Shown here: one piece after another, positions 1 to 64,000 of the stretch | How the letters are laid out: each line of letters starts with the position of its first letter | How positions within the stretch are numbered: the first letter of the stretch is position 1 | DNA from: Octopus vulgaris | Taxonomy: Eukaryota | DNA length: 64,000 nt | Reading direction: 5' to 3' | NCBI GenBank assembly: GCA_951406725.2 | Contig: OX597820.1 | Span: forward strand, 96,286,001 to 96,350,000 | The notes under the pieces: model-generated | Database searches by the model: none | What the model was told of the DNA's origin: nothing | The model's input: the letters and a program-made list of their open reading frames with translations, nothing else | Position numbers and translations under genes: made by a program

Positions 1-284
1 GAGCAAGAAAAGAACATCGAAGAACATCTACATCCTTCCACGCCCTGCAAAAATTAACAAACCAAACTGTCTTAATTAGAATGAATAAAGTTATCGATAA
101 AATTGTCCTGAAAGTGAAAATTCTATTCATATAAACATGTGTCCCCAATCCACAATCCACACGAGAACTTCATCTGAAAGATAAGAATATGGACGATGCA
201 AACTCAATATTCCCTAAAAAAATGTTAGTGATTTCTAGAAGAAAACCCACCCATTTAGAATCAATTAAGACCATTTGCTAGGCT

Positions 285-645
285 TCCACATAAATACATC
301 AAATTTCATAAACTATAACACTGATAACATCAATAATAACCAAAGATATTTTTTTCAACACTACAGATCCGCAAAAAGACGTTTTAAATATATCGGAAGG
401 TTACAGACACAAGTAAACATTGTATATATAAACCAATAAATTTATCAATGCTGCTGCAATAAAGCAGTAACCTCCACATAAATACATCAAATTTCATAAA
501 TTATAACACTGACAACATCGATAACATCAATAATTACCAAAGATATTTTTTCAACACTACGGATCTGCACAAAATACATTTTACAAATATCAGAATTTTA
601 CAGACACAAGTAAACATTTGTATATGTAAACCAATAAATTTATAA
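285..645. repeat. Diverged tandem duplication, period about 188 bp
   Basis: CCACATAAATACATCAAATTTCATAAA...CAGACACAAGTAAACATT...AAACCAATAAATTTAT occurs at ~286 and ~474 with substitutions and indels. Confidence 0.85.
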
Positions 646-1104
646 ATTCAGCAATATAAGAGTTGCAGAAACAGTTCCATGAAATTAAAAATGACATCAT
701 CATCGACATGATAATTACGTTGCGTCAATCACGTTGCAGTCACATAAAGAATCAAGATTCCATAAATAACTATCATATATCTAATTAGGCGCAATATGAT
801 AGAAATGCAAATGTTGAAAGAATCTGACAACGCAGCCTTATATAGAAACAATAAAGATAGTACACAAGATAACACATCATCACATTTACTCTTCTTTTCC
901 CATCCCAAACATCCCATTTTCTGACATGATTTACTGGCTGCCAATAGATCTCACGTGGTTGTCTCAGTTTCGCAAATAAGTTTTACCATACGTATTCCAT
1001 TTCATCATTTTCTTTTTTTTTTAAACAACAAAAACGAAAGATTATTTTCTCCCTTCTATCTAAAACTTACCCGTGTTGTAACGCGTCCTTGTAATGTCCC
1101 CTAT

Positions 1105-1205
1105 TCGGGGTCGATAAATTAAGTACCAGTCGCGTACTGCGGTCGATCTAATCGACTGGACCCCTCCCAAAAAAATTTCAGGCCTTGTGCCTAGAGTAGA
1201 AAATA
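1105..1205 (+). mobile_element. tRNA-derived SINE (family A), 3' fragment
   Basis: TCGGGGTCGATAAATTAAGTACCAG...GGTCGAT.TAATCGAC core shared with 2703-3027 and 31846-32073. Confidence 0.7.
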
Positions 1206-1449
1206 ATAGAAGAAATCATTGTATTATTTTTATTTCTTATTCTTATCATTACAATTGTTAGAACAGTGGAGAAAAATGCCTTGCAGTATTTTGTTATATC
1301 TCTTTATGAAACACGTTTAACACCTGTCAAAGTAGATTCTGTGTTTCAACATTTTCGAAACGATAGAATAATTACCAGCCAAAAAATGAGGTCAATATAA
1401 CTGACTACAACACATCCCAAATGAGCGACCTTGTGCACATATCCCATAC

Positions 1450-1489
<40 letters not shown>

Positions 1490-1517
1490 ATTATTATTAT
1501 TATTATTATTATTATTC

Positions 1518-1881
1518 TATGTTTGACTTTTGCTTTATGTCCGTACAAGTTGGCTCCAAGTCTCACCCAGAGACCTCAAGAGACAACAGGTTTGAAGTTC
1601 TGTGCCATAAATTTGGGGGTTTTTTTGGAGGTTTTTTTGGTGTTGTACTAGTGAATGTCTAATACATAAAAATAAAATTAAAAATAAAAGAATGAATAAA
1701 ATAAAATAAAATAAATAAATAAATAAAAGTTTGTTTTAAACCTTGGGATTACATAGAGAGTATTTTGTGTAGGATATGAGCAGTTCCCATGAGCACTATC
1801 TTTTGAATTTCTGCCATTTTGGGGTTTCCTGGTATCTGCGTTAGGTAGCAATAATTCCCTTTCGCTATCATTCCCAGGGCA
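1518..1881. mobile_element. Unclassified non-coding insert bounded by (TTA)n on both sides, possibly a UTR remnant of a TAA-targeting LINE
   Basis: Unique sequence bounded by (TTA)n tracts at 1452-1516 and 1882-1926. Confidence 0.35.
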
Positions 1882-1927
1882 CATTATTATTATTATTATT
1901 ACTACTATTATTATTATTATTATTACT

Positions 1928-2550
1928 CATTCGTAACAGTGTAGGTACAAATGCACCGGAGTCTTTAGTCATCTGTCAAGTCACAAGGACCTCAGACAGA
2001 CAGATAATACTTTCTTTTAGACGTGTGCTGTGCCCAATAAGGCTGCTTTTTGCAAGACACCAATCTTGCTTGGGATTTCCAGTTGCCTCAAGAAGCCTTG
2101 AAGTTTCAATGGGATTGAGCCCAATGTTCCGATTACCACTGGTATCACTTTTACGTTACCATCTCGCATTCCATATAGTCTTATCATTTCCACTTTCAGT
2201 TCGGAGTACTTGGTGATTTTTTTTAAACTCTTTACTCACAACATTCACGTCATTTGGTTTGGCTACAACAATGAGCTGACAGTATTTGTTTCTCTTATTC
2301 AATATGACAATATCCGGCCGACGGTGTTCGATTACACAATCCGTCTGAAAATCATATTCCCAGAGTATTGTTATTTTTCTATCCTCCTGCATAACTTTAC
2401 TTCATACATTCTCATACCAGTTCTCTATTACTTCATATTGGTATTTACAGTATAAGAGCCAATGAAGATACACACACACTTAATCGTGGCGGCGCTTGTA
2501 TTCTTTTTGTGCAAGGCTCTCACATCCACTTTCCAAGTGGGTCACATTTT
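1928..2550 (-). mobile_element. R4/Dong-type non-LTR retrotransposon 3' fragment (REL endonuclease), degenerate
   Basis: Minus strand encodes THLESGCESLAQKEYKRRHD* and ILWEYDFQTDCVIEHRRPDIVILNK (RHD and RPD motifs); 3' end abuts (TAA)n. Confidence 0.85.
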
Positions 2551-2702
2551 CCAAAAAATAGAAATACTTCAAAATCCGAAACACGTTCAGTTCTGAAAAT
2601 TTTTAATAAGTGTTCAGCTAGATCATCTACATTTTAAATCATGTTTTTTCTGTTTGAGTGAATACAGTTACATTTTCTGTATATTAATTCGTGGGCATGG
2701 TA

Positions 2703-3027
2703 AGGCAGCGAGTTGGAAGAATCATTAGCATGCCAACTAAAATGCTTAGCGGTATTTTGCTCGTAAGCGGTATTTCGCCCGTAAAGCGGTATTCCGCCCG
2801 TAAAGCGGTATTCCACCCGTAAAGCGGTGTTTCTCCCGTAAAGCGGTAATCCGCCCGTAAAGCTATATTCCACCCGTCTTTACGTTCTGAATTCAATTTC
2901 TGAGTTCAGCTTTGCCTTCCATGCTTTCGAGGTCGATAAAATAAGTACCACTTGAAGACTGGAGTCGATGTAATCGACCTACTTCTACCCCAAAAATTGC
3001 TGGCCAAGTGCCAAAATTTAAAATCAA
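2703..3027 (+). mobile_element. tRNA-derived SINE (family A) with internal 19-bp minisatellite
   Basis: Head GGCAGCGAGTTGGAAGAATCATTAGC and body match the reverse complement of 31846-32073; about 7 copies of AAAGCGGTATTCCGCCCGT at 2748-2877. Confidence 0.8.
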
Positions 3028-3411
3028 TTCGTATCCAAGCTGAATTTGACGATACGCTATCGAATGACGAGCTGCGTATTATATATTCCCATTATATCTT
3101 CTTTCCTGTCATATGAACTCACACATAAATACTTGACAGTAGAATGCCTGAAATGATTTGATTAAAATATTCCCTGAGAGCAGTGATCCCCAATGTGGAG
3201 CATGTTCGCTAATATACACACTAGCTTAGCTATAGAAATAACACATTTGATAATGTGGTCCTAAATAGCCCCAAAACGACAGGATTGACGCAGCTAGAAT
3301 ATATAACTTCGATGATAGGTCTGACAAGTCAGGTCTCAGCTAGGGCTAAAAAACCACTGAGACAAAAGAAAGATAATCTTAAGATACATACACACACACA
3401 CACACACTCAC

Positions 3412-3491
<80 letters not shown>

Positions 3492-4263
3492 TATGTGTGT
3501 GTGTGTTATTTCATAATAGAGTACCATTAAGTTCTGATACATTTAGAAACGTCATGAAGATACAAAAAATGTATACTATTTAGAAACTTTTCATAACTTA
3601 CGTTGCCGAAGGTAAGATGATTAAAGAGATCTATCACATTTATGTTTTTTTTTTCTTACTGTTTGTCTAACAGAATTCAGATGATGTCGCTTTGTAAATT
3701 GGTTTGCGGAAAAAGAAAATATTTTCGTATTACACAATGTAAACATAGTAAGATAGGGGAAAGAGAAAAAGCAATAACAAATATGAGTATTTATGTTAAT
3801 AATAATTCTTTCCCAAAAGCACAATTCCATGAAGTAAACATAATTTCTGCATATGTTCCTACTCTCATGACAACAAAAACTTACGAAATATGAAAACAAC
3901 GTAACATATTGAAACTAAGGACTTTCGGGTAGGAAAATATTATAGAACCAGTGTTATTATACAATTATGACAAGTACGTATGCTTGTATGTGTGTATGTA
4001 TGTAAATATGTATGTATGTATGTATGTAGGTATCTATCTATCTGTCTATCTACCGATCGATCGATCGATCTATTTGTCTATCTACATGTCTAACTTTTTT
4101 ATCATTATATATATATATATATATAAATTAGGGTATCTGAGAGATACCACCATGCTAAAATAGCAGTCAAAACCCTAACCCTAAAAGCACCTTAAATGTC
4201 CATATCACACCAGGAGAGAAGACATAGAGACAAAATAAACTAGCAAAAATATTTTACTGGATA

Positions 4264-4322
4264 ATTCAAGATCCTGGATTTCTGGCTTTGCCTCAGTAAA
4301 ACTCTGCCTTCTTCAGTTGAAT
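4264..4322 (-). ncRNA. Type I hammerhead ribozyme
   Basis: Minus strand: AUUCAA-CUGAAGA-A GGC...GCC A-GAAA-UCC A GGA-U-C-UUGAAU; 6-bp stem I, near-palindromic stem III, AUC triplet; within a short insert (~4127-4350) between (TA)n tracts. Confidence 0.75.
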
Positions 4323-4345
4323 ATACCAGATAGGCACATAAATAC

Positions 4346-4403
<58 letters not shown>

Positions 4404-4494
4404 CATACGTTATACTTACATATACGAACGCTCATACATACATATATATACACGTATGTACAAGGCCAGGTTAACTTGCCCGCCAAACATATAC

Positions 4495-4589
<95 letters not shown>

Positions 4590-4811
4590 TCAATATAGGG
4601 TGGCAAAAAAATTTTGTAGAATTCTTTTGCCACCAGCGGCCTAGTAGGAAAAAATTAAAATAGTCATAGACCATTTTTAAGTTTAACATCAACAATAAAG
4701 GAACGGCCATAATAGGCCATTCACCCACTAGAAATAACAGCCAAAGCTTCAACCGCAAATAAAAGTTAATTCAGTAAACCAGGAGAAAATTTAAAAAACA
4801 TTTACCCTGTA

Positions 4812-4918
4812 ATTTCTTATACGATATACCGTTTCATCTGCTGATTAATGGTAAACTAACCTGATTAAATTAAATCAAGCCAATCTTCCACAGGCCCTCA
4901 GATTCGTCAGTAAGAAAT
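4812..4918 (-). ncRNA. Type I hammerhead ribozyme, copy 1 of array
   Basis: AUUUCUUA-CUGACGA-AUCUG...CAGAU-GAAA-CGGU AU AUCG-U-A-UAAGAAAU; 8-bp stem I, stem II extended by a GU-rich hairpin, GUA triplet (cut between 4820 and 4819). Confidence 0.85.
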
Positions 4919-5301
4919 AGCCCAAGACGGAACAGATATTTTCACGAGGCATTTCCGACGTTGCCAAGTTTATATCTGACCTAAAATTTTCAAATCGTCG
5001 CACTCGCGCCAAATTTATCGGCAGCAAATAAATATAAGCCGTCGATTCCATTACGGAATTAGCCAGAAAATTCATAATTAATCAATATAGGGTGGCAAAA
5101 AAATTTTGTAGAATTCTTTGCCACCAGCGGCCTAGTAGGAAAAAATTAAAATAGTCATAGACCATTTTTAAGTTTAACATCAACAATAAAGGAACGGCCA
5201 TAATAGGCCATTCACCCACTAGAAATAACAGCCAAAGCTTCAACCGCAAATAAAAGTTAATTCAGTAAACCAGGAGAAAATTTAAAAACATTTACCCTGT
5301 A

Positions 5302-5408
5302 ATTTCTTATACGATATACCGTTTCATCTGCTGATTAATGGTAAACTAACCTGATTAAATTAAATCAAGCCAATCTTCCACAGGCCCTCAGATTCGTCAG
5401 TAAGAAAT
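5302..5408 (-). ncRNA. Type I hammerhead ribozyme, copy 2 of array
   Basis: Same sequence as 4812-4918, offset 490 bp. Confidence 0.85.
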
Positions 5409-5824
5409 AGCCCAAGACGGAACAGATATTTTCACGAGGCATTTCCGACGTTGCCAAGTTTATATCTGACCTAAAATTTTCAAATCGTCGCACTCGCGCC
5501 AAATTTATCGGCAGCAAATAAATATAAGCCGTCGATTCCATTACGGAATTAGCCAGAAAATTCATAATTAATCAATATAGGGTGGCAAAAAAATTTTGTA
5601 GAATTCTTTTGCCACCAGCGGCCTAGTAGGAAAAAATTAAAATAGTCATAGACCATTTTTAAGTTTAACATCAACAATAAAGGAACGGCCATAATAGGCC
5701 ATTCACCCACTAGAAATAACAGCCAAAGCTTCAACCGCAAATAAAAGTTAATTCAGTAAACCAGGAGAAAATTTAAAAAACATTTACCCTGTATATATAT
5801 ATATATAGAAGAAAGAAGAAGAAG

Positions 5825-6156
5825 ACCCCCTTCGGTCATGAATGACCATGGGATTGCACCTAGAAAGTTACCCTCCTAGACACAAGTCCGGGCAAGGTTG
5901 TTTATGGAAGACCAGCAGTCGCCCATGCATACCAGCCTCCCCTCTCCACACCACCAGTGTTATCCAAGGGAAAGACAAAGGTCGATACAGCTTGGCACCA
6001 GTGACGTCGCAACTCATTTCTACAGCTGAGTGAACTGGAGCAACGTGAAATAAAGTGCCTTGCTCAAGAACACAACACGCAGCCCGGTCCGGGATTCGAG
6101 CTCACAACCTCACGATCGTAAGCTCGACGCTCTAACCACTGAGCCATGCGCCTCCA
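5825..6156 (-). mobile_element. tRNA-derived SINE (family B)
   Basis: Minus-strand head with A box TGGCTCAGTGG and B-box-like GCTCGAATCC, followed by TTGAGCAAGGCACTTTA...TCACTCAGCTGTA central domain. Confidence 0.8.
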
Positions 6157-6159
6157 TCC

Positions 6160-6207
<48 letters not shown>

Positions 6208-6230
6208 ATAAATATATATATATATATATA

Positions 6231-6478
6231 AATGAGGATAAAGATTCCATGAATCCGATCAACGGAACAGAGCCTGCTCGCGAAATTAATGTGCAAGTGG
6301 CTAAGCGCTCTAGAGACACGTGTACCCTTAACTTAGTTGTCAGAGAGATTCAGCATGACACAGAGAGTGACAGGGATGGCCCTTTGAAATACAGGTACTA
6401 CTCATTTTTGTCGCTTGGATCTGAACTCACTTACGATCGTAAGCCAAATGCTCTAACCACTATACCACGCGCTTTCAC
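6231..6478 (-). mobile_element. Degenerate tRNA-derived SINE with a family B-like head
   Basis: TTACGATCGTAAG...CTCTAACCACT head similar to 6112-6140. Confidence 0.55.
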
Positions 6479-6512
6479 ATAAGTATACATACATACATAA
6501 ATATATATATAC

Positions 6513-6568
<56 letters not shown>

Positions 6569-6570
<2 letters not shown>

Positions 6571-6973
6571 GAAATAGAAAGATGAATAATCTTGTTGCAG
6601 ATTAATCAAAAGTTTAACCGATACCTTGGTAGCAAAAATCACAGCAGAAGACAGCACGGTTGGAGGTACAACCATATGGTGTTGCAACCGTGCATTGGTG
6701 CGGATAATTGAATTTTAATATTATTAGTGAATTGAAGAAAACAGTTTGGCCATGGGCTCTTAGGAGCCTCGTTCGATTTGTTTTGCTCCGCCTCTGTTCT
6801 GTTTTTGTTTTTTCCAACGGATTTCCTATTTCTTCCTGAAGAGAAAGACACAATATGGTCCCCTTATTCAATCGGAATTTGGTAAATTGTGCCTTTCGAA
6901 ACACGTGTAGAATGCAATAAAACGATTTCTGTTCAATCTTCGTTCAACTCCATTTCTTCAATTCACTATTAAA

Positions 6974-6976
<3 letters not shown>
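6569..6976. mobile_element. TA-inserted non-coding element (family P1) with partial internal inversion; Penelope pLTR-like
   Basis: Near-identical to parts of 35711-36383; left part is inverted relative to the right, with a short overlapping IR (~6719-6741 vs ~6953-6976); (TA)n on both sides. Confidence 0.75.
6827..6919 (+). ncRNA. Type I hammerhead ribozyme (family P1)
   Basis: UUC-CUGAAGA-GAAAGACACAAU...AUUGUGCCUUUC-GAAA-CACGUG-U-A-GAA; 12-bp stem II with one mismatch, palindromic ACACGUGU stem III, GUA; stem I only 3 bp plus distal UAUU/AAUA. Confidence 0.7.
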
Positions 6977-7040
<64 letters not shown>

Positions 7041-7249
7041 AACCAATAAGGACAGGATTAATACCAAAAGGTAAATACCAAGAAGAAATATTTATCTCCC
7101 ACTTCAATATATTATATAAAACCGTTCAACCCGATACGCATTTTTCTCATTCAGTTTTTTTCTTTCTCTCCCCATTCCTTTCCTCTCATCCCTTTCTGTC
7201 GAAGAACTTAGGCTCGAAACTGTCTTTTACTTTCTGTACATTTCAACTA

Positions 7250-7313
<64 letters not shown>

Positions 7314-7393
7314 AATCTATAATATATATATACACACAAGACACACACATACATACGCACACAGTCACACACACACATATGTATGTATGTATG

Positions 7394-7426
<33 letters not shown>

Positions 7427-9884
7427 CATGAAAACTACTGCAATTATTTGAAATAGGCAGTTTAAGTTATGATTTGTATGTTGTAAATAAGTGTTAATTA
7501 ACTATTTAGAAATGTAAACACGCAATTAAACAATTCATGGATTCATCACTTTTTTCAAATGGCAAAAACACGATTAAGTTTCTCATCTTTACTAAAGCTG
7601 CCGTACAGCATTACCTGGAGATATAAATGGACTTGTAGAACTTATCTTTTACAAACTCATGTAAAAAACTGTAAAAGGAAAATTGTAATTCTCTAAAGCT
7701 TATAGAGCTGTACTGTAGGTGGAGGCGCATGGCTAACTATATAAAGACGCATGCGTTTAAAACTACATTTAATATCACTGCTAATGCTCTAAAGACCTTT
7801 TCTTGGGAAAAGCAAATTGATTGATAACTTACGTTCACTAAGGAGAATTCACTGTTAGATTTCACAGTTAGATTTCAAGAGAGCTCTGAAAAGGCTGTGT
7901 TAGTAGGATGTTAGCCTATGGCAATCCTTACTCTTTTAAATATTTGCGCTCTCATATTACACTTGAAAGGGTTCAAGGATGCTTTCAGCTATATATTTCT
8001 AGTGAATATAGGAAAGGCATCGTGAAGATGTATTCGCAAATAAGTTAATGACGAGGCCAGCAGCCTTCTATAAACTTAATCAGAATTACTGTTACGGGAC
8101 TGTTACGGGATATCCAGCAAGAATCTAGAATTATGGACGCCGGAAAACTATTCTGCAAATCTATATGGGTTTTATATATTTTATACATTTATAAAAGTAC
8201 TTCTGCTTGCAAATGACTATAAAGTAGTCGCACATACGCCATAGTCTATAGAAAGGATCATGCGTGCACGTTTGAGCGTGTTTGTGTGCGTTTGCATTTG
8301 TGTGCTTATTCTTGCGTCGTTTGTACGTAGGGGGATGCATAAGTACATCTGTATATGTATGTTTGTCTAGATAAAGTAAAGTGTTACCTCGAGTAGATAC
8401 CATTATGTCATAAAATACTTCAAAAGCAGTTCTCCTACTGGCCACAATCAAAAAGTTAAACCCAAAAATTTTTAAAGAATGAAATTAGGGATTCATCAGA
8501 TTCTTACTCAGCGTTTGAGTTAATGTAGAAATATAATATGATTTCACATCCTTTCTAATATAATATGATTTCATATCCTTTCTACTTAGTATTCCACTGA
8601 TTCCTCTCAGTATATTAGTGGAACTTAACAAATATGAATGACGGAAGTTAAATTTGCCTGAATTTACAACTCAGGAAGCAGAGTCGTGACATAAAATTCT
8701 GTGAAGTATTTTCTTTTATGTTATACAGTTTCAGTAAACAAGTTGATTATGGCAAATATAAAATCATATTTTCGTCAGATTGTCGAGTGTATGAGCGCTT
8801 TCTCTTATTCGAATACAATTCTATTGAACATTTTTACCATGTGCTAATTTCATTGCTAAATCGAATCACACTTGGAAATGAAAGCTTCATTGTCATATGT
8901 CTCCATTATGCAAATTAATTTTCTATCTCCGAATTAAGCTTGTTTCCTTCGCAATTGAATTATCCTGCCTTCATCCTTCCTGAGTTTTATTCATTGGTTG
9001 GTTATAATCTTCACACTGTATAATCTTTCTACTGTACTCTGTTAAGAATTCAAGATAACTGTATTTCATGCATCAAACTCCAACCTCTAGAATGCTTGCT
9101 CCTGCTTGTAATATCACACCAAGCACAAAGCAATTCAACACATAACACTAAAAGAAAACTGTCGTATGTTACGCCATACAAGTGGAATTTTTCAAGCCAA
9201 AATTTACAACCAAAAATGATGGGTTGACTTGTACAGCAAGACGATTTTGGTAGACAAAATATCCCTACATAATATACTACATCGAAATTTATGCCGGAAA
9301 ATACCATAATTGAACGCTATTATCACCCCAAGAAATATGTGCTAACACGTGCCTCACCAGTGACAAATACAGAGGAAGAGAACTTGTCTCTCTCCAAAAT
9401 ACTCCACCATATTCTCTCTCATTGTAGTCACCATCACCAGTAACTACAAGCTCCTTCATTGTTGCATGAATTGCTGATAACATCTAATCGACGAAATGCA
9501 TGGAACATGGCTAATATGATACTAATCAACAAGTGAACTTCACGTTAAATTTACTATTTCTTTTCATTTATTAATAGACCACACCAAATGAATTTTAAAG
9601 TCCCAAACAAAAAACCTATACATACCCATATAAACACATATTCATACACACGCAAACAGATGCAGGCATGGTCCACTATTAAGAAGCATGCTTTGCAACT
9701 TTCGGGTTCTGTACAACTGACTGGTACTTTGTGCAAATGTCTGCTACTATAGCTTTGGGCCAGCCAATGCTTTGTGAATGAATTTGATTGATAGTGGTTG
9801 CACGTTAACAAATCATGTATATATATATATAGCTTAAATGACCGAAACTTCAAAGTCACTGTCAATAATATTCTTGCTAAAGAA

Positions 9885-9957
<73 letters not shown>

Positions 9958-9997
9958 ATATACAATTATATATGTATATACATTTATTTATATATAT

Positions 9998-10406
9998 ATA
10001 ATGTAAAGTATAGAAGCCATCTTATCATGGCTAACCACATAAGGGAGGGGCTGTTACTGTAGCTTTATAGCCCCAAGAGATCGTTGTCTCTAGCTGGCTT
10101 TAGACACCATATCAGTGCCCTTGAAGTATTTGCAAAGGGGGGCCATCCCTTCCTCGCAATCCTGAGTGATACGCTCGGACTAGTTTCGGGATATTTGTCC
10201 CTTGTCAACGGGCGGTAACCACCAGGATGCGACGAAAGTGAAGGCTTCCTTGCAAATATATCAGTTTTTCTAGTGGCGTCAGCCACTGATTTCGAAAAAC
10301 TGACAGTAAGCATAATTAAATCTCAGAATGTGATTGAAACAGTAATCGCTCGATAATGTAAAGTATAGAAGCCATCTTATCATGGCTAACCACATAGGGG
10401 AGGGGC
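9998..10406 (-). mobile_element. 355-bp-period element with 54-bp terminal direct repeats carrying a hammerhead; retrozyme-like
   Basis: 9998-10051 repeated at 10353-10406 with one mismatch; interior has several long complementary segments; left end in TA-rich tract. Confidence 0.7.
10172..10214 (-). ncRNA. Type I hammerhead ribozyme with U3-A8 core covariation
   Basis: CGCCCG-UUGACAA-GGGA CAAAUA UCCC-GAAA-C UA G-U-C-CGAGCG; palindromic ACUAGU stem III, GUC triplet, stem I 5/6 paired. Confidence 0.7.
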
Positions 10407-10710
10407 AATGGCCCAGTGGTTAGGGCAGCGGACTCGCGGTCGTAGGGTCGCGGTTTCGATTCCCAGACCGGGCGTTGTGAGTGTTTATTGAGCGAAAACA
10501 CCTAAAGCTCCACGAAGCTCAGGCAGGGGGTGGTGGCGATCCCTGCTGTACTCTTTTGCCACAACTTTCTCTCACTCTTTCTTCTGTTGGCCTGCTCGCT
10601 TAGCCAGCGGGGTGGCGTCATTTAAAGGCTAAAACAATGCAAAGTGCATTGTGACCAGCGATGTATAACAACATCTGATAGCCTGGTCGGTCAAGGTGAT
10701 CACGGTGATA
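10399..10710 (+). mobile_element. tRNA-derived SINE (family C)
   Basis: A box TGGCCCAGTGG, B box GTTTCGATTCC, tail GGTGATCACGGTGA; near-identical to 48501-48813. Confidence 0.85.
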
Positions 10711-10791
10711 TGTATATATATATAATATATATACATTTAGATATGTATATACATATATTTATATAGATATAATATGTATGTATATATATAA

Positions 10792-10876
<85 letters not shown>

Positions 10877-10922
10877 TATGCGCATATATACATATGTATG
10901 TGTGTGTATGGAAGGATATATA

Positions 10923-10976
<54 letters not shown>

Positions 10977-11492
10977 AAGATCCAGAGACCGAAGTATAGG
11001 AAGAAAGTTATATTTAAGTAATCCGTAGTAAATATAAAAAACAACTTTCAAGGACAATAGTGGTTTATCGAGACGGAAGATTATGGATCTTTTCGTATCG
11101 AAAAAAAGTTTTTTTTTTATATTTTACGGTGAGTGACCAGGCTTCCCGAGTGTGCGAATAAGAATACAAGACTTATGGAATGGTCTAGATAAGATCTGGG
11201 CTACATGTTTCATAACGAATGGAACATCAGCAGTGGTAAATATCCAAGCGAGAAGATACATGTTAACTCATGGAAGATTCGGTCGGAATCTTCCATGTAC
11301 TAACATGTATTTCCTGGCGACAATGTAAACTTTCATTTTATCAAGATATCCTTCGCCTGGGTGTAGCTGCGGTATACACCTCCCTTGGATATTTACCACT
11401 TCTGTGGCTCCGCTCGCTATGAAATATATATAGCCCGGATCTTATATATACTCCATTCCTTAACTCTTCTATCTATCTATCTATATATATAT

Positions 11493-12426
11493 TGTTACGG
11501 AATCACCCGTCGCCGCTCGCCCGAACGGGCAAGTTCGCCACGGAACCCAGAGAGAAGAGAGGAGAGACACAACAACAACAGCAACAGCAGCACAGAGAGA
11601 TACAGAGAGGCAACCGAGAGAGACACAAAACGGCAAGGCAACAACTGGCTTACATTTAACAACTAGTTTATATGACAATCAATTGTTACAACATCAAAGC
11701 ATTTAAAGGAAACAACAAATCAATACAAGTATACAACAGATCAAAGCATTTAAACATGCTAGTAACAATATAACAGTCCGGAGACAACAGTTCTATTTCA
11801 AAGGTACTCGTCTGAAGACACATTAAAGGCCTAACAGTTCAATTGTTCATTATACAATGTTCGTATCACAACAATTCACGTTACAATTCAAAGTCCTTAA
11901 CGACTACATCAGAGTCCTTCTTTTTCTCTCTCTTTCTTCTTTCTCTTTCTTCTTTCTCTTTTTTCTTTTACATCGTAACACGTATCAATACAATTAAATA
12001 CCTTAATTCCTAATTGAATAGCCAGTGTCCCATATTGTAGTTTCTCTCCCTCAGTGCCGCTAGCTCCAACTTGCCAAGCTCTCGCATCCCAACCACTTGC
12101 CCTGACTTCCAAAACCCGACTGTCTAAAAACCTCACTTGCTCTGTCCTTGCCACTACCCTAATCCCTCTCTGCACTGCTAATAACCTCTCTATCTGCTCT
12201 CAGCCCTAACTGCCTATCTCTATCCGCGCTGCTGCCGTCATCCTCTCTTATGACAGCTCTCAGATCCCTTACTCTATCTTTCTCACTTCTTTCCTCTTCC
12301 TCTTCTTCAAGGGGTGTTTAGAACGACCTCTAGTTCACCCGAAAGGGGTCGCAGATTTACCCAGAACCGATCAATCCACCTGAATCTGACAGGACAATGG
12401 GTTTATCCCAACAGTAGGTCATAGCA
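11493..12426. mobile_element. Probable solo LTR (934 bp)
   Basis: Ends TGTTAC...TAGCA (TG...CA with imperfect terminal IR), ATAT on both flanks within TA tracts, no ORF. Confidence 0.6.
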
Positions 12427-12502
<76 letters not shown>

Positions 12503-12605
12503 TTACACACACGTAAATATGTATATATGCGCATATATATATATATACATATATATACATATATACATATTATATATATATAAATAAATGTAAATACATA
12601 TATAA

Positions 12606-12657
<52 letters not shown>

Positions 12658-12879
12658 AAATTAAGCAACAAGAATGAATCTGGTAATTTAGTACAAGTGT
12701 TTCATACTACAACATTTTATTAAAAGCTGTAAATATTACACCAGATTTAAGATGCCGAGTAATCTTCAACTAATTTTATATAGGTTTTCCAATAATATAA
12801 AGTTCTCAAATCAATTAATAACATCTTAGGGAAGGTAAATATACAGATAAAGATGTAGATATGAATCCTAAGAACATGG

Positions 12880-13362
12880 GGTCGTGTAGTTTGGATGCCA
12901 ACTGACCAAAATCTTGTTTACAACTGACTGTTGTCAGAAAATTTCTTTAGTTATAAGGATAGGGGTAAGGGCAGGTCAAGAATTCAAGTTAGTTGAAGAA
13001 AAGAAGAGGAAAATTCAGGAGATGTAAAAGAAGAACAGATTGTCACTAGAATAACGGGTCAATTTATTTATGTGGTGACAAAAACTTTAGGTCAGTGTAG
13101 AAAGATCAATAAATTCTTAGGAACATATGAGGTAGTAGGTCAGCTACTAACTGACCAAACCTTACTTTCAACTGAAAGCCATCCGAATATTTTGGTAGGA
13201 ATTTAGGTAAGGGGATGTGAAAGAATACTGTAAAAGGGGTTTAAGTTAGTTGCGGAAAAAATACATGAAGAGAATTTAGGTTGTCACTAGAACAGAAAGC
13301 TATTTATTTTTATGTGGTGAGAAAAAATCTAGGTCAATGTCCAGAGGTCAATTAAATTCTTT
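12880..13362. repeat. Diverged tandem duplication, period about 245 bp
   Basis: AACTGACCAAA...AAGTTAGTTG...TTGTCACTAGAA...TTTTATGTGGTGA...TAGGTCA...TAAATTCTT occurs twice. Confidence 0.7.
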
Positions 13363-13469
13363 TACAAAGGGTAGGGGAACAAAACCTCATCTAATTTATA
13401 GTAGGTGTCGTATTTTATAACTGGGGGAATGGTATTAAATGTTATTAAATTGCATCTTTCCCCAAATCT

Positions 13470-15030
13470 ATTCTAATTTTAACATGCAACCTACAAGAAA
13501 CACTCAAAATCTTTCTAGTTTGAACTTCCATAAGGCAAAATGGAAACAAATTGAGAAAGAGATCCTCAAATAAAACTGGCCTAGACGTCTCTCCTCGCCG
13601 GACGTTGACATGAAACTTCAACAATTCATATGTGTATTGCTAGCTATAATCCTACAAATGTGTTCCGGATAGAAAGGTCACTATACACAAGAACAAAATC
13701 CCCAGGGAGAGGAAAATTCTTATGACGGCGTATAAAAATTTCAAATCGCCAAAACAAAAAAAAATGGAAGCAGCGAAAAATTCCGCCTGAAAATACAACC
13801 GCTGAAGATTGAAAAAATCTGCAACCTTCCCTTGAAAAAGAAAGAAGCCTGGGCTATAGACAATATAAAATCTAACCCTAGAACCTTCTACAAGTTTGCC
13901 AATGCAACAGCCTCAGTGCACTGCAGGATAGGGCCACTCTTCGAAAAAGATGACTCACTCCCAGGAAACACGAGGATAAGTGAAATACTAAATGAGCAAT
14001 TCAAAAGTGTTTTCACTTCACCCCTAGGACACTTGGAAGTCAGCAATCCGACTCTTTCACCACTGTAGATATATAAAAAAAAAAGAGGCAGTGTTGATTG
14101 ATTGCATTAATATAAAAGACGGTGTAATAAGGGATATAGATGAAATGAACTACTGTTCATAGTGACCCTCACAGATATTCCCTCACCCTCACAGAGAGAC
14201 ACGATCACAAGTTATGCAGATGATACAAAATCTCACAGGTGATACAGAACCCTGAAGACGCTATGCACCCGTCATGTGAGTTGGATGAAATATACAAGTG
14301 GATTGAGAAGAATAGCATGAAATTTAGGCAGCTGACCGGATGGATTCTTAGAACTTATACAAAGAGAGATCAGGAAACCCTGATGGTCCTCTGGAGGACA
14401 TTTGTCCTAAGCTCCTTTGACTAGCTATGGTAATCAGTATGGTCACTAACCAATGTAAAATTAATTTCAGAACTTCAGGCAATCCAACGAAGCTATACGA
14501 AAAATTTAACCTCTATGCAACATACTAGCAAGTGGGAAAAACTCAAGAGATTGAGACTTTATTCCCTAGAGCGTAGGTGAGAAATATATGCTATAATATA
14601 CATCTGGAAGATCCTAGAGGGACTTGTCCCAAACTTTGTCATCGAGAGTTACACTAATGCTAGAACAGGGCGCCACTGCATAGTGCCAAAGACTCCAATT
14701 TTGCCGTCAAGATATAGGAAAAGATGTTGCAGCAGCCTGGGCTTTAAAGGCCCACAGCTCTTCAATATACTCCCGAAGAACCTGAAAGACCTACATGGGG
14801 TGATGTAAATGTCTTCAAAATGAAACTAGAACTCTTACTGTCAAGTGTCTCAGATAAACAAACTTCAGATAAACAAAGTGCAGATTGGGGGCAGCGGCAT
14901 CAAACTTCTACATGCATCACACGTCAATTTTAAAAAAAAATAGTTAAGTAAAATTATGTAGCAACACTAAATGGCGGTACCCCAGCATAGCCACAGCTCA
15001 TGAGCTGAAACCAGACCAGATCAAATCATA
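13470..15030 (+). mobile_element. CR1-group LINE ORF2 remnant with internal deletions
   Basis: IKSNPRTFYKFA, SEILNEQFKSVFTS, RT motif TSYADDTK (~14207), GWILRT, LRLYSLERR*, IWKILEGLVPN; frameshifted. Confidence 0.8.
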
Positions 15031-15033
15031 TAA

Positions 15034-16078
15034 AATGCGAATTGTTTTGATTTGCTACTTTAACTCCTCCGAAACTATCCAACAGAACTTCATGAATCTT
15101 GACACGTGTGGGACTTATGCCCATGCGGTCACTTACACACTTGGAATTTTTAAAAAATCGATTTTCAATCAACATCGATTTTTCAAAATCGTAAAATTTC
15201 AGCTTATTTTGCACTAGCCATCGTGATATCAATTTTACGAAAAATGCAGAAATTTGACGAGAAATGTGTCATGGGTATAAACAGATAGCTTCTTAACGGT
15301 AATCTATTTAGTATTTGCAAATTCTTTATTTCAATGAGAATTGTTTTCATTTGCTAAAACTTATTATTTCAATTCCTTGTTTCAATTCCCCAGCGTTTCA
15401 AGCTTTAAATAGATAAGTGCATTTTATTTCTCAAACACAATTTAGGCATTTTGCGAACTAGTCGTTGTGACATCAATTTAATGAAATCTGCCCCAAAGCG
15501 TAAAATTTCGCCATTTTACGTACATGCACAAAATTGACGACGACGCGGGTTTGCTGCCAGACTCCGTTCAGTTTTTCATCAAATTGGTCCTACCTATTAA
15601 TAAAGATTTCAATTTTTTTTTTAAATGGCAAAATTTAGCGAAAAATATTTCATAGCTATCTTATTAACGGTAATTTATATATAAATTTTCTAATTCTGCA
15701 TTTCAATGCGAATTGTTTTCATTTGCTAAAACTTATTATTTCTATTCGTTGTTTTCATTCTCCAGCGTTTCAGATTCTGATTACGTAAGAGCATTTTATT
15801 TCTCAAGCTAAATTTAGGCATTTTGCGCACTAGCCGTCGGGACTTCAATTTGACGAAATCTGCCCCAAAGCGTAAAACTTCGCCATTTTACGCACATGCA
15901 CAAAAATGACGACAACACAAGATCGCTACCAGATTCTGCTCATTTTTCCGTCAAATTGTTCGTACCCATTAATATAGATTTTTAATTTTTAAAAAATGTC
16001 GAAATTTGACGAAAAATGTTTCATGGCTATCAATAGACATCTTATTAACGGTAATTTATTCCCGGGTACCTCAGTTTG
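15034..16078 (+). repeat. Internally repeated element (about 372-bp tandem subunits), possibly a non-autonomous Helitron
   Basis: AATG(C/A)GAATTGTTTT.ATTTGCTA at 15034, 15333 and 15705; ends CCCGGGTACCTCAG, resembling a decayed Helitron 3' end. Confidence 0.6.
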
Positions 16079-16080
16079 TG

Positions 16081-16125
<45 letters not shown>

Positions 16126-16166
16126 GTGTGTGTGCGTGTGTGTGTGTGTGTGTATGAATATATATA

Positions 16167-17394
<1,228 letters not shown>

Positions 17395-17414
17395 GGACAT
17401 GAATATATATGTGC

Positions 17415-17489
<75 letters not shown>

Positions 17490-17643
17490 CGTATGTATAT
17501 ATATATGTGTGTGTGTGTATGTATGTGTATGTATATATATATGTGTGTGTATATATGTATGTATATATGTGTGTATGTATATATATGTGTATTAATCTAT
17601 ACATACGTATATATATATGCATAAATATATATGTGTGTGTATG

Positions 17644-17693
<50 letters not shown>

Positions 17694-18499
17694 GTATGTA
17701 TATATGTATGTATATATATGTGTGTGTATATATACATATATACATATGCATGAATGTATGTATGTTTGAATGTGTATTTATGTGCATGTGTGTTTGTCCG
17801 TGTGCGCGCACAAGTGTGTATGTGCGTGTATGTATGTATGTATGTATGCATAAGTTTCTGCCTTCTCTCTATTCCTTCTCTTTGTCTCTGCCTCTTTCTT
17901 GAGCTGTTGCAATTATCTGCCAAATATTGCTTAGCTTACATCTGACCGTCTTAAAATAAAGAGTAAATAAGAACTATTAACGACAGAATAGACAAACTGG
18001 AATGGTTTTCATCATCTGCCTGTTCTATTTATCTCTTGTGGTATTAAACAACCACAGAAGCAAACAATAGGATAATTTGAAATACATTTCTCTTTCATAT
18101 GATTACTCTATAAAATGAAAAGAAAATGAAAACATTTATCTGATCACGCTCTAAATTAATTGTCTAGTTAATATCATATAAATTTATACCATCTAATGTG
18201 AAGCTATATGGAAGTAAATACGACCTGTCACAAGTAGAGGTTCAAAATGTAGTTATTACGTCGGCTTTTAGCAGCATGATGGGATAATGTTAAACCAAAA
18301 TATGGTAATGTAATTTATGAACGACCACCAGCAAACAAATTACAAAAATAAAACTTACGTGGAATAAGTGTCATATCAGTACATTCAACTTAGAGGTGAG
18401 CAATGATTATAGAAATTGTTATACTGAATATATTGGGTAGTTAGATAAATTCGTTCGCTTTTGTTTTTTGTGTTTTTAATGTTCTTTTGTCTTTTATCT

Positions 18500-18893
18500 T
18501 TTACATTTTGCAGTCATTAGATTGCGACCATGCTGGGGCACCGCCTTGAAGAATGTTGAAGTCGAATGAATCGACTTCTGTAATTATTTTCTTTTTAAGA
18601 CCTGGTATTTTTACTATCGGGCTATTTTGCCGAACCGCAAAGGTACTGGGACGTAAACACATCAGCACGGGTTGTCTAGCATTGTGGAGAGGAACAAAAA
18701 CAGGCAAAAAGGCACACATGCACGCGCGCATATACATATATGTTTATATATACGACAGACATCTAGCTTCCGTCTACCACTCACAAGGCCTTTGGGTCAT
18801 TGTAGAAGACACTTGCCTAAGGTACCACGCAGTGGGACTGAACCCGGAAGCATGTGGTTGAGAAGCAAGCTCTTTACAATACAGCCACGCCTT
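18500..18893 (-). mobile_element. tRNA-derived SINE (family D), diverged
   Basis: Homologous to 50165-50565 and 59222-59708 (GAAGACACTTGCC.AAGGT.CCACGCAGTGGGACTGAACCC). Confidence 0.8.
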
Positions 18894-19099
18894 ATTTAAA
18901 ATAACACGAAAAATATTTTTATCGTGGTGTCCTTTTTTTTAGCACTATCCTTCTATAACTTTTGTTTATCGGTTTTGAAATTTCAATAAATGTTAACCTT
19001 ACTCAGATATTTGACAATGGATTGCCAGTTAAGAAAAAAATTAGCATTTTCCACACCTGTTTCTCTTTGCTTTCCATCAAGGTTCCAGATCTGCCAAAA

Positions 19100-19345
19100 C
19101 TGATCGATACATCTATACTGTGTACAGAGAAAGCATTATTACAGGAATAACTGTAAGGAAAGGATTTTTATGATTCAAGAATTTCGACCTCACAGACTCT
19201 CCATGTTCCAGCCGACCTGTTCAGCTTAACGAAGATCGATTGAATGATCTCATCCACGAAGTACTGCGGCAAACCATTAGCGAAATTGGTCCAGTAGATG
19301 TGATATTCTCAAGACTCCTGTCACCTTCATTCGATAGGAAACCCA
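19100..19345 (+). pseudogene. Mariner transposase N-terminal fragment
   Basis: NFDLTD...RPVQLNEDRLNDLIHE resembles FDLKD...RPVEFDEERFNQLLH of the 56603 mariner. Confidence 0.55.
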
Positions 19346-19620
19346 ACCGAATCGATAAGCAATACTGCGTGTTTCTTCAAAACGGCAACGGTTGCCCCGA
19401 TGCCACTAATTTGACCAAAATACTATTCAAGTGCTGCTGTATCCATCCTGTTCTCATCATCGCCATTTTCAGTCGGTCTCCAACATTATTCCATAGTAGA
19501 GAACATTTGCCCAAACTGTCACGCAGTAGAACTGAACCTGAAACCATGTGGTTTGGAAGCAAACTTCTTACCACACAGCTACGCCTGCACCTTACAGCCA
19601 CACAACCCCACGCCCGCCCC

Positions 19621-19663
<43 letters not shown>

Positions 19664-19713
19664 ATGTATATGTGTATATATATAATCAAACGTACACACA
19701 CACATACACACAC

Positions 19714-19744
<31 letters not shown>

Positions 19745-20010
19745 GTAGAAAAATGTTACGAAAAGAAAATATAAAATACACGTGGAAATGTAAGGCTAAA
19801 ATATGAAAAAACGAAAATGCATATTGCAAATAGAAAAAGCCTTTTTATGACAGGTAGTGACAAATATATACATTTAGATTGACTGAGGTAGTAATACGAG
19901 TCATAAAGGTCATTATTATGAGATGATTATAAGATGATAATAAAGTAAGAGAACAAAACGAACCAATAGTTTACGCGAAGGCTATTCATCGTTTGAATAT
20001 ATACTATATA

Positions 20011-20046
<36 letters not shown>

Positions 20047-20062
20047 AACAAGAATAGTATTG

Positions 20063-20107
20063 ACAGTAACTTTGAAGTTTCGACCAGCTAAGCCATCATC
20101 AGACTGT
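20063..20107 (-). ncRNA. Minimal type I hammerhead ribozyme
   Basis: ACAGU-CUGAUGA-U GGCU UAGCU GGUC-GAAA-CUU CA AAG-U-U-ACUGU; 5-bp stem I, wobble-rich stem II, GUU triplet. Confidence 0.65.
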
Positions 20108-20184
20108 TGTACTTTTGAGTTCATTATGGCTATATATATTTTCTGTTAATTAAAGATTTTATAGGGTAAGCTGAGTTCTCTTGA

Positions 20185-21715
20185 ATGCTAATACTGTTCC
20201 CAAGGACCCAAAGATAATTGGCACTATCTTCATTTACTTCATTTTCCACAGCTGGGCCATTTCGTACTTACGAGGGTTATATCTATCTATCTTTTCGCCT
20301 TCTTCCTCCACTATTCGTGGGTCAAAGGGACATGCAACATCAACTATATAGCATATGTGGTGCACCTTGTCCACCACTACTAAGTTCGGTCTGTTGCGCT
20401 CTAGCACCTGATCTGTTTGGAATGAGAACTCCCAGAGGATTTTGCTAGTCCCCGACTCCACCGCACTCGGCGGTTTATGCTCATGTCACGTCTGCCTCTT
20501 TCTTGCCCCCACTTTCCGTACAGTTTCCAATGGAGCGTTTTCGCTACCTGGTTGTATCGCCACAACTTGTAATGGTTTAAGGCAGGTCTATAGCATTCGT
20601 TCGTGATATGGGAAATAGTTACATCCACTCTATTGCAGATGCGGCACAGTGGAGACACTCGCTTATTCCTAAGGTTGACCCTGCAGTTCGTGGCCAAAGC
20701 TTAGTATTGTGCTTCCAGTATAGTGCTCTCGGCTTCCTTTTTCAAGTTCCTTTCAGCAGCCAATCCTACCTAATTTTTCCAGGGAATTCTGTTGTGGATA
20801 AATGGAACTGATTGTGTAGTCTTTTGTTGTGTAATTCTTCTTCACGTCCATTTTGTACTTCTTCCTTTGTTTTCACTTCTTTCTCTGTTCTCAATACTTC
20901 CTCGTTCCTGACTGTCACTAGCAAGGCTTCCTTACTTTGGGCTCGGTATTTCATTAAGCTCGTGCTTGATACGCACGCAGTCTTCCATACTTATCAGTCC
21001 CCTTCCTCCACTTGCTCTCTTCATGTATAGGCGATTAGTGTCTGCTCGTGGATGGTGGGCTCCATACATCGTTAGGAGCTTTCTTGACTTCCTGTCCATC
21101 TCCTTTATCTCCTCTTCTGTCCACTTCAGGATTCCAGCGCCATACCGAACTACTGTGACTGCCCGCGAGTTTATTGCCGAAATTATGTTTCTGGCATTCA
21201 GCTTTGGAACCAATATTTTTCCAACTCGCCGCAGGTACTGTCATTTTGTCTTTTCCTTCATGTCGTGGTGTTTGATCCCATCTGACTCAAGTATTCTCAG
21301 GTATTTATAGCTGAATTGAAGTTGCATTGCCTTCATAATTTCACCACTTCGCAACCCTATACCTTCTGTCCTGGCAAGCTTTCCTCGTCTCATCAGTATC
21401 GTAGCAAATTTTGAGAATCCAAACTCCATCTTAATATCATCGGAGAAAATCCGCACAAACTGGACAAGGCTGTTCAGTGGTCCTCGGGGTTTTTTTGAAT
21501 AGCTTCAAGCTGTCCATGAATAGCAAGTGGTTTAGTTTTTCCCTTACCTCTTCCAGATCATACCCCAACTTTGTTTTCTGTATTTCACTCAAGGGAGATC
21601 ATTCCCAGCACGAATATCAGTGGGGACACATTGTCCCTTTGGAAGATTCTCTCTTGATTTTCACCTCTCCTAGTACTGCTGTCAATTCTGTTCTCCAGCA
21701 TTTCATGCTATTCCA
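20185..21715 (-). mobile_element. R4/Dong-type non-LTR retrotransposon, 5'-truncated and degenerate (RT C-terminus, CCHC, REL)
   Basis: KLNHLLFMDSLKL (RT), KMEFGFSK, RLYMKRASGGRGL, CRICNRVDVTISHITNEC (CCHC), KILWEFSFQTD..RPNLVVVD; abuts (TAA)n. Confidence 0.9.
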
Positions 21716-21731
21716 TTAATATTATTATTAA

Positions 21732-21771
<40 letters not shown>

Positions 21772-21778
21772 GTTACTA

Positions 21779-21852
<74 letters not shown>

Positions 21853-21855
<3 letters not shown>

Positions 21856-22309
21856 TAGTTTTATTTTTATAGCGTGCTTTCACTTCACTACCGAGCGCAG
21901 CTCTGTGTGCCTTGGGTATGTGCTGTGATTTGTTGTGATGCTCTGATGGTTATTGTATGGAAAGTGTTCTGCGTAGGATGTGTGCAGTGCCTAGTAGTGC
22001 AATTTTCTGTATGTTATATGTGTTTGTAAGTCCTGGTGTTTTTGTTATGTATTTGTCTGAATATTTTTTTATCATGCCTAATGCACCTACTATGATAGGA
22101 ATTGTTTCTGTTTTCAGGTTCCACATTCTAGTTACCTCTATTTCCAGGTCTTTGTATTTTGAGAGTTTCTCCATTTCTTTTAGAGACACGTTGTCATCTG
22201 CCGGTATTGATACATCAATTAGAAAGCATTTTTTTTCTTCATGATCTCTGACAACTATATCTGGTCTGTTGGCCTTAATTTCTCTATCTGTGTGAGAAAT
22301 TAAGGCCAA
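21853..22309 (-). mobile_element. R4/Dong-type LINE 3' fragment with uninterrupted REL-domain C-terminus
   Basis: ORF 21950-22309: NRPDIVVRD...LIDVSIP...EKLSKYKDL...PIIVGALG; flanked by (TAA)n on both sides. Confidence 0.9.
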
Positions 22310-22335
22310 TTATTATTATTACTATTATTATTATT

Positions 22336-22380
<45 letters not shown>

Positions 22381-22387
22381 GTTACTA

Positions 22388-22442
<55 letters not shown>

Positions 22443-22443
<1 letters not shown>

Positions 22444-22998
22444 TAGTGAGAGAGCCGTGCATGCAATCAAAGTGACACTGGGATAAAATATAGAAGCCCG
22501 GTCTATCCATCATGACTACTCGTTCAATAAGGGGACATGAGGCACAAGAATCACAACCATATGTGCGCCACATGGTGATCCCATATAAAGATAAACAGCA
22601 CATAACTATGCAGGTGTGACCCAGTTAGAATTTTCTTCGGGTTGAGTAGCCCATCACGCTCAATAGGTCCCTGAACAAGTGTTGTTTAAGGATGTGGAAC
22701 AAAACACCCATGTTTCCAGAGGTGAATTACTAAAACCCCAAAGAATTCCTCTCAAAACATGGCGATGATGCTCCCCCACTACTTCTGCTCGTGATCAGAA
22801 TTGCACACGTCGTCAACCACTAAGAGACATGCTCAAGTAGTTAAGGTCAATCAACTGACAAGCAAATCTAGGGCACTGAGGAGAATATTTGCTGTAGCCC
22901 ATCTTTTGTAACAAGACAAAACATGTACATGATTACATTTCCAATCAGTAAAATCAGAAGCCATTAGAGCCACTGCTTGGTACTACATCCGGGCATTT
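22443..22998. mobile_element. Unclassified non-coding insert in (TTA)n
   Basis: GC-richer block bounded by (TTA)n tracts; no recognisable coding motif. Confidence 0.35.
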
Positions 22999-23039
22999 GT
23001 TTATTTATTCATTTATTATTATTATTATTATTATTATTA

Positions 23040-23131
<92 letters not shown>

Positions 23132-23643
23132 TACTTTTAATCTGCATGTTTGTTACAATCACTTTCCGAGACGGATTCAGTGTCTTAGGGTATGTGAAGG
23201 ATAAGAGATGTTACGGTATGACTGAAAGCTTGGTGACGGCAAGTTGCAGGGGTAGTAGCGAAATATCTTCATGTAATACAACACAGAGATTTAAATTGAT
23301 AAGGTTATCACTTAATTATGTTTATAATTATGAAAAAAAAAATTTCTTTAAGTTTTTACCGATAATGTTTTTTTTTTCCATACCGAACTACTTGGTAAAA
23401 TTTGTTAATTATTAAATTAATAATTCTTTATCCTATATCTATAATGATAATTTCACTCCCTGATAGCAAATTGCAGTTTTTTCTGTGGTACTATGTTGTG
23501 ACGCACATGGTGAACTGAGAGATGAATACGGAATTACTCGTCTATATAAATTCGGAAGTGCCGTTTATCTTATGTTATGTTCGATGTCGCTAGATCGAGC
23601 GTGCATGAGTTTTGTTAGCATTTTCAGATTTATAATCTTGAAT

Positions 23644-23702
23644 ATCATGCTGACGAAGGAAATGAATTTTACACAATTCTAATCCGGAAACGCGTACATG
23701 AT
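23644..23702 (+). ncRNA. Type I hammerhead ribozyme
   Basis: AUCAUG-CUGACGA-A GGA aau GAAUU uuacac AAUUC uaa UCC G-GAAA-C GC G-U-A-CAUGAU; 6-bp stem I, palindromic ACGCGU stem III, GUA. Confidence 0.8.
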
Positions 23703-23872
23703 GAACGAAGGTTGGTTAGTTTCGTTATTTTTTCTTCTTTTTGCCTATGTGAGTTACGAGTTTTACTGTCTGTGGAGATGTATTGTAGTGGAAGAATTAG
23801 TAGTTTTGACTGCTATTTCTAAATTTCGGTATGTGGTGAAGTAACTTTTGCTGATCCCTTAATTATGTATAA

Positions 23873-23928
<56 letters not shown>

Positions 23929-23969
23929 ATGTATGCATGTATGTATGTATGTATATATATATATGTATA

Positions 23970-24012
<43 letters not shown>

Positions 24013-24044
24013 GTTTGTATGTATATATATGTATGTATATATAC

Positions 24045-24087
<43 letters not shown>

Positions 24088-24123
24088 ACGAAGTCAACGA
24101 TCGGCGTGAGTTCGAAGCCTCTG

Positions 24124-24152
<29 letters not shown>

Positions 24153-24159
<7 letters not shown>

Positions 24160-24399
24160 ATATGTACAATTATTCAATAGTCAAGATAAAACTCTGAGTT
24201 TCGGATGCTGAAGTGGAAATCCACAACACCATGTCTTTGGTTATCGAAAAGATGGTGTTGTGGATTTCCACTTCGGCATCCGAAACTCAGAGCTTTATCT
24301 TGACTATTGAATAATTGTACATATTATTTTAAAGATGAATTTCCTCTATTTACATAATATTGAGGTCTCTTTCTTTCTTTTGTTATCTTACCGTTTTTA

Positions 24400-24401
<2 letters not shown>
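24153..24401. mobile_element. TA-inserted fold-back element with 80-bp inverted arms and a decayed hammerhead
   Basis: 24153-24232 vs 24252-24331 with 2 mismatches; minus strand 24185-24245 reads GAUAA-CCAAAGA...GAAA-CUC A GAG-UU-UUAUC. Confidence 0.75.
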
Positions 24402-24454
<53 letters not shown>

Positions 24455-24879
24455 TTGTCTACATATGTGCAAGTGTGTGTGAGTATTATGTGTTTGTCTG
24501 TCGGTGAGAGAGAGTGTGTGTGTCTCTCTTTAAATTAATGATAGCTCTTAAGAATTTTCCATACTTGTTATTGCTGTTGGCTGTTTAGGAAAAGAATTTT
24601 GCAACGTTCATTATTTTCAATATACGTTTTCTTAAGTAGCTAATTTAAAAGCACGCCTTTTACCATAATTGTACACGTGATCTGTACTTTATACATAGTT
24701 TAAAATATGTTGAAAAGTTTTGTGTTTCTTTATCTGTTAATAAAATAACAGGAAACAAAATATGTATAGACTTAAATTCAAGAGACTAATGTGAATATCT
24801 TTAAAATATAATATGAAAATTTGTAATTACAGCCTATGACTGAATTCAGGAATTCAAATATATATCTTTATTTTTCACA

Positions 24880-25080
24880 TATTTCAGTCGTTAGACTGCG
24901 GCCATGTCGGGGTACCGCCTTGAAAAGAGGTTTTAGACGAATAAATCGACTCAAGTACTTTTTATCTAAGCCTGGTACTTAACGTTTTGTTTTGTCGAAC
25001 TGTTGAGTTGCAAGGACTGAAATGAACCAACACCGACTGTCAAGCAGTGGTGGGGGACAAACACAGACGCCCGCACACAC
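24880..25080 (-). mobile_element. SINE family D, 3' half
   Basis: TTTCAGTCGTTAGACTGCGGCCATG...GGGGGACAAACACAGAC matches the region from ~50185. Confidence 0.65.
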
Positions 25081-26175
25081 ATACACACATACCACACGCA
25101 CACCCATGCGCGTACACGTACAGACACAAACATACATACTTACATACATATATTGAAAAAGGGAGATAGATAGTGATGCATATTAACACGATTAAGATTG
25201 ATATATGAATATACAGACACACATACAAATATATACAGGGATATATATAGATGCAAGAACTAAATATATTCTGAAGATAAGCACATATGTACAAGTATAT
25301 AGATATTTAATATATACGAAAATTTACTTTAACATGGAGTATAAAAGACACGGTAAACTAAGAGGAGAATACATAGTTCGTTTTTTTTAACTCGATAGTT
25401 GTCACTGGGATTTTGGAATTATGTATTAGTTAAAATGTTCATAATTAGCAGATGGAACGTGCGAAATCTTATGGATATGCAACTAGTAGATGGATGCATA
25501 GAGAAATTACCGTAATACAGGCTTCCTTCATCAGGAGGGGGAAATTGGCAGCAGTTCACATCGTGATGCGACAGACTTAAAGGTTGAATGGGGGAACAGG
25601 AAGAGACGAGCAAATGACAGGGAGAGGGAGCTTGCAGGCGGCTTAGGGAAGAGTATAGAAAAGAAAGGAAGATCAAGAGAAGAGAAGAAATACAAGGCAA
25701 TAAAAGTCACTAAAGGAGGTAAACATGTACAGTTGCGGTGTATAATTTTTTAAGTAACACATTATACGTGACGATTGGCGTAATTTTATTTCTTATTGTT
25801 GGGATAGAATTTCCATCTTATGTTCTGTTTGATTATTTTGTAAATTGAAACCTGAGATAAAAATCATACAAGGGAGGTAATATCATAATTTTTTTTTAAT
25901 GCGTTATATCTGTAGTGACCAATTTCGGGATTAACCCAACGGATTTTTCACCTCTGTTAGCTTGCTTTCCTCAATTCAGCACGATGTGTATGTTATAGTG
26001 ATGTATATTGCATGTGGTGATTGACGATTTAAACTCTATTTCTCAGCATATTGGCATAGGAATTTTTCTTTTGCCTTTATTTATAATAGTCTATAATTTC
26101 CACCTGAAAAAGTATTTTAATATGCAGGCCACTTGATGAAATTTTTTGCAAAAAGTTTATCCTATATTAGAATTG

Positions 26176-26281
<106 letters not shown>

Positions 26282-26307
26282 TGTATATGTATAAATGTAT
26301 GTATATG

Positions 26308-26468
26308 CAAGCGTAGCTGTGTGGTAAGAAGCTTGCTTCCCAACCACATGGTTCCAGGTTCAATCCCATTGCGTAGCACCTTGAACAAGTGTTTTCTACT
26401 ATACCCTCGGGCCGACCAAAGCGTTGTGAGTGGATTTGTTAGACAGAAACTGAAAGAAGACCGTCGTA
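26308..26468 (+). mobile_element. SINE family D, 5' half
   Basis: GCTGTGTGGTAAGAAGCTTGCTTCCCAACCACATGGTTCCAGGTTCAATCCC tRNA-like head. Confidence 0.8.
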
Positions 26469-26579
26469 TATATATATATACATATATATACTTTATTAAT
26501 AAAACATATTACTCTACCTCCGGTATTCGATACTATTTTTCCACCTTGTTTCACATCTATCTGCTTTCTCTGGTATATG

Positions 26580-26682
<103 letters not shown>

Positions 26683-27283
26683 GTATGTATGTATGTATGT
26701 ATGTATGTATACTTAATGTGTCTTATGTTTGTTATTCACTCAATAGCGGTGAATAATACTTGGATTTTCACGAGGAGTATTAGAAGCATCAATTCAGGTG
26801 TTTGCTTTGCGTGTGAATGTTCAAAAAACAACTTAGTGAATAGAGTTTTATGAAAATATGTTGGTGGGCATTAGGATAGTTTACTTTTTGAGATGAAGCG
26901 ATGAAAGTAAGCACTAGAAAAGTTTATTTTTTTCCCGTTACTTGACATAATTATATTAAGTTTCCTTCTTGCCGTCGTTGTCAAATATTAAACGAGAATT
27001 AGAAAATTTAGCGGTGGTGTGTTGTTTCTTTTAATTTTCATTGCTAATTTCAATTCTTCTTTAAACTAACGACAGCAAAACAAATGAAAATTTATAGAAA
27101 TAAAGAAAAATCTAATAAAAATCTTTATTCAATTAATATCAACGATGTCAAAGAATTCTAAATTGACTTTAAAATTAATTTTGTTTGTTTTTTAATTTAA
27201 AATGTACATAGCGATAAATATTGATTAGATGTTTGTTTTCAAGACTGTCATCAACATAAAGGTAGATGTGCACGCGCGCGTGC

Positions 27284-27314
<31 letters not shown>

Positions 27315-28120
27315 CGTACGCGCGCACGTGTATGTACATATATATAAATTATACATTGTGGAGACATTTGTGCTATTCATGAAGACATGGTCTCAATAAA
27401 GCACTGTCTCCTTTAACTCCTTCAAATCTGAATATATTAAAATAAATCAGGAGTTATCCATGTGGTATTCTGATGCATATGTGCTGCAGTTAATGCCGAA
27501 ACCATAACTGTATGTTGCCCGATTATGCAGTGTAAAATAATGGAAAATATTCAAGTTAACGATTATAATAAGGACATATTGAATGAGAGGTTTATATCAA
27601 TGCTAACAAAAATCATATTAACCGTTTCTTTATCTGCCACATGGGAAACAGAAGAAGTGACATTACAAAGAATATTTACAAAAACAGTATGTTGTTGTTT
27701 ACACATGGAAAACAATGATACACGAATGAGATAAGAGAGCAGCTTCTTAAAGCCAATCGCGAAACACATCTAGAAGATGGCATCAAAATCAGGTACCATC
27801 TTCCAGCTTAGTTCCTCGGCCCACAAGCAAATGCTGAGCATTGTGTCACTCTTACCCATTTTCATCAAATTTAATAGAAAGCAATTCCTCATTATTCACG
27901 TTCATCTTCTCTTCTAACTTGACCGAAAAGAAAGGTGTCTACTCAACCTTTCCGAGTTTGTCCGCCGGTCAAACTCTTTCACTAGAGGCTGTGATTTAAG
28001 GAAGTTTTGACTGATATGTCTAACATTTCGAACGAGGTTCCTCTATATTTCTAGCTGGCGGATGCTCTCTCATTGGCTGTGTGTGTATGCGTGTGTGTAT
28101 GTACATATATATATATATGT

Positions 28121-28450
28121 AAAACAATTGCAGCGTGGAAGGTGTTTGTAAGCCATTTAAGAAACACACAAAAGCCGTTCGATTCACTTCAACATTTAAG
28201 TTTAATTTGTCAAAATATTTTCGTCGCTTTAAGACCTGCATCTCAGATGCAGCACGGATTTTTGTCAGTGAACAGGTTGCGGCCTTAAAGCGACGAAAAT
28301 ATTTTGACAAATTAAACTTAAATGTTGAAGTGAATCGAACGGCTTTTGTGTGTTTCTTCAATGGCTTACAAACACCTTCCACGCTGTAATTATTTTCGTT
28401 TCAGCACACGATCTCAGATCAAATCACTTGCTATGCAAGTACATCTCCCT
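28121..28450. mobile_element. Fold-back element with about 111-bp inverted arms, in TA/TG microsatellite
   Basis: 28126-28236 is the reverse complement of 28281-28391 (mirror ORFs 28020-28382 and 28135-28389). Confidence 0.85.
28261..28311 (+). ncRNA. Hammerhead-like motif with G3-C8 swapped core
   Basis: UUUGUCA-GUGAACA-G GUUGC...GCGAC-GAAA-A UA U-U-U-UGACAAA; 7-bp stem I, 5-bp stem II, palindromic AAUAUU stem III; triplet UUU is non-optimal. Confidence 0.55.
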
Positions 28451-28464
28451 ATACATATATATAT

Positions 28465-28514
<50 letters not shown>

Positions 28515-29718
28515 ATATATATATATATGTGTGTGTATGTGCGCGCGATAGAGAGACCGTGTGAGCGTTACACATCCATATAAATGTATAATATACATCA
28601 GCCGAGAGAATACTTTGAGCCGTATAGACGTCCTCGGGAAATAAAGAAAATAACCTTTTTTCACCAGATAAGAATAGACATCCGATTTAGTCAGATTTTA
28701 CATTGATCAAATTACCGCAGCAAAGAAGCAGGATATAAGAAAATGGTTTATTAAAGCCATAATCTTTTAATTTCTTAAGAGTCTGAAATTGTAAATTATA
28801 CTCCTTTTGCTTTCCCTACTTTTCTTGTTGTTATCCACGTATATAATTCATTTTAATGGTTACGAATATATTTAATCTCTGAATAATTGAGAGGAATGTA
28901 TATTCTGACACATACGGAAACATTCATTGGTGACGGAGGATGGGGCTGGCAGGCCATCAAATATTGTGAGTTGCAGATCAGGAAACCATAAAACGAACCA
29001 AGTCTCTGCGAGGTCATTGGATCTGCTTGAAGTAGCTCACTTTTTTTTTCAAATCAATCTATTATCGTAAGAATGAACGGACTCGAGTAACGGGTTCCTT
29101 GACATATTGTATGGATAAGAACAAAATGGTCATGGTTGGAAGGCCTTTGATCATCGGTCTGCTAAAGGAATGTAAACAACAGCTATTTATAAAAACTTAA
29201 AATATTGCTATTTGGCAAGTTCGCAAAGTTATCAGCAATTGACCAAAGATATAAAATATGGTGTGTGTACGATGAAATAGCATTTATGTGTATGATTAAT
29301 TATAGTTAATTATAGTTACTTTTTTTTGGCATTATGATTACAGATAAGCCTCGCTTTATGGAAGCATTGCATTAATGAACATTTTGTCGAAATGTGGAGT
29401 TCCGTAACGTGGAACGTATGTTTTCATTGATTCTACTGTTCATTGAATACAAGATCAAAAACAGATTTTACGTTAAAAAAATACTACGTTACGAAAATAT
29501 ATTCGAAAGAACAGCAATTCTGTAATGTGTGGGTTGCCTGTTTTTCTGTTTAGCTGAAATTGTATCTTCTGAAATCATTTTGATTTCTAAAATAGACACA
29601 GGCCTCAAATTTTACGGGAAGGTGGACACAGTCAATTAAATCGATTCCACCCTTTGGCTGGTATTTTATGTTATTCACCGCGAAAGGTTGCAAGGCCTTC
29701 CGTAATTGATGGATTAAA

Positions 29719-30040
29719 ACTTACCTAACAGCACATGACAACTAAGCATCTGGCGCACAATAAACTCAATGCTTTCTCTCACTATTGCGGCACTGATTTT
29801 TTGTTGTTCTGATTCAGCAAATGGTGTAGCACCGGCCGACAGGAGCACTCGATACAGCTGCTTTCCACACCTCCAATCAGGGTTCACTGTATTTCGTTTT
29901 TGAAACTTCACATAAAATAATTTTCTCAATATTTCCTTCCTGGGATTATATTTCTCTGAAAAACTCTCTGCGAAATATTGTAATCTGTCGTTCTCGTTCA
30001 CTTCCGGGGCGGTTTCGTGTCGCCTAGTTTTTAAGTATAT
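29719..30040 (-). promoter_or_regulatory. Candidate promoter and first exon of a host gene
   Basis: Minus strand: GC box ACCGCCCC overlapping ETS motif CCGGAAGTG (29999-30013), then non-repetitive sequence ending in a consensus donor AG|GTAAGT at 29725/29724. Confidence 0.35.
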
Positions 30041-30746
30041 TGTATCTTTTTTAACACTATACGTCTTTCAAGGGACCTCCCTTAAACGAAATACCACAAC
30101 TGATAGCGTTTAACAAGATGCATACGTTAAGCATGTGATATTGATAATTTCCCCATTCACTTTAACGATCAACTATGGTTTCCACTAAAAAGCAAGAAAT
30201 ATGAAGAGATTTCATGATGAATAGACCTCAATATTAGTTTCTAATTACCGCCAGGGCTGACTTTGCCTTTTATCATTTCGGAATCGATAAAAAAACGTGC
30301 CAGTTGAGCACAGAGGTCGATGTAAGCGACTTTCCATATCCCCCGAACTTGCTATCCGTGTATCAAAATTTGAAACCAATATTGATTTCTAATTTCAGTA
30401 CAAAGCTTATACATTTTAGGGAGACATGGACACACGTGTAACCGATGTATACCGACTACGGAATTTCAGTGGTACATAGTTAATCGACACGAGAAATAGT
30501 CGATTTCGATAGGAAGTTCAAACAGAATATTTGGAGAAGTAACTAAATAGTAAAATATATTTTGATCAGAACTTTACTGTTTCTGTCAACTCCTAAATAT
30601 TACTGTAATATTGATGTCATACAATTTACATTACACGATACTATAGAATAAACAATATCAAAAATAGTGGGGATGACACAAATACTAAACGTTGACTACA
30701 GATCTTGATGCTTGTACTTTTCGGAAGATATATATATATGTATATG

Positions 30747-30825
<79 letters not shown>

Positions 30826-31845
30826 CAAGTAAATTGTTTTCAGGGCATATTTTATCATTCTTTCACTCTTTTGAATGTTCTAAACATGAAATAGATTGCC
30901 GCGCTCTTTGCAGTATTAAGTTTTGCCGCTAAATATTCTGATTTTAAAACCTGACATACATAACTACATTTGCCTTTCATCTTATAAAGCTCATTAAAAT
31001 AAATATCAATAAAACACCGGAGTGGATTCAATAGATTGCGTTGGTCGTGTACCTGAATGAAAGAAATCAATATTAAGAGCAGCCTGATAATTATATGTCA
31101 ACACCGAATTTCTGATATGGGAGTTATGGAAGGTGGTATGACAACGGGATAAATCTAAATTTTGCCCAGTTATAATATTTTACTATATATAACATAAATT
31201 CTATGAAACTATAAAAAAAATTTATATTTTTTGCTGCTATTTGTGAAATCGTTTTAAACCATTTATTCTCATTTCTAATGGTTCTGTTCCTGTTGCAATT
31301 CTATAGTTCGCTATGTTTATAATTGTCATCTGCAGCTGCTGGATGAAGCAAAAAAAATAAAATGTGTCAAAAATATAGTGCTGAATAATCATTAAAATTA
31401 AACGATATTGAAAACAGCAATAATAATTGGAACTAGACTTTTCCATTTGATTTCCCTGTTTGTAAATGTCGCGAACAATATTTATGAGAAGAATCAAGAA
31501 TAGCTAAGTCATTTTTTTTCTCTCAAATTAGCTTGCTACAAAAAAAAAGAATACTTAAAAGAATTTAAGAGTTTGCTTCAACAAATAGATATTTATAATG
31601 CTTTTTTAAAATTTTCCTAAACCTTGTTAATTATAAATTTGCATTTTCTCAACCATAGTGTATGTATTGGCATTTTGTCGGATACATTGATATAAAGGCG
31701 TCAGATATCTTTATAAACAAATATACGCATACGTTCTCGATATATGATACAGAGCATAGTCATTAGTTACTGGAATAATCAATATCGATATCATGAGCGT
31801 TTTACAGACGAAGCTTCACTGTGTGTTGAGTAAAGATGATCACAC

Positions 31846-32073
31846 CTATTTCTTTATTACCCACAAGGGGCTAAACACAGAGGGGACAAACAAGGACAGA
31901 CATAGGTATTAAGTTGATTACATCGACCCCAGTGCGTAACTGGTACTTAATTTATCGACCCCGAAAGGATGAAAGGCAAAGTCGACCTCGGTGGAATTCG
32001 AACTCACAACGTAACGCAGGCGAAATACCGCTAAGCATTTCGACCGGCGTGCTAACGTTTCTGCCAGCTCGCC
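31846..32073 (-). mobile_element. tRNA-derived SINE (family A), near full length
   Basis: Head GGCGAGCTGGCAGAAACGTTAGC, B box GTTCGAATTCC, tail AATAAAGAAATA; decayed relatives at ~30240-30385 and ~54900-55050. Confidence 0.85.
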
Positions 32074-32178
32074 GATACAAATTAATCAAAATTTAATTAT
32101 AAATTGGATTATAAAATAATTTATATAGGTTGTTTTAAATGTCTATATCCTTAATATTCATCACATAATAAGTGAAGA

Positions 32179-32226
<48 letters not shown>

Positions 32227-32227
<1 letters not shown>

Positions 32228-32676
32228 GAGCAAAACGCCCCCGTCCAATGGACGGTACTGAGTTGTCAAACATTTAAACCATGTTTTCTCAAAACAACTT
32301 GTCCGACCGTCCCACTGATTTAACCTAAATTTGAGACACCAGCAAAAGAAGAAATAAAGATAGACTTTTTTTTCTATTCCAAAGAAAAACGATTTTATTC
32401 ACACAAATATGCAACTGAAGAGTTTAAAGTACCAGTAATGATAAGGCTGTTGACTGGGAGAACACAAACATGGTTTAAACAGTAAGATTGGCACGTTCCC
32501 ACGGCTTCATCGATCGAATTCTCGCCTGGAATCGATTTTTGTAATTTTTTCAAGACTTATACACGCCTTGATACCGTCGGTATCTACATATCAAATTAGA
32601 GCGCAATCGGATGGAGGATGTTCTAGATCCTAGAAGACACACACACAGACAAACATAACGGATTTTATTTAATAGA
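32227..32676 (-). mobile_element. Non-autonomous Helitron-like element
   Basis: Minus strand starts TCTATTAAATAAAATCCG-GTCTGT repeats; subterminal hairpin CCGTCCA-T-TGGACGG then CTCG|T (CTRR variant). Confidence 0.55.
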
Positions 32677-34947
32677 TATATATTGATATTGATATTGATA
32701 ATAAAAGGATCATGATTATAGTAAATAAATCTCAATCAGCTTCGACGATATGTGTTCAGTTGTTCGACCGACTAACTTATATATTCACTAAATTAACATG
32801 AAGGTAACTGAGTATTCCAGGGACGCGTGCGCCCAATAATCCCAGACAGAATCAACGAAACAGTGCGACAAGGCTGAACCTTTGAATTACTGTTGTAGTC
32901 CATGCGGCCGGCTTCTTCACAGTTTTCGTCTATACAGATATTATGCCTCAGATGTCGCGTTATCTGATCAAACAGGAGCCCTCATTATTGCGAAGCGAAT
33001 TTCTTAACCATTCAACCACTGTTAAGAATAACGAAGTATGCATGCATTCAATTGTTTTCTTTGTATCACGTGTCTAACTCCCGCTCTTAATTCACTGAGA
33101 ATAAATTCATGGTCGATTTCATGCTCACACTTTTTACCAACACTGATATTTTCTATTTTCTACAACTTTGTATATTTTGAAGTAGATGTCCGTGACATAC
33201 CCCAACAGAGATTTGATCAATCAGTACTTTATAGTGTTTCAAAATTTTTATTTTCTCTTTTTTTTTTTGTTAGTCTGTTATAATGTTTGGTAACCGAGTT
33301 CTCTAGGTCATGAAATTTCCAATAAAGTAATGATGGCTTTATTCCTTTAGTTTGAAGTATTTATTTGAAATATTCCAGGGAGACTGGTAATTCGTTATAG
33401 CAATCCTTTGAATCTCAATTTTTCCTGATGGTCCTTTAGCTCGTGTGTACTGTGTGTGTGTGTGTGTATCAGTGTACATGTGTGTGTGTGTCAGTGTACA
33501 TGTGTGTGTGTGTGTCAGTGTACATGTGTGTGTGTGTTTATGTATGTATGTATGTATGCATGTATGTATATATGTGTGTATGTATGTATTGATATATAAT
33601 ATACAATGAGGCAAGAAGCAGCATTGACTAAAATGTAATCGTGTAAAATCATATTTAACACTTTTGAGTGTGTTCGAGCGTGAAAAGATCTTGCGCTACG
33701 GAAACAGTTCTCGGAGAAAATTCTCCCAGACATATGTAGAAACACATATTGGCCTATGAACGACATTATTGGATCGTAAAACGCATGCGTTCTTTTGTTT
33801 TTGCCTCGTCGACTGCGAACGGCAACAGCCCGATTAGAACAAATTTATTCTTATTCTAACACCACGGTACGTTTGCTCGTGTACGTAAAGCTTGATCAAG
33901 CTAAATTGAATAATTAATATTGCACGAAGCACCGTTGAATAAAACGTTTTCGGGTAAATTAACGTTTAACATGGTCGAGTGCATTCGAATGTGAGAAGAC
34001 CTTCCGCTGCGAAAAAAGTCCCGGGAAAATTTCTTCTCTTAGATGTGTGAAAACATTTTCGGCTGTGACTGGCGTTGTTAGGTCGTAGAGTGGTAGGATT
34101 TGAATTCAGTGCACAGATTATCAAGACAAATATCGTGAGGCATTCCATTCGTCACTCTACAGAAATTAGCCAAGGGTTGTTTCATACTAATATTTTAGAA
34201 TTTCTTCGGTGGAAATCATGGCTATGCACATGACATGTATACATCATTTCAGAAGGATCTCTGCAAACTACCATGTAGTGCAATAACGAGAAATATCGAG
34301 AAGTTCTCAGTCAAATACTTCAAGGATTGATCACTATTTCGTCACTAATATTTAGCTGGGATTTTTTCAACAAACTATAAAACAAACAACTGAGAAACTT
34401 CTGTATGGTCCCTCAAACACACCCTACTGTTTAACATGAAGACGAGACAGTAGATAATGTAACAGAGATAATTTAATAATGCATGCACCAAAAAGGTCAA
34501 CTCGATCAAGATTGATCTGGGCTGAAACTGTAAAATAGATGAAAAGAACGAAAAATGTTTTGTGCGTTAGCCTGGGAGTTTCTAACTTAATTGCTTGACC
34601 AACTAGAAACGATAGTCAAATGCACATCAAATTACCCCTTATCGCCTTAATAAATGTAAGACATTAAATAATGTAGTTCTAAATATACTGTGTCTATGAA
34701 ACAGACTGAATGATAACATCTCACTTGTGTGAACAATAACAAGTACAATAACAGCAAGAGAAGATTGACAATGTTGGTTCAGCTCAATAAATCATACATG
34801 AAATCACCGTAGATCATGACATTCTTCTTATGATCACACATCAATAACAGTTAAAACATCGTAACTCTTTGGAGTAAAAATATAACACTGAACAAGGTGA
34901 CTTACATTCAGAATACTGTTTCTCATATTGGAAACGGAACCGCTGGT

Positions 34948-35005
<58 letters not shown>

Positions 35006-35179
35006 GCACATACACACATACACACATACATATGCACACATAAATTCTCTCTCTGCCTTCCTCCTTCTTTCTTTCTCAGCAGTAAACAGTTAACCGATTG
35101 ATTACATTTACTGACCAAAATGTACTACAGTGACCAACACACCGGCATCCAACCGTTAAAGAAGGAAGACATAGGTGAT

Positions 35180-35234
<55 letters not shown>

Positions 35235-35249
35235 GTAAGTAGCTAGTTA

Positions 35250-35300
<51 letters not shown>

Positions 35301-35636
35301 CAGCTATTTTTGTATTCATAGGAAAATAAATTCACATATGCACACAATTCATACACGCTCGTGTTATGTTGATCACTAAGAAACGGCTAGTACCATTCTC
35401 TGTGATGTCTTCCGTTGATTCTGTCACGTACTATTTCTATACTGAATCACAATGTTCTGAAGCAGATATTGTAAAAGTTGAAACAGCTGAATAATGATGT
35501 GAAGTAATGCATTACGGTTAAGGAGAGAAATGAAACACGAATTATACGTTATGTTGAAATGTGTCATAGATATAGTTTTATGTTTTTCTAGCACGGACCA
35601 AGACACTTATCTCAACGAAATTATGAAACAGTTTAC

Positions 35637-35712
<76 letters not shown>

Positions 35713-35915
35713 GAAATAGAAAGATGAATAATCTTGTTGCAGATTAATCAAAAGTTTAACCGATACCTTGGTAGCAAAAATCACAGCAGAAGACAGCACG
35801 GTTGGAGGTACAACCATATGGTGTTGCAACCGTGCGTTGGTGCGGATAATTGAATTTTAATATTATTAGTGAATTGAAGAAATGGAGTTGAACGAAGATT
35901 GAACAGAAATCGTTT

Positions 35916-36008
35916 TATTGCATTCTACACGTGTTTCGAAAGGCACAATTTACCATATTCTGATTGAATAAGGAGACCATATTGTGTCTTTCTCTTCAGG
36001 AAGAAATA
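35916..36008 (-). ncRNA. Type I hammerhead ribozyme (family P1, left arm)
   Basis: Same fold as 6827-6919. Confidence 0.7.
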
Positions 36009-36085
36009 GGAATTCCTTAGGAGCCTCCTCGTTCGATTTGTTTTGCTGCGCCTCTGTTCTGTTTTTGTTCTGCCAACGGAATTCC

Positions 36086-36178
36086 TATTTCTTCCTGAAG
36101 AGAAAGACACAATATGGTCTCCTTATTCAATCGGAATTTGGTAAATTGTGGCTTTCGAAACACGTGTAGAATGCAATA
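36086..36178 (+). ncRNA. Type I hammerhead ribozyme (family P1, right arm)
   Basis: CUGAAGA at 36095, GAAA-CACGUG-UA at 36157-36168. Confidence 0.7.
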
Positions 36179-36395
36179 AAAGGATTTCTGTTCAATCGTC
36201 GTTCAACTCCATTTCTTCAATTCATTAATAATATTAAAATTCAATTATCCGCACCAACGCACGGTTGCAACACCATATGGTTGTACCTCCAACCGTGCTT
36301 TCTTCTGCTGTGATTTTTGCTACCAAGGTATCGGTTAAACTTTTGATTAATCTGCAACAAGATTATTCATCTTTCTATTTCACCAAACATATATA

Positions 36396-36461
<66 letters not shown>

Positions 36462-36476
36462 GTAAACTGTTTCATA

Positions 36477-36585
<109 letters not shown>

Positions 36586-37370
36586 TGATTTCATAGATCT
36601 GAAGAAAGTCATGAATGAAAACTAGAAACTTATTTATATGTATGATTCTATAAAAACTGAAGGCAATCACTGAAAAACATGTATATATTGAATATATTAC
36701 CAAGAAAGTTGCTTATGTGGTTTATTAGACCTAGGTTTTTATAAAATTAGTGTCTTTATATATATATTTTTTTTTTTTACCAAAAATAGGTTGACTTGCC
36801 AAACTGAATTTAAGAACCTGGTTCAAAATAGTCTGAAATGATAAAAAAAGTAAAATGTGCGTGTCTCAAAATTTAATAAGAAACAACGAAAAAATAATTT
36901 TGAAGATATATGAAACTATACACGAATTGGGTTGGTTAGATTTAATCTAAGAAGTCAGACTGATTGTTATAAATCCACAGGTAGTTATCGATTTTGCTCC
37001 TCATGTTTGTATTCCCTCCTATATTCGATAGATTCTTAGGTTCATTAGTAATAAGATTATGTTTTCAACTATTCCAGAAATATACGTGCATTCCAATTCC
37101 TATCGCTTCAAGTTGCACACCACAAAGCTTCGATACTACAGGCTATACACTACAGCGATCTGACAGAGGCGCGCTAGTGTGGATTCTCGATAAAGATGTG
37201 TACCATGTAATCATGTAGTTCCGGTTTCAATCAGTGGGCAGAGGCATGGGCAAGTGTCTCAGTTGGCCAACCCCTTATGAACAGAAGTTTATGAGCTGGA
37301 AATATGTGAGAGCTCGTCTATCTGTTTATACATACATATATACATACATTCATACATATATATATATATA

Positions 37371-37442
<72 letters not shown>

Positions 37443-38306
37443 TAAAAAGTCAATAAAGGTAAACGGAAAAGAAAAATTTTTAAATGCTTGGTTCATTTCA
37501 TTTGTATTAAAATTGGAAAAGTAAAAGATTAAAAGATATATCTTTTAAGGTCGAGCATTATTTAGAAATTTCCATGTAATTTTATAGGATTTATAAGTTT
37601 CCAAATAAATTTACTAAATCTTGTGCTATTACGTTTATTAATATTTCGAAATAGGGCTATAATATCTGTAATATCTATAATAGCTATATCATTGTTAAAT
37701 AGACTATGAATATAATTAACATTAAATGAACCTCAAATATCAATATATGTTTTTAATACAACCCCATTTTTACATAAATGTTGTATAAAATATTATATCC
37801 CACATTTATGACTATTGGTACTTTTAACCTATTTCAGTATGTAAATATGAAAATTTAAACTACACGTACGTATTGATATCTCTTTTATCCATATAACTCA
37901 TAGATATATTACTAAAATGAAACACAAGCTATTTTTCATTTTTAAAATATCGAATGATATTAGTACACATACATATGAAATAAAGGAAGATCACTAGTTA
38001 CTAAAATTTTGACCTAGGGAATTTATCCTGTAACACTGTTTTCAATTTCTTTAGCATTTCGCAACGTTAATATAGTTTATATACACCTTATATTTAAATA
38101 CAAAATATTTTTTCTTCGAACACCGGAAATTATGTCTTAACTAATTCAATTCCTAAATAACACCAGTGTTATTCACCAATCTTTATTTACATTTCCCAAT
38201 ATGATTTTTGCATATTACACCCCTCACGATAAGCTACATCCGTCTTTCTACCACCTCTCTCACATAATCATTTATAAATATATATATTATATATAAATAT
38301 AAATAT

Positions 38307-38337
<31 letters not shown>

Positions 38338-38390
38338 ATGTATGTATGTGTTTGTATGTATGTATGTATGTATGTATGTATGTATGTATG

Positions 38391-38453
<63 letters not shown>

Positions 38454-38464
38454 GTACGTATGTA

Positions 38465-39358
38465 TTAGGTTGTTCAGAAAATACTGTCCGATTTTTCGAA
38501 AACAGTTTTTAAAATTCGATTTAAGATGTTATTTTTGTAGAGTCTTAGACGAAATTTTACATACTTAATCGGTGTGTACTCCTTAATAAAATTCTATTGA
38601 TTGCTTTCAGAATATAATTTTGAATCGTAGAAATACTTAATTTCGAATAAGAAAAAAAAGAAATACGTTTACTTTTTTTGCATGAATTCAATCTTGGGAA
38701 TAATGCTTCCCAAAACAGCCGCCGATGTCAATAGAGCAAAGGGTGAAGTGTCCGCTAGTTATTGGACGGTACTACGGTGGTTTGAGAGATTTCATAGTGG
38801 GGTTGAGAGCCTTGAAGATCAAGAAGGTAAAGGACGTCTATCCACCATTGATGATCGGCATTTGAAAACAATACAGCTTTCTGGAACCTAACCAGAGCAT
38901 TACATCAGAAGTTTACAGTAATCAGCTGGAACAAATGCATGTAGATTTGAGCAATATGAGACCTGCAGTTGTCAATTGACATGAGCCAATTCTGCTCCAC
39001 GACAACGCTCGACCGCCGTTTCTAGGATGACACCCGCAGAAGCTCATGGACTTGGGATACGAAATTTTAACACATCCTCCATATTCCCCCGATCTTTCAC
39101 CCACCAACAACCACTTTTACAAGCATCTGGGCACTTTTTAAGGCAAAAAAACTTCCGTTCCAAAACCGAGGTCGAAACTGAATTGAAAGATTTCTTGACA
39201 TCAAATCCTTTGGATTTTTATCGAAGAGGCATAAATGACCTTGTTAAGCGATGTGAGAGACTCATAACTCTTCGAAGATCATATTTTGAATAGTTAAGCC
39301 TATGTATAAGATCAATTTTTCAAGAATATAGGCGGCCATTATTTTCCGAATAACCTAG
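38465..39358 (+). mobile_element. Mariner element, internally deleted
   Basis: Imperfect TIRs TTAGGTTGTTCAGAAAATA / TATTTTCCGAATAACCTAG; RWFERFHSG, LLHDNARP and HPPYSPDLSP motifs. Confidence 0.85.
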
Positions 39359-40024
39359 CAGTTTTATTTTTGTTTTCATCTTTTGTTTTCATTTCGTAAG
39401 ATTATATCGAAAGCCATTATGCCTTGGATATTTTGTCTTTAGCTGTTAGCTATATTTTTCCTTCTTTAACAAATCCACCTGCATTTATGAAAATGTTTGT
39501 TGTTTTGCTGAGCATATTTCTTGTTTAAAAGTCTACTATTCTTTAGTTGTTGACTTTGCATAGAAATATGACGTCATACTTCCTGCCTCTTTTTACATGA
39601 TATAAACATTTTTGGGTCAGTTGAACTGGTCATACTACCTGTGACCGTCAAATAACCTTATTAAATAAAAAGAACAAATATCATCAAGAGCAAAATATCG
39701 AAATAAGGCAAGAAATAGAATGATGAGAATCTGATAGAAGCAACGAACTAAGCAAAAATAATCAAAAATATAGAATATTAGAAAACAGAATTGCGAACAA
39801 AATGGACTACAAAATCCAAATAAGACGCCTAAATAAAAAAGAAAGAAGTAGTAGGAATTTTACTCGCCTGCTGATCGTTGTGGCTAGAAACTTGTGTAGT
39901 TAGGAAAAAATTTAATTAGTAGTGTATATGTGAATATATGTGTAAAATGAGCCGTATTTAATATAAAATGGATACATTACACACACAGAAGCACATGCAC
40001 ACACACACACACACATACACAAGC

Positions 40025-40118
<94 letters not shown>

Positions 40119-40121
40119 TAT

Positions 40122-40784
40122 AAAATAAATATAAGAGAGTGGTCACTATATGGCTCACTCTAGCACCAGTTAATCCAAAAGGTTTCAACCACAAAAATGT
40201 GCATTGCCTTCTTTTATCCTTGAAACTTTGCAAGTGAAGGTGTTTAACAACAATGAAAGCATTCACTGCTCTTATATCAATCATGTTGTAGAATATAAAC
40301 ACAGGCCATCTTCGAGTCATTCTTTTGCAAGTGTATGTTCTTTCTAATTGTTCCAACTAAAGTAGTTTTCTTGCTAAGCAGCTTTCAAGCCAATCCTAGA
40401 CTTGTAAGGAAATTATCACAAGTTATACTGTGTCCAGTATTTTCAAGTTCTTTTACTATGTCTTCAACAACTCTTGAACATTGATTTGTCTTTCCCCCTT
40501 TTACTGGGGATGTTTCCAGTGTAGATTTGCATTTTCCTGGCATAACATGTTTCACTGTCGTATATTGCCCAAATTTTAATTCCATATTTCCCTAGTTTTG
40601 AAGGAACCCCGAATGAGCAGCGCCTTCTGAGCCATATAGTGACCACTCTCTTATATTTATTTTGTAAAAATATTATAATATATTATAAAATATTATAATA
40701 ATCCAGGTTTCTCGGAGCACTAGGCCACTTGGTGTAGAATAGATATACTATTAAATTAGTATCTAATTCTCTCACCCTTATTAA

Positions 40785-40790
<6 letters not shown>
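40122..40790. mobile_element. TA-inserted fold-back element enclosing an inverted 430-bp piggyBac segment
   Basis: 36-bp IR at 40122-40157 / 40628-40663; 40201-40630 is the reverse complement of 41297-41726. Confidence 0.8.
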
Positions 40791-40817
<27 letters not shown>

Positions 40818-40820
<3 letters not shown>

Positions 40821-40930
40821 GGGTTGGAAAAATAATGGAAAATCCTAGCATCATAACATCATAATATTGAAATTATCTATAAAAACGTCAAAAGCTTGTT
40901 TATTTTTATGTATTTTATTTACTATTATGC
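40818..40930 (+). mobile_element. Left end of the same Tc1 family as 16167
   Basis: TA-CAGGGGTTGGAAAAATAATGGAAA..CCTAGCATCAT...TCAAAAGCTTGTTTAT matches 16167-16275. Confidence 0.85.
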
Positions 40931-42207
40931 GCCATGGACAAATGTTGAAGATAGGGTTGATTAAAAAGATAAATGGAAGGAAATTCATCACTCTGAACTA
41001 AAGAAATTTATTGGACTGATTATTCTTATAGGTGTTTATAAATCTAACCATGAAAATGTCACACAGTTACGAAGTCAAGAAGATGGCCACCTAATACTCA
41101 ACAAAATTATGAGCCGGGGAAGATTTCAACAGATTTTACAAGATTTTGCCTTTTGATGATGCTAGTGCAAGAAGAAAAAAGAGAAGTGATGATGAATTGG
41201 AACTCATAAGAGAAGTATTTGAAATGTGGAATCAGAATTTGCAAGATGGATATGTTCCAAGTTGGTGCATGACAATTGATGAACAATAAGTTTTATTCAG
41301 AAGGCGCTGCTCATTCGGGGTTCCTTCAAAACTAGGGAAATATGGAATTAAAATTTGGGCAATATACGACAGTGAAACATGTTATGCCAGGAAAATGCAA
41401 ATCTACACTGGAAACATCCCCAGTAAAAGGGGGAAAGACAAATCAATGTTCAAGAGTTGTTGAAGACATAGTAAAAGAACTTGAAAATACTGGACACAGT
41501 ATAACTTGTGATAATTTCCTTACAAGTCTAGGATTGGCTTGAAAGCTGCTTAGCAAGAAAACTACTTTAGTTGGAACAATTAGAAAGAACATACACTTGC
41601 AAAAGAATGACTCGAAGATGGCCTGTGTTTATATTCTACAACATGATTGATATAAGAGCAGTGAATGCTTTCATTGTTGTTAAACACCTTCACTTGCAAA
41701 GTTTCAAGGATAAAAGAAGGCAATGCCTAATTCAGTTAGGAAAGGAACTTGCTGAAGTTAATGCTAAAGAAGAACATGACAAACAATCTTCTAGTTCCGC
41801 TAACATTTCTCAACCAAACAAGAAAAGAAGACGATCTTCAACCTCATTTGAGATTCCTCAGCCAAAGAAAAAAGGAAGATGTTCTTTGTGCGACCCCAAA
41901 AAAGACAGGAAGACTCGTACTACATGTAAGAATTGTAATATCCATGTTTGCCAAGAACAATCCAATGTCGTCAGCATTCCCTGCCATGAGAGCTGTAATT
42001 CAGTATTTTTATAATTTTTTAAATTTATGATATATTCTGTAAGCTGTACTTTTTTGTTAAAATTTGTTAGAAACAATAATTCTTCAGTCACCTGATAGCT
42101 AAGAAATAGCTAGTTTGAATAAAATTTAATTAAAAGAAAAATATTGGGTTCATTGGACCCAGTTGGTACTTAGTGACATACATTTTCTCTGGTAGACCAA
42201 GGGTTAA
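40931..42207 (+). mobile_element. piggyBac transposon remnant: right end and degenerate transposase
   Basis: ELKKFIGLIIL, MTIDEQ*, PSKLGKYGIKIW, ITCDNF, RRWP, C-terminal Cys-rich KGRCSLC...CKNC..HVC; ends GGG-TTAA at 42201-42207. Confidence 0.9.
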
Positions 42208-42890
42208 AAAGTATATAATTATAGCTTGAGACACACCTGCAGCGATTTAATAGTTCGAATCTTTCGTATATTGCATGTTCATTATGAACAGTTCACAATA
42301 TAAATATGATTTGAAAGAACCTATGCGTGTATAATGCAGCTTGCTGTAAAATTCACTATTTACAGTTAAAAGTTAAGGTGATCCATTCAAAAATTAAATA
42401 TACTTGAAGAAACACGTTCAAAATCTATGCATGCTTAAAAGAATGGATATTCTGGCAAAATCGCTTCTTGAATTTCATTTTAGAAAATCTAATGTAACAT
42501 CTAAACTAAGTGCTATTATTTAACTGCATCTTAGCACAATAATTTCGAAAGGAAATTGGTGTTGAAAGGAAAGCTATCTGGAGCAATGCAATTACCGGTA
42601 AGAGTGGAGACAGAATTACTGTCAGAGAACATCTTTTAATAGAAATGGTTAATTGAGCAAGCAAATTTTATAGCAGAAATAGCAATTGTTGCATGAGCTT
42701 CGGCTGAATATACGATATCTATCTATGACTCGTCAGAAAATTAAAACTAATCAAATTTGGAATTTATTGTAAATATTTGACATTACATTTAAACTAATGG
42801 GTAGATAATATACCCAGCTATTTCTCTGTGTATATGTGTGTGTGCATGTGTATATACGTATGTGTGTGCGTGTGTGTGTGTGTGTGTATA

Positions 42891-43666
42891 CAGGGTGCGA
42901 TGAGTAAATTGTCACCATTTTATATTTTTAATTTCGCGCATTGTTTGTTTTTGACTTTGTCGACTACACAGTATAGTAGGGTCACTCTACCAGAATTTTG
43001 TAAACGACATGCTGTACTGCTTGGCATTCGCACCGGAATCGCCAATATGAACATTTCAGAGTGTTTGTGTGTGAATATGAGGACAGTGCAATCTGAAGAC
43101 ATGTACCAAGGATGATACAAATCAAACATCCAGTCAGTATCATGGTGTGTGGAATGATCACTAGTGATGGCGACGCTATGCCTCCATTCATCTTCCCGCA
43201 GGGCCGGCCTCACACTCAACACGGAGGCCTACATCAAGTGCCTGAAGGAGGTAGTGCTGCCACACAAGCAAGAGAACCCAATCATGGCTGTCAGAAAATT
43301 CCAGCGACTACACCACCCTAATATCTAACCACCTAACTCTCCAAACTGCAACCCCTTTGATTATTATGTGTGGAGCACAGTTAAGCGAGAGACCAACAAA
43401 ATTCCTTGTGACACCAAAGATGAACTGAATGCAAGTATTATGGCAGCATTCAGCAACTTAAACAAGAAGACACCTAGAAAAGTTACATAAGATTTCAAAG
43501 TCGTCTGAAAGCCGTGGTTGAAGCCAATGATGATTTTATTGAATAAATTTACTCTTTTGTATTTCAAAATATTTTATGTAATTTTGATAAATATAACTGT
43601 TAAAATGAGATATCTGTATTATTTCCATTTCTGCGCAATTTAGACGACAGTTTATTCACCGCATAA
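42891..43666 (+). mobile_element. Tc1/mariner superfamily (maT/DD37D-like) remnant
   Basis: TA-CAGGGTGCGATGAGTAAATTG left TIR and decayed right TIR; KHPVSIMVCG...MPPFIF and PPNSPNCNPFDYYVW motifs. Confidence 0.75.
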
Positions 43667-43675
43667 TTTATGCAT

Positions 43676-44600
43676 TAGGTCGTCGAGTATGAACTTTGTA
43701 GGAAAAAAAGTTTGTTAGTGTTTTATAAATACAAGGAATAGTTTTATTCATCAAAGTATGCACCCATATTGTCAATACACTTTTGCCATTTGAGCAGTAG
43801 CTTGTCCAACTCCGAACTGTAAAAGTCTGGCAATCTAGAGTCAATAAAATCTTGGAAGGCCTCTTTTACAGCATAGTCGGAATTAAATTTTTTCTATCAA
43901 AATGTTATCCAAGTGGAAGCCAGTGGGGGAAAGATCAGGTGAGTATGGTGAATGATGGAGAACTTCCAACTCCAACTGCTATAGTTTCGCCAATGTCATT
44001 TTTGCGATGTATGATCTGGCGTTGCCTTGCAATAAAACAAGAGTGGATCTGTTGACTAATCTAGGCTGTTTTGTCCAACCATTGTGCTGAATGTTTACGG
44101 TTGTTGTATTGGATTCATTTCTTATCGCATGTTACAATTCGATTTAAAAATGATTAAATTTTGTGGCGAAAAAGTCACATAATGCAAGTTTCCAAACCTT
44201 GCTGTTTCTGATTTTCATTGAGTTCATGTGGAACCCATTTATCCAAATTTTTTACTTTAACAATTTGAACTAGGTGAGTCAATATTGTTTGCTTGCTAAC
44301 ACCAAACAAAAACGATAATTCACGGGCACTTTGAGATGGATCTGACACGACATTATCCACTTTTGTTTCTGGTCGATTACGCTGTTCATTTGTGAGGTCA
44401 AAGTGACCAGAACGAAAGTTTGAAAACCAATTTGACACTGTCTGCTCTGTGATAACATTAGAAGGAAATACTCCATTAATAATCCAGGCTGTCAGTGATG
44501 CTGTATTTCCAAGAATTTCCGACTTATCCATCTCTAAACAAAAATAGCAAAAGCGATTTATAAATACTTTATAAAGCGCAAAATGAGTTAGAATAAAGAA
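43676..44600 (-). mobile_element. Mariner remnant
   Basis: KWVPHEL (ORF 44175-44531), PYSPDLSP near 43925-43948, TTAGGT terminus at 43676. Confidence 0.85.
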
Positions 44601-44644
44601 ATAGATGTGTCAGCTTTCTAACAAAAAATAAAGATTACCAAAAT

Positions 44645-46895
44645 ATAATAAGGGGAGATCATTTGAGATGAGAGGGATCCTTGGCATGAAGACATTCCTA
44701 CACATCATGTTTCCTGTGATCATTGTTGCATCCAACTCATGGAGTATGGCTGTTTTAACAACCAGCCTTGTTCCATTGCAGAGCCTGGGTGCATCAAGGT
44801 TTCGTAACAACATTATGAGAGCACCTGTTTTTATGATCAGAATTTGTGGTGGAAAACCTGGTGGTTGAAGTGAATTGAGGAACTCAATTGTGTAATGCGT
44901 TGCCTGTTCTTGATCAGTGACAGAGTCGATTGATCTGTATGAACATTCAGTTCCTGGAAGCTGAGACAACAAATCTAGAATCAGCTGTGCACAACACCAT
45001 TCCTTGGTGTCAGAATTGTTCTTTCACAAAGCCATTTATGACTTTGTATTTTGTGGCAATGTTTGGAAAGACCTTGCTCTTTAGTTCTTCAAGGGAGGCA
45101 ACCATATTGCCACATTAAAGGTGGTGCAGGCTTCTGGATCCTGTGGAAGTTTTCCTTTTCAAATGTCAAGTAACTTCTTTGAGAACTCTGCAGCTAATTG
45201 GTCACTGTGAATGTGAACTCTCATGCTAATTGTCAGAGTAAGCTGCTTGACATGTAGCCAGATATATGAGGACTTGATGCAAGCTCTCAGCTCATCTGCC
45301 TTTGTTCCTCTGGGAATGACAGACAGGGTTTGCCTGAAGTCACAGGCCATGAGAAGTGTGATACTACCTATGATCTTCTTATTGTTTCTGAAGTCTTGTA
45401 GTATTCTTTTGAGAGCTTCAACATTTGCCTTATGAAACATTGCTGCCTCATCCCAGACAATGAGTTTGGCATTTGTAAAGAGCTTTGCTAATGCTGTATT
45501 CTTTGATATGTTGCATAATGAGATTAATTTTGGATCAGGTTCAGAGGTAGTTTGATTGTTGAATAGACTGCTCTTCCGCCTGTTAGGAGTGTGGCTGCAA
45601 TTCCAGAGGATACAACAGCTAGAGCAATCCCCTTCTGTCTCACCTTGGCAAGAAGCATGTTCATCAATAATAAAGGAGTATCTAAGAAGAAGGCCTCCAC
45701 CAGCATCACTGTCCACAGATATCAGAACTTGCCAGTATTCCTCCTTTTGATCCTATACCATAAGTGGTTCCTTCTCATTGACAATTGCTTGCAAACTCCC
45801 CATGTTGTATGATGTTTCTCTGACTAGTTCTTGTGCTAACCTGTGTTGAACATCTCTGATAGGACCTGGAAGACGAAGTTTGTTTCCACCCAGTAATCGA
45901 ACCTCGTCATCTATTAAGTTTAATGCTTCACTGAAGATGTCATCATTGAATGTGACATCACCCTCATGCTGATATTGAATTCTTTGAAGAATGTCTTCAC
46001 AAAGCCCCACCGTGTACCAGAGTTGTTTCGGATTTGACAATCCACAGTTCACCAGCATTATGGATAAGATGGCAAGCCTGGCGAAATGTGTTGCCAACCG
46101 TACGTAAGGCAATGAAGGATGTGGGTCTCTTGACAAGGTGTAACAGAAGCCTTAGATAGTAGTACTCTGAGTAGTTGGGATGGACAACATAGACTCTGCC
46201 AATTGTGCCTGATTTCTTGATTCCAAGTGGGTATTCTAAGTGCACGTCGCTTCCATTCTTTTTTGGTCCAAGTGTAGTATTGTGGAACTTCATTGTATAG
46301 CAATCATGCAGCAATTTCATCATCCTGACAGAGCTTGAAGAATGCTGTAAGTGTGGTATACTTTGGAGCTTCCATTTGTTGTTGCACTATGTCCTGGGTG
46401 AAGTAAACCTTTTCTCCATTCTCCAAGTGTTCCACGTGGGGATATCTCTCATGAATGGAGAACTTGAAGATACTCCAACATGCTTCACTACTGCTGATAT
46501 ACCTCCCCATTTGGAAGGTCTTAATCTCTTCATTGTTCCGTGAATCCCGGACTGCAAAGACTGTCACGTCAGATCCCTTGTTGACATATTTGCACACATA
46601 CTTAATGGATTTCACTGAGTTACAGAACTCAAAATTGATGTGTGCCTTGGATATTTTGGAGATGAGCGGACAGTATGATACTAGCCACCTGTTGTCAAGT
46701 GACCTTTCAATATGAGCTGACGTCTTGATAGTGGTTTCAAACCCACCCTCACCTGGTTTTTGTCTTCTGTTGAAGGGATAGCTATCATGTCCAGTTTGGG
46801 TATCTCAAAGAAATTTCTTTGAAAAGCCTTTTGTACACTTTCTACCCTGCATGCATGGAGCATGTAGGTTGATGTTCCCACATGGACCATTTACC
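44645..46895 (-). mobile_element. Helitron Rep-helicase (PIF1-type) pseudogene
   Basis: KSIKYVCKYVNKGSD, GRYISSSEA, YYLRLLL..KRPTSF, SSGIAATLL.GGR, LIVWDEA, DFRQTL, MLLRNL...LCNGTRL, PRIPL; many frameshifts; Walker A GKT appears deleted. Confidence 0.92.
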
Positions 46896-47497
46896 AATTC
46901 GAGAAATTCCATGCTATCAATCTCACGCAATAAAATTTTAAAAGAAAAAGTTGAGTGTTTGTTTCTCAAATTTGAAGGTGATAAAATAGTTATATATTTT
47001 TTATGAATATAGTTCTATAAGGGTACTTTTAATTTATAGCACCGGCATTATTGAGGTAAGGAAAAAATTATCAATGACACCGCTAATTTGCAATTAGTTT
47101 AATTACGTCACCTGTATTAATTAATACAATTATATTATGTAAACGCAGTCCTGTAATATCTGAGTCGAGAAACAGAATCGTACTAGTTTACATTGACAGG
47201 AATTTCTCAGTTTTTAAGGCTTACTCATTGGACTATTCAACCACGGTAGTAGTTGAATAATATTCTTAAGGCCGTAATTTACTTACACGCAGCACCTTTC
47301 AGAGCTTTATCGCCAATTCCGTTCTTAGCCTAATTGAAAACTGTAAAATTTTTGAAGATGAGATAGCTGGTCCTCAACCTTTCCAGGTGTAATAATGTGT
47401 CCTGTACTTTTCCAGGTTTATAATCTTAAGAATATTATTTCTCTTGCTCGCATGTTCTCATGTCATACATACACACACACATACATACATACATACA

Positions 47498-47530
<33 letters not shown>

Positions 47531-48259
47531 CTATATATAGATAGATAGATAGGGAGAGATACGCATAAACACATACATATGTGTGTGAAAGAGAGAGAGT
47601 GAGCGAGAGAGAGAGAGAAAGCATATGTGTTTCCGACTGTATATATGTAGATGTATGTATGTGTTTGTGTGTCTGTGTGCGTGCGTTTGTAATGCAACAC
47701 AATGCTGATATCCTGTCAGCTCTGTCGTTTGTTACTTATAAATGCTTTCTCTCCGTTTATCTTACACAACTGTCTTATATTTCATTGTCCTTTATTACAT
47801 AATAGTTTTTTTTCTATCTTTATACTTCATCTATTTTGTGGTTCTTTTTTTCACTCCGAAATATCTCCAGTATTCAAAGGTTAAAGTCCTCTCACCATCT
47901 GAGATGGTGATTATGGCCTTCGGAACGTATTTCCTTCCAGAAATCTAATGGCGTTAACCTATTTTATCATCTGATTACATGTCTTCGGATATCACCAACC
48001 AGTTCCTCTTGAAATTTAGAATGATTTTCCGTACATTTAGCCTTCAACATAGTTCAGAACTGAATCGATTGTTTTATTTTTCTACTTAGTATTACATTGC
48101 AAGCATACTTGCTTTCATAAATACATATGTATATTTCAGACTGATGACCTACTACGCTGAGGACTTATGTAATGAAATTCAGCTACTTGAGTTACATGTG
48201 TAGCCTATATAAGGCCTATTCCTTTTTTATTGATATATATATATATATCCTTTTTTATT

Positions 48260-48313
<54 letters not shown>

Positions 48314-48392
48314 AAAACGAAGAGGAGAGTGGAGATTTATTTACATCCCAAACATTTTTTATTATATATAAATGAATATATATATATATAAA

Positions 48393-48813
<421 letters not shown>

Positions 48814-49137
48814 ATATATATATATAATTGACAAGGAAGAGGAGAGTGGAGATTTATTTACATCAAAACTTTTTTTATTAAAATGTTTTGTACAGCATAT
48901 ATAACACTGGTTTACATATGTTTCGACTGCATGGAATATTTGCAGTTCTGAATAGGAAAATGGAACTACCCAGCAAGTGAAACTTACAAATACCAGTATC
49001 TCTTTTAAGCTTGAGTACTATTTAATTGGATCGTTGTGGATAGCCGACATCTATGCCTATTTGTGATGTAATATGGTACCCGCTAGTATAATGTGTCCCT
49101 TTAATACTATATATATGTACATACACACATACATACA

Positions 49138-49353
49138 CGAGAGATGCTGAAAAGTCCCTGGCAATGGGTAAAAGAAAATACAGAGGAATCAGTTAATTAT
49201 GATTTTATTCAACAAACTCCCCTCTCAGATTCGTACACTTATTGCAGTGGTCCTTCGGTTTTTCTAAGGCTTGTGAAAGAACTTGGAACGTTGAGTCTCT
49301 AACCATGTATTTCATGATATCCTTAAAGCCAGGAACTTTTCAGCAACCCACCG
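49138..49353. mobile_element. Mariner-derived MITE
   Basis: Imperfect TIRs TGCTGAAAAGTCCCTGGC / GCCAGGAACTTTTCAGCA; related end at ~55240. Confidence 0.65.
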
Positions 49354-49465
49354 TACATATACACGTTATGTATAGGCATATGCACAAGGATATATGCATA
49401 TATGAATACAAATAGATAAACAAACATATATATATATACATGCATATTTATCTGCCTGTCTATAT

Positions 49466-49549
49466 AATAACAATAACAATAATAATAATAACAATAACAA
49501 TAATAATAATAACAATAATAATAATAACAATAACAATAATAATAATAAC

Positions 49550-49585
<36 letters not shown>

Positions 49586-49595
49586 TGTAATAATG

Positions 49596-49626
<31 letters not shown>

Positions 49627-49643
49627 TAATAATAATAATAATT
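49466..49643. repeat. (AAT)n/(AAC)n compound microsatellite
   Basis: Direct reading. Confidence 0.95.
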
Positions 49644-50112
49644 ACGTAAAGGAAATGAAGAAGAAAGAGAAAAAAGGATTTTAACGAAAAGAATAAAATG
49701 AATATAATAGAATTAAACAAATTGAGAATAGAATATAAATGAAGGGTGATAATAGTATTCAAATATGTACTCATCCATACAAACGCCCCAAACGCACATA
49801 TATGCATATGTACTTACACATATACATGCATATACGTATATATATAAATACATATGTGTGTGTGTGTATGTGTGTGTGTATGTTTGTGTGTGTATGTGTG
49901 TGTGTGTGTATTGTTCTTTCAACATAATTAAAGAACCGGTCTTGCATTGCTCATCAATCTAAGGGTTAAAAATAGACATTGCACATATTCCAAGAGGACA
50001 TAATTGTTCTCTCATTTTCTACCTTATATATATATATATGTGTGTGTGTATACATATACATGCATACACATACATATATATAGCCACACATGCATTGGTG
50101 TATATATACATA

Positions 50113-50164
<52 letters not shown>

Positions 50165-50167
<3 letters not shown>

Positions 50168-50564
50168 TCTTTACTCTTTTATTTGTTTCAGTCATTTGAC
50201 TGCGGCCATGCTGGAGCACCGCCTTTAGTCAAGCAAATCGACCCCGGGACTTATTCTTTGTAAGTCCAGTACTTATTCTATCGGTCTCTTTTGCCGAACC
50301 GCTATGTGACGGGGACGTAAACACACCAGCATCGGTTGTCAAGCAATGCTAGGGGGACAAACACAGACACACAAACACATACACACACACATATATATAT
50401 ATACATATATTCTTTCAGTTTCCGTCTACCAAATCCACTCACGAGGCATTGGTCGGCCCGGGGCTATAGCAGAAGACACTTGCCCAAGATGCCACGCAGT
50501 GGGACTGAACCCAGAACCATGTGGTTGGTTAGCAAGCTACTTACCACACAGCCACTCCTGCGCC

Positions 50565-50565
<1 letters not shown>
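50165..50565 (-). mobile_element. tRNA-derived SINE (family D), full length
   Basis: Head AGGCGCAGGAGTGGCTGTGTGGTAAG...GGTTCAGTCCC; internal CA/TA tract; AAGAGTA tail repeats. Confidence 0.85.
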
Positions 50566-50595
<30 letters not shown>

Positions 50596-51292
50596 GTGTG
50601 TGTGTATGTGCGTATCTCGATAGATTTATATGTGTATATGTGCATGTATATAAGTATATGTGTATATATGTGTTTGTTTCTGCGTGTGTGTATGTGTGTG
50701 TGTGTATACACATAGATGCATACATACACAAATAGATACGTACGTAGATGGAAATGAAGTTGGAAAAATAAAATGTATGTAAGAGGTTAGGAAACTGCAG
50801 TGCCAGACTAAAAATGGTCGTTGTGGAGCTTATGACATAAAATAAGACGCAATGTTTTTGTAATGATAAAATATACATGCTCAAAAATCAACGAAATGCT
50901 TTCTGGGTACATATATTTATATACATGGGCATGCAAAAGGTAATTAATTAATCTACGGTGAACAGAAATTCTCTAAACCAATTCACGGTGAAAGCAAGAA
51001 AAATATCAATTAAGAAACCTTATAAGTTGCCTTCCCCGTTTCATATATCTCATTTTGAAATACCGCATGCCCTTGTGTAACTTTGTGTATTCTCATCCGA
51101 AATGGAGGCGATTACCGGCATTTATAAGTGGATCGTTTGAATGATTATAAAAGTCGTCTCTACATAAAACCATTGGAAACATCATAGTAAATCCTCAAAT
51201 AATATAGATAGATAGATAGATAGATAGATATACATAATACATACATACATATACGAACGCAGGAGCTCACACACGCACACATGCACACACAG

Positions 51293-51359
<67 letters not shown>

Positions 51360-51531
51360 TTTGGTGATGCAAACAAAAATATAGAACTCCAAACTTGAGC
51401 ATAAATACGTTTTTTATCAATAACAGGTGGAAGTTGCAGAGTGTCGGATTTTTATTGTAAAAATATTGATTTCTATATTGTTATTTGTTAATTATATGTT
51501 ACGATAAGTATATTTACTTATTATTATTATT

Positions 51532-51573
<42 letters not shown>

Positions 51574-52227
51574 ATTATTATTATTATCTTAACTTATTAC
51601 ATATAATTTAGATTGGGAAAGAGTTTTGTAAGACAAATTCTTATCGAATAGGTAGTAAGGATATACTATAGTTTGTTATTTTCTTCTATAAGTTTAAATA
51701 TATTTTCATAGATAAAATAAATATTTCTATCTATTTATTCTATTTTTATTTACACCACGTTTTTAACGAGATAAATTTATTATAAACACTAAGTCATACG
51801 TATTAAGTTTAACGATTTAGTTAACAGAATACATTCAATAAGATATTTCATGTTTTTATTTTAAGATATATTGTTGAATCTTGTTCGATTTTTTTAATTG
51901 TAAAATTACGTATATTTATATATATTTATATTTTCTTATAAGATATTATACGTATTAATTATTTTATTGCTTTTATCTTAGACATAATGAGTGACTGCAT
52001 TTAAATTGAATTGATTTTATTGTTATCTATTTGAAAATATAGCCACGAAACACGTGTAGTCTATTTACTAATTATATACTATTTATTTATTATTGCATAC
52101 ATTATTTAGTTCTAGGTAAATGTTTTATCGTATCTTTAATTTTCAATATGGTATGATTAAAGTATATCATTTTTGAATTGCTACATGGTGGTTCTTCTCT
52201 AATTTATAAACATGTATTATATATATA

Positions 52228-52372
<145 letters not shown>

Positions 52373-52736
52373 ATACGTTAATTTCGAACAGTGAGAATGA
52401 GTGCTCAATACTGTATTCATCGATAAATATTCTTTACTCGTGAGGTAACCAGAATACTATATGTTTCATGTTGGAAGAGACATCTTTCAACAATTATGTA
52501 TTCAAGTCTGTACCTTTGGACGTTGGTGTTTGTCTCCATCTTGGATTAAATGCAAAACAAATCAATAAAGTCACGTGAAATCATGTGGTGTCATGCGAGA
52601 CACCACAGGATTTCACATGACTTTATGTATACATACATATGCATATATGTATGGATACCATATTTATGTGTATATATGTGTGTGTGAGTGTGCGTGTGTG
52701 CGTGTGTGTGCGTGCGTGTGTGTACATGTGTATTTG

Positions 52737-52839
<103 letters not shown>

Positions 52840-53322
52840 GAATATTTTCCTACCTATGTTTCTTTTTAATATCACTTATTAGAATACAGGTACAATTCGG
52901 TATTTTCAATACAAACATGTCTTTTATGTCTTCTTCGCTGACGAGACGAAATATCACCGAAACATATTCAAATTCAGATTAATAATATTAGTCTCCGAAT
53001 ACTTTTCCACGTTTCATATGTACATAATTTGAATTTCATAATAAATTCGTTATTGTTAGAGTAAGATGATTCATTCAGAAACATATACTTATATATGTGT
53101 GTAGGTATGTGTGTGTGCGGATGTATGTATGTGTGTTAGTCTAATTATCTATAGTTAAATCAAATTATTTACTTATGCCTAAAGCTTTCCTGCATCTGTT
53201 GCTAGACCATTGTTCTCGTCGATAACTTTGAAATAATCAGGCAACACTCTCAACCGAACAAAGTTTTAGGTATGAGAAAATGAACAGGGTTAACAATACT
53301 CAATTATAGCAGACAATACGAT

Positions 53323-53419
<97 letters not shown>

Positions 53420-54091
53420 TATGATATAAATAATACATAAATATATGCATATATACATACATATATGTACATACCTACATCTATATGTATATATACGTGC
53501 ATATATGGGTACAGGACATTGAACACAATGAGAAACGAAAACATAAAAGCAAAATCATGGAAACGAACTTATTTCAAACAACGAAAAAACAGAGTACGAG
53601 ACATGCAACACAAGGAATATTCCTCTTCTTCAGTTGTCCCTGTTTCGTCTACTCCGAGCTCCGCAGGTAAGGACAAGACGCGACTTCGTTGAAACAAATT
53701 AAATAAAATTTGGGATTTTTTGCGGAAGGGTAAAAGTGTTAACAAGAACAGGACAATAAGAACAAAACAAGACAGTAGAAACAATAAAAGTAAAAACAGT
53801 AAAAGACAGAACAAAGAGAATAACAGTGAAAACAAACGATGAGGGATGTTAAGCCAAGACGATGGAAAAATTATTCTGAACGCTTGAGGAGACGGCTTAT
53901 GACAGAGACAGGATAAGCGTACTGGTCTTGATGAAGATAGCAGTTGGAAAGATGGCATCCCTCTGATCACTTGTCAGTGACGAGAGAATCGAGGAGGAGG
54001 AGGGGTAAGAGAGAGGGAACGTTGAAGGGGAGAGGAGAAGAATAGGGAAGGGTGAAAGAGAAAAACAAACATGTACGAGTGTGTTTACATA

Positions 54092-54142
<51 letters not shown>

Positions 54143-54309
54143 TCGTACATGTATATATACATATATCACAAATGTGTGCGTGTGCATGTGGATGAAGACC
54201 ATATACACATTCACTCAACACATGTACGCATATTGACATACATATACTTATAAATATGTATATATGTATGAATGTACGGATCTCGTTATCTATATTAATA
54301 TAAATAAAT

Positions 54310-54880
54310 ATACACGCCATTCGGACTAAAATTGATAATTTGTATAAAAGGAAATGGTGAATGCTTTCTTCGCTGTCTCCCTGGAAAAAATTTCGAACAC
54401 CTTCTAGATGTTGGCCACCACCTCGGCCTTGGTGTCGCAGACAGAGCCGTTGTTCCTTTCTAAACTGCGCCCTACACATAGTAGTTCACAGCATTACAAG
54501 CGGAGGAACTTGAGGCTAGTGAAGTCGCAGAAATTCTCAAAACAAAACTACTTCTGACTATTTCTTGTGTATATGGCAAGGTGCTAATTCCTGCTGTTAC
54601 ACATATGGCCTTCCTGCAGCAACCCTCTCCAGAATTGACCACAGTCTCCAACTGCTTCCCATAGCTGTCTGGATTGAGCCTAAGAGCCTGTTTAAAGATG
54701 TGGGGCGGCATAGCGTGACCCTCACCGGAGACGCGCAGAAAGACCATCACAGACTGGGGGAACTTGATTTCCATGATGTTTTATGTCCCGTCTTAGTTTT
54801 TACAATGCTCACAGAACACTGAGCAGCAGTCATGATCTCAGCATCTTGATTTCCGGCGGGAATCACCATGACACAGGTAA
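54310..54880 (-). mobile_element. maT/DD37D-like transposase remnant
   Basis: KFPQSVMVF...MPPHIFKQ and NAVNYYV, homologous to the 42891 element. Confidence 0.65.
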
Positions 54881-55467
54881 CTCCTTTCCAATATTGATTT
54901 CAAATGTTGGCACAACACCAGCAATTTCGCGGGACGATGTGAGTCGATTACATTGATCCCAGTTATCAGCTGGCACTTCATTTATCAACTGCGAAAGGAC
55001 GAAAGGCAAAGTCGACTTTGTTGGAATTTGAACTGAGAACACGAAGACAGGTGGGTCTCTTTTCCAATATTAAGATGGCTTTCAGTTCTCATGTCAGCTA
55101 ACTTTTTCATATCTACAGTTTAATCATCTTCTTGCTCTCCAGTGCTGTTGACTGTTCCCCAATATATGAAGTTGATCCTGAAAAAAAGGAGACATAAAAA
55201 AGCATCAATTTTCGTGTGAACACGAATGCATATGTATATGCGAGAGGATGCTGAAAGGTTTCTAACTTTAAAGGTGTCGTGAAAGGTCTGGCTGGACGCC
55301 CAATCTTCCAAGTTCTTTTATAATGATTAGAAAAACTAGAGGACTTTTGCAGTAATTGCATGAATTTGAGAGGGGGATAAGGTGAGTACGAATATAGTTA
55401 ACTGATCCTCTTGTATTCTCTTTTATTCAAAACCAGGAACATTTCATCAGATCTTCGTATGTATATA

Positions 55468-55510
<43 letters not shown>

Positions 55511-55586
55511 GTATATATATACATATATACACATATATATATATATACACATACATATACACACACACACACATATATATATAAAT

Positions 55587-55621
<35 letters not shown>

Positions 55622-56022
55622 CTAGCAGCATCGCCCGGCGTTGCTCGGGTTTGTAAGGGAAATAACTATAAAATATTTTTAGAGAGTTATAGCCAAAAAA
55701 TGGAAAAAAAATGATGGTAAATTTTTTTAGTTAAAAAGGTCGAGTTGCGTCAAATTTTTTAGTTAAAAAGGTCGAGTTGCGTCCCCATGACAGTCTGTGG
55801 TTTGTGTTTCTGATTCTCGACCCCATGTCGAATTTATCGATTTTTTTCAGAACTGGGGGAACTTTTCAAAATTTTCGCTGCGTTAGTTTTGAATTATGAC
55901 ATTGGGCTATGTGTGTGTCAAGTTTCATCAGAATCGGTTGAAAGCCGTGGTCAGGGTGAGGGTACAAGCAAACAGACACACAGAAACACGCACAGACAAA
56001 CTGCCGTTTATATAGAGAGAAG

Positions 56023-56023
<1 letters not shown>
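55622..56023 (-). mobile_element. Non-autonomous Helitron
   Basis: Minus strand 5' TC...TATATAAACGGCAG-GTCTGT repeats; 3' hairpin CCCGAGC-AAC-GCCGGG followed by CTAG|T; internal ~32-bp tandem duplication at ~55720-55783. Confidence 0.8.
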
Positions 56024-56069
<46 letters not shown>

Positions 56070-56196
56070 TAGAGAGAAATAAGAAAATGGAGATAAAATT
56101 GATAATTCATAAACATCAATTCATTAGATACAAATATCCCTTAGACGGTTTTTATAACTTCTAACTGAACTCACCTTTATACGTGTGTGCGAGTGC

Positions 56197-56361
<165 letters not shown>

Positions 56362-56466
56362 AACACACCCATACACATAACATACATACATATTTAATGG
56401 AAGGAATACATAAATATATACCATATATATAATATATATATACTGATAGATAGATAGAACAGATAG

Positions 56467-56497
<31 letters not shown>

Positions 56498-56602
56498 TGT
56501 ATGTATGCATGTACGTATGCATATACTTGTGTACGTGAGTGTGTTTATGCATGCATGTTGTGTGTGACTAAATTACAGCAGGTATATAGCCCATTGTTTG
56601 TT

Positions 56603-57887
56603 TTGGGTTGGCAACTAAGTTCCCACCGTATTTTGAAATTTTGGAATTTATTGCGTTTTTAAATTTTGGAATTTATTTTTTTCGATAATTACATTTTTGA
56701 ATCATTTCTGAATCTATTTTGTTTGTTTTTTGTTTTGTTTTTTCTAGTTAATTTTAGTTAACTTTTGTTTATATTCAGACCATTAAAATGGAATGTCAAG
56801 TTATGACAAACAAGCCTTTTCGATACCTCCTTCTGTTTGCTTTTAATCAAGGCCCGAAAAGCTGCTCGCGACATTTGTGCTGTGTATGGAGAGGGTGTCA
56901 TAGCTGAAAGAACTACTCGTGATTGGTATGCCAAGTTCAAAAGTGGAAATTTTGACCTCAAAGACGTACCTCATTTTGGCCGTCCAGTTGAGTTCGATGA
57001 AGAGCGATTTAACCAACTTTTGCACAAAAATTCTCATCAAACGACAAGCGAACTGGCTGAGAAAATGGAATGCTCCCACACTACTATAGAGAAGCATCTT
57101 CACTCGAAGGGAAAGGTTCAGAAGTATGGAGCATGGGTTCAGCATGCTTTAAGTGACAACAAATTTCAATGAGCCACAATCTCCGCTGGTTTGCTTGCTC
57201 GTCACCGCTCAATTCATGGACACAAGCAACGATTTCTTTACCTAATCGTTACTGGTGACAAAAAATTGTGCCTGTAAATCAATATGAAGAAGCGTAAGGA
57301 ATGGCTTAGCCCCGGTAAACAAGTGACATCGCACGCGAAATAAGATCTTCATCCGTGTAAAACGATGTTGTACCAATGGTGGGACTGAGAAGGGATTATC
57401 CATTACGTATTGCTCGAACGGAACCAAACGGTCAACACGGAACTCTATGTTCAACAGATGGAAAGACTCAACACAGCTATTCAAGAAAAAAGAATTGTCA
57501 GCATGGAGTTCTTCTGCTGCACGACAACGCCCATATATCGCCAATATGACCAAGGAAGCCATTCAAACGCATGGCTGCAAAGTCCTACCACACCCACCAT
57601 ACTCTCCTGATTTGGCACCAAGGGATTTCCATCGTTTCAATCTCTTTCAAATGCTATACGCGGAGTTTCGTTCAATATTGATGCAGAATTGAGAGCGTGG
57701 TTGGATCAATTTTTCGAGACGAAATCGGATGATTTCTACCAATGAGGTATTGAAAATCATGTTGAACTTTGGGAAGTTGTAAACAACAAGAGTGAATACA
57801 ATATTGATTAATTAGTTGTTATTTTTTGTTAAACCTTTATAAAAGGTTAAATTTAAGAAAATGGCGGTAACTTAGTTGCCAACCCAA
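56603..57887 (+). mobile_element. Full-length mariner (1285 bp), inactivated transposase
   Basis: TIRs TTGGGTTGGCAACTAAGTT / AACTTAGTTGCCAACCCAA; GAWVQHAL, IVTGD, LHDNA and HPPYSPDLAPRD motifs; stops and frameshifts. Confidence 0.92.
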
Positions 57888-57927
57888 TATTATAGTACAT
57901 TGTTGTACCATTCAAAACATTTTATTC

Positions 57928-57980
<53 letters not shown>

Positions 57981-58440
57981 CTGATTGTATACGTGCGTCT
58001 ACAAGTATATATAATACAATTGACAAATTAATACCTTAAGACATTTGAAAATAACACGTCATACCTTTGCTGACGGTAGTAAAAGAAGACTCCTAAATGT
58101 CATCAATATTTTTAATGCTTCAGAACATCATCAACATCCGAGCTACTTTGCTTATAAACATCGAAACACATTTACGATTTCTTTAAACAACCAATGAGGA
58201 AAATATCTCGTCATCTAATATAACGCTTAGATTTGACAGCCAAAAACACAATTTGTATCCGGAGGTGGAATGTATCATTCACAAATTTATTTCAAAACGG
58301 GGGTTAAATATGTTTGCAAGTATCAACATATATTAATATGTATATGCATGTATACACGAGTCTATTTGCATTTATATATACATATATGATATATGAGTAG
58401 AAAAAAGAAATATATATATACATACATATATATATATATG

Positions 58441-58701
58441 TTGAAATAGAAAGATGAATTCTCTTGTTACAGATTATTCAAAAGTTTAACCGATACTTGG
58501 GTAGCAAAAATCACAGCAGAAAAAAGCACGGTTGGAGATAAGACCATTTGGTGTTGCAACCGTGTGTTGGTACGGATAATTGAAGTTTAATATTATTAGT
58601 GAATGGAAGAAATGGAGTTGAACGGAGATTGTACAGAATTCCTTTTATATATAAAAGGAATTCTGTACAATCTTCGTTCAACTCCATTTCTTCCATTCAC
58701 T

Positions 58702-58709
<8 letters not shown>
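58441..58709. mobile_element. Diverged family P1 copy ending in a spacerless 120-bp palindrome
   Basis: Homologous to 35711-35915; 58590-58709 is palindromic with one mismatch, centre TATATA. Confidence 0.85.
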
Positions 58710-58781
<72 letters not shown>

Positions 58782-59221
58782 CTGTCATATATACATATAC
58801 ATATATATATATATATATGTATATGTATATATATTTGTCAGGTCTTTGTCCTTTTTTTTTGTAGTAGGTGCTTCCATTGTAGGTAGTTGAAGTTTGGTAC
58901 AATTTAAACTTTATAAAATATGGCAATATTGTTTTAAATGGTTTTAGTAATTACTTTATTTATCCCTTTCTTAAAGTGTTCCAGCCACCCGATCTTAGTA
59001 TTTATAAGGACTTTATTTTTGTACTCCTATAAATTCATACTTAGCTTAGATAAAACAATACCGATATCTTCACAACTTAAAATAAACTGCTTAGATTATA
59101 ATTTAATTTATATATGGTTCAACGTGTTCTTTCGCCTCAGTACTCCTTTATTAAATACCAGTAAATGCCAATGATTTATCTTTATAGATACCATCTAATA
59201 AGTTAATGTTTAAGTATATAA

Positions 59222-59708
<487 letters not shown>

Positions 59709-60329
59709 ATTTCTATGTAATTTATTTTTCCTACCTCTATTGTGGTAAAATTGGGAATATACACCAAAGTATTGAAAAGAAATTATCCTTTTGTTATAAT
59801 ATTCTTCTTAATAATCTTCTTGATAACCCTAAATTTTAACTTTATACAATATGGCAATATTTTTTAAAATATTCAACTATAGTACCCCATGATAAAATTT
59901 CCCATGTATTATCACCATTGTTTTACTAGAATCTTGCCCCTTTAATTGTCAGCTAACCTCTTGATTTAAAATTTCCTTTACCAAAACTCATAACATTGCT
60001 TCAAATTAAACTTGATAGTTTTATGACTATACCCACTATGATTTCTGTCGACTCCCTCAGCCTCTTTCCCAACAGACACTGCTCCTTGTTCCTTGGCCTT
60101 AGATTTTGATATACAAAGATTTGATAAACACGACTATAGATTAAATCCGACGCCAGAAAACAGCGACAAGCTAGATCTCTAACAGGTCTTTCTTCCTGAT
60201 ACCTTAGTAGTTTCTAAGCTGGAGTGAAGACAGCATGTTCTTTGTCTATCTCCTTACCTTCTTGGAGGTTTTAGGTAAAATTATACTAATGTGTCCATCT
60301 CTTTTAATTTAATTTAATTCTATTTATTT

Positions 60330-60417
60330 ATGCAGCTGAGGATTGCTCTGCATTTAAACTGATGATATGGTTGCATTGTTCAATTAAATGGAGTCGCTTG
60401 AAACGATCGTACTGCAT
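60330..60417 (+). ncRNA. Type I hammerhead ribozyme, stem II base degraded
   Basis: AUGCAG-CUGAGGA-uu GCUC ug CAUUUAA...UUAAAUG GAGU cgcuu-GAAA-CGAUCG-U-A-CUGCAU; palindromic ACGAUCGU stem III, GUA. Confidence 0.6.
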
Positions 60418-60622
60418 TACCTCTGAATATCCTGTTGCTTATTTTGATATGCATACACACACACACACATACATATATATGTGTGTGTGTGTGTGTGTCA
60501 GTATGTGTGTGTGTGTGTGTGTGTGTGTGTACATATAATTATTAATATTAGGGAATTTATTTCCGACTCCCCAGGGGAGAGAAATTCAATTTGGTGGTAC
60601 TAAAACTAATTTCCCACTGTAT

Positions 60623-60718
<96 letters not shown>

Positions 60719-61089
60719 ACCACCGACAAGCAACTCAATCAACATTGAACGACATTATCTATGATAGAGATATATAAAATTAAATATTATCAGCTTAATA
60801 CCTGCAATTACTATTCTGAATCATGTACATTAGATAGACTACGCGCGTTTCATGACAATATATCTATCGATATTGCTAAAATAGAAGGTTTCGAAATTCA
60901 ATACTATATCGATCCTACTATACTGTCAATCTTCCAGTCAGAACTATATACAACTATTTTACAAATTATAATCTATATAGAGACATGATAAATTAAAATT
61001 ATACATTTAGAAATCATCGAAATAATTTACCTTTACTAAAAAGAACAAAAATAAAGAATGAAAAATAGGAAAAATAATCTTTAACTATA

Positions 61090-61267
61090 AAGTCCCTTTA
61101 CTCGCCGCGAATTAATCATGGCTACTGAATGACCGACGTATATTCCATCCTTTAGAGCTACGGTGTAGGGGAGATAATTCTTATTAACATTTAAGAGTAC
61201 TTTTCTGCATGGAGTATATGTTGGTCATTCAGTAGCCATGATTAATTCGTGGCGAGTAATGGGACTT
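61090..61267. mobile_element. MITE-like inverted repeat (59-bp arms)
   Basis: 61090-61148 vs 61209-61267, about 5 mismatches. Confidence 0.7.
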
Positions 61268-62541
61268 ATCAAAAAGATAAGTTAAAGTGACAATAACTAC
61301 ATACATCTCTATTAAATTTAGGTTACGTCGTTATTCACTCCCAACGTACAAATCCGAATTTACTGATGGTCACTAAATGTAACAAAGCAACAGTGTGTAG
61401 AGCAAGTCTCATTTTTATTTACCAATTTATAAGGATTCGTTTATCCTCCATTATACAATGCTTTTGTTATTAGCGAATACTAAGCCAAGTTTCAAAATTT
61501 GTTTGTTTAATGGAATAAGCTTGACGGCCTGTCAAGGGGACTAATGTCTAGTAGATCTAGCTCTACAGAAATCTACAAATCCGACATCTGAGATTTCACA
61601 TCATATTACAAACGCAAAATCTGTTCTAATGCTAACTATAGTACTTCAATGTGGTCGCTCCAAATACTAAACCTGATAAAGAAAAGAAAATTCTAATGTT
61701 TTTGGTCCCAATTTGACCATGGTAGAACAGACAATACGTTGTTGTTTGGTCCAAATTTATCCAAATTAAACAAAATTGATCAAAGGCGTTCCAGCCATAA
61801 CTATCCGGTCTTTTCTTTCAGATATAGAGTATCTAGGACTTCGTTATCTAATATATGATTTCTTTCTTTTAACATGAATTTCTAGTTTTACAGAAAATGT
61901 ACCCTTGATCACTGAAAATGGACAGAAGCAAATGGTGAAAACGTTTGTTTATTACTGTTTTCATTACATTTCAGATACCAGAGATTGAAAGAGGTACTTG
62001 GCGGGTTTCCTTTCTTATGGATCATTCCACATATTTAGATAGATCGCTCTCTATCACTCTCTAGAGAGATAGGGAACGTGAGAGAGGAGTAGTAGGTGTT
62101 CATTCCTTGAAAAGCCCCAAATTTCTTCCAAGCAAGTAGACAGAAGCTCAAAAAATGCATTCTAGTTGTGACCTTCCAAATTATTTTAAGAAGGTAAGGC
62201 ATGATTTGAGAGAGGTTTGGCTGCTGCTCCTAACAATCGAATGCGTTTGTGACTGTGAGCGAAATGTATTTGGAATAGAGACTTTGAGAAATATTCTTAC
62301 GTGTATATTATGTACAATTTCAATGTAAACCGGATGGCAAATGTCTTATACAGAAGTACATTTGCTGGGTAGTAGTAAGGAGGAGTCTTCAAAGTTATTC
62401 ATTGCAAATAAGAACCGATTACAATTTAACTTTATAGTAGATCACCAAAAAGTACCTAGAAGTCACCTTTCCAGGATCAGATATTCATGAAAAGGTGCTA
62501 TTTTTGTTCAGTTCCTGTGGGTATCCCATCTTTTTGGATAT

Positions 62542-62630
<89 letters not shown>

Positions 62631-63418
62631 CATATATATATATATATGCACATATGTATGTATATATATTTATATATATATATATATATAATATATATAT
62701 ACACACACATTTAGTTTTATGTTGTTTATAAATTATTTTTTAATAAGCACAATGTATTTAAGTATCACATTATCGACTGCGTCCTTTTTGCGCCAATACG
62801 GTTGAATGTCATTTAAAGGAAACTAGACTACTATTTCTACTAAGCCAAGTGGCGATGTAGAATCTTCCCCGTTGGCTTACACAAACTTTACCGTGAAAGC
62901 TCTCTCGGTCACCTGTACCTGTGTTGAAGTGGTAGCAAGATACCTCTCATTATTTGGTGTCGCCCGTTACATGCACTACTATTCCACCATGTGTTGCATG
63001 CAGCATTTTCCACGTGAATATTTGCGATGTTGTGAGAGCGAACCGCTTCTAGTGTTTATATTACCAACATGTCTCTGTAGCAATAAAAACATTTAATAAT
63101 CCCTCACTTTCCCCTACCCCATACCTTTCTCTCTCTTTCTCTCTCACTCTCTCGCTATCTGCCTGTCTGCCTCTCTCCATCTTTCTCTCCGTCTCTCTCT
63201 CTCTTTCTCTCACTCTCTCCCTCTCTTTCTCTCTCTCTCCCTTTCTCGCTATTTCTCTCCATTTCTTTCTCATTTACTTGTCCCAGCTTTATTTCTTTTT
63301 TTTTTACTGTCTTCCACATTTTGTCTTTTATCTTTCTTTCCTTGTACTTTCTTTGATTATTTTTCTTTCGTTCTACGGATGGCTTTCTTCCTCAATTTCC
63401 TTCTCTTTCTTTGCTCAG

Positions 63419-63465
<47 letters not shown>

Positions 63466-64000
63466 ACACATACACACACACACACATTCATTCATTCATA
63501 CACGCTATTTACAAACAAACACGATGTTCACACACATACACTGTACACACATACGCTGTACATACATGCACACAAGTCATATGCAAACATACATACATGC
63601 ACAGATACATGCATACATACATTCACACATACGTACGTACGTTCGTACATTTATTCCTCTGTCAGTTATGTTTAAACAGTATGAATACCTGCTTAATCGG
63701 CACGTCACTATAACGCTTCTGGTAAAGACTTTTTGATATCTGAGAGCTAAATATTATTTGCTCTGCAAAGAGCAATCACACCGAGGTATCATCTATCTAA
63801 AAACACTTTCCAAAGGAATAAAACTATTCAATATAATAAACACAACTGTAAGCGACGAAGAGAAATTCTATTATACAGTCTTTACTGAAAAACCTGTGCA
63901 TGAATGAGAAATCCAGATTTTCACATCAGTAGAAATAGAAGTGAAGAATGTTATTCAATCATGTCATATTTTCAGATAATTCACATATTTTGCTGATTAT

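What the first reader, a model, noticed from the sequence alone, without database searches (positions are those of the whole stretch)
4585..5793. 2.4-copy 490-bp ribozyme array whose 5' end lies about 8 nt after the predicted cleavage site
Seen: near-identical head-to-tail units, each full one containing an intact minus-strand hammerhead. The predicted cuts (4820/4819 and 5310/5309) release a 490-nt monomer. The array's minus-strand start (5793, TACAGGGTAAATG) falls about 8 nt downstream of where a third cut would be. The extended stem II is rich in G-U pairs only on the minus strand. Inference: the template was a self-cleaved multimeric or circular RNA copied around more than once, as proposed for retrozymes, and the insertion is recent.
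Basis: partly seen in the sequence, partly recalled or inferred. Interest (0 to 1): 0.88.

Follow-up and report, generated by a model that had tools for sequence, protein, structure and literature searches.

The report
Penelope-copied hammerhead retrozyme with cut footprint
This is one of hundreds of young copies of a roughly 492-base non-coding repeat with a hammerhead ribozyme motif, and across the genome the copies' ends pile up just after the predicted self-cut and at two fixed start points, which likely records a Penelope-like jumping gene copying self-cut linear and circular RNAs into TA repeats.

Summary
In detail: 2.46 near-identical units on the minus strand, two intact type I hammerheads, cuts at 4820/4819 and 5310/5309, and a 5' end 8 nt past a third cut. 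It is one copy of a young family in (TA)n (155 loci mapped). Their 3' ends sit at two fixed unit positions (about 131 and 231-240). 110 loci are head-to-head pairs with one end of each kind, the anatomy of Penelope-like elements (PLEs). 5' ends pile up 1-30 nt after the cut: 64 of 259 versus 18 expected, repeated in a 65%-identical sister family (14 of 35). An active Neptune-type PLE in the same genome shows the same pairing, but its 5' ends cluster 30 nt after a TATA-like box, not at its own minimal hammerhead. One sister-family arm is fused head-to-head with that PLE. The variable core base is never mixed within a locus (0 of 57), so each array likely came from one monomer, probably a circle. 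Verdict: a new member of the non-LTR retrozymes, with unusually direct genomic evidence for its life cycle. Expression and cleavage are untested; this copy's own 8-nt offset is about 50:50 signal or chance.

The parts
4489..4586 (.). (TA)n tract at the element's 3' end: the inferred nicked target and primer side
   Evidence: 254 of 264 canonical family 3' ends abut (TA)>=4
4585..5793 (-). single arm of the retrozyme, 2.46 units; 3' end at unit position 233 (long 'tailed' start site), 5' end at position 9
4812..4918 (-). type I hammerhead 1 (core CUGACGA at 4910-4904, predicted cut 4820/4819)
   Evidence: stems covary across subfamilies
5302..5408 (-). type I hammerhead 2 (core at 5400-5394, predicted cut 5310/5309)
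4820..5309 (-). predicted cut-to-cut monomer (490 nt here, 492-493 in most copies); candidate circle
   Evidence: circular fold -131 kcal/mol, z -4.1 against 25 shuffles
5179..5179 (-). unit position 131, the family's second (short) fixed 3' start site; not used as an end in this copy
   Evidence: 104 of 288 arms end exactly here; 196 exact end-plus-TA matches in the genome
5792..5807 (.). (TA)8 joined directly to the 5' end; no inverted second arm at this locus

Best explanation
The array is a non-coding tandem repeat with a type I hammerhead motif in each unit, inserted in a TA microsatellite, and it is likely a non-LTR retrozyme whose RNA would cut itself into ~492-nt monomers, partly close into circles, and be copied back into DNA by a Neptune-type Penelope-like element. 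Shown by sequence: intact covarying hammerheads; two fixed 3' ends; head-to-head arms that always carry one end of each kind; (TA)n flanks; 5' ends piled up just after the cut; one allele set per locus; one arm fused with a PLE arm. Inferred: the PLE protein nicks both strands of (TA)n and starts reverse transcription at unit position ~131 from one nick and 231-240 from the other, usually on the same RNA. On a cut linear monomer both cDNAs run off at the cut and lose 0-28 nt; on a ligated circle they run several laps. The two cDNA ends then join through short homology or filler. The window copy is a one-armed product that passed the junction twice and stopped 8 nt short of the third.
For: Hammerhead: 96.7% of cells paired, 14 of 35 pairs with changes on both sides across 11 variants from subfamilies A-D. 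5 changes in about 4,000 core letters, while the free N7 base takes all four letters. Anatomy: all 110 two-ended loci are head-to-head and short+long, with none short+short or long+long. Cut footprint: 64 of 259 versus 18.2, p 6e-19; first approach 47 of 236 (20%) versus 0-4.8% in 16 other first-lap 30-nt windows, including those over stronger hairpins; subfamily C 14 of 35, p 1e-7. Both arms stop near the cut together in 19 of 109 loci, odds ratio 14.6. One template: N7 mismatch between opposite arms in 0 of 43 loci versus 14 expected; divergence 0.29% within an arm, 0.30% between opposite arms, 0.89% between loci. 389 of 391 internal junctions are length-exact. The window's 248C occurs in both of its laps and in none of the other 73 loci covering that base. 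Partner: a PLE with RVT_1 + C-terminal GIY-YIG and a CX4CXXC linker, 917 exact end matches, tailed+untailed arm pairs in 9 of 9, and one fusion with a subfamily-C arm. Method control: that PLE's 5' ends cluster at a TATA-predicted start (6 of 18) and 0 of 30 lie at its minimal hammerhead cut.
Against: No RNA evidence: expression, cleavage and circles were not observed. The pile-up is not significant in the 38 loci chosen for full-length units (7 versus 4.5, p 0.16) and only modest on later laps (7.7% versus up to 7.5% in a control window). No PLE fusion was seen in 155 subfamily A/B loci, so the partner is shown only for subfamily C, by one event assembled twice. The unit has no DNA similarity to the PLE termini tested. 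The PLE also forms three-unit arrays (4,271-nt period) without a cut footprint, so multi-unit arrays alone do not prove circles. The longest arrays carry repeated private variants that fit later DNA-level duplication (L127, L128, L065). Three fusions of different RNAs (L269, L075, L146) show that the two arms need not share one template.
Confidence: 0.72

Rival explanations
1. Same element and same PLE machinery, but no circle: templates are linear, partly cleaved multimers of existing arrays, and arrays are kept long and uniform by unequal exchange at the DNA level or by exact template jumps between monomers.
For: Later-lap stops near the cut (17 of 222) fit a linear multimer with a cut 5' end. 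Repeated private variants occur in long arrays. PLE trimers exist without a cut footprint.
Against: Four N7 alleles are each fixed within loci, with 0 of 57 A and 0 of 28 B multi-ribozyme loci mixed; 96 shared variants are fixed in a locus versus 8 in some units only. This needs a monomer bottleneck. 389 of 391 junctions are exact, whereas RT template jumps are usually untidy (recalled). Lap numbers fall off smoothly from 0 to 9.
Confidence: 0.17
2. The 5' pile-up marks a transcription start site, or a reverse-transcriptase stall at stem I or at a ligation scar, rather than run-off from a self-cut RNA.
For: In the autonomous PLE the pile-up does lie at a promoter-like start. The 8 missing bases here equal the 3' strand of stem I. 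Ends spread over positions 1-28, not at 1.
Against: No TATAWAW or TATTTATA 20-40 nt before the cut in A, B or C. The edge tracks the cut in families only 65% alike. Stronger hairpins on the first lap cause no pile-up. The PLE's own run-off ends show the same 0-22-nt loss.
Confidence: 0.08
3. The array at this locus is an assembly duplication, or a satellite that grew locally from one old unit.
For: Units differ only by homopolymer indels. The DNA runs laid here are contigs and none spans the locus.
Against: Multi-unit arms are the family norm on at least 15 chromosomes-scale contigs, with fixed ends and TA flanks. The unit is held by DNA-labelled runs of several studies at very high depth.
Confidence: 0.03

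Closest known systems
Metazoan non-LTR retrozymes (Cervera and de la Pena 2020, PMC7229834, passages read; Li, Clavereau and Pollet 2026, bioRxiv 10.64898/2026.07.22.740005, parts 1-3 of 5 read, supplements not seen)
   Same: Non-coding, low-GC tandem units, each with a canonical type I hammerhead; dimers to multimers; dispersed; coexisting PLEs proposed as mobilisers.
   Different: Unit 492 nt (above the 170-400 nt of the 2020 paper, inside the 51-972 bp of the 2026 preprint), with a long stem II extension. Those papers infer the PLE link from co-occurrence and pLTR similarity. Here there is no similarity to the PLE termini tested, but there are fixed start sites, head-to-head arms, a cut footprint and a PLE fusion. 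RNA circles were shown there and not here.
EN+ Penelope-like elements, Neptune/Nematis type (Craig et al. 2021, PMC8557442, passages and section 15; Arkhipova et al. 2013, PMC3846280, passages; Cervera and de la Pena 2014, PMC4209133, passages)
   Same: 5' truncation, partial tandems, inverted 5'-truncated arm, a tail on one end only, (TA)n bias, hammerhead about 130-140 nt before the short end.
   Different: No ORF. The tail is about 100-110 nt rather than 30-40. The hammerhead is canonical rather than minimal. The 2013 paper reads head-to-head joints as self-priming on an antisense template; the strict short+long pairing here fits two primed cDNAs better.
Anolis Poseidon element PAc in vitro (Frangieh et al. 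2024, PMC11167929, parts 1-2 of 4 read)
   Same: Reverse transcription starts at two internal sites that bound the tail; both target strands are cut and extended; AT-rich target; predicted dimer.
   Different: There the start site did not differ between strands, uncut RNA was the main substrate and no reads ended at the hammerhead cut. Here each insertion uses one site per arm and ends pile up at the cut.
L1 twin priming (recalled, not read here)
   Same: Two cDNAs primed on opposite nicks join head-to-head through short homology.
   Different: In L1 the second priming site varies; here both sites are fixed and arms can exceed one unit.

Membership tests
non-LTR retrozyme | tandem units of a few hundred bp, each with a canonical type I hammerhead | tested here: met
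non-LTR retrozyme | non-coding, GC below 50%, no LTR | tested here: met
   region GC 0.34; no ORF of 250 aa or more within any array; ends are TA-flanked, not LTRs. PBS and PPT were not searched for.
non-LTR retrozyme | dispersed mobile copies | tested here: met
   958 candidates, 246 matches in 39 scored; 550 matches to an internal 23-mer
non-LTR retrozyme | expressed as linear and circular RNA | not testable with these tools
   runs are held as contigs, and those marked RNA are guesses; contigs show no ends or circles
non-LTR retrozyme | RNA self-cleaves | tested here: inconclusive
   only indirect: covariation and 5'-end footprint; no assay
PLE-mobilised non-autonomous element | 5'-truncated, partial tandem and inverted head-to-head insertions with a tail on one end | tested here: met
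   110 of 110 two-ended loci
PLE-mobilised non-autonomous element | microsatellite target shared with an active PLE in the genome | tested here: met
   254 of 264 ends in (TA)n; PLE ends in (TA)n
PLE-mobilised non-autonomous element | sequence similarity to the pLTR of an autonomous PLE | tested here: not met
   no blastn match to 20 GIY-YIG loci or 30 PLE termini; other PLE families in the genome were not examined
PLE-mobilised non-autonomous element | direct link to a PLE in one insertion | tested here: inconclusive
   one event for subfamily C; none in 155 A/B loci
autonomous PLE | RT + GIY-YIG ORF | tested here: not met
   no tblastn hit of the 775-aa ORF in the window
Naiad clade (as partner) | N-terminal GIY-YIG, no canonical hammerhead | tested here: not met
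   the linked PLE has GIY-YIG at residues 687-773, after RT; Naiads were not searched for in the genome

The most novel reading that the evidence does not exclude
This genome records the whole retrozyme cycle in vivo. A Neptune-type PLE dimer grips one ribozyme-made RNA at two fixed sites and copies it from both strands of a nicked (TA)n target at once. Self-cut linear monomers give short double-armed inserts that stop at the cut; ligated circles give multi-lap arms. This would explain PLE inverted repeats, tails and second-strand synthesis in one step, and show that a canonical hammerhead cuts in the germ line while the PLE's own minimal one does not.
Probability: 0.5. Interest if true: 0.82.

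Novelty: new member of a known kind. Interest (0 to 1): 0.66.

Why it matters
The papers read here leave open what hammerheads do for PLEs and retrozymes, whether circles are the copied template, which element mobilises animal retrozymes, and how head-to-head PLE insertions form. This family answers each with counts from natural insertions. It also supplies a matched pair for the bench: a very young PLE with an intact ORF and hundreds of identical ends, and a small passenger RNA with predicted start sites. An RT that copies a small circle several times into TA repeats could also interest genome-writing work.

Tried and rejected
Rfam at gathering score: nothing. Three loci from the 18-mer core search (L123, L124, L126) were chance matches in another repeat and were dropped. 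GIY-YIG family search for a PLE with similar termini: 20 of 148 matches examined, no similarity. L150 looked like a PLE carrying the short end but is a separate neighbour. The PLEs beside L079 and L095 are read as separate insertions into the same or a nearby TA tract, not co-insertions. Laying four DNA-type runs on 4150-6150 could not test copy number or an empty site, since all are short repeat contigs. Fillers of 10 nt or more are only weakly enriched at near-cut joints (10 of 38 versus 7 of 63, p 0.06). No tRNA gene in the window. A Naiad partner was first suspected from (TA)n targeting; the linked PLE has a C-terminal endonuclease. Earlier-scan look-ups by place and by sequence returned nothing.

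Full report
1. Observation. Its units differ only at two homopolymer runs, and the only two full hammerheads in the window lie in it, on the minus strand, with cuts after 4820 and 5310. The 5' end is unit position 9 counted from the cut; the 3' end is position 233; both touch (TA)n. Stem II carries 7 G-U among 25 pairs on the minus strand. Most copies elsewhere are 492-493 nt, so 490 is probably an assembly slip.

2. The ribozyme is under selection. The genome holds subfamilies A (98-99% to the window), B (91%) and C (65%, same period), plus a further variant at L091. Across 11 hand-picked distinct variants, 96.7% of cells pair and 14 of 35 pairs change on both sides, above all slid controls (the rows are related, so the shuffle counts are not probabilities). 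In about 360 A/B units the 11 fixed core letters changed five times in all, while N7 takes A, U, G or C.

3. Family anatomy. I fetched 158 loci: 38 best matches, 49 from an internal 23-mer on the first three contigs, 9 from the window's rare core allele and 62 from the short end plus TA. Three were chance matches and one a duplicate. With the window that leaves 155 loci. Of 288 arms, 134 end at positions 125-135 and 132 at 224-245. The 62-locus set has the short end by construction; the other sets do not. 254 of 264 such ends abut (TA)n. All 110 loci with two such ends are head-to-head with one short and one long end; 44 have one. In 101 simple pairs the arms overlap by 1-4 nt in 47 and carry a filler of 10 nt or more in 17. 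This is the tail-on-one-end, inverted anatomy described for PLEs, and the two ends match the two internal RT start sites shown for PAc, though 100 nt apart rather than 30-40.

4. I kept 262 arms, dropping 22 without a canonical 3' end, 2 duplicates, 1 next to Ns and 1 mis-split; 259 were long enough to count. 64 end at positions 1-30 against 18.2 expected from exposure, p 6e-19. By set: 7 versus 4.5 (best matches, not significant), 15 versus 5.4, and 41 versus 7.8. On first approach 47 of 236 arms stop there; 16 other first-lap windows give 0-4.8%, including those over longer hairpins. On later approaches 17 of 222 stop (7.7%, p 0.003 against the pooled 3.6%), but one control window reaches 7.5%. 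The window copy is such a later stop, so roughly even odds that its own offset is signal. Subfamily C, sampled by pattern (27 loci), gives 14 of 35 after removing two duplicates.

5. Control from the autonomous element. A PLE with RVT_1, a CX4CXXC linker and C-terminal GIY-YIG (Neptune/Nematis type by the motif) has 917 exact end matches. Its two-armed copies pair an untailed end (selected by my query) with a 30-nt-tailed end in 9 of 9. Of 30 ends taken in genome order, none has its 5' end 1-30 nt after its minimal hammerhead cut. Instead 6 of the 18 ends seen lie 29-51 nt after the start of a TATA-like box, 0.56 expected (bin chosen after seeing the data). So insertions do record RNA 5' ends with a 0-25-nt loss. 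For the retrozyme that end is the cut, with no TATA upstream in A, B or C.

6. One monomer per insertion. N7 is uniform in 57 of 57 A and 28 of 28 B loci with two or more ribozymes, and equal between opposite arms in 43 of 43 (14 mismatches expected). Subfamily A divergence is 0.29% within arms, 0.30% between arms and 0.89% between loci. Junctions are length-exact in 389 of 391. A circle explains this most simply. Against it: the PLE also makes three-unit arrays, and L127, L128 and L065 show repeated private variants that fit later duplication.

7. Partner. L269 (G000:C57; the same joint at L313 on C13) is a subfamily-C arm with the short end, fused head-to-head over 3 nt to a 5'-truncated PLE arm with the tailed end, both ends in (TA)n. 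That is the geometry of one event. No such fusion was seen in A/B loci, and the unit shows no similarity to the PLE termini tested. Extension to the window's subfamily rests on homology and shared end positions. L075 and L146 are fusions with other hammerhead-like repeats, so two RNAs can be used at times.

8. Known and new. The class is known, and circular templates for more-than-unit copying were proposed in 2014. Craig et al. call hammerhead function in PLEs unclear, and Frangieh et al. saw no reads at the cut. Seven searches found no paper that maps retrozyme insertion ends to the cut, reports strict short+long pairing, or shows a retrozyme-PLE fusion. The library lacks most subscription journals, Repbase and Dfam were not searched, and unseen supplements of the 2026 preprint and the 2020 paper may bear on this.

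9. Verdict. A real, young non-LTR retrozyme (class about 0.95 likely); full mechanism 0.72; interest 0.66, for the testable mechanism rather than for the element type.

Noticed in passing
window 35682-36411, 6569-6981, 58410-58709: A second hammerhead-like family in (TA)n. The 35.7-36.4 kb copy is two head-to-head arms with cores at 35999 (-) and 36095 (+); the 6.6-7.0 kb copy has a core at 6836 (+). Stem I is only 3 bp by my scan.
   Followed up: partly
window 40201-40630 and 41297-41726: A 430-nt perfect inverted repeat inside what reads like a broken piggyBac-type transposase (recalled resemblance, not tested).
   Followed up: no
L095:3371-3422 (PLE coordinates), L323-L352: The autonomous PLE's 5' ends cluster about 30 nt after a TATTTATA box, giving a candidate promoter and start site; its hammerhead has a CCGAAGA core.
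   Followed up: partly
L195, L200 and other places: A second young PLE family with a 781-residue open frame in many copies, also ending in (TA)n, with a tail of about 36 nt.
   Followed up: partly
L075:3560-4092; L146:1103-1190: Retrozyme arms fused head-to-head with other hammerhead-like repeats; the L075 partner has a tandem unit of about 356 nt and a CCGAUGA core.
   Followed up: partly
L034, L138, L187 joints: Fillers made of reiterated TAAATTTT-like copies of unit positions 16-33, as if the cDNA end slipped repeatedly at the template end.
   Followed up: no
L037, L066, L115, L151, L307: A few arms end 8-11 nt beyond the cut, at the palindromic loop of stem III; no excess over expectation.
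   Followed up: partly
L105: About 500 nt of unrelated sequence captured between a short-end arm and a fragment of the long end.
   Followed up: no
window 5830-6150: A very high-copy repeat right of the array (depth in the millions; matches in 23 fetched loci), probably a SINE-like element.
   Followed up: no

Follow-up and report, generated by a model that had tools for sequence, protein, structure and literature searches.

A U3-A8 hammerhead in a probable non-LTR retrozyme of Octopus vulgaris and the core variants of its dispersed family

The hammerhead motif and the insertion that carries it

The window analyzed here is a stretch of 64,000 nucleotides from the Octopus vulgaris genome (contig OX597820.1, positions 96,286,001 to 96,350,000 of the forward strand). 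Positions 9998-10406 of the window (409 bp) are occupied by an element that encodes no protein and carries a single hammerhead motif on the minus strand. The features at this locus, assigned from the sequence unless another basis is given, are as follows.

9998..10405, minus: insertion of the retrozyme type, in which a 355-nt unit runs head to tail for about 1.15 turns, with a single hammerhead only
9998..10051, minus: 3' copy of a 54-bp redundancy (direct repeat)
10353..10406, minus: 5' copy of this redundancy, at the truncated start of the next unit turn (direct repeat)
10214-10172, minus: type I hammerhead motif with a U3-A8 core (sequence, column counts, covariation)
10214-10209, minus: 5' arm of stem I, 6 nt
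10208-10202, minus: core strand UUGACAA (U3 at 10208, C7 at 10204, A8 at 10203)
10201-10198/10191-10188, minus: stem II, 4 bp
10197-10192, minus: loop 2, 6 nt
10187-10184, minus: GAAA
10184-10179, minus: palindrome ACUAGU, formed by the 2 bp of stem III and the UA loop that they enclose
10180-10178, minus: GUC triplet (C17 at 10178)
between 10178 and 10177, minus: predicted cut (from its position in the motif)
10177-10172, minus: 3' arm of stem I, fully paired apart from a C-A mismatch at 10211/10175
10171, minus: U at position 1.7 (predicted folds)
10156..10230, minus: extended stem I with an internal loop beside the 6-bp core helix (predicted folds)
10403..10712, plus: separate dispersed repeat outside the unit, abutting the 5' end of the insertion head to head

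The terminal base 10406 is unmatched in other copies, which align from query position 2. The repeat at 10403-10712, which we take from its look to be SINE-like, has a second copy in the window at 48503-48815 (94% identical) and matches in about 30 of the fetched retrozyme loci; it lies within 150 nt of a retrozyme element in only 4 other loci, and ARAGORN called no tRNA on it. Elsewhere, the window contains frames that we take to be similar to Tc1/mariner transposase (16339-17132) and broken frames that presumably resemble pieces of LINE reverse transcriptase (13736-14808 and 20218-22309).

All parts of a hammerhead with the U3-A8 core UUGACAA, which an earlier note on this DNA had proposed, can be placed on the minus strand at 10214-10172, and the motif is thus real. 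It is of type I, with three helices around the core, an open helix I and covarying stems, and of the dimer type, with a helix III of 1-2 bp and a palindromic loop; the palindromic 11-mer is predicted to form a self-duplex (-6.2 kcal/mol) and no hairpin alone. The canonical combination of CUGANGA, GAAA and UH is not found in the window copy, where C3 and G8 are replaced by U3 and A8; these two bases can pair (U-A), a property that extends to the family in part only. The core is that of the U3-A8 variant published previously (PMC3088659, PMC4209133; these and the other papers cited below are drawn on through the portions available to us). With a 4-bp helix II, no extra base between positions 9 and 10.1 and a 2-bp helix III, the motif does not belong to the min-HHRs, the minimal hammerheads of PLEs, and its C-A mismatch in stem I is common to the subfamily (all 42 aligned pieces have the A).

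The expectation that searches requiring CUGANGA would miss such motifs was borne out for Rfam: nothing in the window reached the gathering score, and the 17 matches at E <= 10 over positions 9900-10800 include no hammerhead family. The linear fold of the 355-nt unit has a z-score of -5.8 against shuffles, and the circular fold (-115.3 kcal/mol, z = -5.5 with 60 shuffles, 62% paired) corresponds to the highly self-paired circle predicted for retrozymes. Given these fold z-scores, the 1783 first-look candidates for the 409-bp stretch in the genome and the near-empty control (0-1 matches to the reversed pattern across descriptor searches), a chance origin of the motif is excluded.

The element had also been described as terminally redundant and 355 bp long. 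The 54-bp direct repeats, 98% identical and spaced by 355, agree with this description; the redundancy, however, is that of one unit plus 54 nt, with no LTR involved. An LTR reading of the repeat was discarded because other copies consist of unit pieces joined head to tail and begin at various points along the unit. The 3' end of the insertion is at the commoner of the two 3' end sites of the family, beyond which AT-rich/(TA)n DNA follows. No PLE frame (RT and GIY-YIG between pLTRs) lies beside the window copy, and because this copy holds only one hammerhead, it could not release a monomer by itself.

The repeat family and the bases at positions 3 and 8

In the 2.8-Gb genome (227 contigs), near-full-length matches to the 409-bp stretch at 91-96% identity are present among the 40 scored of the 1783 candidates. 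The number of unit copies is put at about 2,000-4,000. The copies are mostly dispersed insertions of 0.6-2 units, and dimers and trimers with a period of 352-360 occur elsewhere in the genome. We mapped the ends of 94 distinct insertions (loci L001-L108, the first 30 chosen by length). The 3' ends cluster at two fixed sites about 45 nt apart, at unit positions 50-59 (49 of 94) and 90-104 (33 of 94), away from the predicted cut at unit position 229, with 2 of the 94 ends in its 225 bin and none in the 230-270 bins; the 5' ends are scattered along the unit. An inverted piece is present in 35 of the 94 insertions, and 54 are longer than one unit, a share inflated by the enrichment of the sample for long copies. 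Of 115 insertions, 45 have a (TA)5 run no more than 25 nt from one end, and duplications of at least 8 nt were found in 20 of the other 70, both counts being given with no null computed.

The family thus combines the features of non-LTR retrozymes (a non-coding unit within 150-450 bp, a type I hammerhead, tandem copies and no LTR-flanked interior) with the marks of PLE mobilization (5' truncation, partial tandems, an inverted 5' piece, an optional tail and AT/(TA)n targets). An ORF with RT and GIY-YIG between pLTRs, which would define an autonomous PLE, is found at neither the window copy nor the family copies: the family loci, fetched with 1.5-kb flanks, contain no PLE frame and no common internal region adjoining the element. 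In its insertion habits, the element works like a passenger of PLEs but is no PLE. Two candidates for a longer internal region, suggested by 1.4-kb spacings, were rejected, L070 being a large inverted duplication and L159 a tandem duplication with part of a LINE in it. Three loci (L061, L087, L096) have about 1 kb of flank in common (96-97%) beside a truncated copy, which is either carried within another repeat or part of a duplication.

Contigs from four sequencing runs (X1, X2 and X9, guessed to be RNA, and X18, of unknown type) include pieces with G8 and with A8, and no C3 is listed among them. In contigs of run X9, whose RNA nature is likewise a guess, depth is 2000-3000 over most of the unit and about 50 or less over 10205-10309; a contig breaks off loosely at 10204, which may reflect an abundant variant missing the hammerhead's 5' half.

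The subfamily of the window copy, counted in a fixed 24-nt context, includes 269 copies with C7, of which 68 have A8, all together with U3; the first 100 of the C7 copies listed are all U3, with 76 G8 and 24 A8. Another 23 copies have a different base at position 7 (12 U7-A8, 7 U7-G8 and 4 others). Overall, A8 is present in 81 of 292 copies, and the remaining ~72% are nearly all U3-G8, with U17 nearly throughout (C17 changed to U); the one copy that combines C3 with the stem II of this subfamily is C3-A8. In the sister subfamily (74% identity), 32 of 33 pieces are U3-G8, and the first 100 listed of its 351 pattern matches comprise 70 U3-G8, 29 U3-A8 and 1 C3-G8. Locus L128 of this subfamily, considered as a possible C3-G8 ancestor, was rejected as a lone revertant among these U3-G8 pieces.

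Genome-wide counts were obtained with a descriptor that has 3 free stem bases and the loop CAANNA, so that motifs with other loops are missed and some members of unrelated old families are taken in. They gave 1623 matches for U3-A8, 795 for U3-G8 (2418 minus 1623), 266 for C3-G8 and 158 for C3 with A, C or U at position 8 (97 A8 among the first 100 listed); the U3 counts cover A8 and G8, and purines at position 3 and U3 with a pyrimidine at 8 fall outside. By this single loop-2 descriptor, U3 exceeds C3-G8 about 9:1 (2418 vs 266), and U3-A8 makes up 1623 of the ~2840 matches summed over four descriptor searches. The C3-G8 matches (L109-L138) are mostly diverged motifs of other families with a poorly paired stem II, and one of these 30 belongs to this superfamily. 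As to whether the family consensus is U3-A8, a point on which the reading in the earlier note depended, the answer is yes for the genome as a whole, where U3-A8 dominates over C3-G8, and no for the own subfamily of the window copy, where A8 is the minority.

Of 17 pairs of tandem neighbors, 16 have the same base at position 8 (9 A8/A8, 7 G8/G8), and the remaining pair includes a decayed core. Given this agreement and the roughly tenfold excess of C7-A8 (68) over U7-G8 (7), the mirror product of CpG decay, A8 appears to be inherited from templates rather than generated by such decay.

Phylogenetic trees were built with positions 3, 7, 8 and 17 masked, from the 175 of 197 segments with full homology; for rooting, a 64-row subsample was used with family D as a distant outgroup (53% identity). 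U3-A8 rows are at the root of the latter tree, and U3-A8 is probably ancestral; an initial assignment of U3-G8 as the ancestral state was dropped after wider sampling and rooting. U3-G8 rows form two groups split by well-supported A8 branches, and a single U3-G8 clade, a group named after the first tree had been seen, is rejected (AU p 1.3e-11); the starred branches force at least 3 changes at position 8. Judging from these trees, U3-G8 arose at least twice. One A8 clade is nested among G8 rows on a long branch, possibly as a reversal or a mosaic, and the window copy is placed in a small clade that is all A8 and C17.

A third core state forms a clade of its own. Eight C3-A8 rows from 6 loci (L310, L318, L322, L328, L333, L335; also G000:C4:80857199-80857944) group with support 100/99 inside a U3-A8 clade. 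Their median pairwise difference is 0.005, compared with 0.03-0.08 in the other named groups, which makes this subfamily, by sequence divergence, the youngest sampled. An identical 26-mer occurs in 18 of the first 100 listed of the 158 C3 rows, at 12 sites, one of which is a trimer with a period of 360. Since no C3-G8 parent was found for this superfamily, the double change from C3-G8 to U3-A8 is not seen here. A pyrimidine is kept at position 3 and a purine at position 8, but masters with U-A, U-G and C-A have all been amplified.

At least three further families of hammerhead repeats have U3 cores, nearly all of them A8, and palindromic loops of their own.

Family D: L173, L194, L195, L235
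Family E: L172, L183, L190
Family F: L212, L220, L224, L242

Family D is a 360-bp tandem unit that is homologous to the retrozyme unit outside the hammerhead (E down to 7e-14), and family F also contains many C3-A8 rows.

For the covariation analysis, 219 U3 segments were reduced to 56 representatives, of which 25 were dropped by eye (truncated, shifted or unrelated), and the remaining 31 were aligned with the window copy; the search patterns fixed the core and loop-2 letters and left stem pairing free. In this alignment, 94.7% of 416 cells are paired (24-49% in slid controls), and 99 cells are changed on both sides compared with 28.9 in shuffles (0 of 500 as high). Changes on both sides affect 9 of the 13 pairs, including all 6 of stem I, which is no excess by this count alone (7.3 in shuffles, 39 of 500 as high). 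Of the 197 superfamily segments, 184 have a palindromic loop 3, which takes five sequences (TA, TATA, CG, TGCA and CGCG), and the related families have the palindromic loops AT and ATCGAT. Stems, GAAAC, GUH and the palindrome are kept across lineages that are about 50% diverged. Allowing for rows that were hand-picked and are related by descent, this is good evidence that a dimer-type hammerhead fold is conserved; the covarying stems and palindromic loop 3 point to selection on the fold. As U-A, U-G and C-A masters were all amplified, this selection is likely stronger than any that favors rapid catalysis through the 3-8 pair. That cleavage itself is selected for we infer, and cutting may be only loosely required for spread.

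A candidate mover, the proposed mechanism and competing explanations

A search of the genome for GIY-YIG gave 6136 first-look candidates, and many of the 150 that were scored lie in identical 781-codon frames. One such frame combines RT (E 4.8e-6, below the cut-off of Pfam) with a C-terminal GIY-YIG domain and a Cx4Cx2C linker of the kind described for Neptune PLEs (PMC8557442). This autonomous PLE, with its many intact frames, appears to be young.

Young autonomous PLE: L275, L280, L299-L304; e.g., L300:1212-3509, plus, with a hammerhead near L300:4383

In 23 of 23 distinct copies, drawn from 38 loci, its 3' hammerhead has the U3-A8 core UUGAUAA. Stem I there consists of A and U only, the loop is palindromic and the flanks are (TA)n, and an optional tail is present in 5 of 16 matched PLE ends. 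The retrozyme unit matches none of 30 GIY-YIG loci taken from the 6136 candidates (best E 0.11) and shows no similarity to the terminal region of one intact PLE (p = 0.83 for the 3'-end alignment). The retrozyme and the PLE therefore have the U3-A8 core and insertion habits in common and no detectable sequence, and a partnership between the two is something that we infer only.

The reading that we favor, with a probability of about 0.7, is that the window copy is a non-coding, 355-nt non-LTR retrozyme, likely dead on arrival, with an inherited U3-A8 hammerhead, predicted to be slow and to cut as a dimer, and that it was likely copied by the enzyme of a PLE. This reading builds on the dispersed family, the lack of an adjacent RT gene, the partial tandems, the two 3' ends, the scattered 5' ends, the inverted 5' pieces, the (TA)n/AT-rich targets, the covarying stems and the palindromic loop 3. 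Tandem master copies would be transcribed, two hammerheads in the transcript would pair through the palindrome and cut slowly as a dimer, and the monomers would be ligated into circles. A PLE protein with RT and GIY-YIG would then prime at AT-rich DNA and start at one of two sites inside the RNA, away from the ribozyme cut, copying more or less than one turn of the unit.

The dimer mechanism, with pairing through the palindrome, is described in PMC4209133 and PMC6155905, and the general acid is identified as the 2'-OH of G8 in PMC6155905. By extension from G8, A8 would retain its ribose 2'-OH as the general acid, and the 3-8 pair would position this group. U-G and protonated C-A wobbles have similar geometries, a likeness that could leave the U-G and C-A cores with residual activity.

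The strongest of the alternatives, although we consider it unlikely, is that cleavage is dispensable or provided in trans: subfamilies with weak cores would ride the PLE machinery uncut, or a U3-A8 sibling, held to them by base pairing at the common palindrome and stem I, would cut them with its own core strand. For weak-core subfamilies, this may overlap with the retrozyme-PLE reading itself. The insertion ends ignore the cut site, for each group with U3-G8 or C3-A8 there is a U3-A8 relative whose loop 3 is identical, and the U3-G8 group of the own subfamily also changed C17 to U, all of which fits such an explanation. So do the reports, as far as their available text goes, that an Anolis PLE continues to insert in vitro when its hammerhead is inactivated by mutation (PMC11167929) and that Naiad PLEs spread without canonical hammerheads (PMC8557442). 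Nevertheless, the retention and covariation of stems, GAAAC, GUH and palindrome at ~50% divergence require some selection, the common loops can be explained by descent alone, and pairing in trans would compete with folding in cis. A bolder version, in which the 3-8 pair is nearly optional and the U3-G8 and C3-A8 elements are cheaters, cut in mixed dimers by their U3-A8 siblings or left uncut, strikes us as doubtful; if true, it would represent ribozyme complementation between subfamilies of a mobile element, with the cheaters keeping the palindrome, stem I and the cut site.

Similarly doubtful is the idea of strict compensation, in which the U3-A8 double change is held by selection for full cleavage and the non-pairing cores are decayed copies. 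U3-A8 is the majority state, lies at the root and is fixed in the PLE sample; the U3-A8 clade nested among U3-G8 rows may be a return to Watson-Crick pairing, and U3-A8 is reported to be active in vitro (PMC3088659, citing another paper). However, U3-G8 masters were amplified at least twice, and the C3-A8 clade, with its tandem trimers, is the youngest sampled and arose inside a U3-A8 clade. The non-pairing cores are not mere decay, because decay cannot yield clades of near-identical dispersed copies. Of the compensated pair envisaged in the earlier note, what stands is that U3-A8 is inherited and amplified; the pair itself drifts, given the 795 U3-G8 matches of at least two origins and the young C3-A8 subfamily.

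Quite improbable, in our view, is that the unit is no independent retrozyme and represents 5'-truncated remains of a longer autonomous PLE, whose terminal repeat (pLTR) it would be. The insertion marks are the same as those of PLEs, many solo PLE hammerheads come from truncated copies (PMC4209133), and a preprint derives retrozymes from pLTRs (10.64898/2026.07.22.740005). Against this stand the copies in which one unit continues directly into the next across the junction, head to tail (the dimers and trimers with the period noted above), the lack of a common interior or PLE frame within the fetched 1.5-kb flanks and the failure of all 30 GIY-YIG loci to match the unit. CpG decay, by which the U3-A8 core of the window copy would have come from a U3-C7-G8 core after insertion and would mean nothing functionally, is very improbable and, for this copy, largely refuted: C7-G8 is indeed a CpG, U3-G8 is the majority in the own subfamily and a few A8 rows lie inside G8 clades, but C7-A8 far outnumbers U7-G8, tandem copies agree at position 8 and the window copy belongs to an all-A8, C17 clade.

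Significance and comparison with known systems

The U3-A8 swap itself is already published (PMC3088659, PMC4209133), and the novelty here is one of scale and of an allelic series. The value of the finding lies in the family rather than in the window copy. Hammerheads with U3 are invisible to CUGANGA descriptors, and censuses of hammerheads and retrozymes can undercount badly as a result. The amplified U3-A8, U3-G8 and C3-A8 subfamilies, on near-identical backbones, constitute a natural allelic series that makes it testable whether hammerhead cleavage is needed for the mobilization of PLEs and retrozymes, a need described as unclear in PMC8557442 and as dispensable in vitro in PMC11167929. The papers available to us contain no account of natural cores with U3-G8 or C3-A8 that have been amplified, although Lunse et al. 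2017 and the supplements of PMC4209133, PMC7229834 and PMC3088659 may include such variants, and no report of this family for octopus was found.

Several rare natural examples of C3-G8 covarying to U3-A8 have been described (Perreault et al. 2011, PMC3088659); here, by contrast, U3-A8 predominates across a whole genome and has given way in places to cores outside Watson-Crick pairing. In a mutational scan of a different type of hammerhead, only a G-C swap gave rescue at positions 3-8 (PMC9901934); this result counts against the favored reading, as do the C-A mismatch fixed in stem I of the subfamily and the lack of sequence similarity between the unit and the PLE. A close match in the core is the hammerhead of Cercyon PLEs in Schistosoma mansoni, with ~1,300 U3-A8 matches (Cervera and de la Pena 2014, PMC4209133): both have the core swap, are missed by the canonical descriptor, are linked to PLEs and are of the dimer type. 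The Cercyon motifs are minimal, with a helix II of 7-8 bp, a helix I of 4-5 bp and an extra base after A9, whereas the window hammerhead has canonical helix sizes; the wobble and mismatch cores found here have no mention in the available portion of the Cercyon account.

The PLE marks recorded in the available text of two papers (PMC8557442, PMC11167929) are partial tandems, an inverted 5' copy, an optional 30-40 bp tail, an internal RT start and an AT-rich target. Like the EN+ PLEs, namely PAc of Anolis (PMC11167929) and Neptune and Naiad (PMC8557442), the octopus family has partial tandems, inverted 5' pieces, an optional tail, AT-rich/(TA)n targets and a hammerhead near the end, and the tail in those elements comes from two internal RT starts. 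Unlike them, the window element encodes no protein, and it has no detectable homology to the autonomous PLE found in this genome. PLEs have been proposed as movers of non-LTR retrozymes (PMC7229834; preprint 10.64898/2026.07.22.740005), and the insertion marks of the octopus family, in particular the two-site 3' tail and the inverted 5' pieces, are sequence evidence that supports such mobilization of animal retrozymes.

The overall organization is that of metazoan non-LTR retrozymes, with units of 350-390 bp in mussel and 330/350 bp in axolotl (Cervera and de la Pena 2020, PMC7229834). Common to both are a non-coding unit of ~350 nt, tandem copies, a self-paired predicted circle, a type I hammerhead with a 6-bp helix I, a 4-bp helix II and a short palindromic helix III, and the longer target duplications. 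What sets the octopus family, known here from genomic copies, apart from the metazoan retrozymes is the U3-A8, U3-G8 and C3-A8 cores, of which the available part of that account makes no mention, together with its mostly dispersed insertions, inverted pieces and two-site 3' end.

Follow-up and report, generated by a model that had tools for sequence, protein, structure and literature searches.

An inverted 430-bp copy of a neighbouring piggyBac fossil between two head-to-head, probably Penelope-like, element ends in Octopus vulgaris

Organization of the locus

We analysed 64,000 nucleotides of the Octopus vulgaris genome (assembly GCA_951406725.2, contig OX597820.1, positions 96,286,001 to 96,350,000), hereafter the window; all coordinates are positions within it. 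At about 40 kb, a (TA)n run is interrupted by two short element ends in opposite orientation, with an inverted copy of the nearby piggyBac fossil between them (Table 1).

Table 1. Coordinates of the features at the 40-kb locus and of related elements elsewhere in the window
Feature	Position	Strand	Basis
Partial tandem, ~2.4 x 490 bp, between (TA)n runs	4586..5782	-	basis for identifying the element (distant relative)
Hammerhead-bearing family, three copies	6575-6978, 35711-36383, 58440-58706		palindromic; truncation points differ
Head-to-head hammerhead-bearing pair with inverted flank copy	35618..36480	.	arms 299/306
Left half of (TA)n target, preceded by (CA)n run	40081..40108	.	sequence; 11 nt from left arm
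A/T-only junction filler, ~10 nt, slippage-like	40109..40118	.	sequence; origin inferred
Left inverted 5'-truncated PLE-type 3' end, 82 nt	40119..40200	-	homology to hammerhead tandem
Templated inverted copy of piggyBac fossil 41297-41726	40201..40630	-	430/430; same lesions
Microhomology at putative priming junction, 3 nt	40628..40630	.	chance ~0.07
Right 5'-truncated PLE-type 3' end, 162 nt	40628..40789	+	homology to hammerhead tandem; hairpin
Right half of (TA)n target	40790..40816	.	sequence
Probable Tc1/mariner 5' remnant, TA-CAGGGG start	40817..40930	+	sequence; weak alignment
piggyBac fossil lacking its 5' end, terminating GGG-TTAA; donor 41297-41726	40932..42207	+	Pfam, protein matches

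The fossil was recognized from its translations. Four of five translated stretches matched Pfam DDE_Tnp_1_7 in the order of the profile, with E values from 2e-4 to 0.02, all four below the curated cut-off. The best two of 13 protein matches were named piggyBac-derived proteins of Octopus vulgaris and O. sinensis (75-76% identity). Its only preserved end is the 3' GGG-TTAA at 42201-42207; near the fossil we found neither a matching 5' end nor a TIR pair with a TTAA duplication. Because only the 3' end survives, the fossil is immobile. A Tc1-like 5' remnant (40817-40932) adjoins it, and the 5' part of the fossil is absent from the window. The segment 40817-40930 is probably of Tc1/mariner origin; its alignment with the Tc1 element at 16.9-17.3 kb is weak (score 27 only).

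The inverted copy and its source

The segment at 40201-40630 is the reverse complement of 41297-41726 at 430 of 430 bases, exactly as the original prediction had it, and the two arms are separated by 666 nt. This inverted copy is real in the assembly. In a self-BLAST of the window, taken after masking as the unmasked run was dominated by microsatellites, it was the sole long inverted pair at 100% identity among 58 self-matches. The donor stretch carries several lesions: relative to the two Octopus proteins, it has a two-codon gap and a frame change at ~41420-41439. Further along lie a stop at 41540-41542 and, near 41590, a frame change accompanied by the loss of about 75-80 codons. The copy repeats every one of these lesions, and the tblastn translations of both copies are identical, which bears out the claim that the frameshifts of the fossil had been carried over.

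Because piggyBac sequence is intact and collinear beyond both edges of 41297-41726, this segment is the source, and copying in the reverse direction, from 40201-40630, is ruled out. A distant piggyBac donor is disfavoured, as the lesions are missing from the two named Octopus relatives and the fossil is immobile; a recently duplicated sibling elsewhere may nevertheless have served as donor.

The copy consists of 427 new nucleotides and 3 nt (TGA) shared with the inner end of the 36-bp inverted pair described below; the overlap proposed at 40628-40630 is thus exactly 3 nt long. A microhomology of this length is weak evidence for template switching, and 12 TCA sites nearer than the one used were all passed over. 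With zero differences in 430 bp, the copying would have occurred less than about 1 million years ago, assuming the rate implied by PMC13282606 (distance 0.09 = 25 My) and arms that were not homogenised. The 36 identical arm bases cannot date the element against this filler (p 0.43 at 2.3% divergence).

The flanking element

The copy is enclosed by a 36-bp inverted pair (40122-40157 and 40628-40663), which matches at 38 of 39 positions when extended to 40119 and 40666. A 32-mer of the arm was found at just two sites in the window at up to 3 mismatches (0 in 100 shuffles). The pair therefore lies where it had been placed, but its arms are not element termini, as homology runs on to 40789. The further claim, of an element bounded by these arms and inserted at TA, did not hold: the target-site duplication at 40122/40663 amounts to 0 nt (TAT on the left, GTA on the right), so that the hallmark of a TIR transposon, fold-back element, MITE or Pack-TIR is absent. 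A "TATA" duplication arises only with the ends shifted 11-12 nt inward, and it is uninformative because a self-complementary TATA inside any inverted repeat yields such a match automatically.

Two stretches had been overlooked. Between the left arm and the copy lie 43 nt (40158-40200) with no 12-mer match anywhere else in the window, and ~125 nt past the right arm also belong to the flanking element. We accordingly place the element boundaries at 40109-40789. The left end (40119-40200) terminates at an internal AT-rich site, and the right one is made up of the 36-nt arm and the ~125-nt extension, with a hairpin closed by GGUG/CACC and 13 unpaired nucleotides. Judged from the sequence, two 5'-truncated 3' ends lie head to head in a (TA)n run, and the 36-bp arms are the stretch in which they overlap.

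This arrangement resembles that described for Penelope-like elements (PLEs), a group with listed Octopus families: their 5'-truncated copies may be inverted, tails occur on one side, and insertion targets include (TA)n (PMC8557442). As in (TA)n-targeting, hammerhead-bearing clades such as Hydra, and in Naiad, a 5'-truncated copy stands beside an inverted 5'-truncated copy, there is a one-sided extension (~125 nt, on the right side alone), TA runs flank the insertion at 40081-40108 and 40790-40816, and the relative consists of partial tandems with type-I hammerheads (PMC8557442).

Homology to a hammerhead-bearing tandem

Of eight element ends tried, one, the 3' end of the tandem at 4586-5782, gave collinear alignments with the two element pieces; the remaining seven showed no similarity to either piece. 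The left piece matched tandem positions 4766-4682 at 57 of 78 aligned bases, a score reached by 7 of 2000 shuffles and by none of the 484 other tiles. The right piece matched 4723-4586 at 99 of 135 aligned bases, a score that none of 2000 shuffles attained but that was reached by 7 of the 484 tiles, these being AT-rich. Its non-overlapping tail alone (48/59) was equalled by 4 of 2000 shuffles and beat all 484 tiles, and the 43-nt piece alone was not significant (325/2000 shuffles). The terminal hairpin (GGUG/CACC), the 13 unpaired bases and the adjoining (TA)n are common to element and tandem (z -3.3 and -4.5). By these alignments, both element pieces are distantly homologous to the tandem.

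Every full unit of the tandem contains a type-I hammerhead, which folds as expected (z -3.8) and gave an Rfam Hammerhead_3 match of E 0.023 and 23.9 bits, under the gathering score of 48.5. Between units, the only differences are one-base indels in homopolymers (3 gaps over 691 columns), possibly read errors. The tandem also has a strong terminal hairpin and is retrozyme/pLTR-like in appearance.

A hammerhead descriptor, with its layout later compared with a table in PMC8557442, gave 9 hits in the window, against 0-2 in each of 20 shuffles. None of the nine falls in the element at 40109-40789, whose left copy is cut ~145 nt downstream of the position of the relative's hammerhead core (4910 versus 4766). 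A half-hammerhead reading of GAAA in the left copy was rejected, since stem III is unclosed and the homologous tandem site is not its ribozyme. The end motif CCCT[AT] before (TA)n, which was picked post hoc, was present at 4 of 8 TA edges downstream of hammerheads and at 2 of 130 others, one of which is the element itself.

No RT or GIY-YIG motif was found in a six-frame scan of the window, and the element ends are non-coding, just 82 and 162 nt long. An Rfam scan of the whole window gave none at the gathering score among the 150 of 311 matches listed, which were driven by microsatellites or hairpins. Exact arm motifs had no hits in the available supplements of PMC8557442, consensus files included, where line breaks and divergence could mask matches, in the available supplement of PMC13282606, which contains no repeat library, or in GTDB contigs, which are prokaryotic and hence a weak comparison. 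Searches for further copies with translated arms yielded 0 of 3 candidates; one match at 40% identity (E 2e-4) was taken as chance. Within the window, the only relative seen is the distant one at 4586-5782. Below the level of a protein-based assignment, the element works like, and probably derives from, a PLE.

Other inverted pairs in the window

Head-to-head pairs at (TA)n runs are abundant in the window. In five of ten inverted pairs examined (at 6.6, 24, 28, 58 and 40 kb), (TA)n begins at most 11 nt from one arm, and on the other side the sequence runs on for 59-154 nt past the arm, an asymmetric spacing found in 0.5% of random intervals; a symmetric pair and a borderline one (194 and 10 nt) account for two of the other five, and the last three lack this placement. 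The 6.6-kb pair has the topology of the 40-kb locus minus the filler, with a 26-nt overlap, a tail on one side and additional 5' sequence on the opposite side. The 6.6- and 58-kb copies share an internal AT-rich 3' end ~150 nt short of the full end.

Local inverted flank copies were present in 2 of 9 elements scanned in the window. In the pair at 35618-36480, the right side is an inverted copy of the left host flank, comprising 22 nt of unique sequence and a TA run of about 70 nt. As the arms of this pair are 299/306 identical, it is not a read fold-back. The arms of neighbouring pairs have diverged by 2-4%, compared with 0 for the 430-bp filler.

More hammerhead-bearing 3' ends enter (TA)n at 4316 (-), 20102 (-), 23650 (+) and 24202 (-, half site), each belonging to a separate family. 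The hammerhead at 28261-28310 (+), inside the head-to-head pair 28121-28455, has a perfect 7-bp stem I, and its core C3 and G8 are swapped (G3, C8), a double change reported to restore cleavage in part (PMC11167929). More diverged palindromes with no clear (TA)n tie lie at 11164-11472, 52565-52626, 61090-61267 and 15148-15188.

Proposed mechanism

What the sequence shows is the duplication and its direction, the shared lesions, the junctions, the tandem homology of both pieces and the (TA)n flanks. The best explanation, which we hold with moderate confidence, is a twin-primed insertion of the PLE type combined with cis snap-back copying of the piggyBac fossil. A Penelope-like retroelement of the hammerhead/pseudo-LTR type would have cut both strands of the (TA)n run, and both broken 3' ends would have primed reverse transcription on the element RNA, the right cDNA (162 nt) starting at the full 3' end and the left one (82 nt) at an internal AT-rich start. 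Because two cDNAs of the same polarity relative to the RNA cannot anneal together, the right cDNA would loop back. Its 3' end (TCA) may have folded onto its own resected bottom strand at the TGA of 41297-41299, ~510 nt into the flank, where a DNA polymerase would have extended it by 427 nt along the fossil. The extended end would then be released and joined to the left cDNA, and a 430-bp inverted duplication would be left, as a single event, with an element end on either side.

The order of the pieces is consistent with this scheme. Read from the right (TA)n, the bottom strand carries the antisense element end, TCA, plus-strand piggyBac 41300-41726, the sense element and the left (TA)n; both its orientation and the side on which the microhomology falls agree with what fold-back of the right-hand bottom strand predicts. 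The filler also spans the inversion point, as expected if it was made during joining of the two 5' ends, and its capture during insertion is plausible. The original prediction had invoked template switching onto local DNA by a fold-back element with inverted arms. The local origin and a microhomology-guided switch survive, favoured by the intact collinear source, the shared lesions and the fit of orientation and microhomology side to fold-back, whereas the fold-back DNA element does not.

Published work provides precedents for the individual steps. A lizard PLE protein cuts and extends both strands in vitro and uses two RNA initiation sites (PMC11167929), and an alga has de novo PLE insertions with a median length of 128 bp (PMC9977147). 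Against the model, the ~125-nt extension exceeds the 30-40 nt described for PLE tails. The PLE enzyme, twin priming, resection, snap-back, timing at insertion and the identity of the polymerase are what the model would add to the observed structure.

Alternative explanations

The main rival to snap-back at insertion is later repair, which we regard as somewhat unlikely. Here the element pair would have been inserted first, and a later break at its hairpin-prone centre would have been repaired by cis fold-back onto the piggyBac fossil, independently of transposition. There is precedent in animal single-copy Pack-TIRs, of which 160 of 281 lie within 15 kb of their donor (median microhomology 2 bp) and in which 91 of 97 testable captures were later than the insertion (PMC8277862). 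Later repair would also fit the undiverged filler, given the 2-4% divergence between the arms of neighbouring pairs, and clipping of a 3' flap would account for a right copy without the 43 nt. It needs, however, a break targeted to the centre, as the filler lies exactly across the inversion point, and the original arms were probably short. The 0/36 differences between the element arms are uninformative on this question.

A jump to an RNA template carries a low probability. The reverse transcriptase making the left cDNA would move to a nascent sense piggyBac transcript, copy 427 nt and pair via TGA/TCA. The orientation is compatible, the filler being antisense to the piggyBac sense strand, and both "extra template" junctions of R2 (PMC11371274) and multi-RNA insertions of L1 (PMC11702581) have been described. 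Yet there is neither a poly(A) nor a splice signature at 41726, the fossil lacks its 5' end, the donor distance of 0.5 kb better fits a cis DNA template, and the 35.6-kb case copies its immediate flank.

An artefact of library or assembly, namely a fold-back read, an amplification chimera or polishing that homogenised the arms, is unlikely, and we give it a slim probability. In its favour are the 430/430 identity and the homopolymer indels of the 490-bp tandem units, which hint at residual read errors elsewhere. Such an artefact would nonetheless require two switches plus a return to the forward strand, and 43 nt that are absent elsewhere in the window yet collinear with a family relative. Moreover, the junctions fall at the 5' ends of two element copies, the arms of other pairs in the window are diverged, and the window contains no N.

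Replication template switching with no retrotransposition appears highly improbable. A fork would stall at (TA)n by one old PLE end and switch three times, so that the left "copy" and the filler would both be made from local DNA and the original 43 nt deleted. That every switch is local and that each duplicated piece matches its partner at 100% would suit this reading, at the cost of three switches and one deletion; the asymmetric head-to-head form recurs in four other insertions, and the 6.6- and 58-kb insertions have a common internal end point.

The originally proposed TIR DNA element (fold-back, MITE or Pack-TIR) with TIRs of 24-36 bp and a captured piece is largely refuted at this locus and retains the smallest probability: despite the perfect 36-bp inverted pair and the well-documented local capture with short microhomology (PMC8277862), the arm ends lack a target duplication, element homology carries on for 125 nt past the right arm and covers 43 nt on the inner side of the left one, and the tandem identified as relative bears hammerheads.

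Comparison with known systems

Each component of the preferred model, twin-primed insertion with snap-back, is known. In the literature searched, outside subscription journals, we found neither their combination, a 427-nt template ~0.5 kb away at a PLE junction, nor any report of local host-DNA capture by PLEs. Unlike the PLEs described in PMC8557442, the element copy contains neither coding sequence nor a hammerhead, host DNA lies between the two copies, and the extension is ~125 nt rather than 30-40 nt. Non-LTR retrozymes offer a parallel in the relative at 4586-5782, a hammerhead tandem of ~490-bp units, and one preprint derives hammerhead tandems of this kind from PLE pLTRs (bioRxiv 10.64898/2026.07.22.740005); the 40-kb locus differs in being an inverted pair with no tandem.

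With snap-back and templated insertions the locus shares an inverted local copy, an intact donor and a 3-nt microhomology at the priming junction (p ~0.07). At R2 snap-back 5' junctions, the cDNA 3' end likewise primes on itself or on nearby target DNA and leaves antisense junction sequence, but that system is engineered, in cells, with one cDNA, whereas the octopus locus is natural, with two cDNAs and a ~0.5-kb template (PMC11371274). Templated insertions and twin priming of L1 also duplicate nearby genomic DNA (bioRxiv 10.1101/2024.08.27.596794; PMC11702581). The 22 somatic L1 cases typically span <250 bp and lie no more than 15 bp from the site (bioRxiv 10.1101/2024.08.27.596794), compared with 427 nt copied from ~510 nt away in octopus.

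Yeast fold-back insertions at double-strand breaks follow a similar course, in which a resected end folds on microhomology and is extended, displaced and joined. These are mostly 5-34 bp with a 41-nt loop, and local-template insertions in yeast range from 10 to over 150 bp (PMC11724301); the octopus insertion is about tenfold longer than the fold-back insertions and lies at a retroelement junction. Gap-filled single-copy Pack-TIRs are similar in being one-off cis captures within a few kb with ~2-bp microhomology, but their host element is a TIR DNA transposon with a TSD (PMC8277862), a feature that the octopus locus lacks.

Double-stranded RNA and possible significance

The suggestion that such a duplication forms a dsRNA-forming repeat was upheld in silico. 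A transcript of 40109-41730 is predicted to form the complete stem whichever strand is transcribed, with 430-431 pairs and ~-920 to -930 kcal/mol, and the 430-bp arms would thus form double-stranded RNA if transcribed. Octopus has an exceptionally high fraction of loci capable of long near-perfect dsRNA (PMC5625713), and inverted repeats of Drosophila Penelope give siRNAs (PMC3681739).

A broader proposal is that twin-primed PLE cDNAs are routinely joined by cis snap-back reaching 0.5-1 kb, which would make PLEs a systematic source of local inverted host duplications in octopus genomes. We consider this doubtful. PLEs make up 6.8% of the O. vulgaris genome (PMC13282606 supplement). If the proposal is true, long and perfect hairpin RNAs from PLE fillers would feed the A-to-I editing that is exceptionally strong in octopus, and the fillers would preserve a trace of how PLE integration proceeds through resection and joining, a step still to be defined. 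What follows reverse transcription in PLEs is unvalidated (PMC11167929), and how PLEs come by their tandem and inverted arrangements is described as an open question (PMC8557442). When the donor of a filler is known, so are the strand, the distance and the junction; under the twin-priming and snap-back model, single-stranded template here would have extended for about 0.94 kb or more from the break. By itself, the locus is a duplication of junk into junk, with no functional sign.

Further remnants in the window

The window holds further degraded elements. Broken frames at 20401-22309 (-), presumably of a Dong/R4-like non-LTR element with a restriction-like endonuclease end, adjoin a (TAA)n run; they gave no Pfam match in the one stretch tried. 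Broken helicase/Rep-like frames at 44610-46804 (-) are, by their motifs, assumed to be Helitron-like, and the segments at 16339-16935, 38480-39360 and 56807-57692 are taken to be Tc1/mariner transposase remnants. A further Tc1/mariner transposase remnant, at 44175-44609, matched HTH_48 over 44304-44606.
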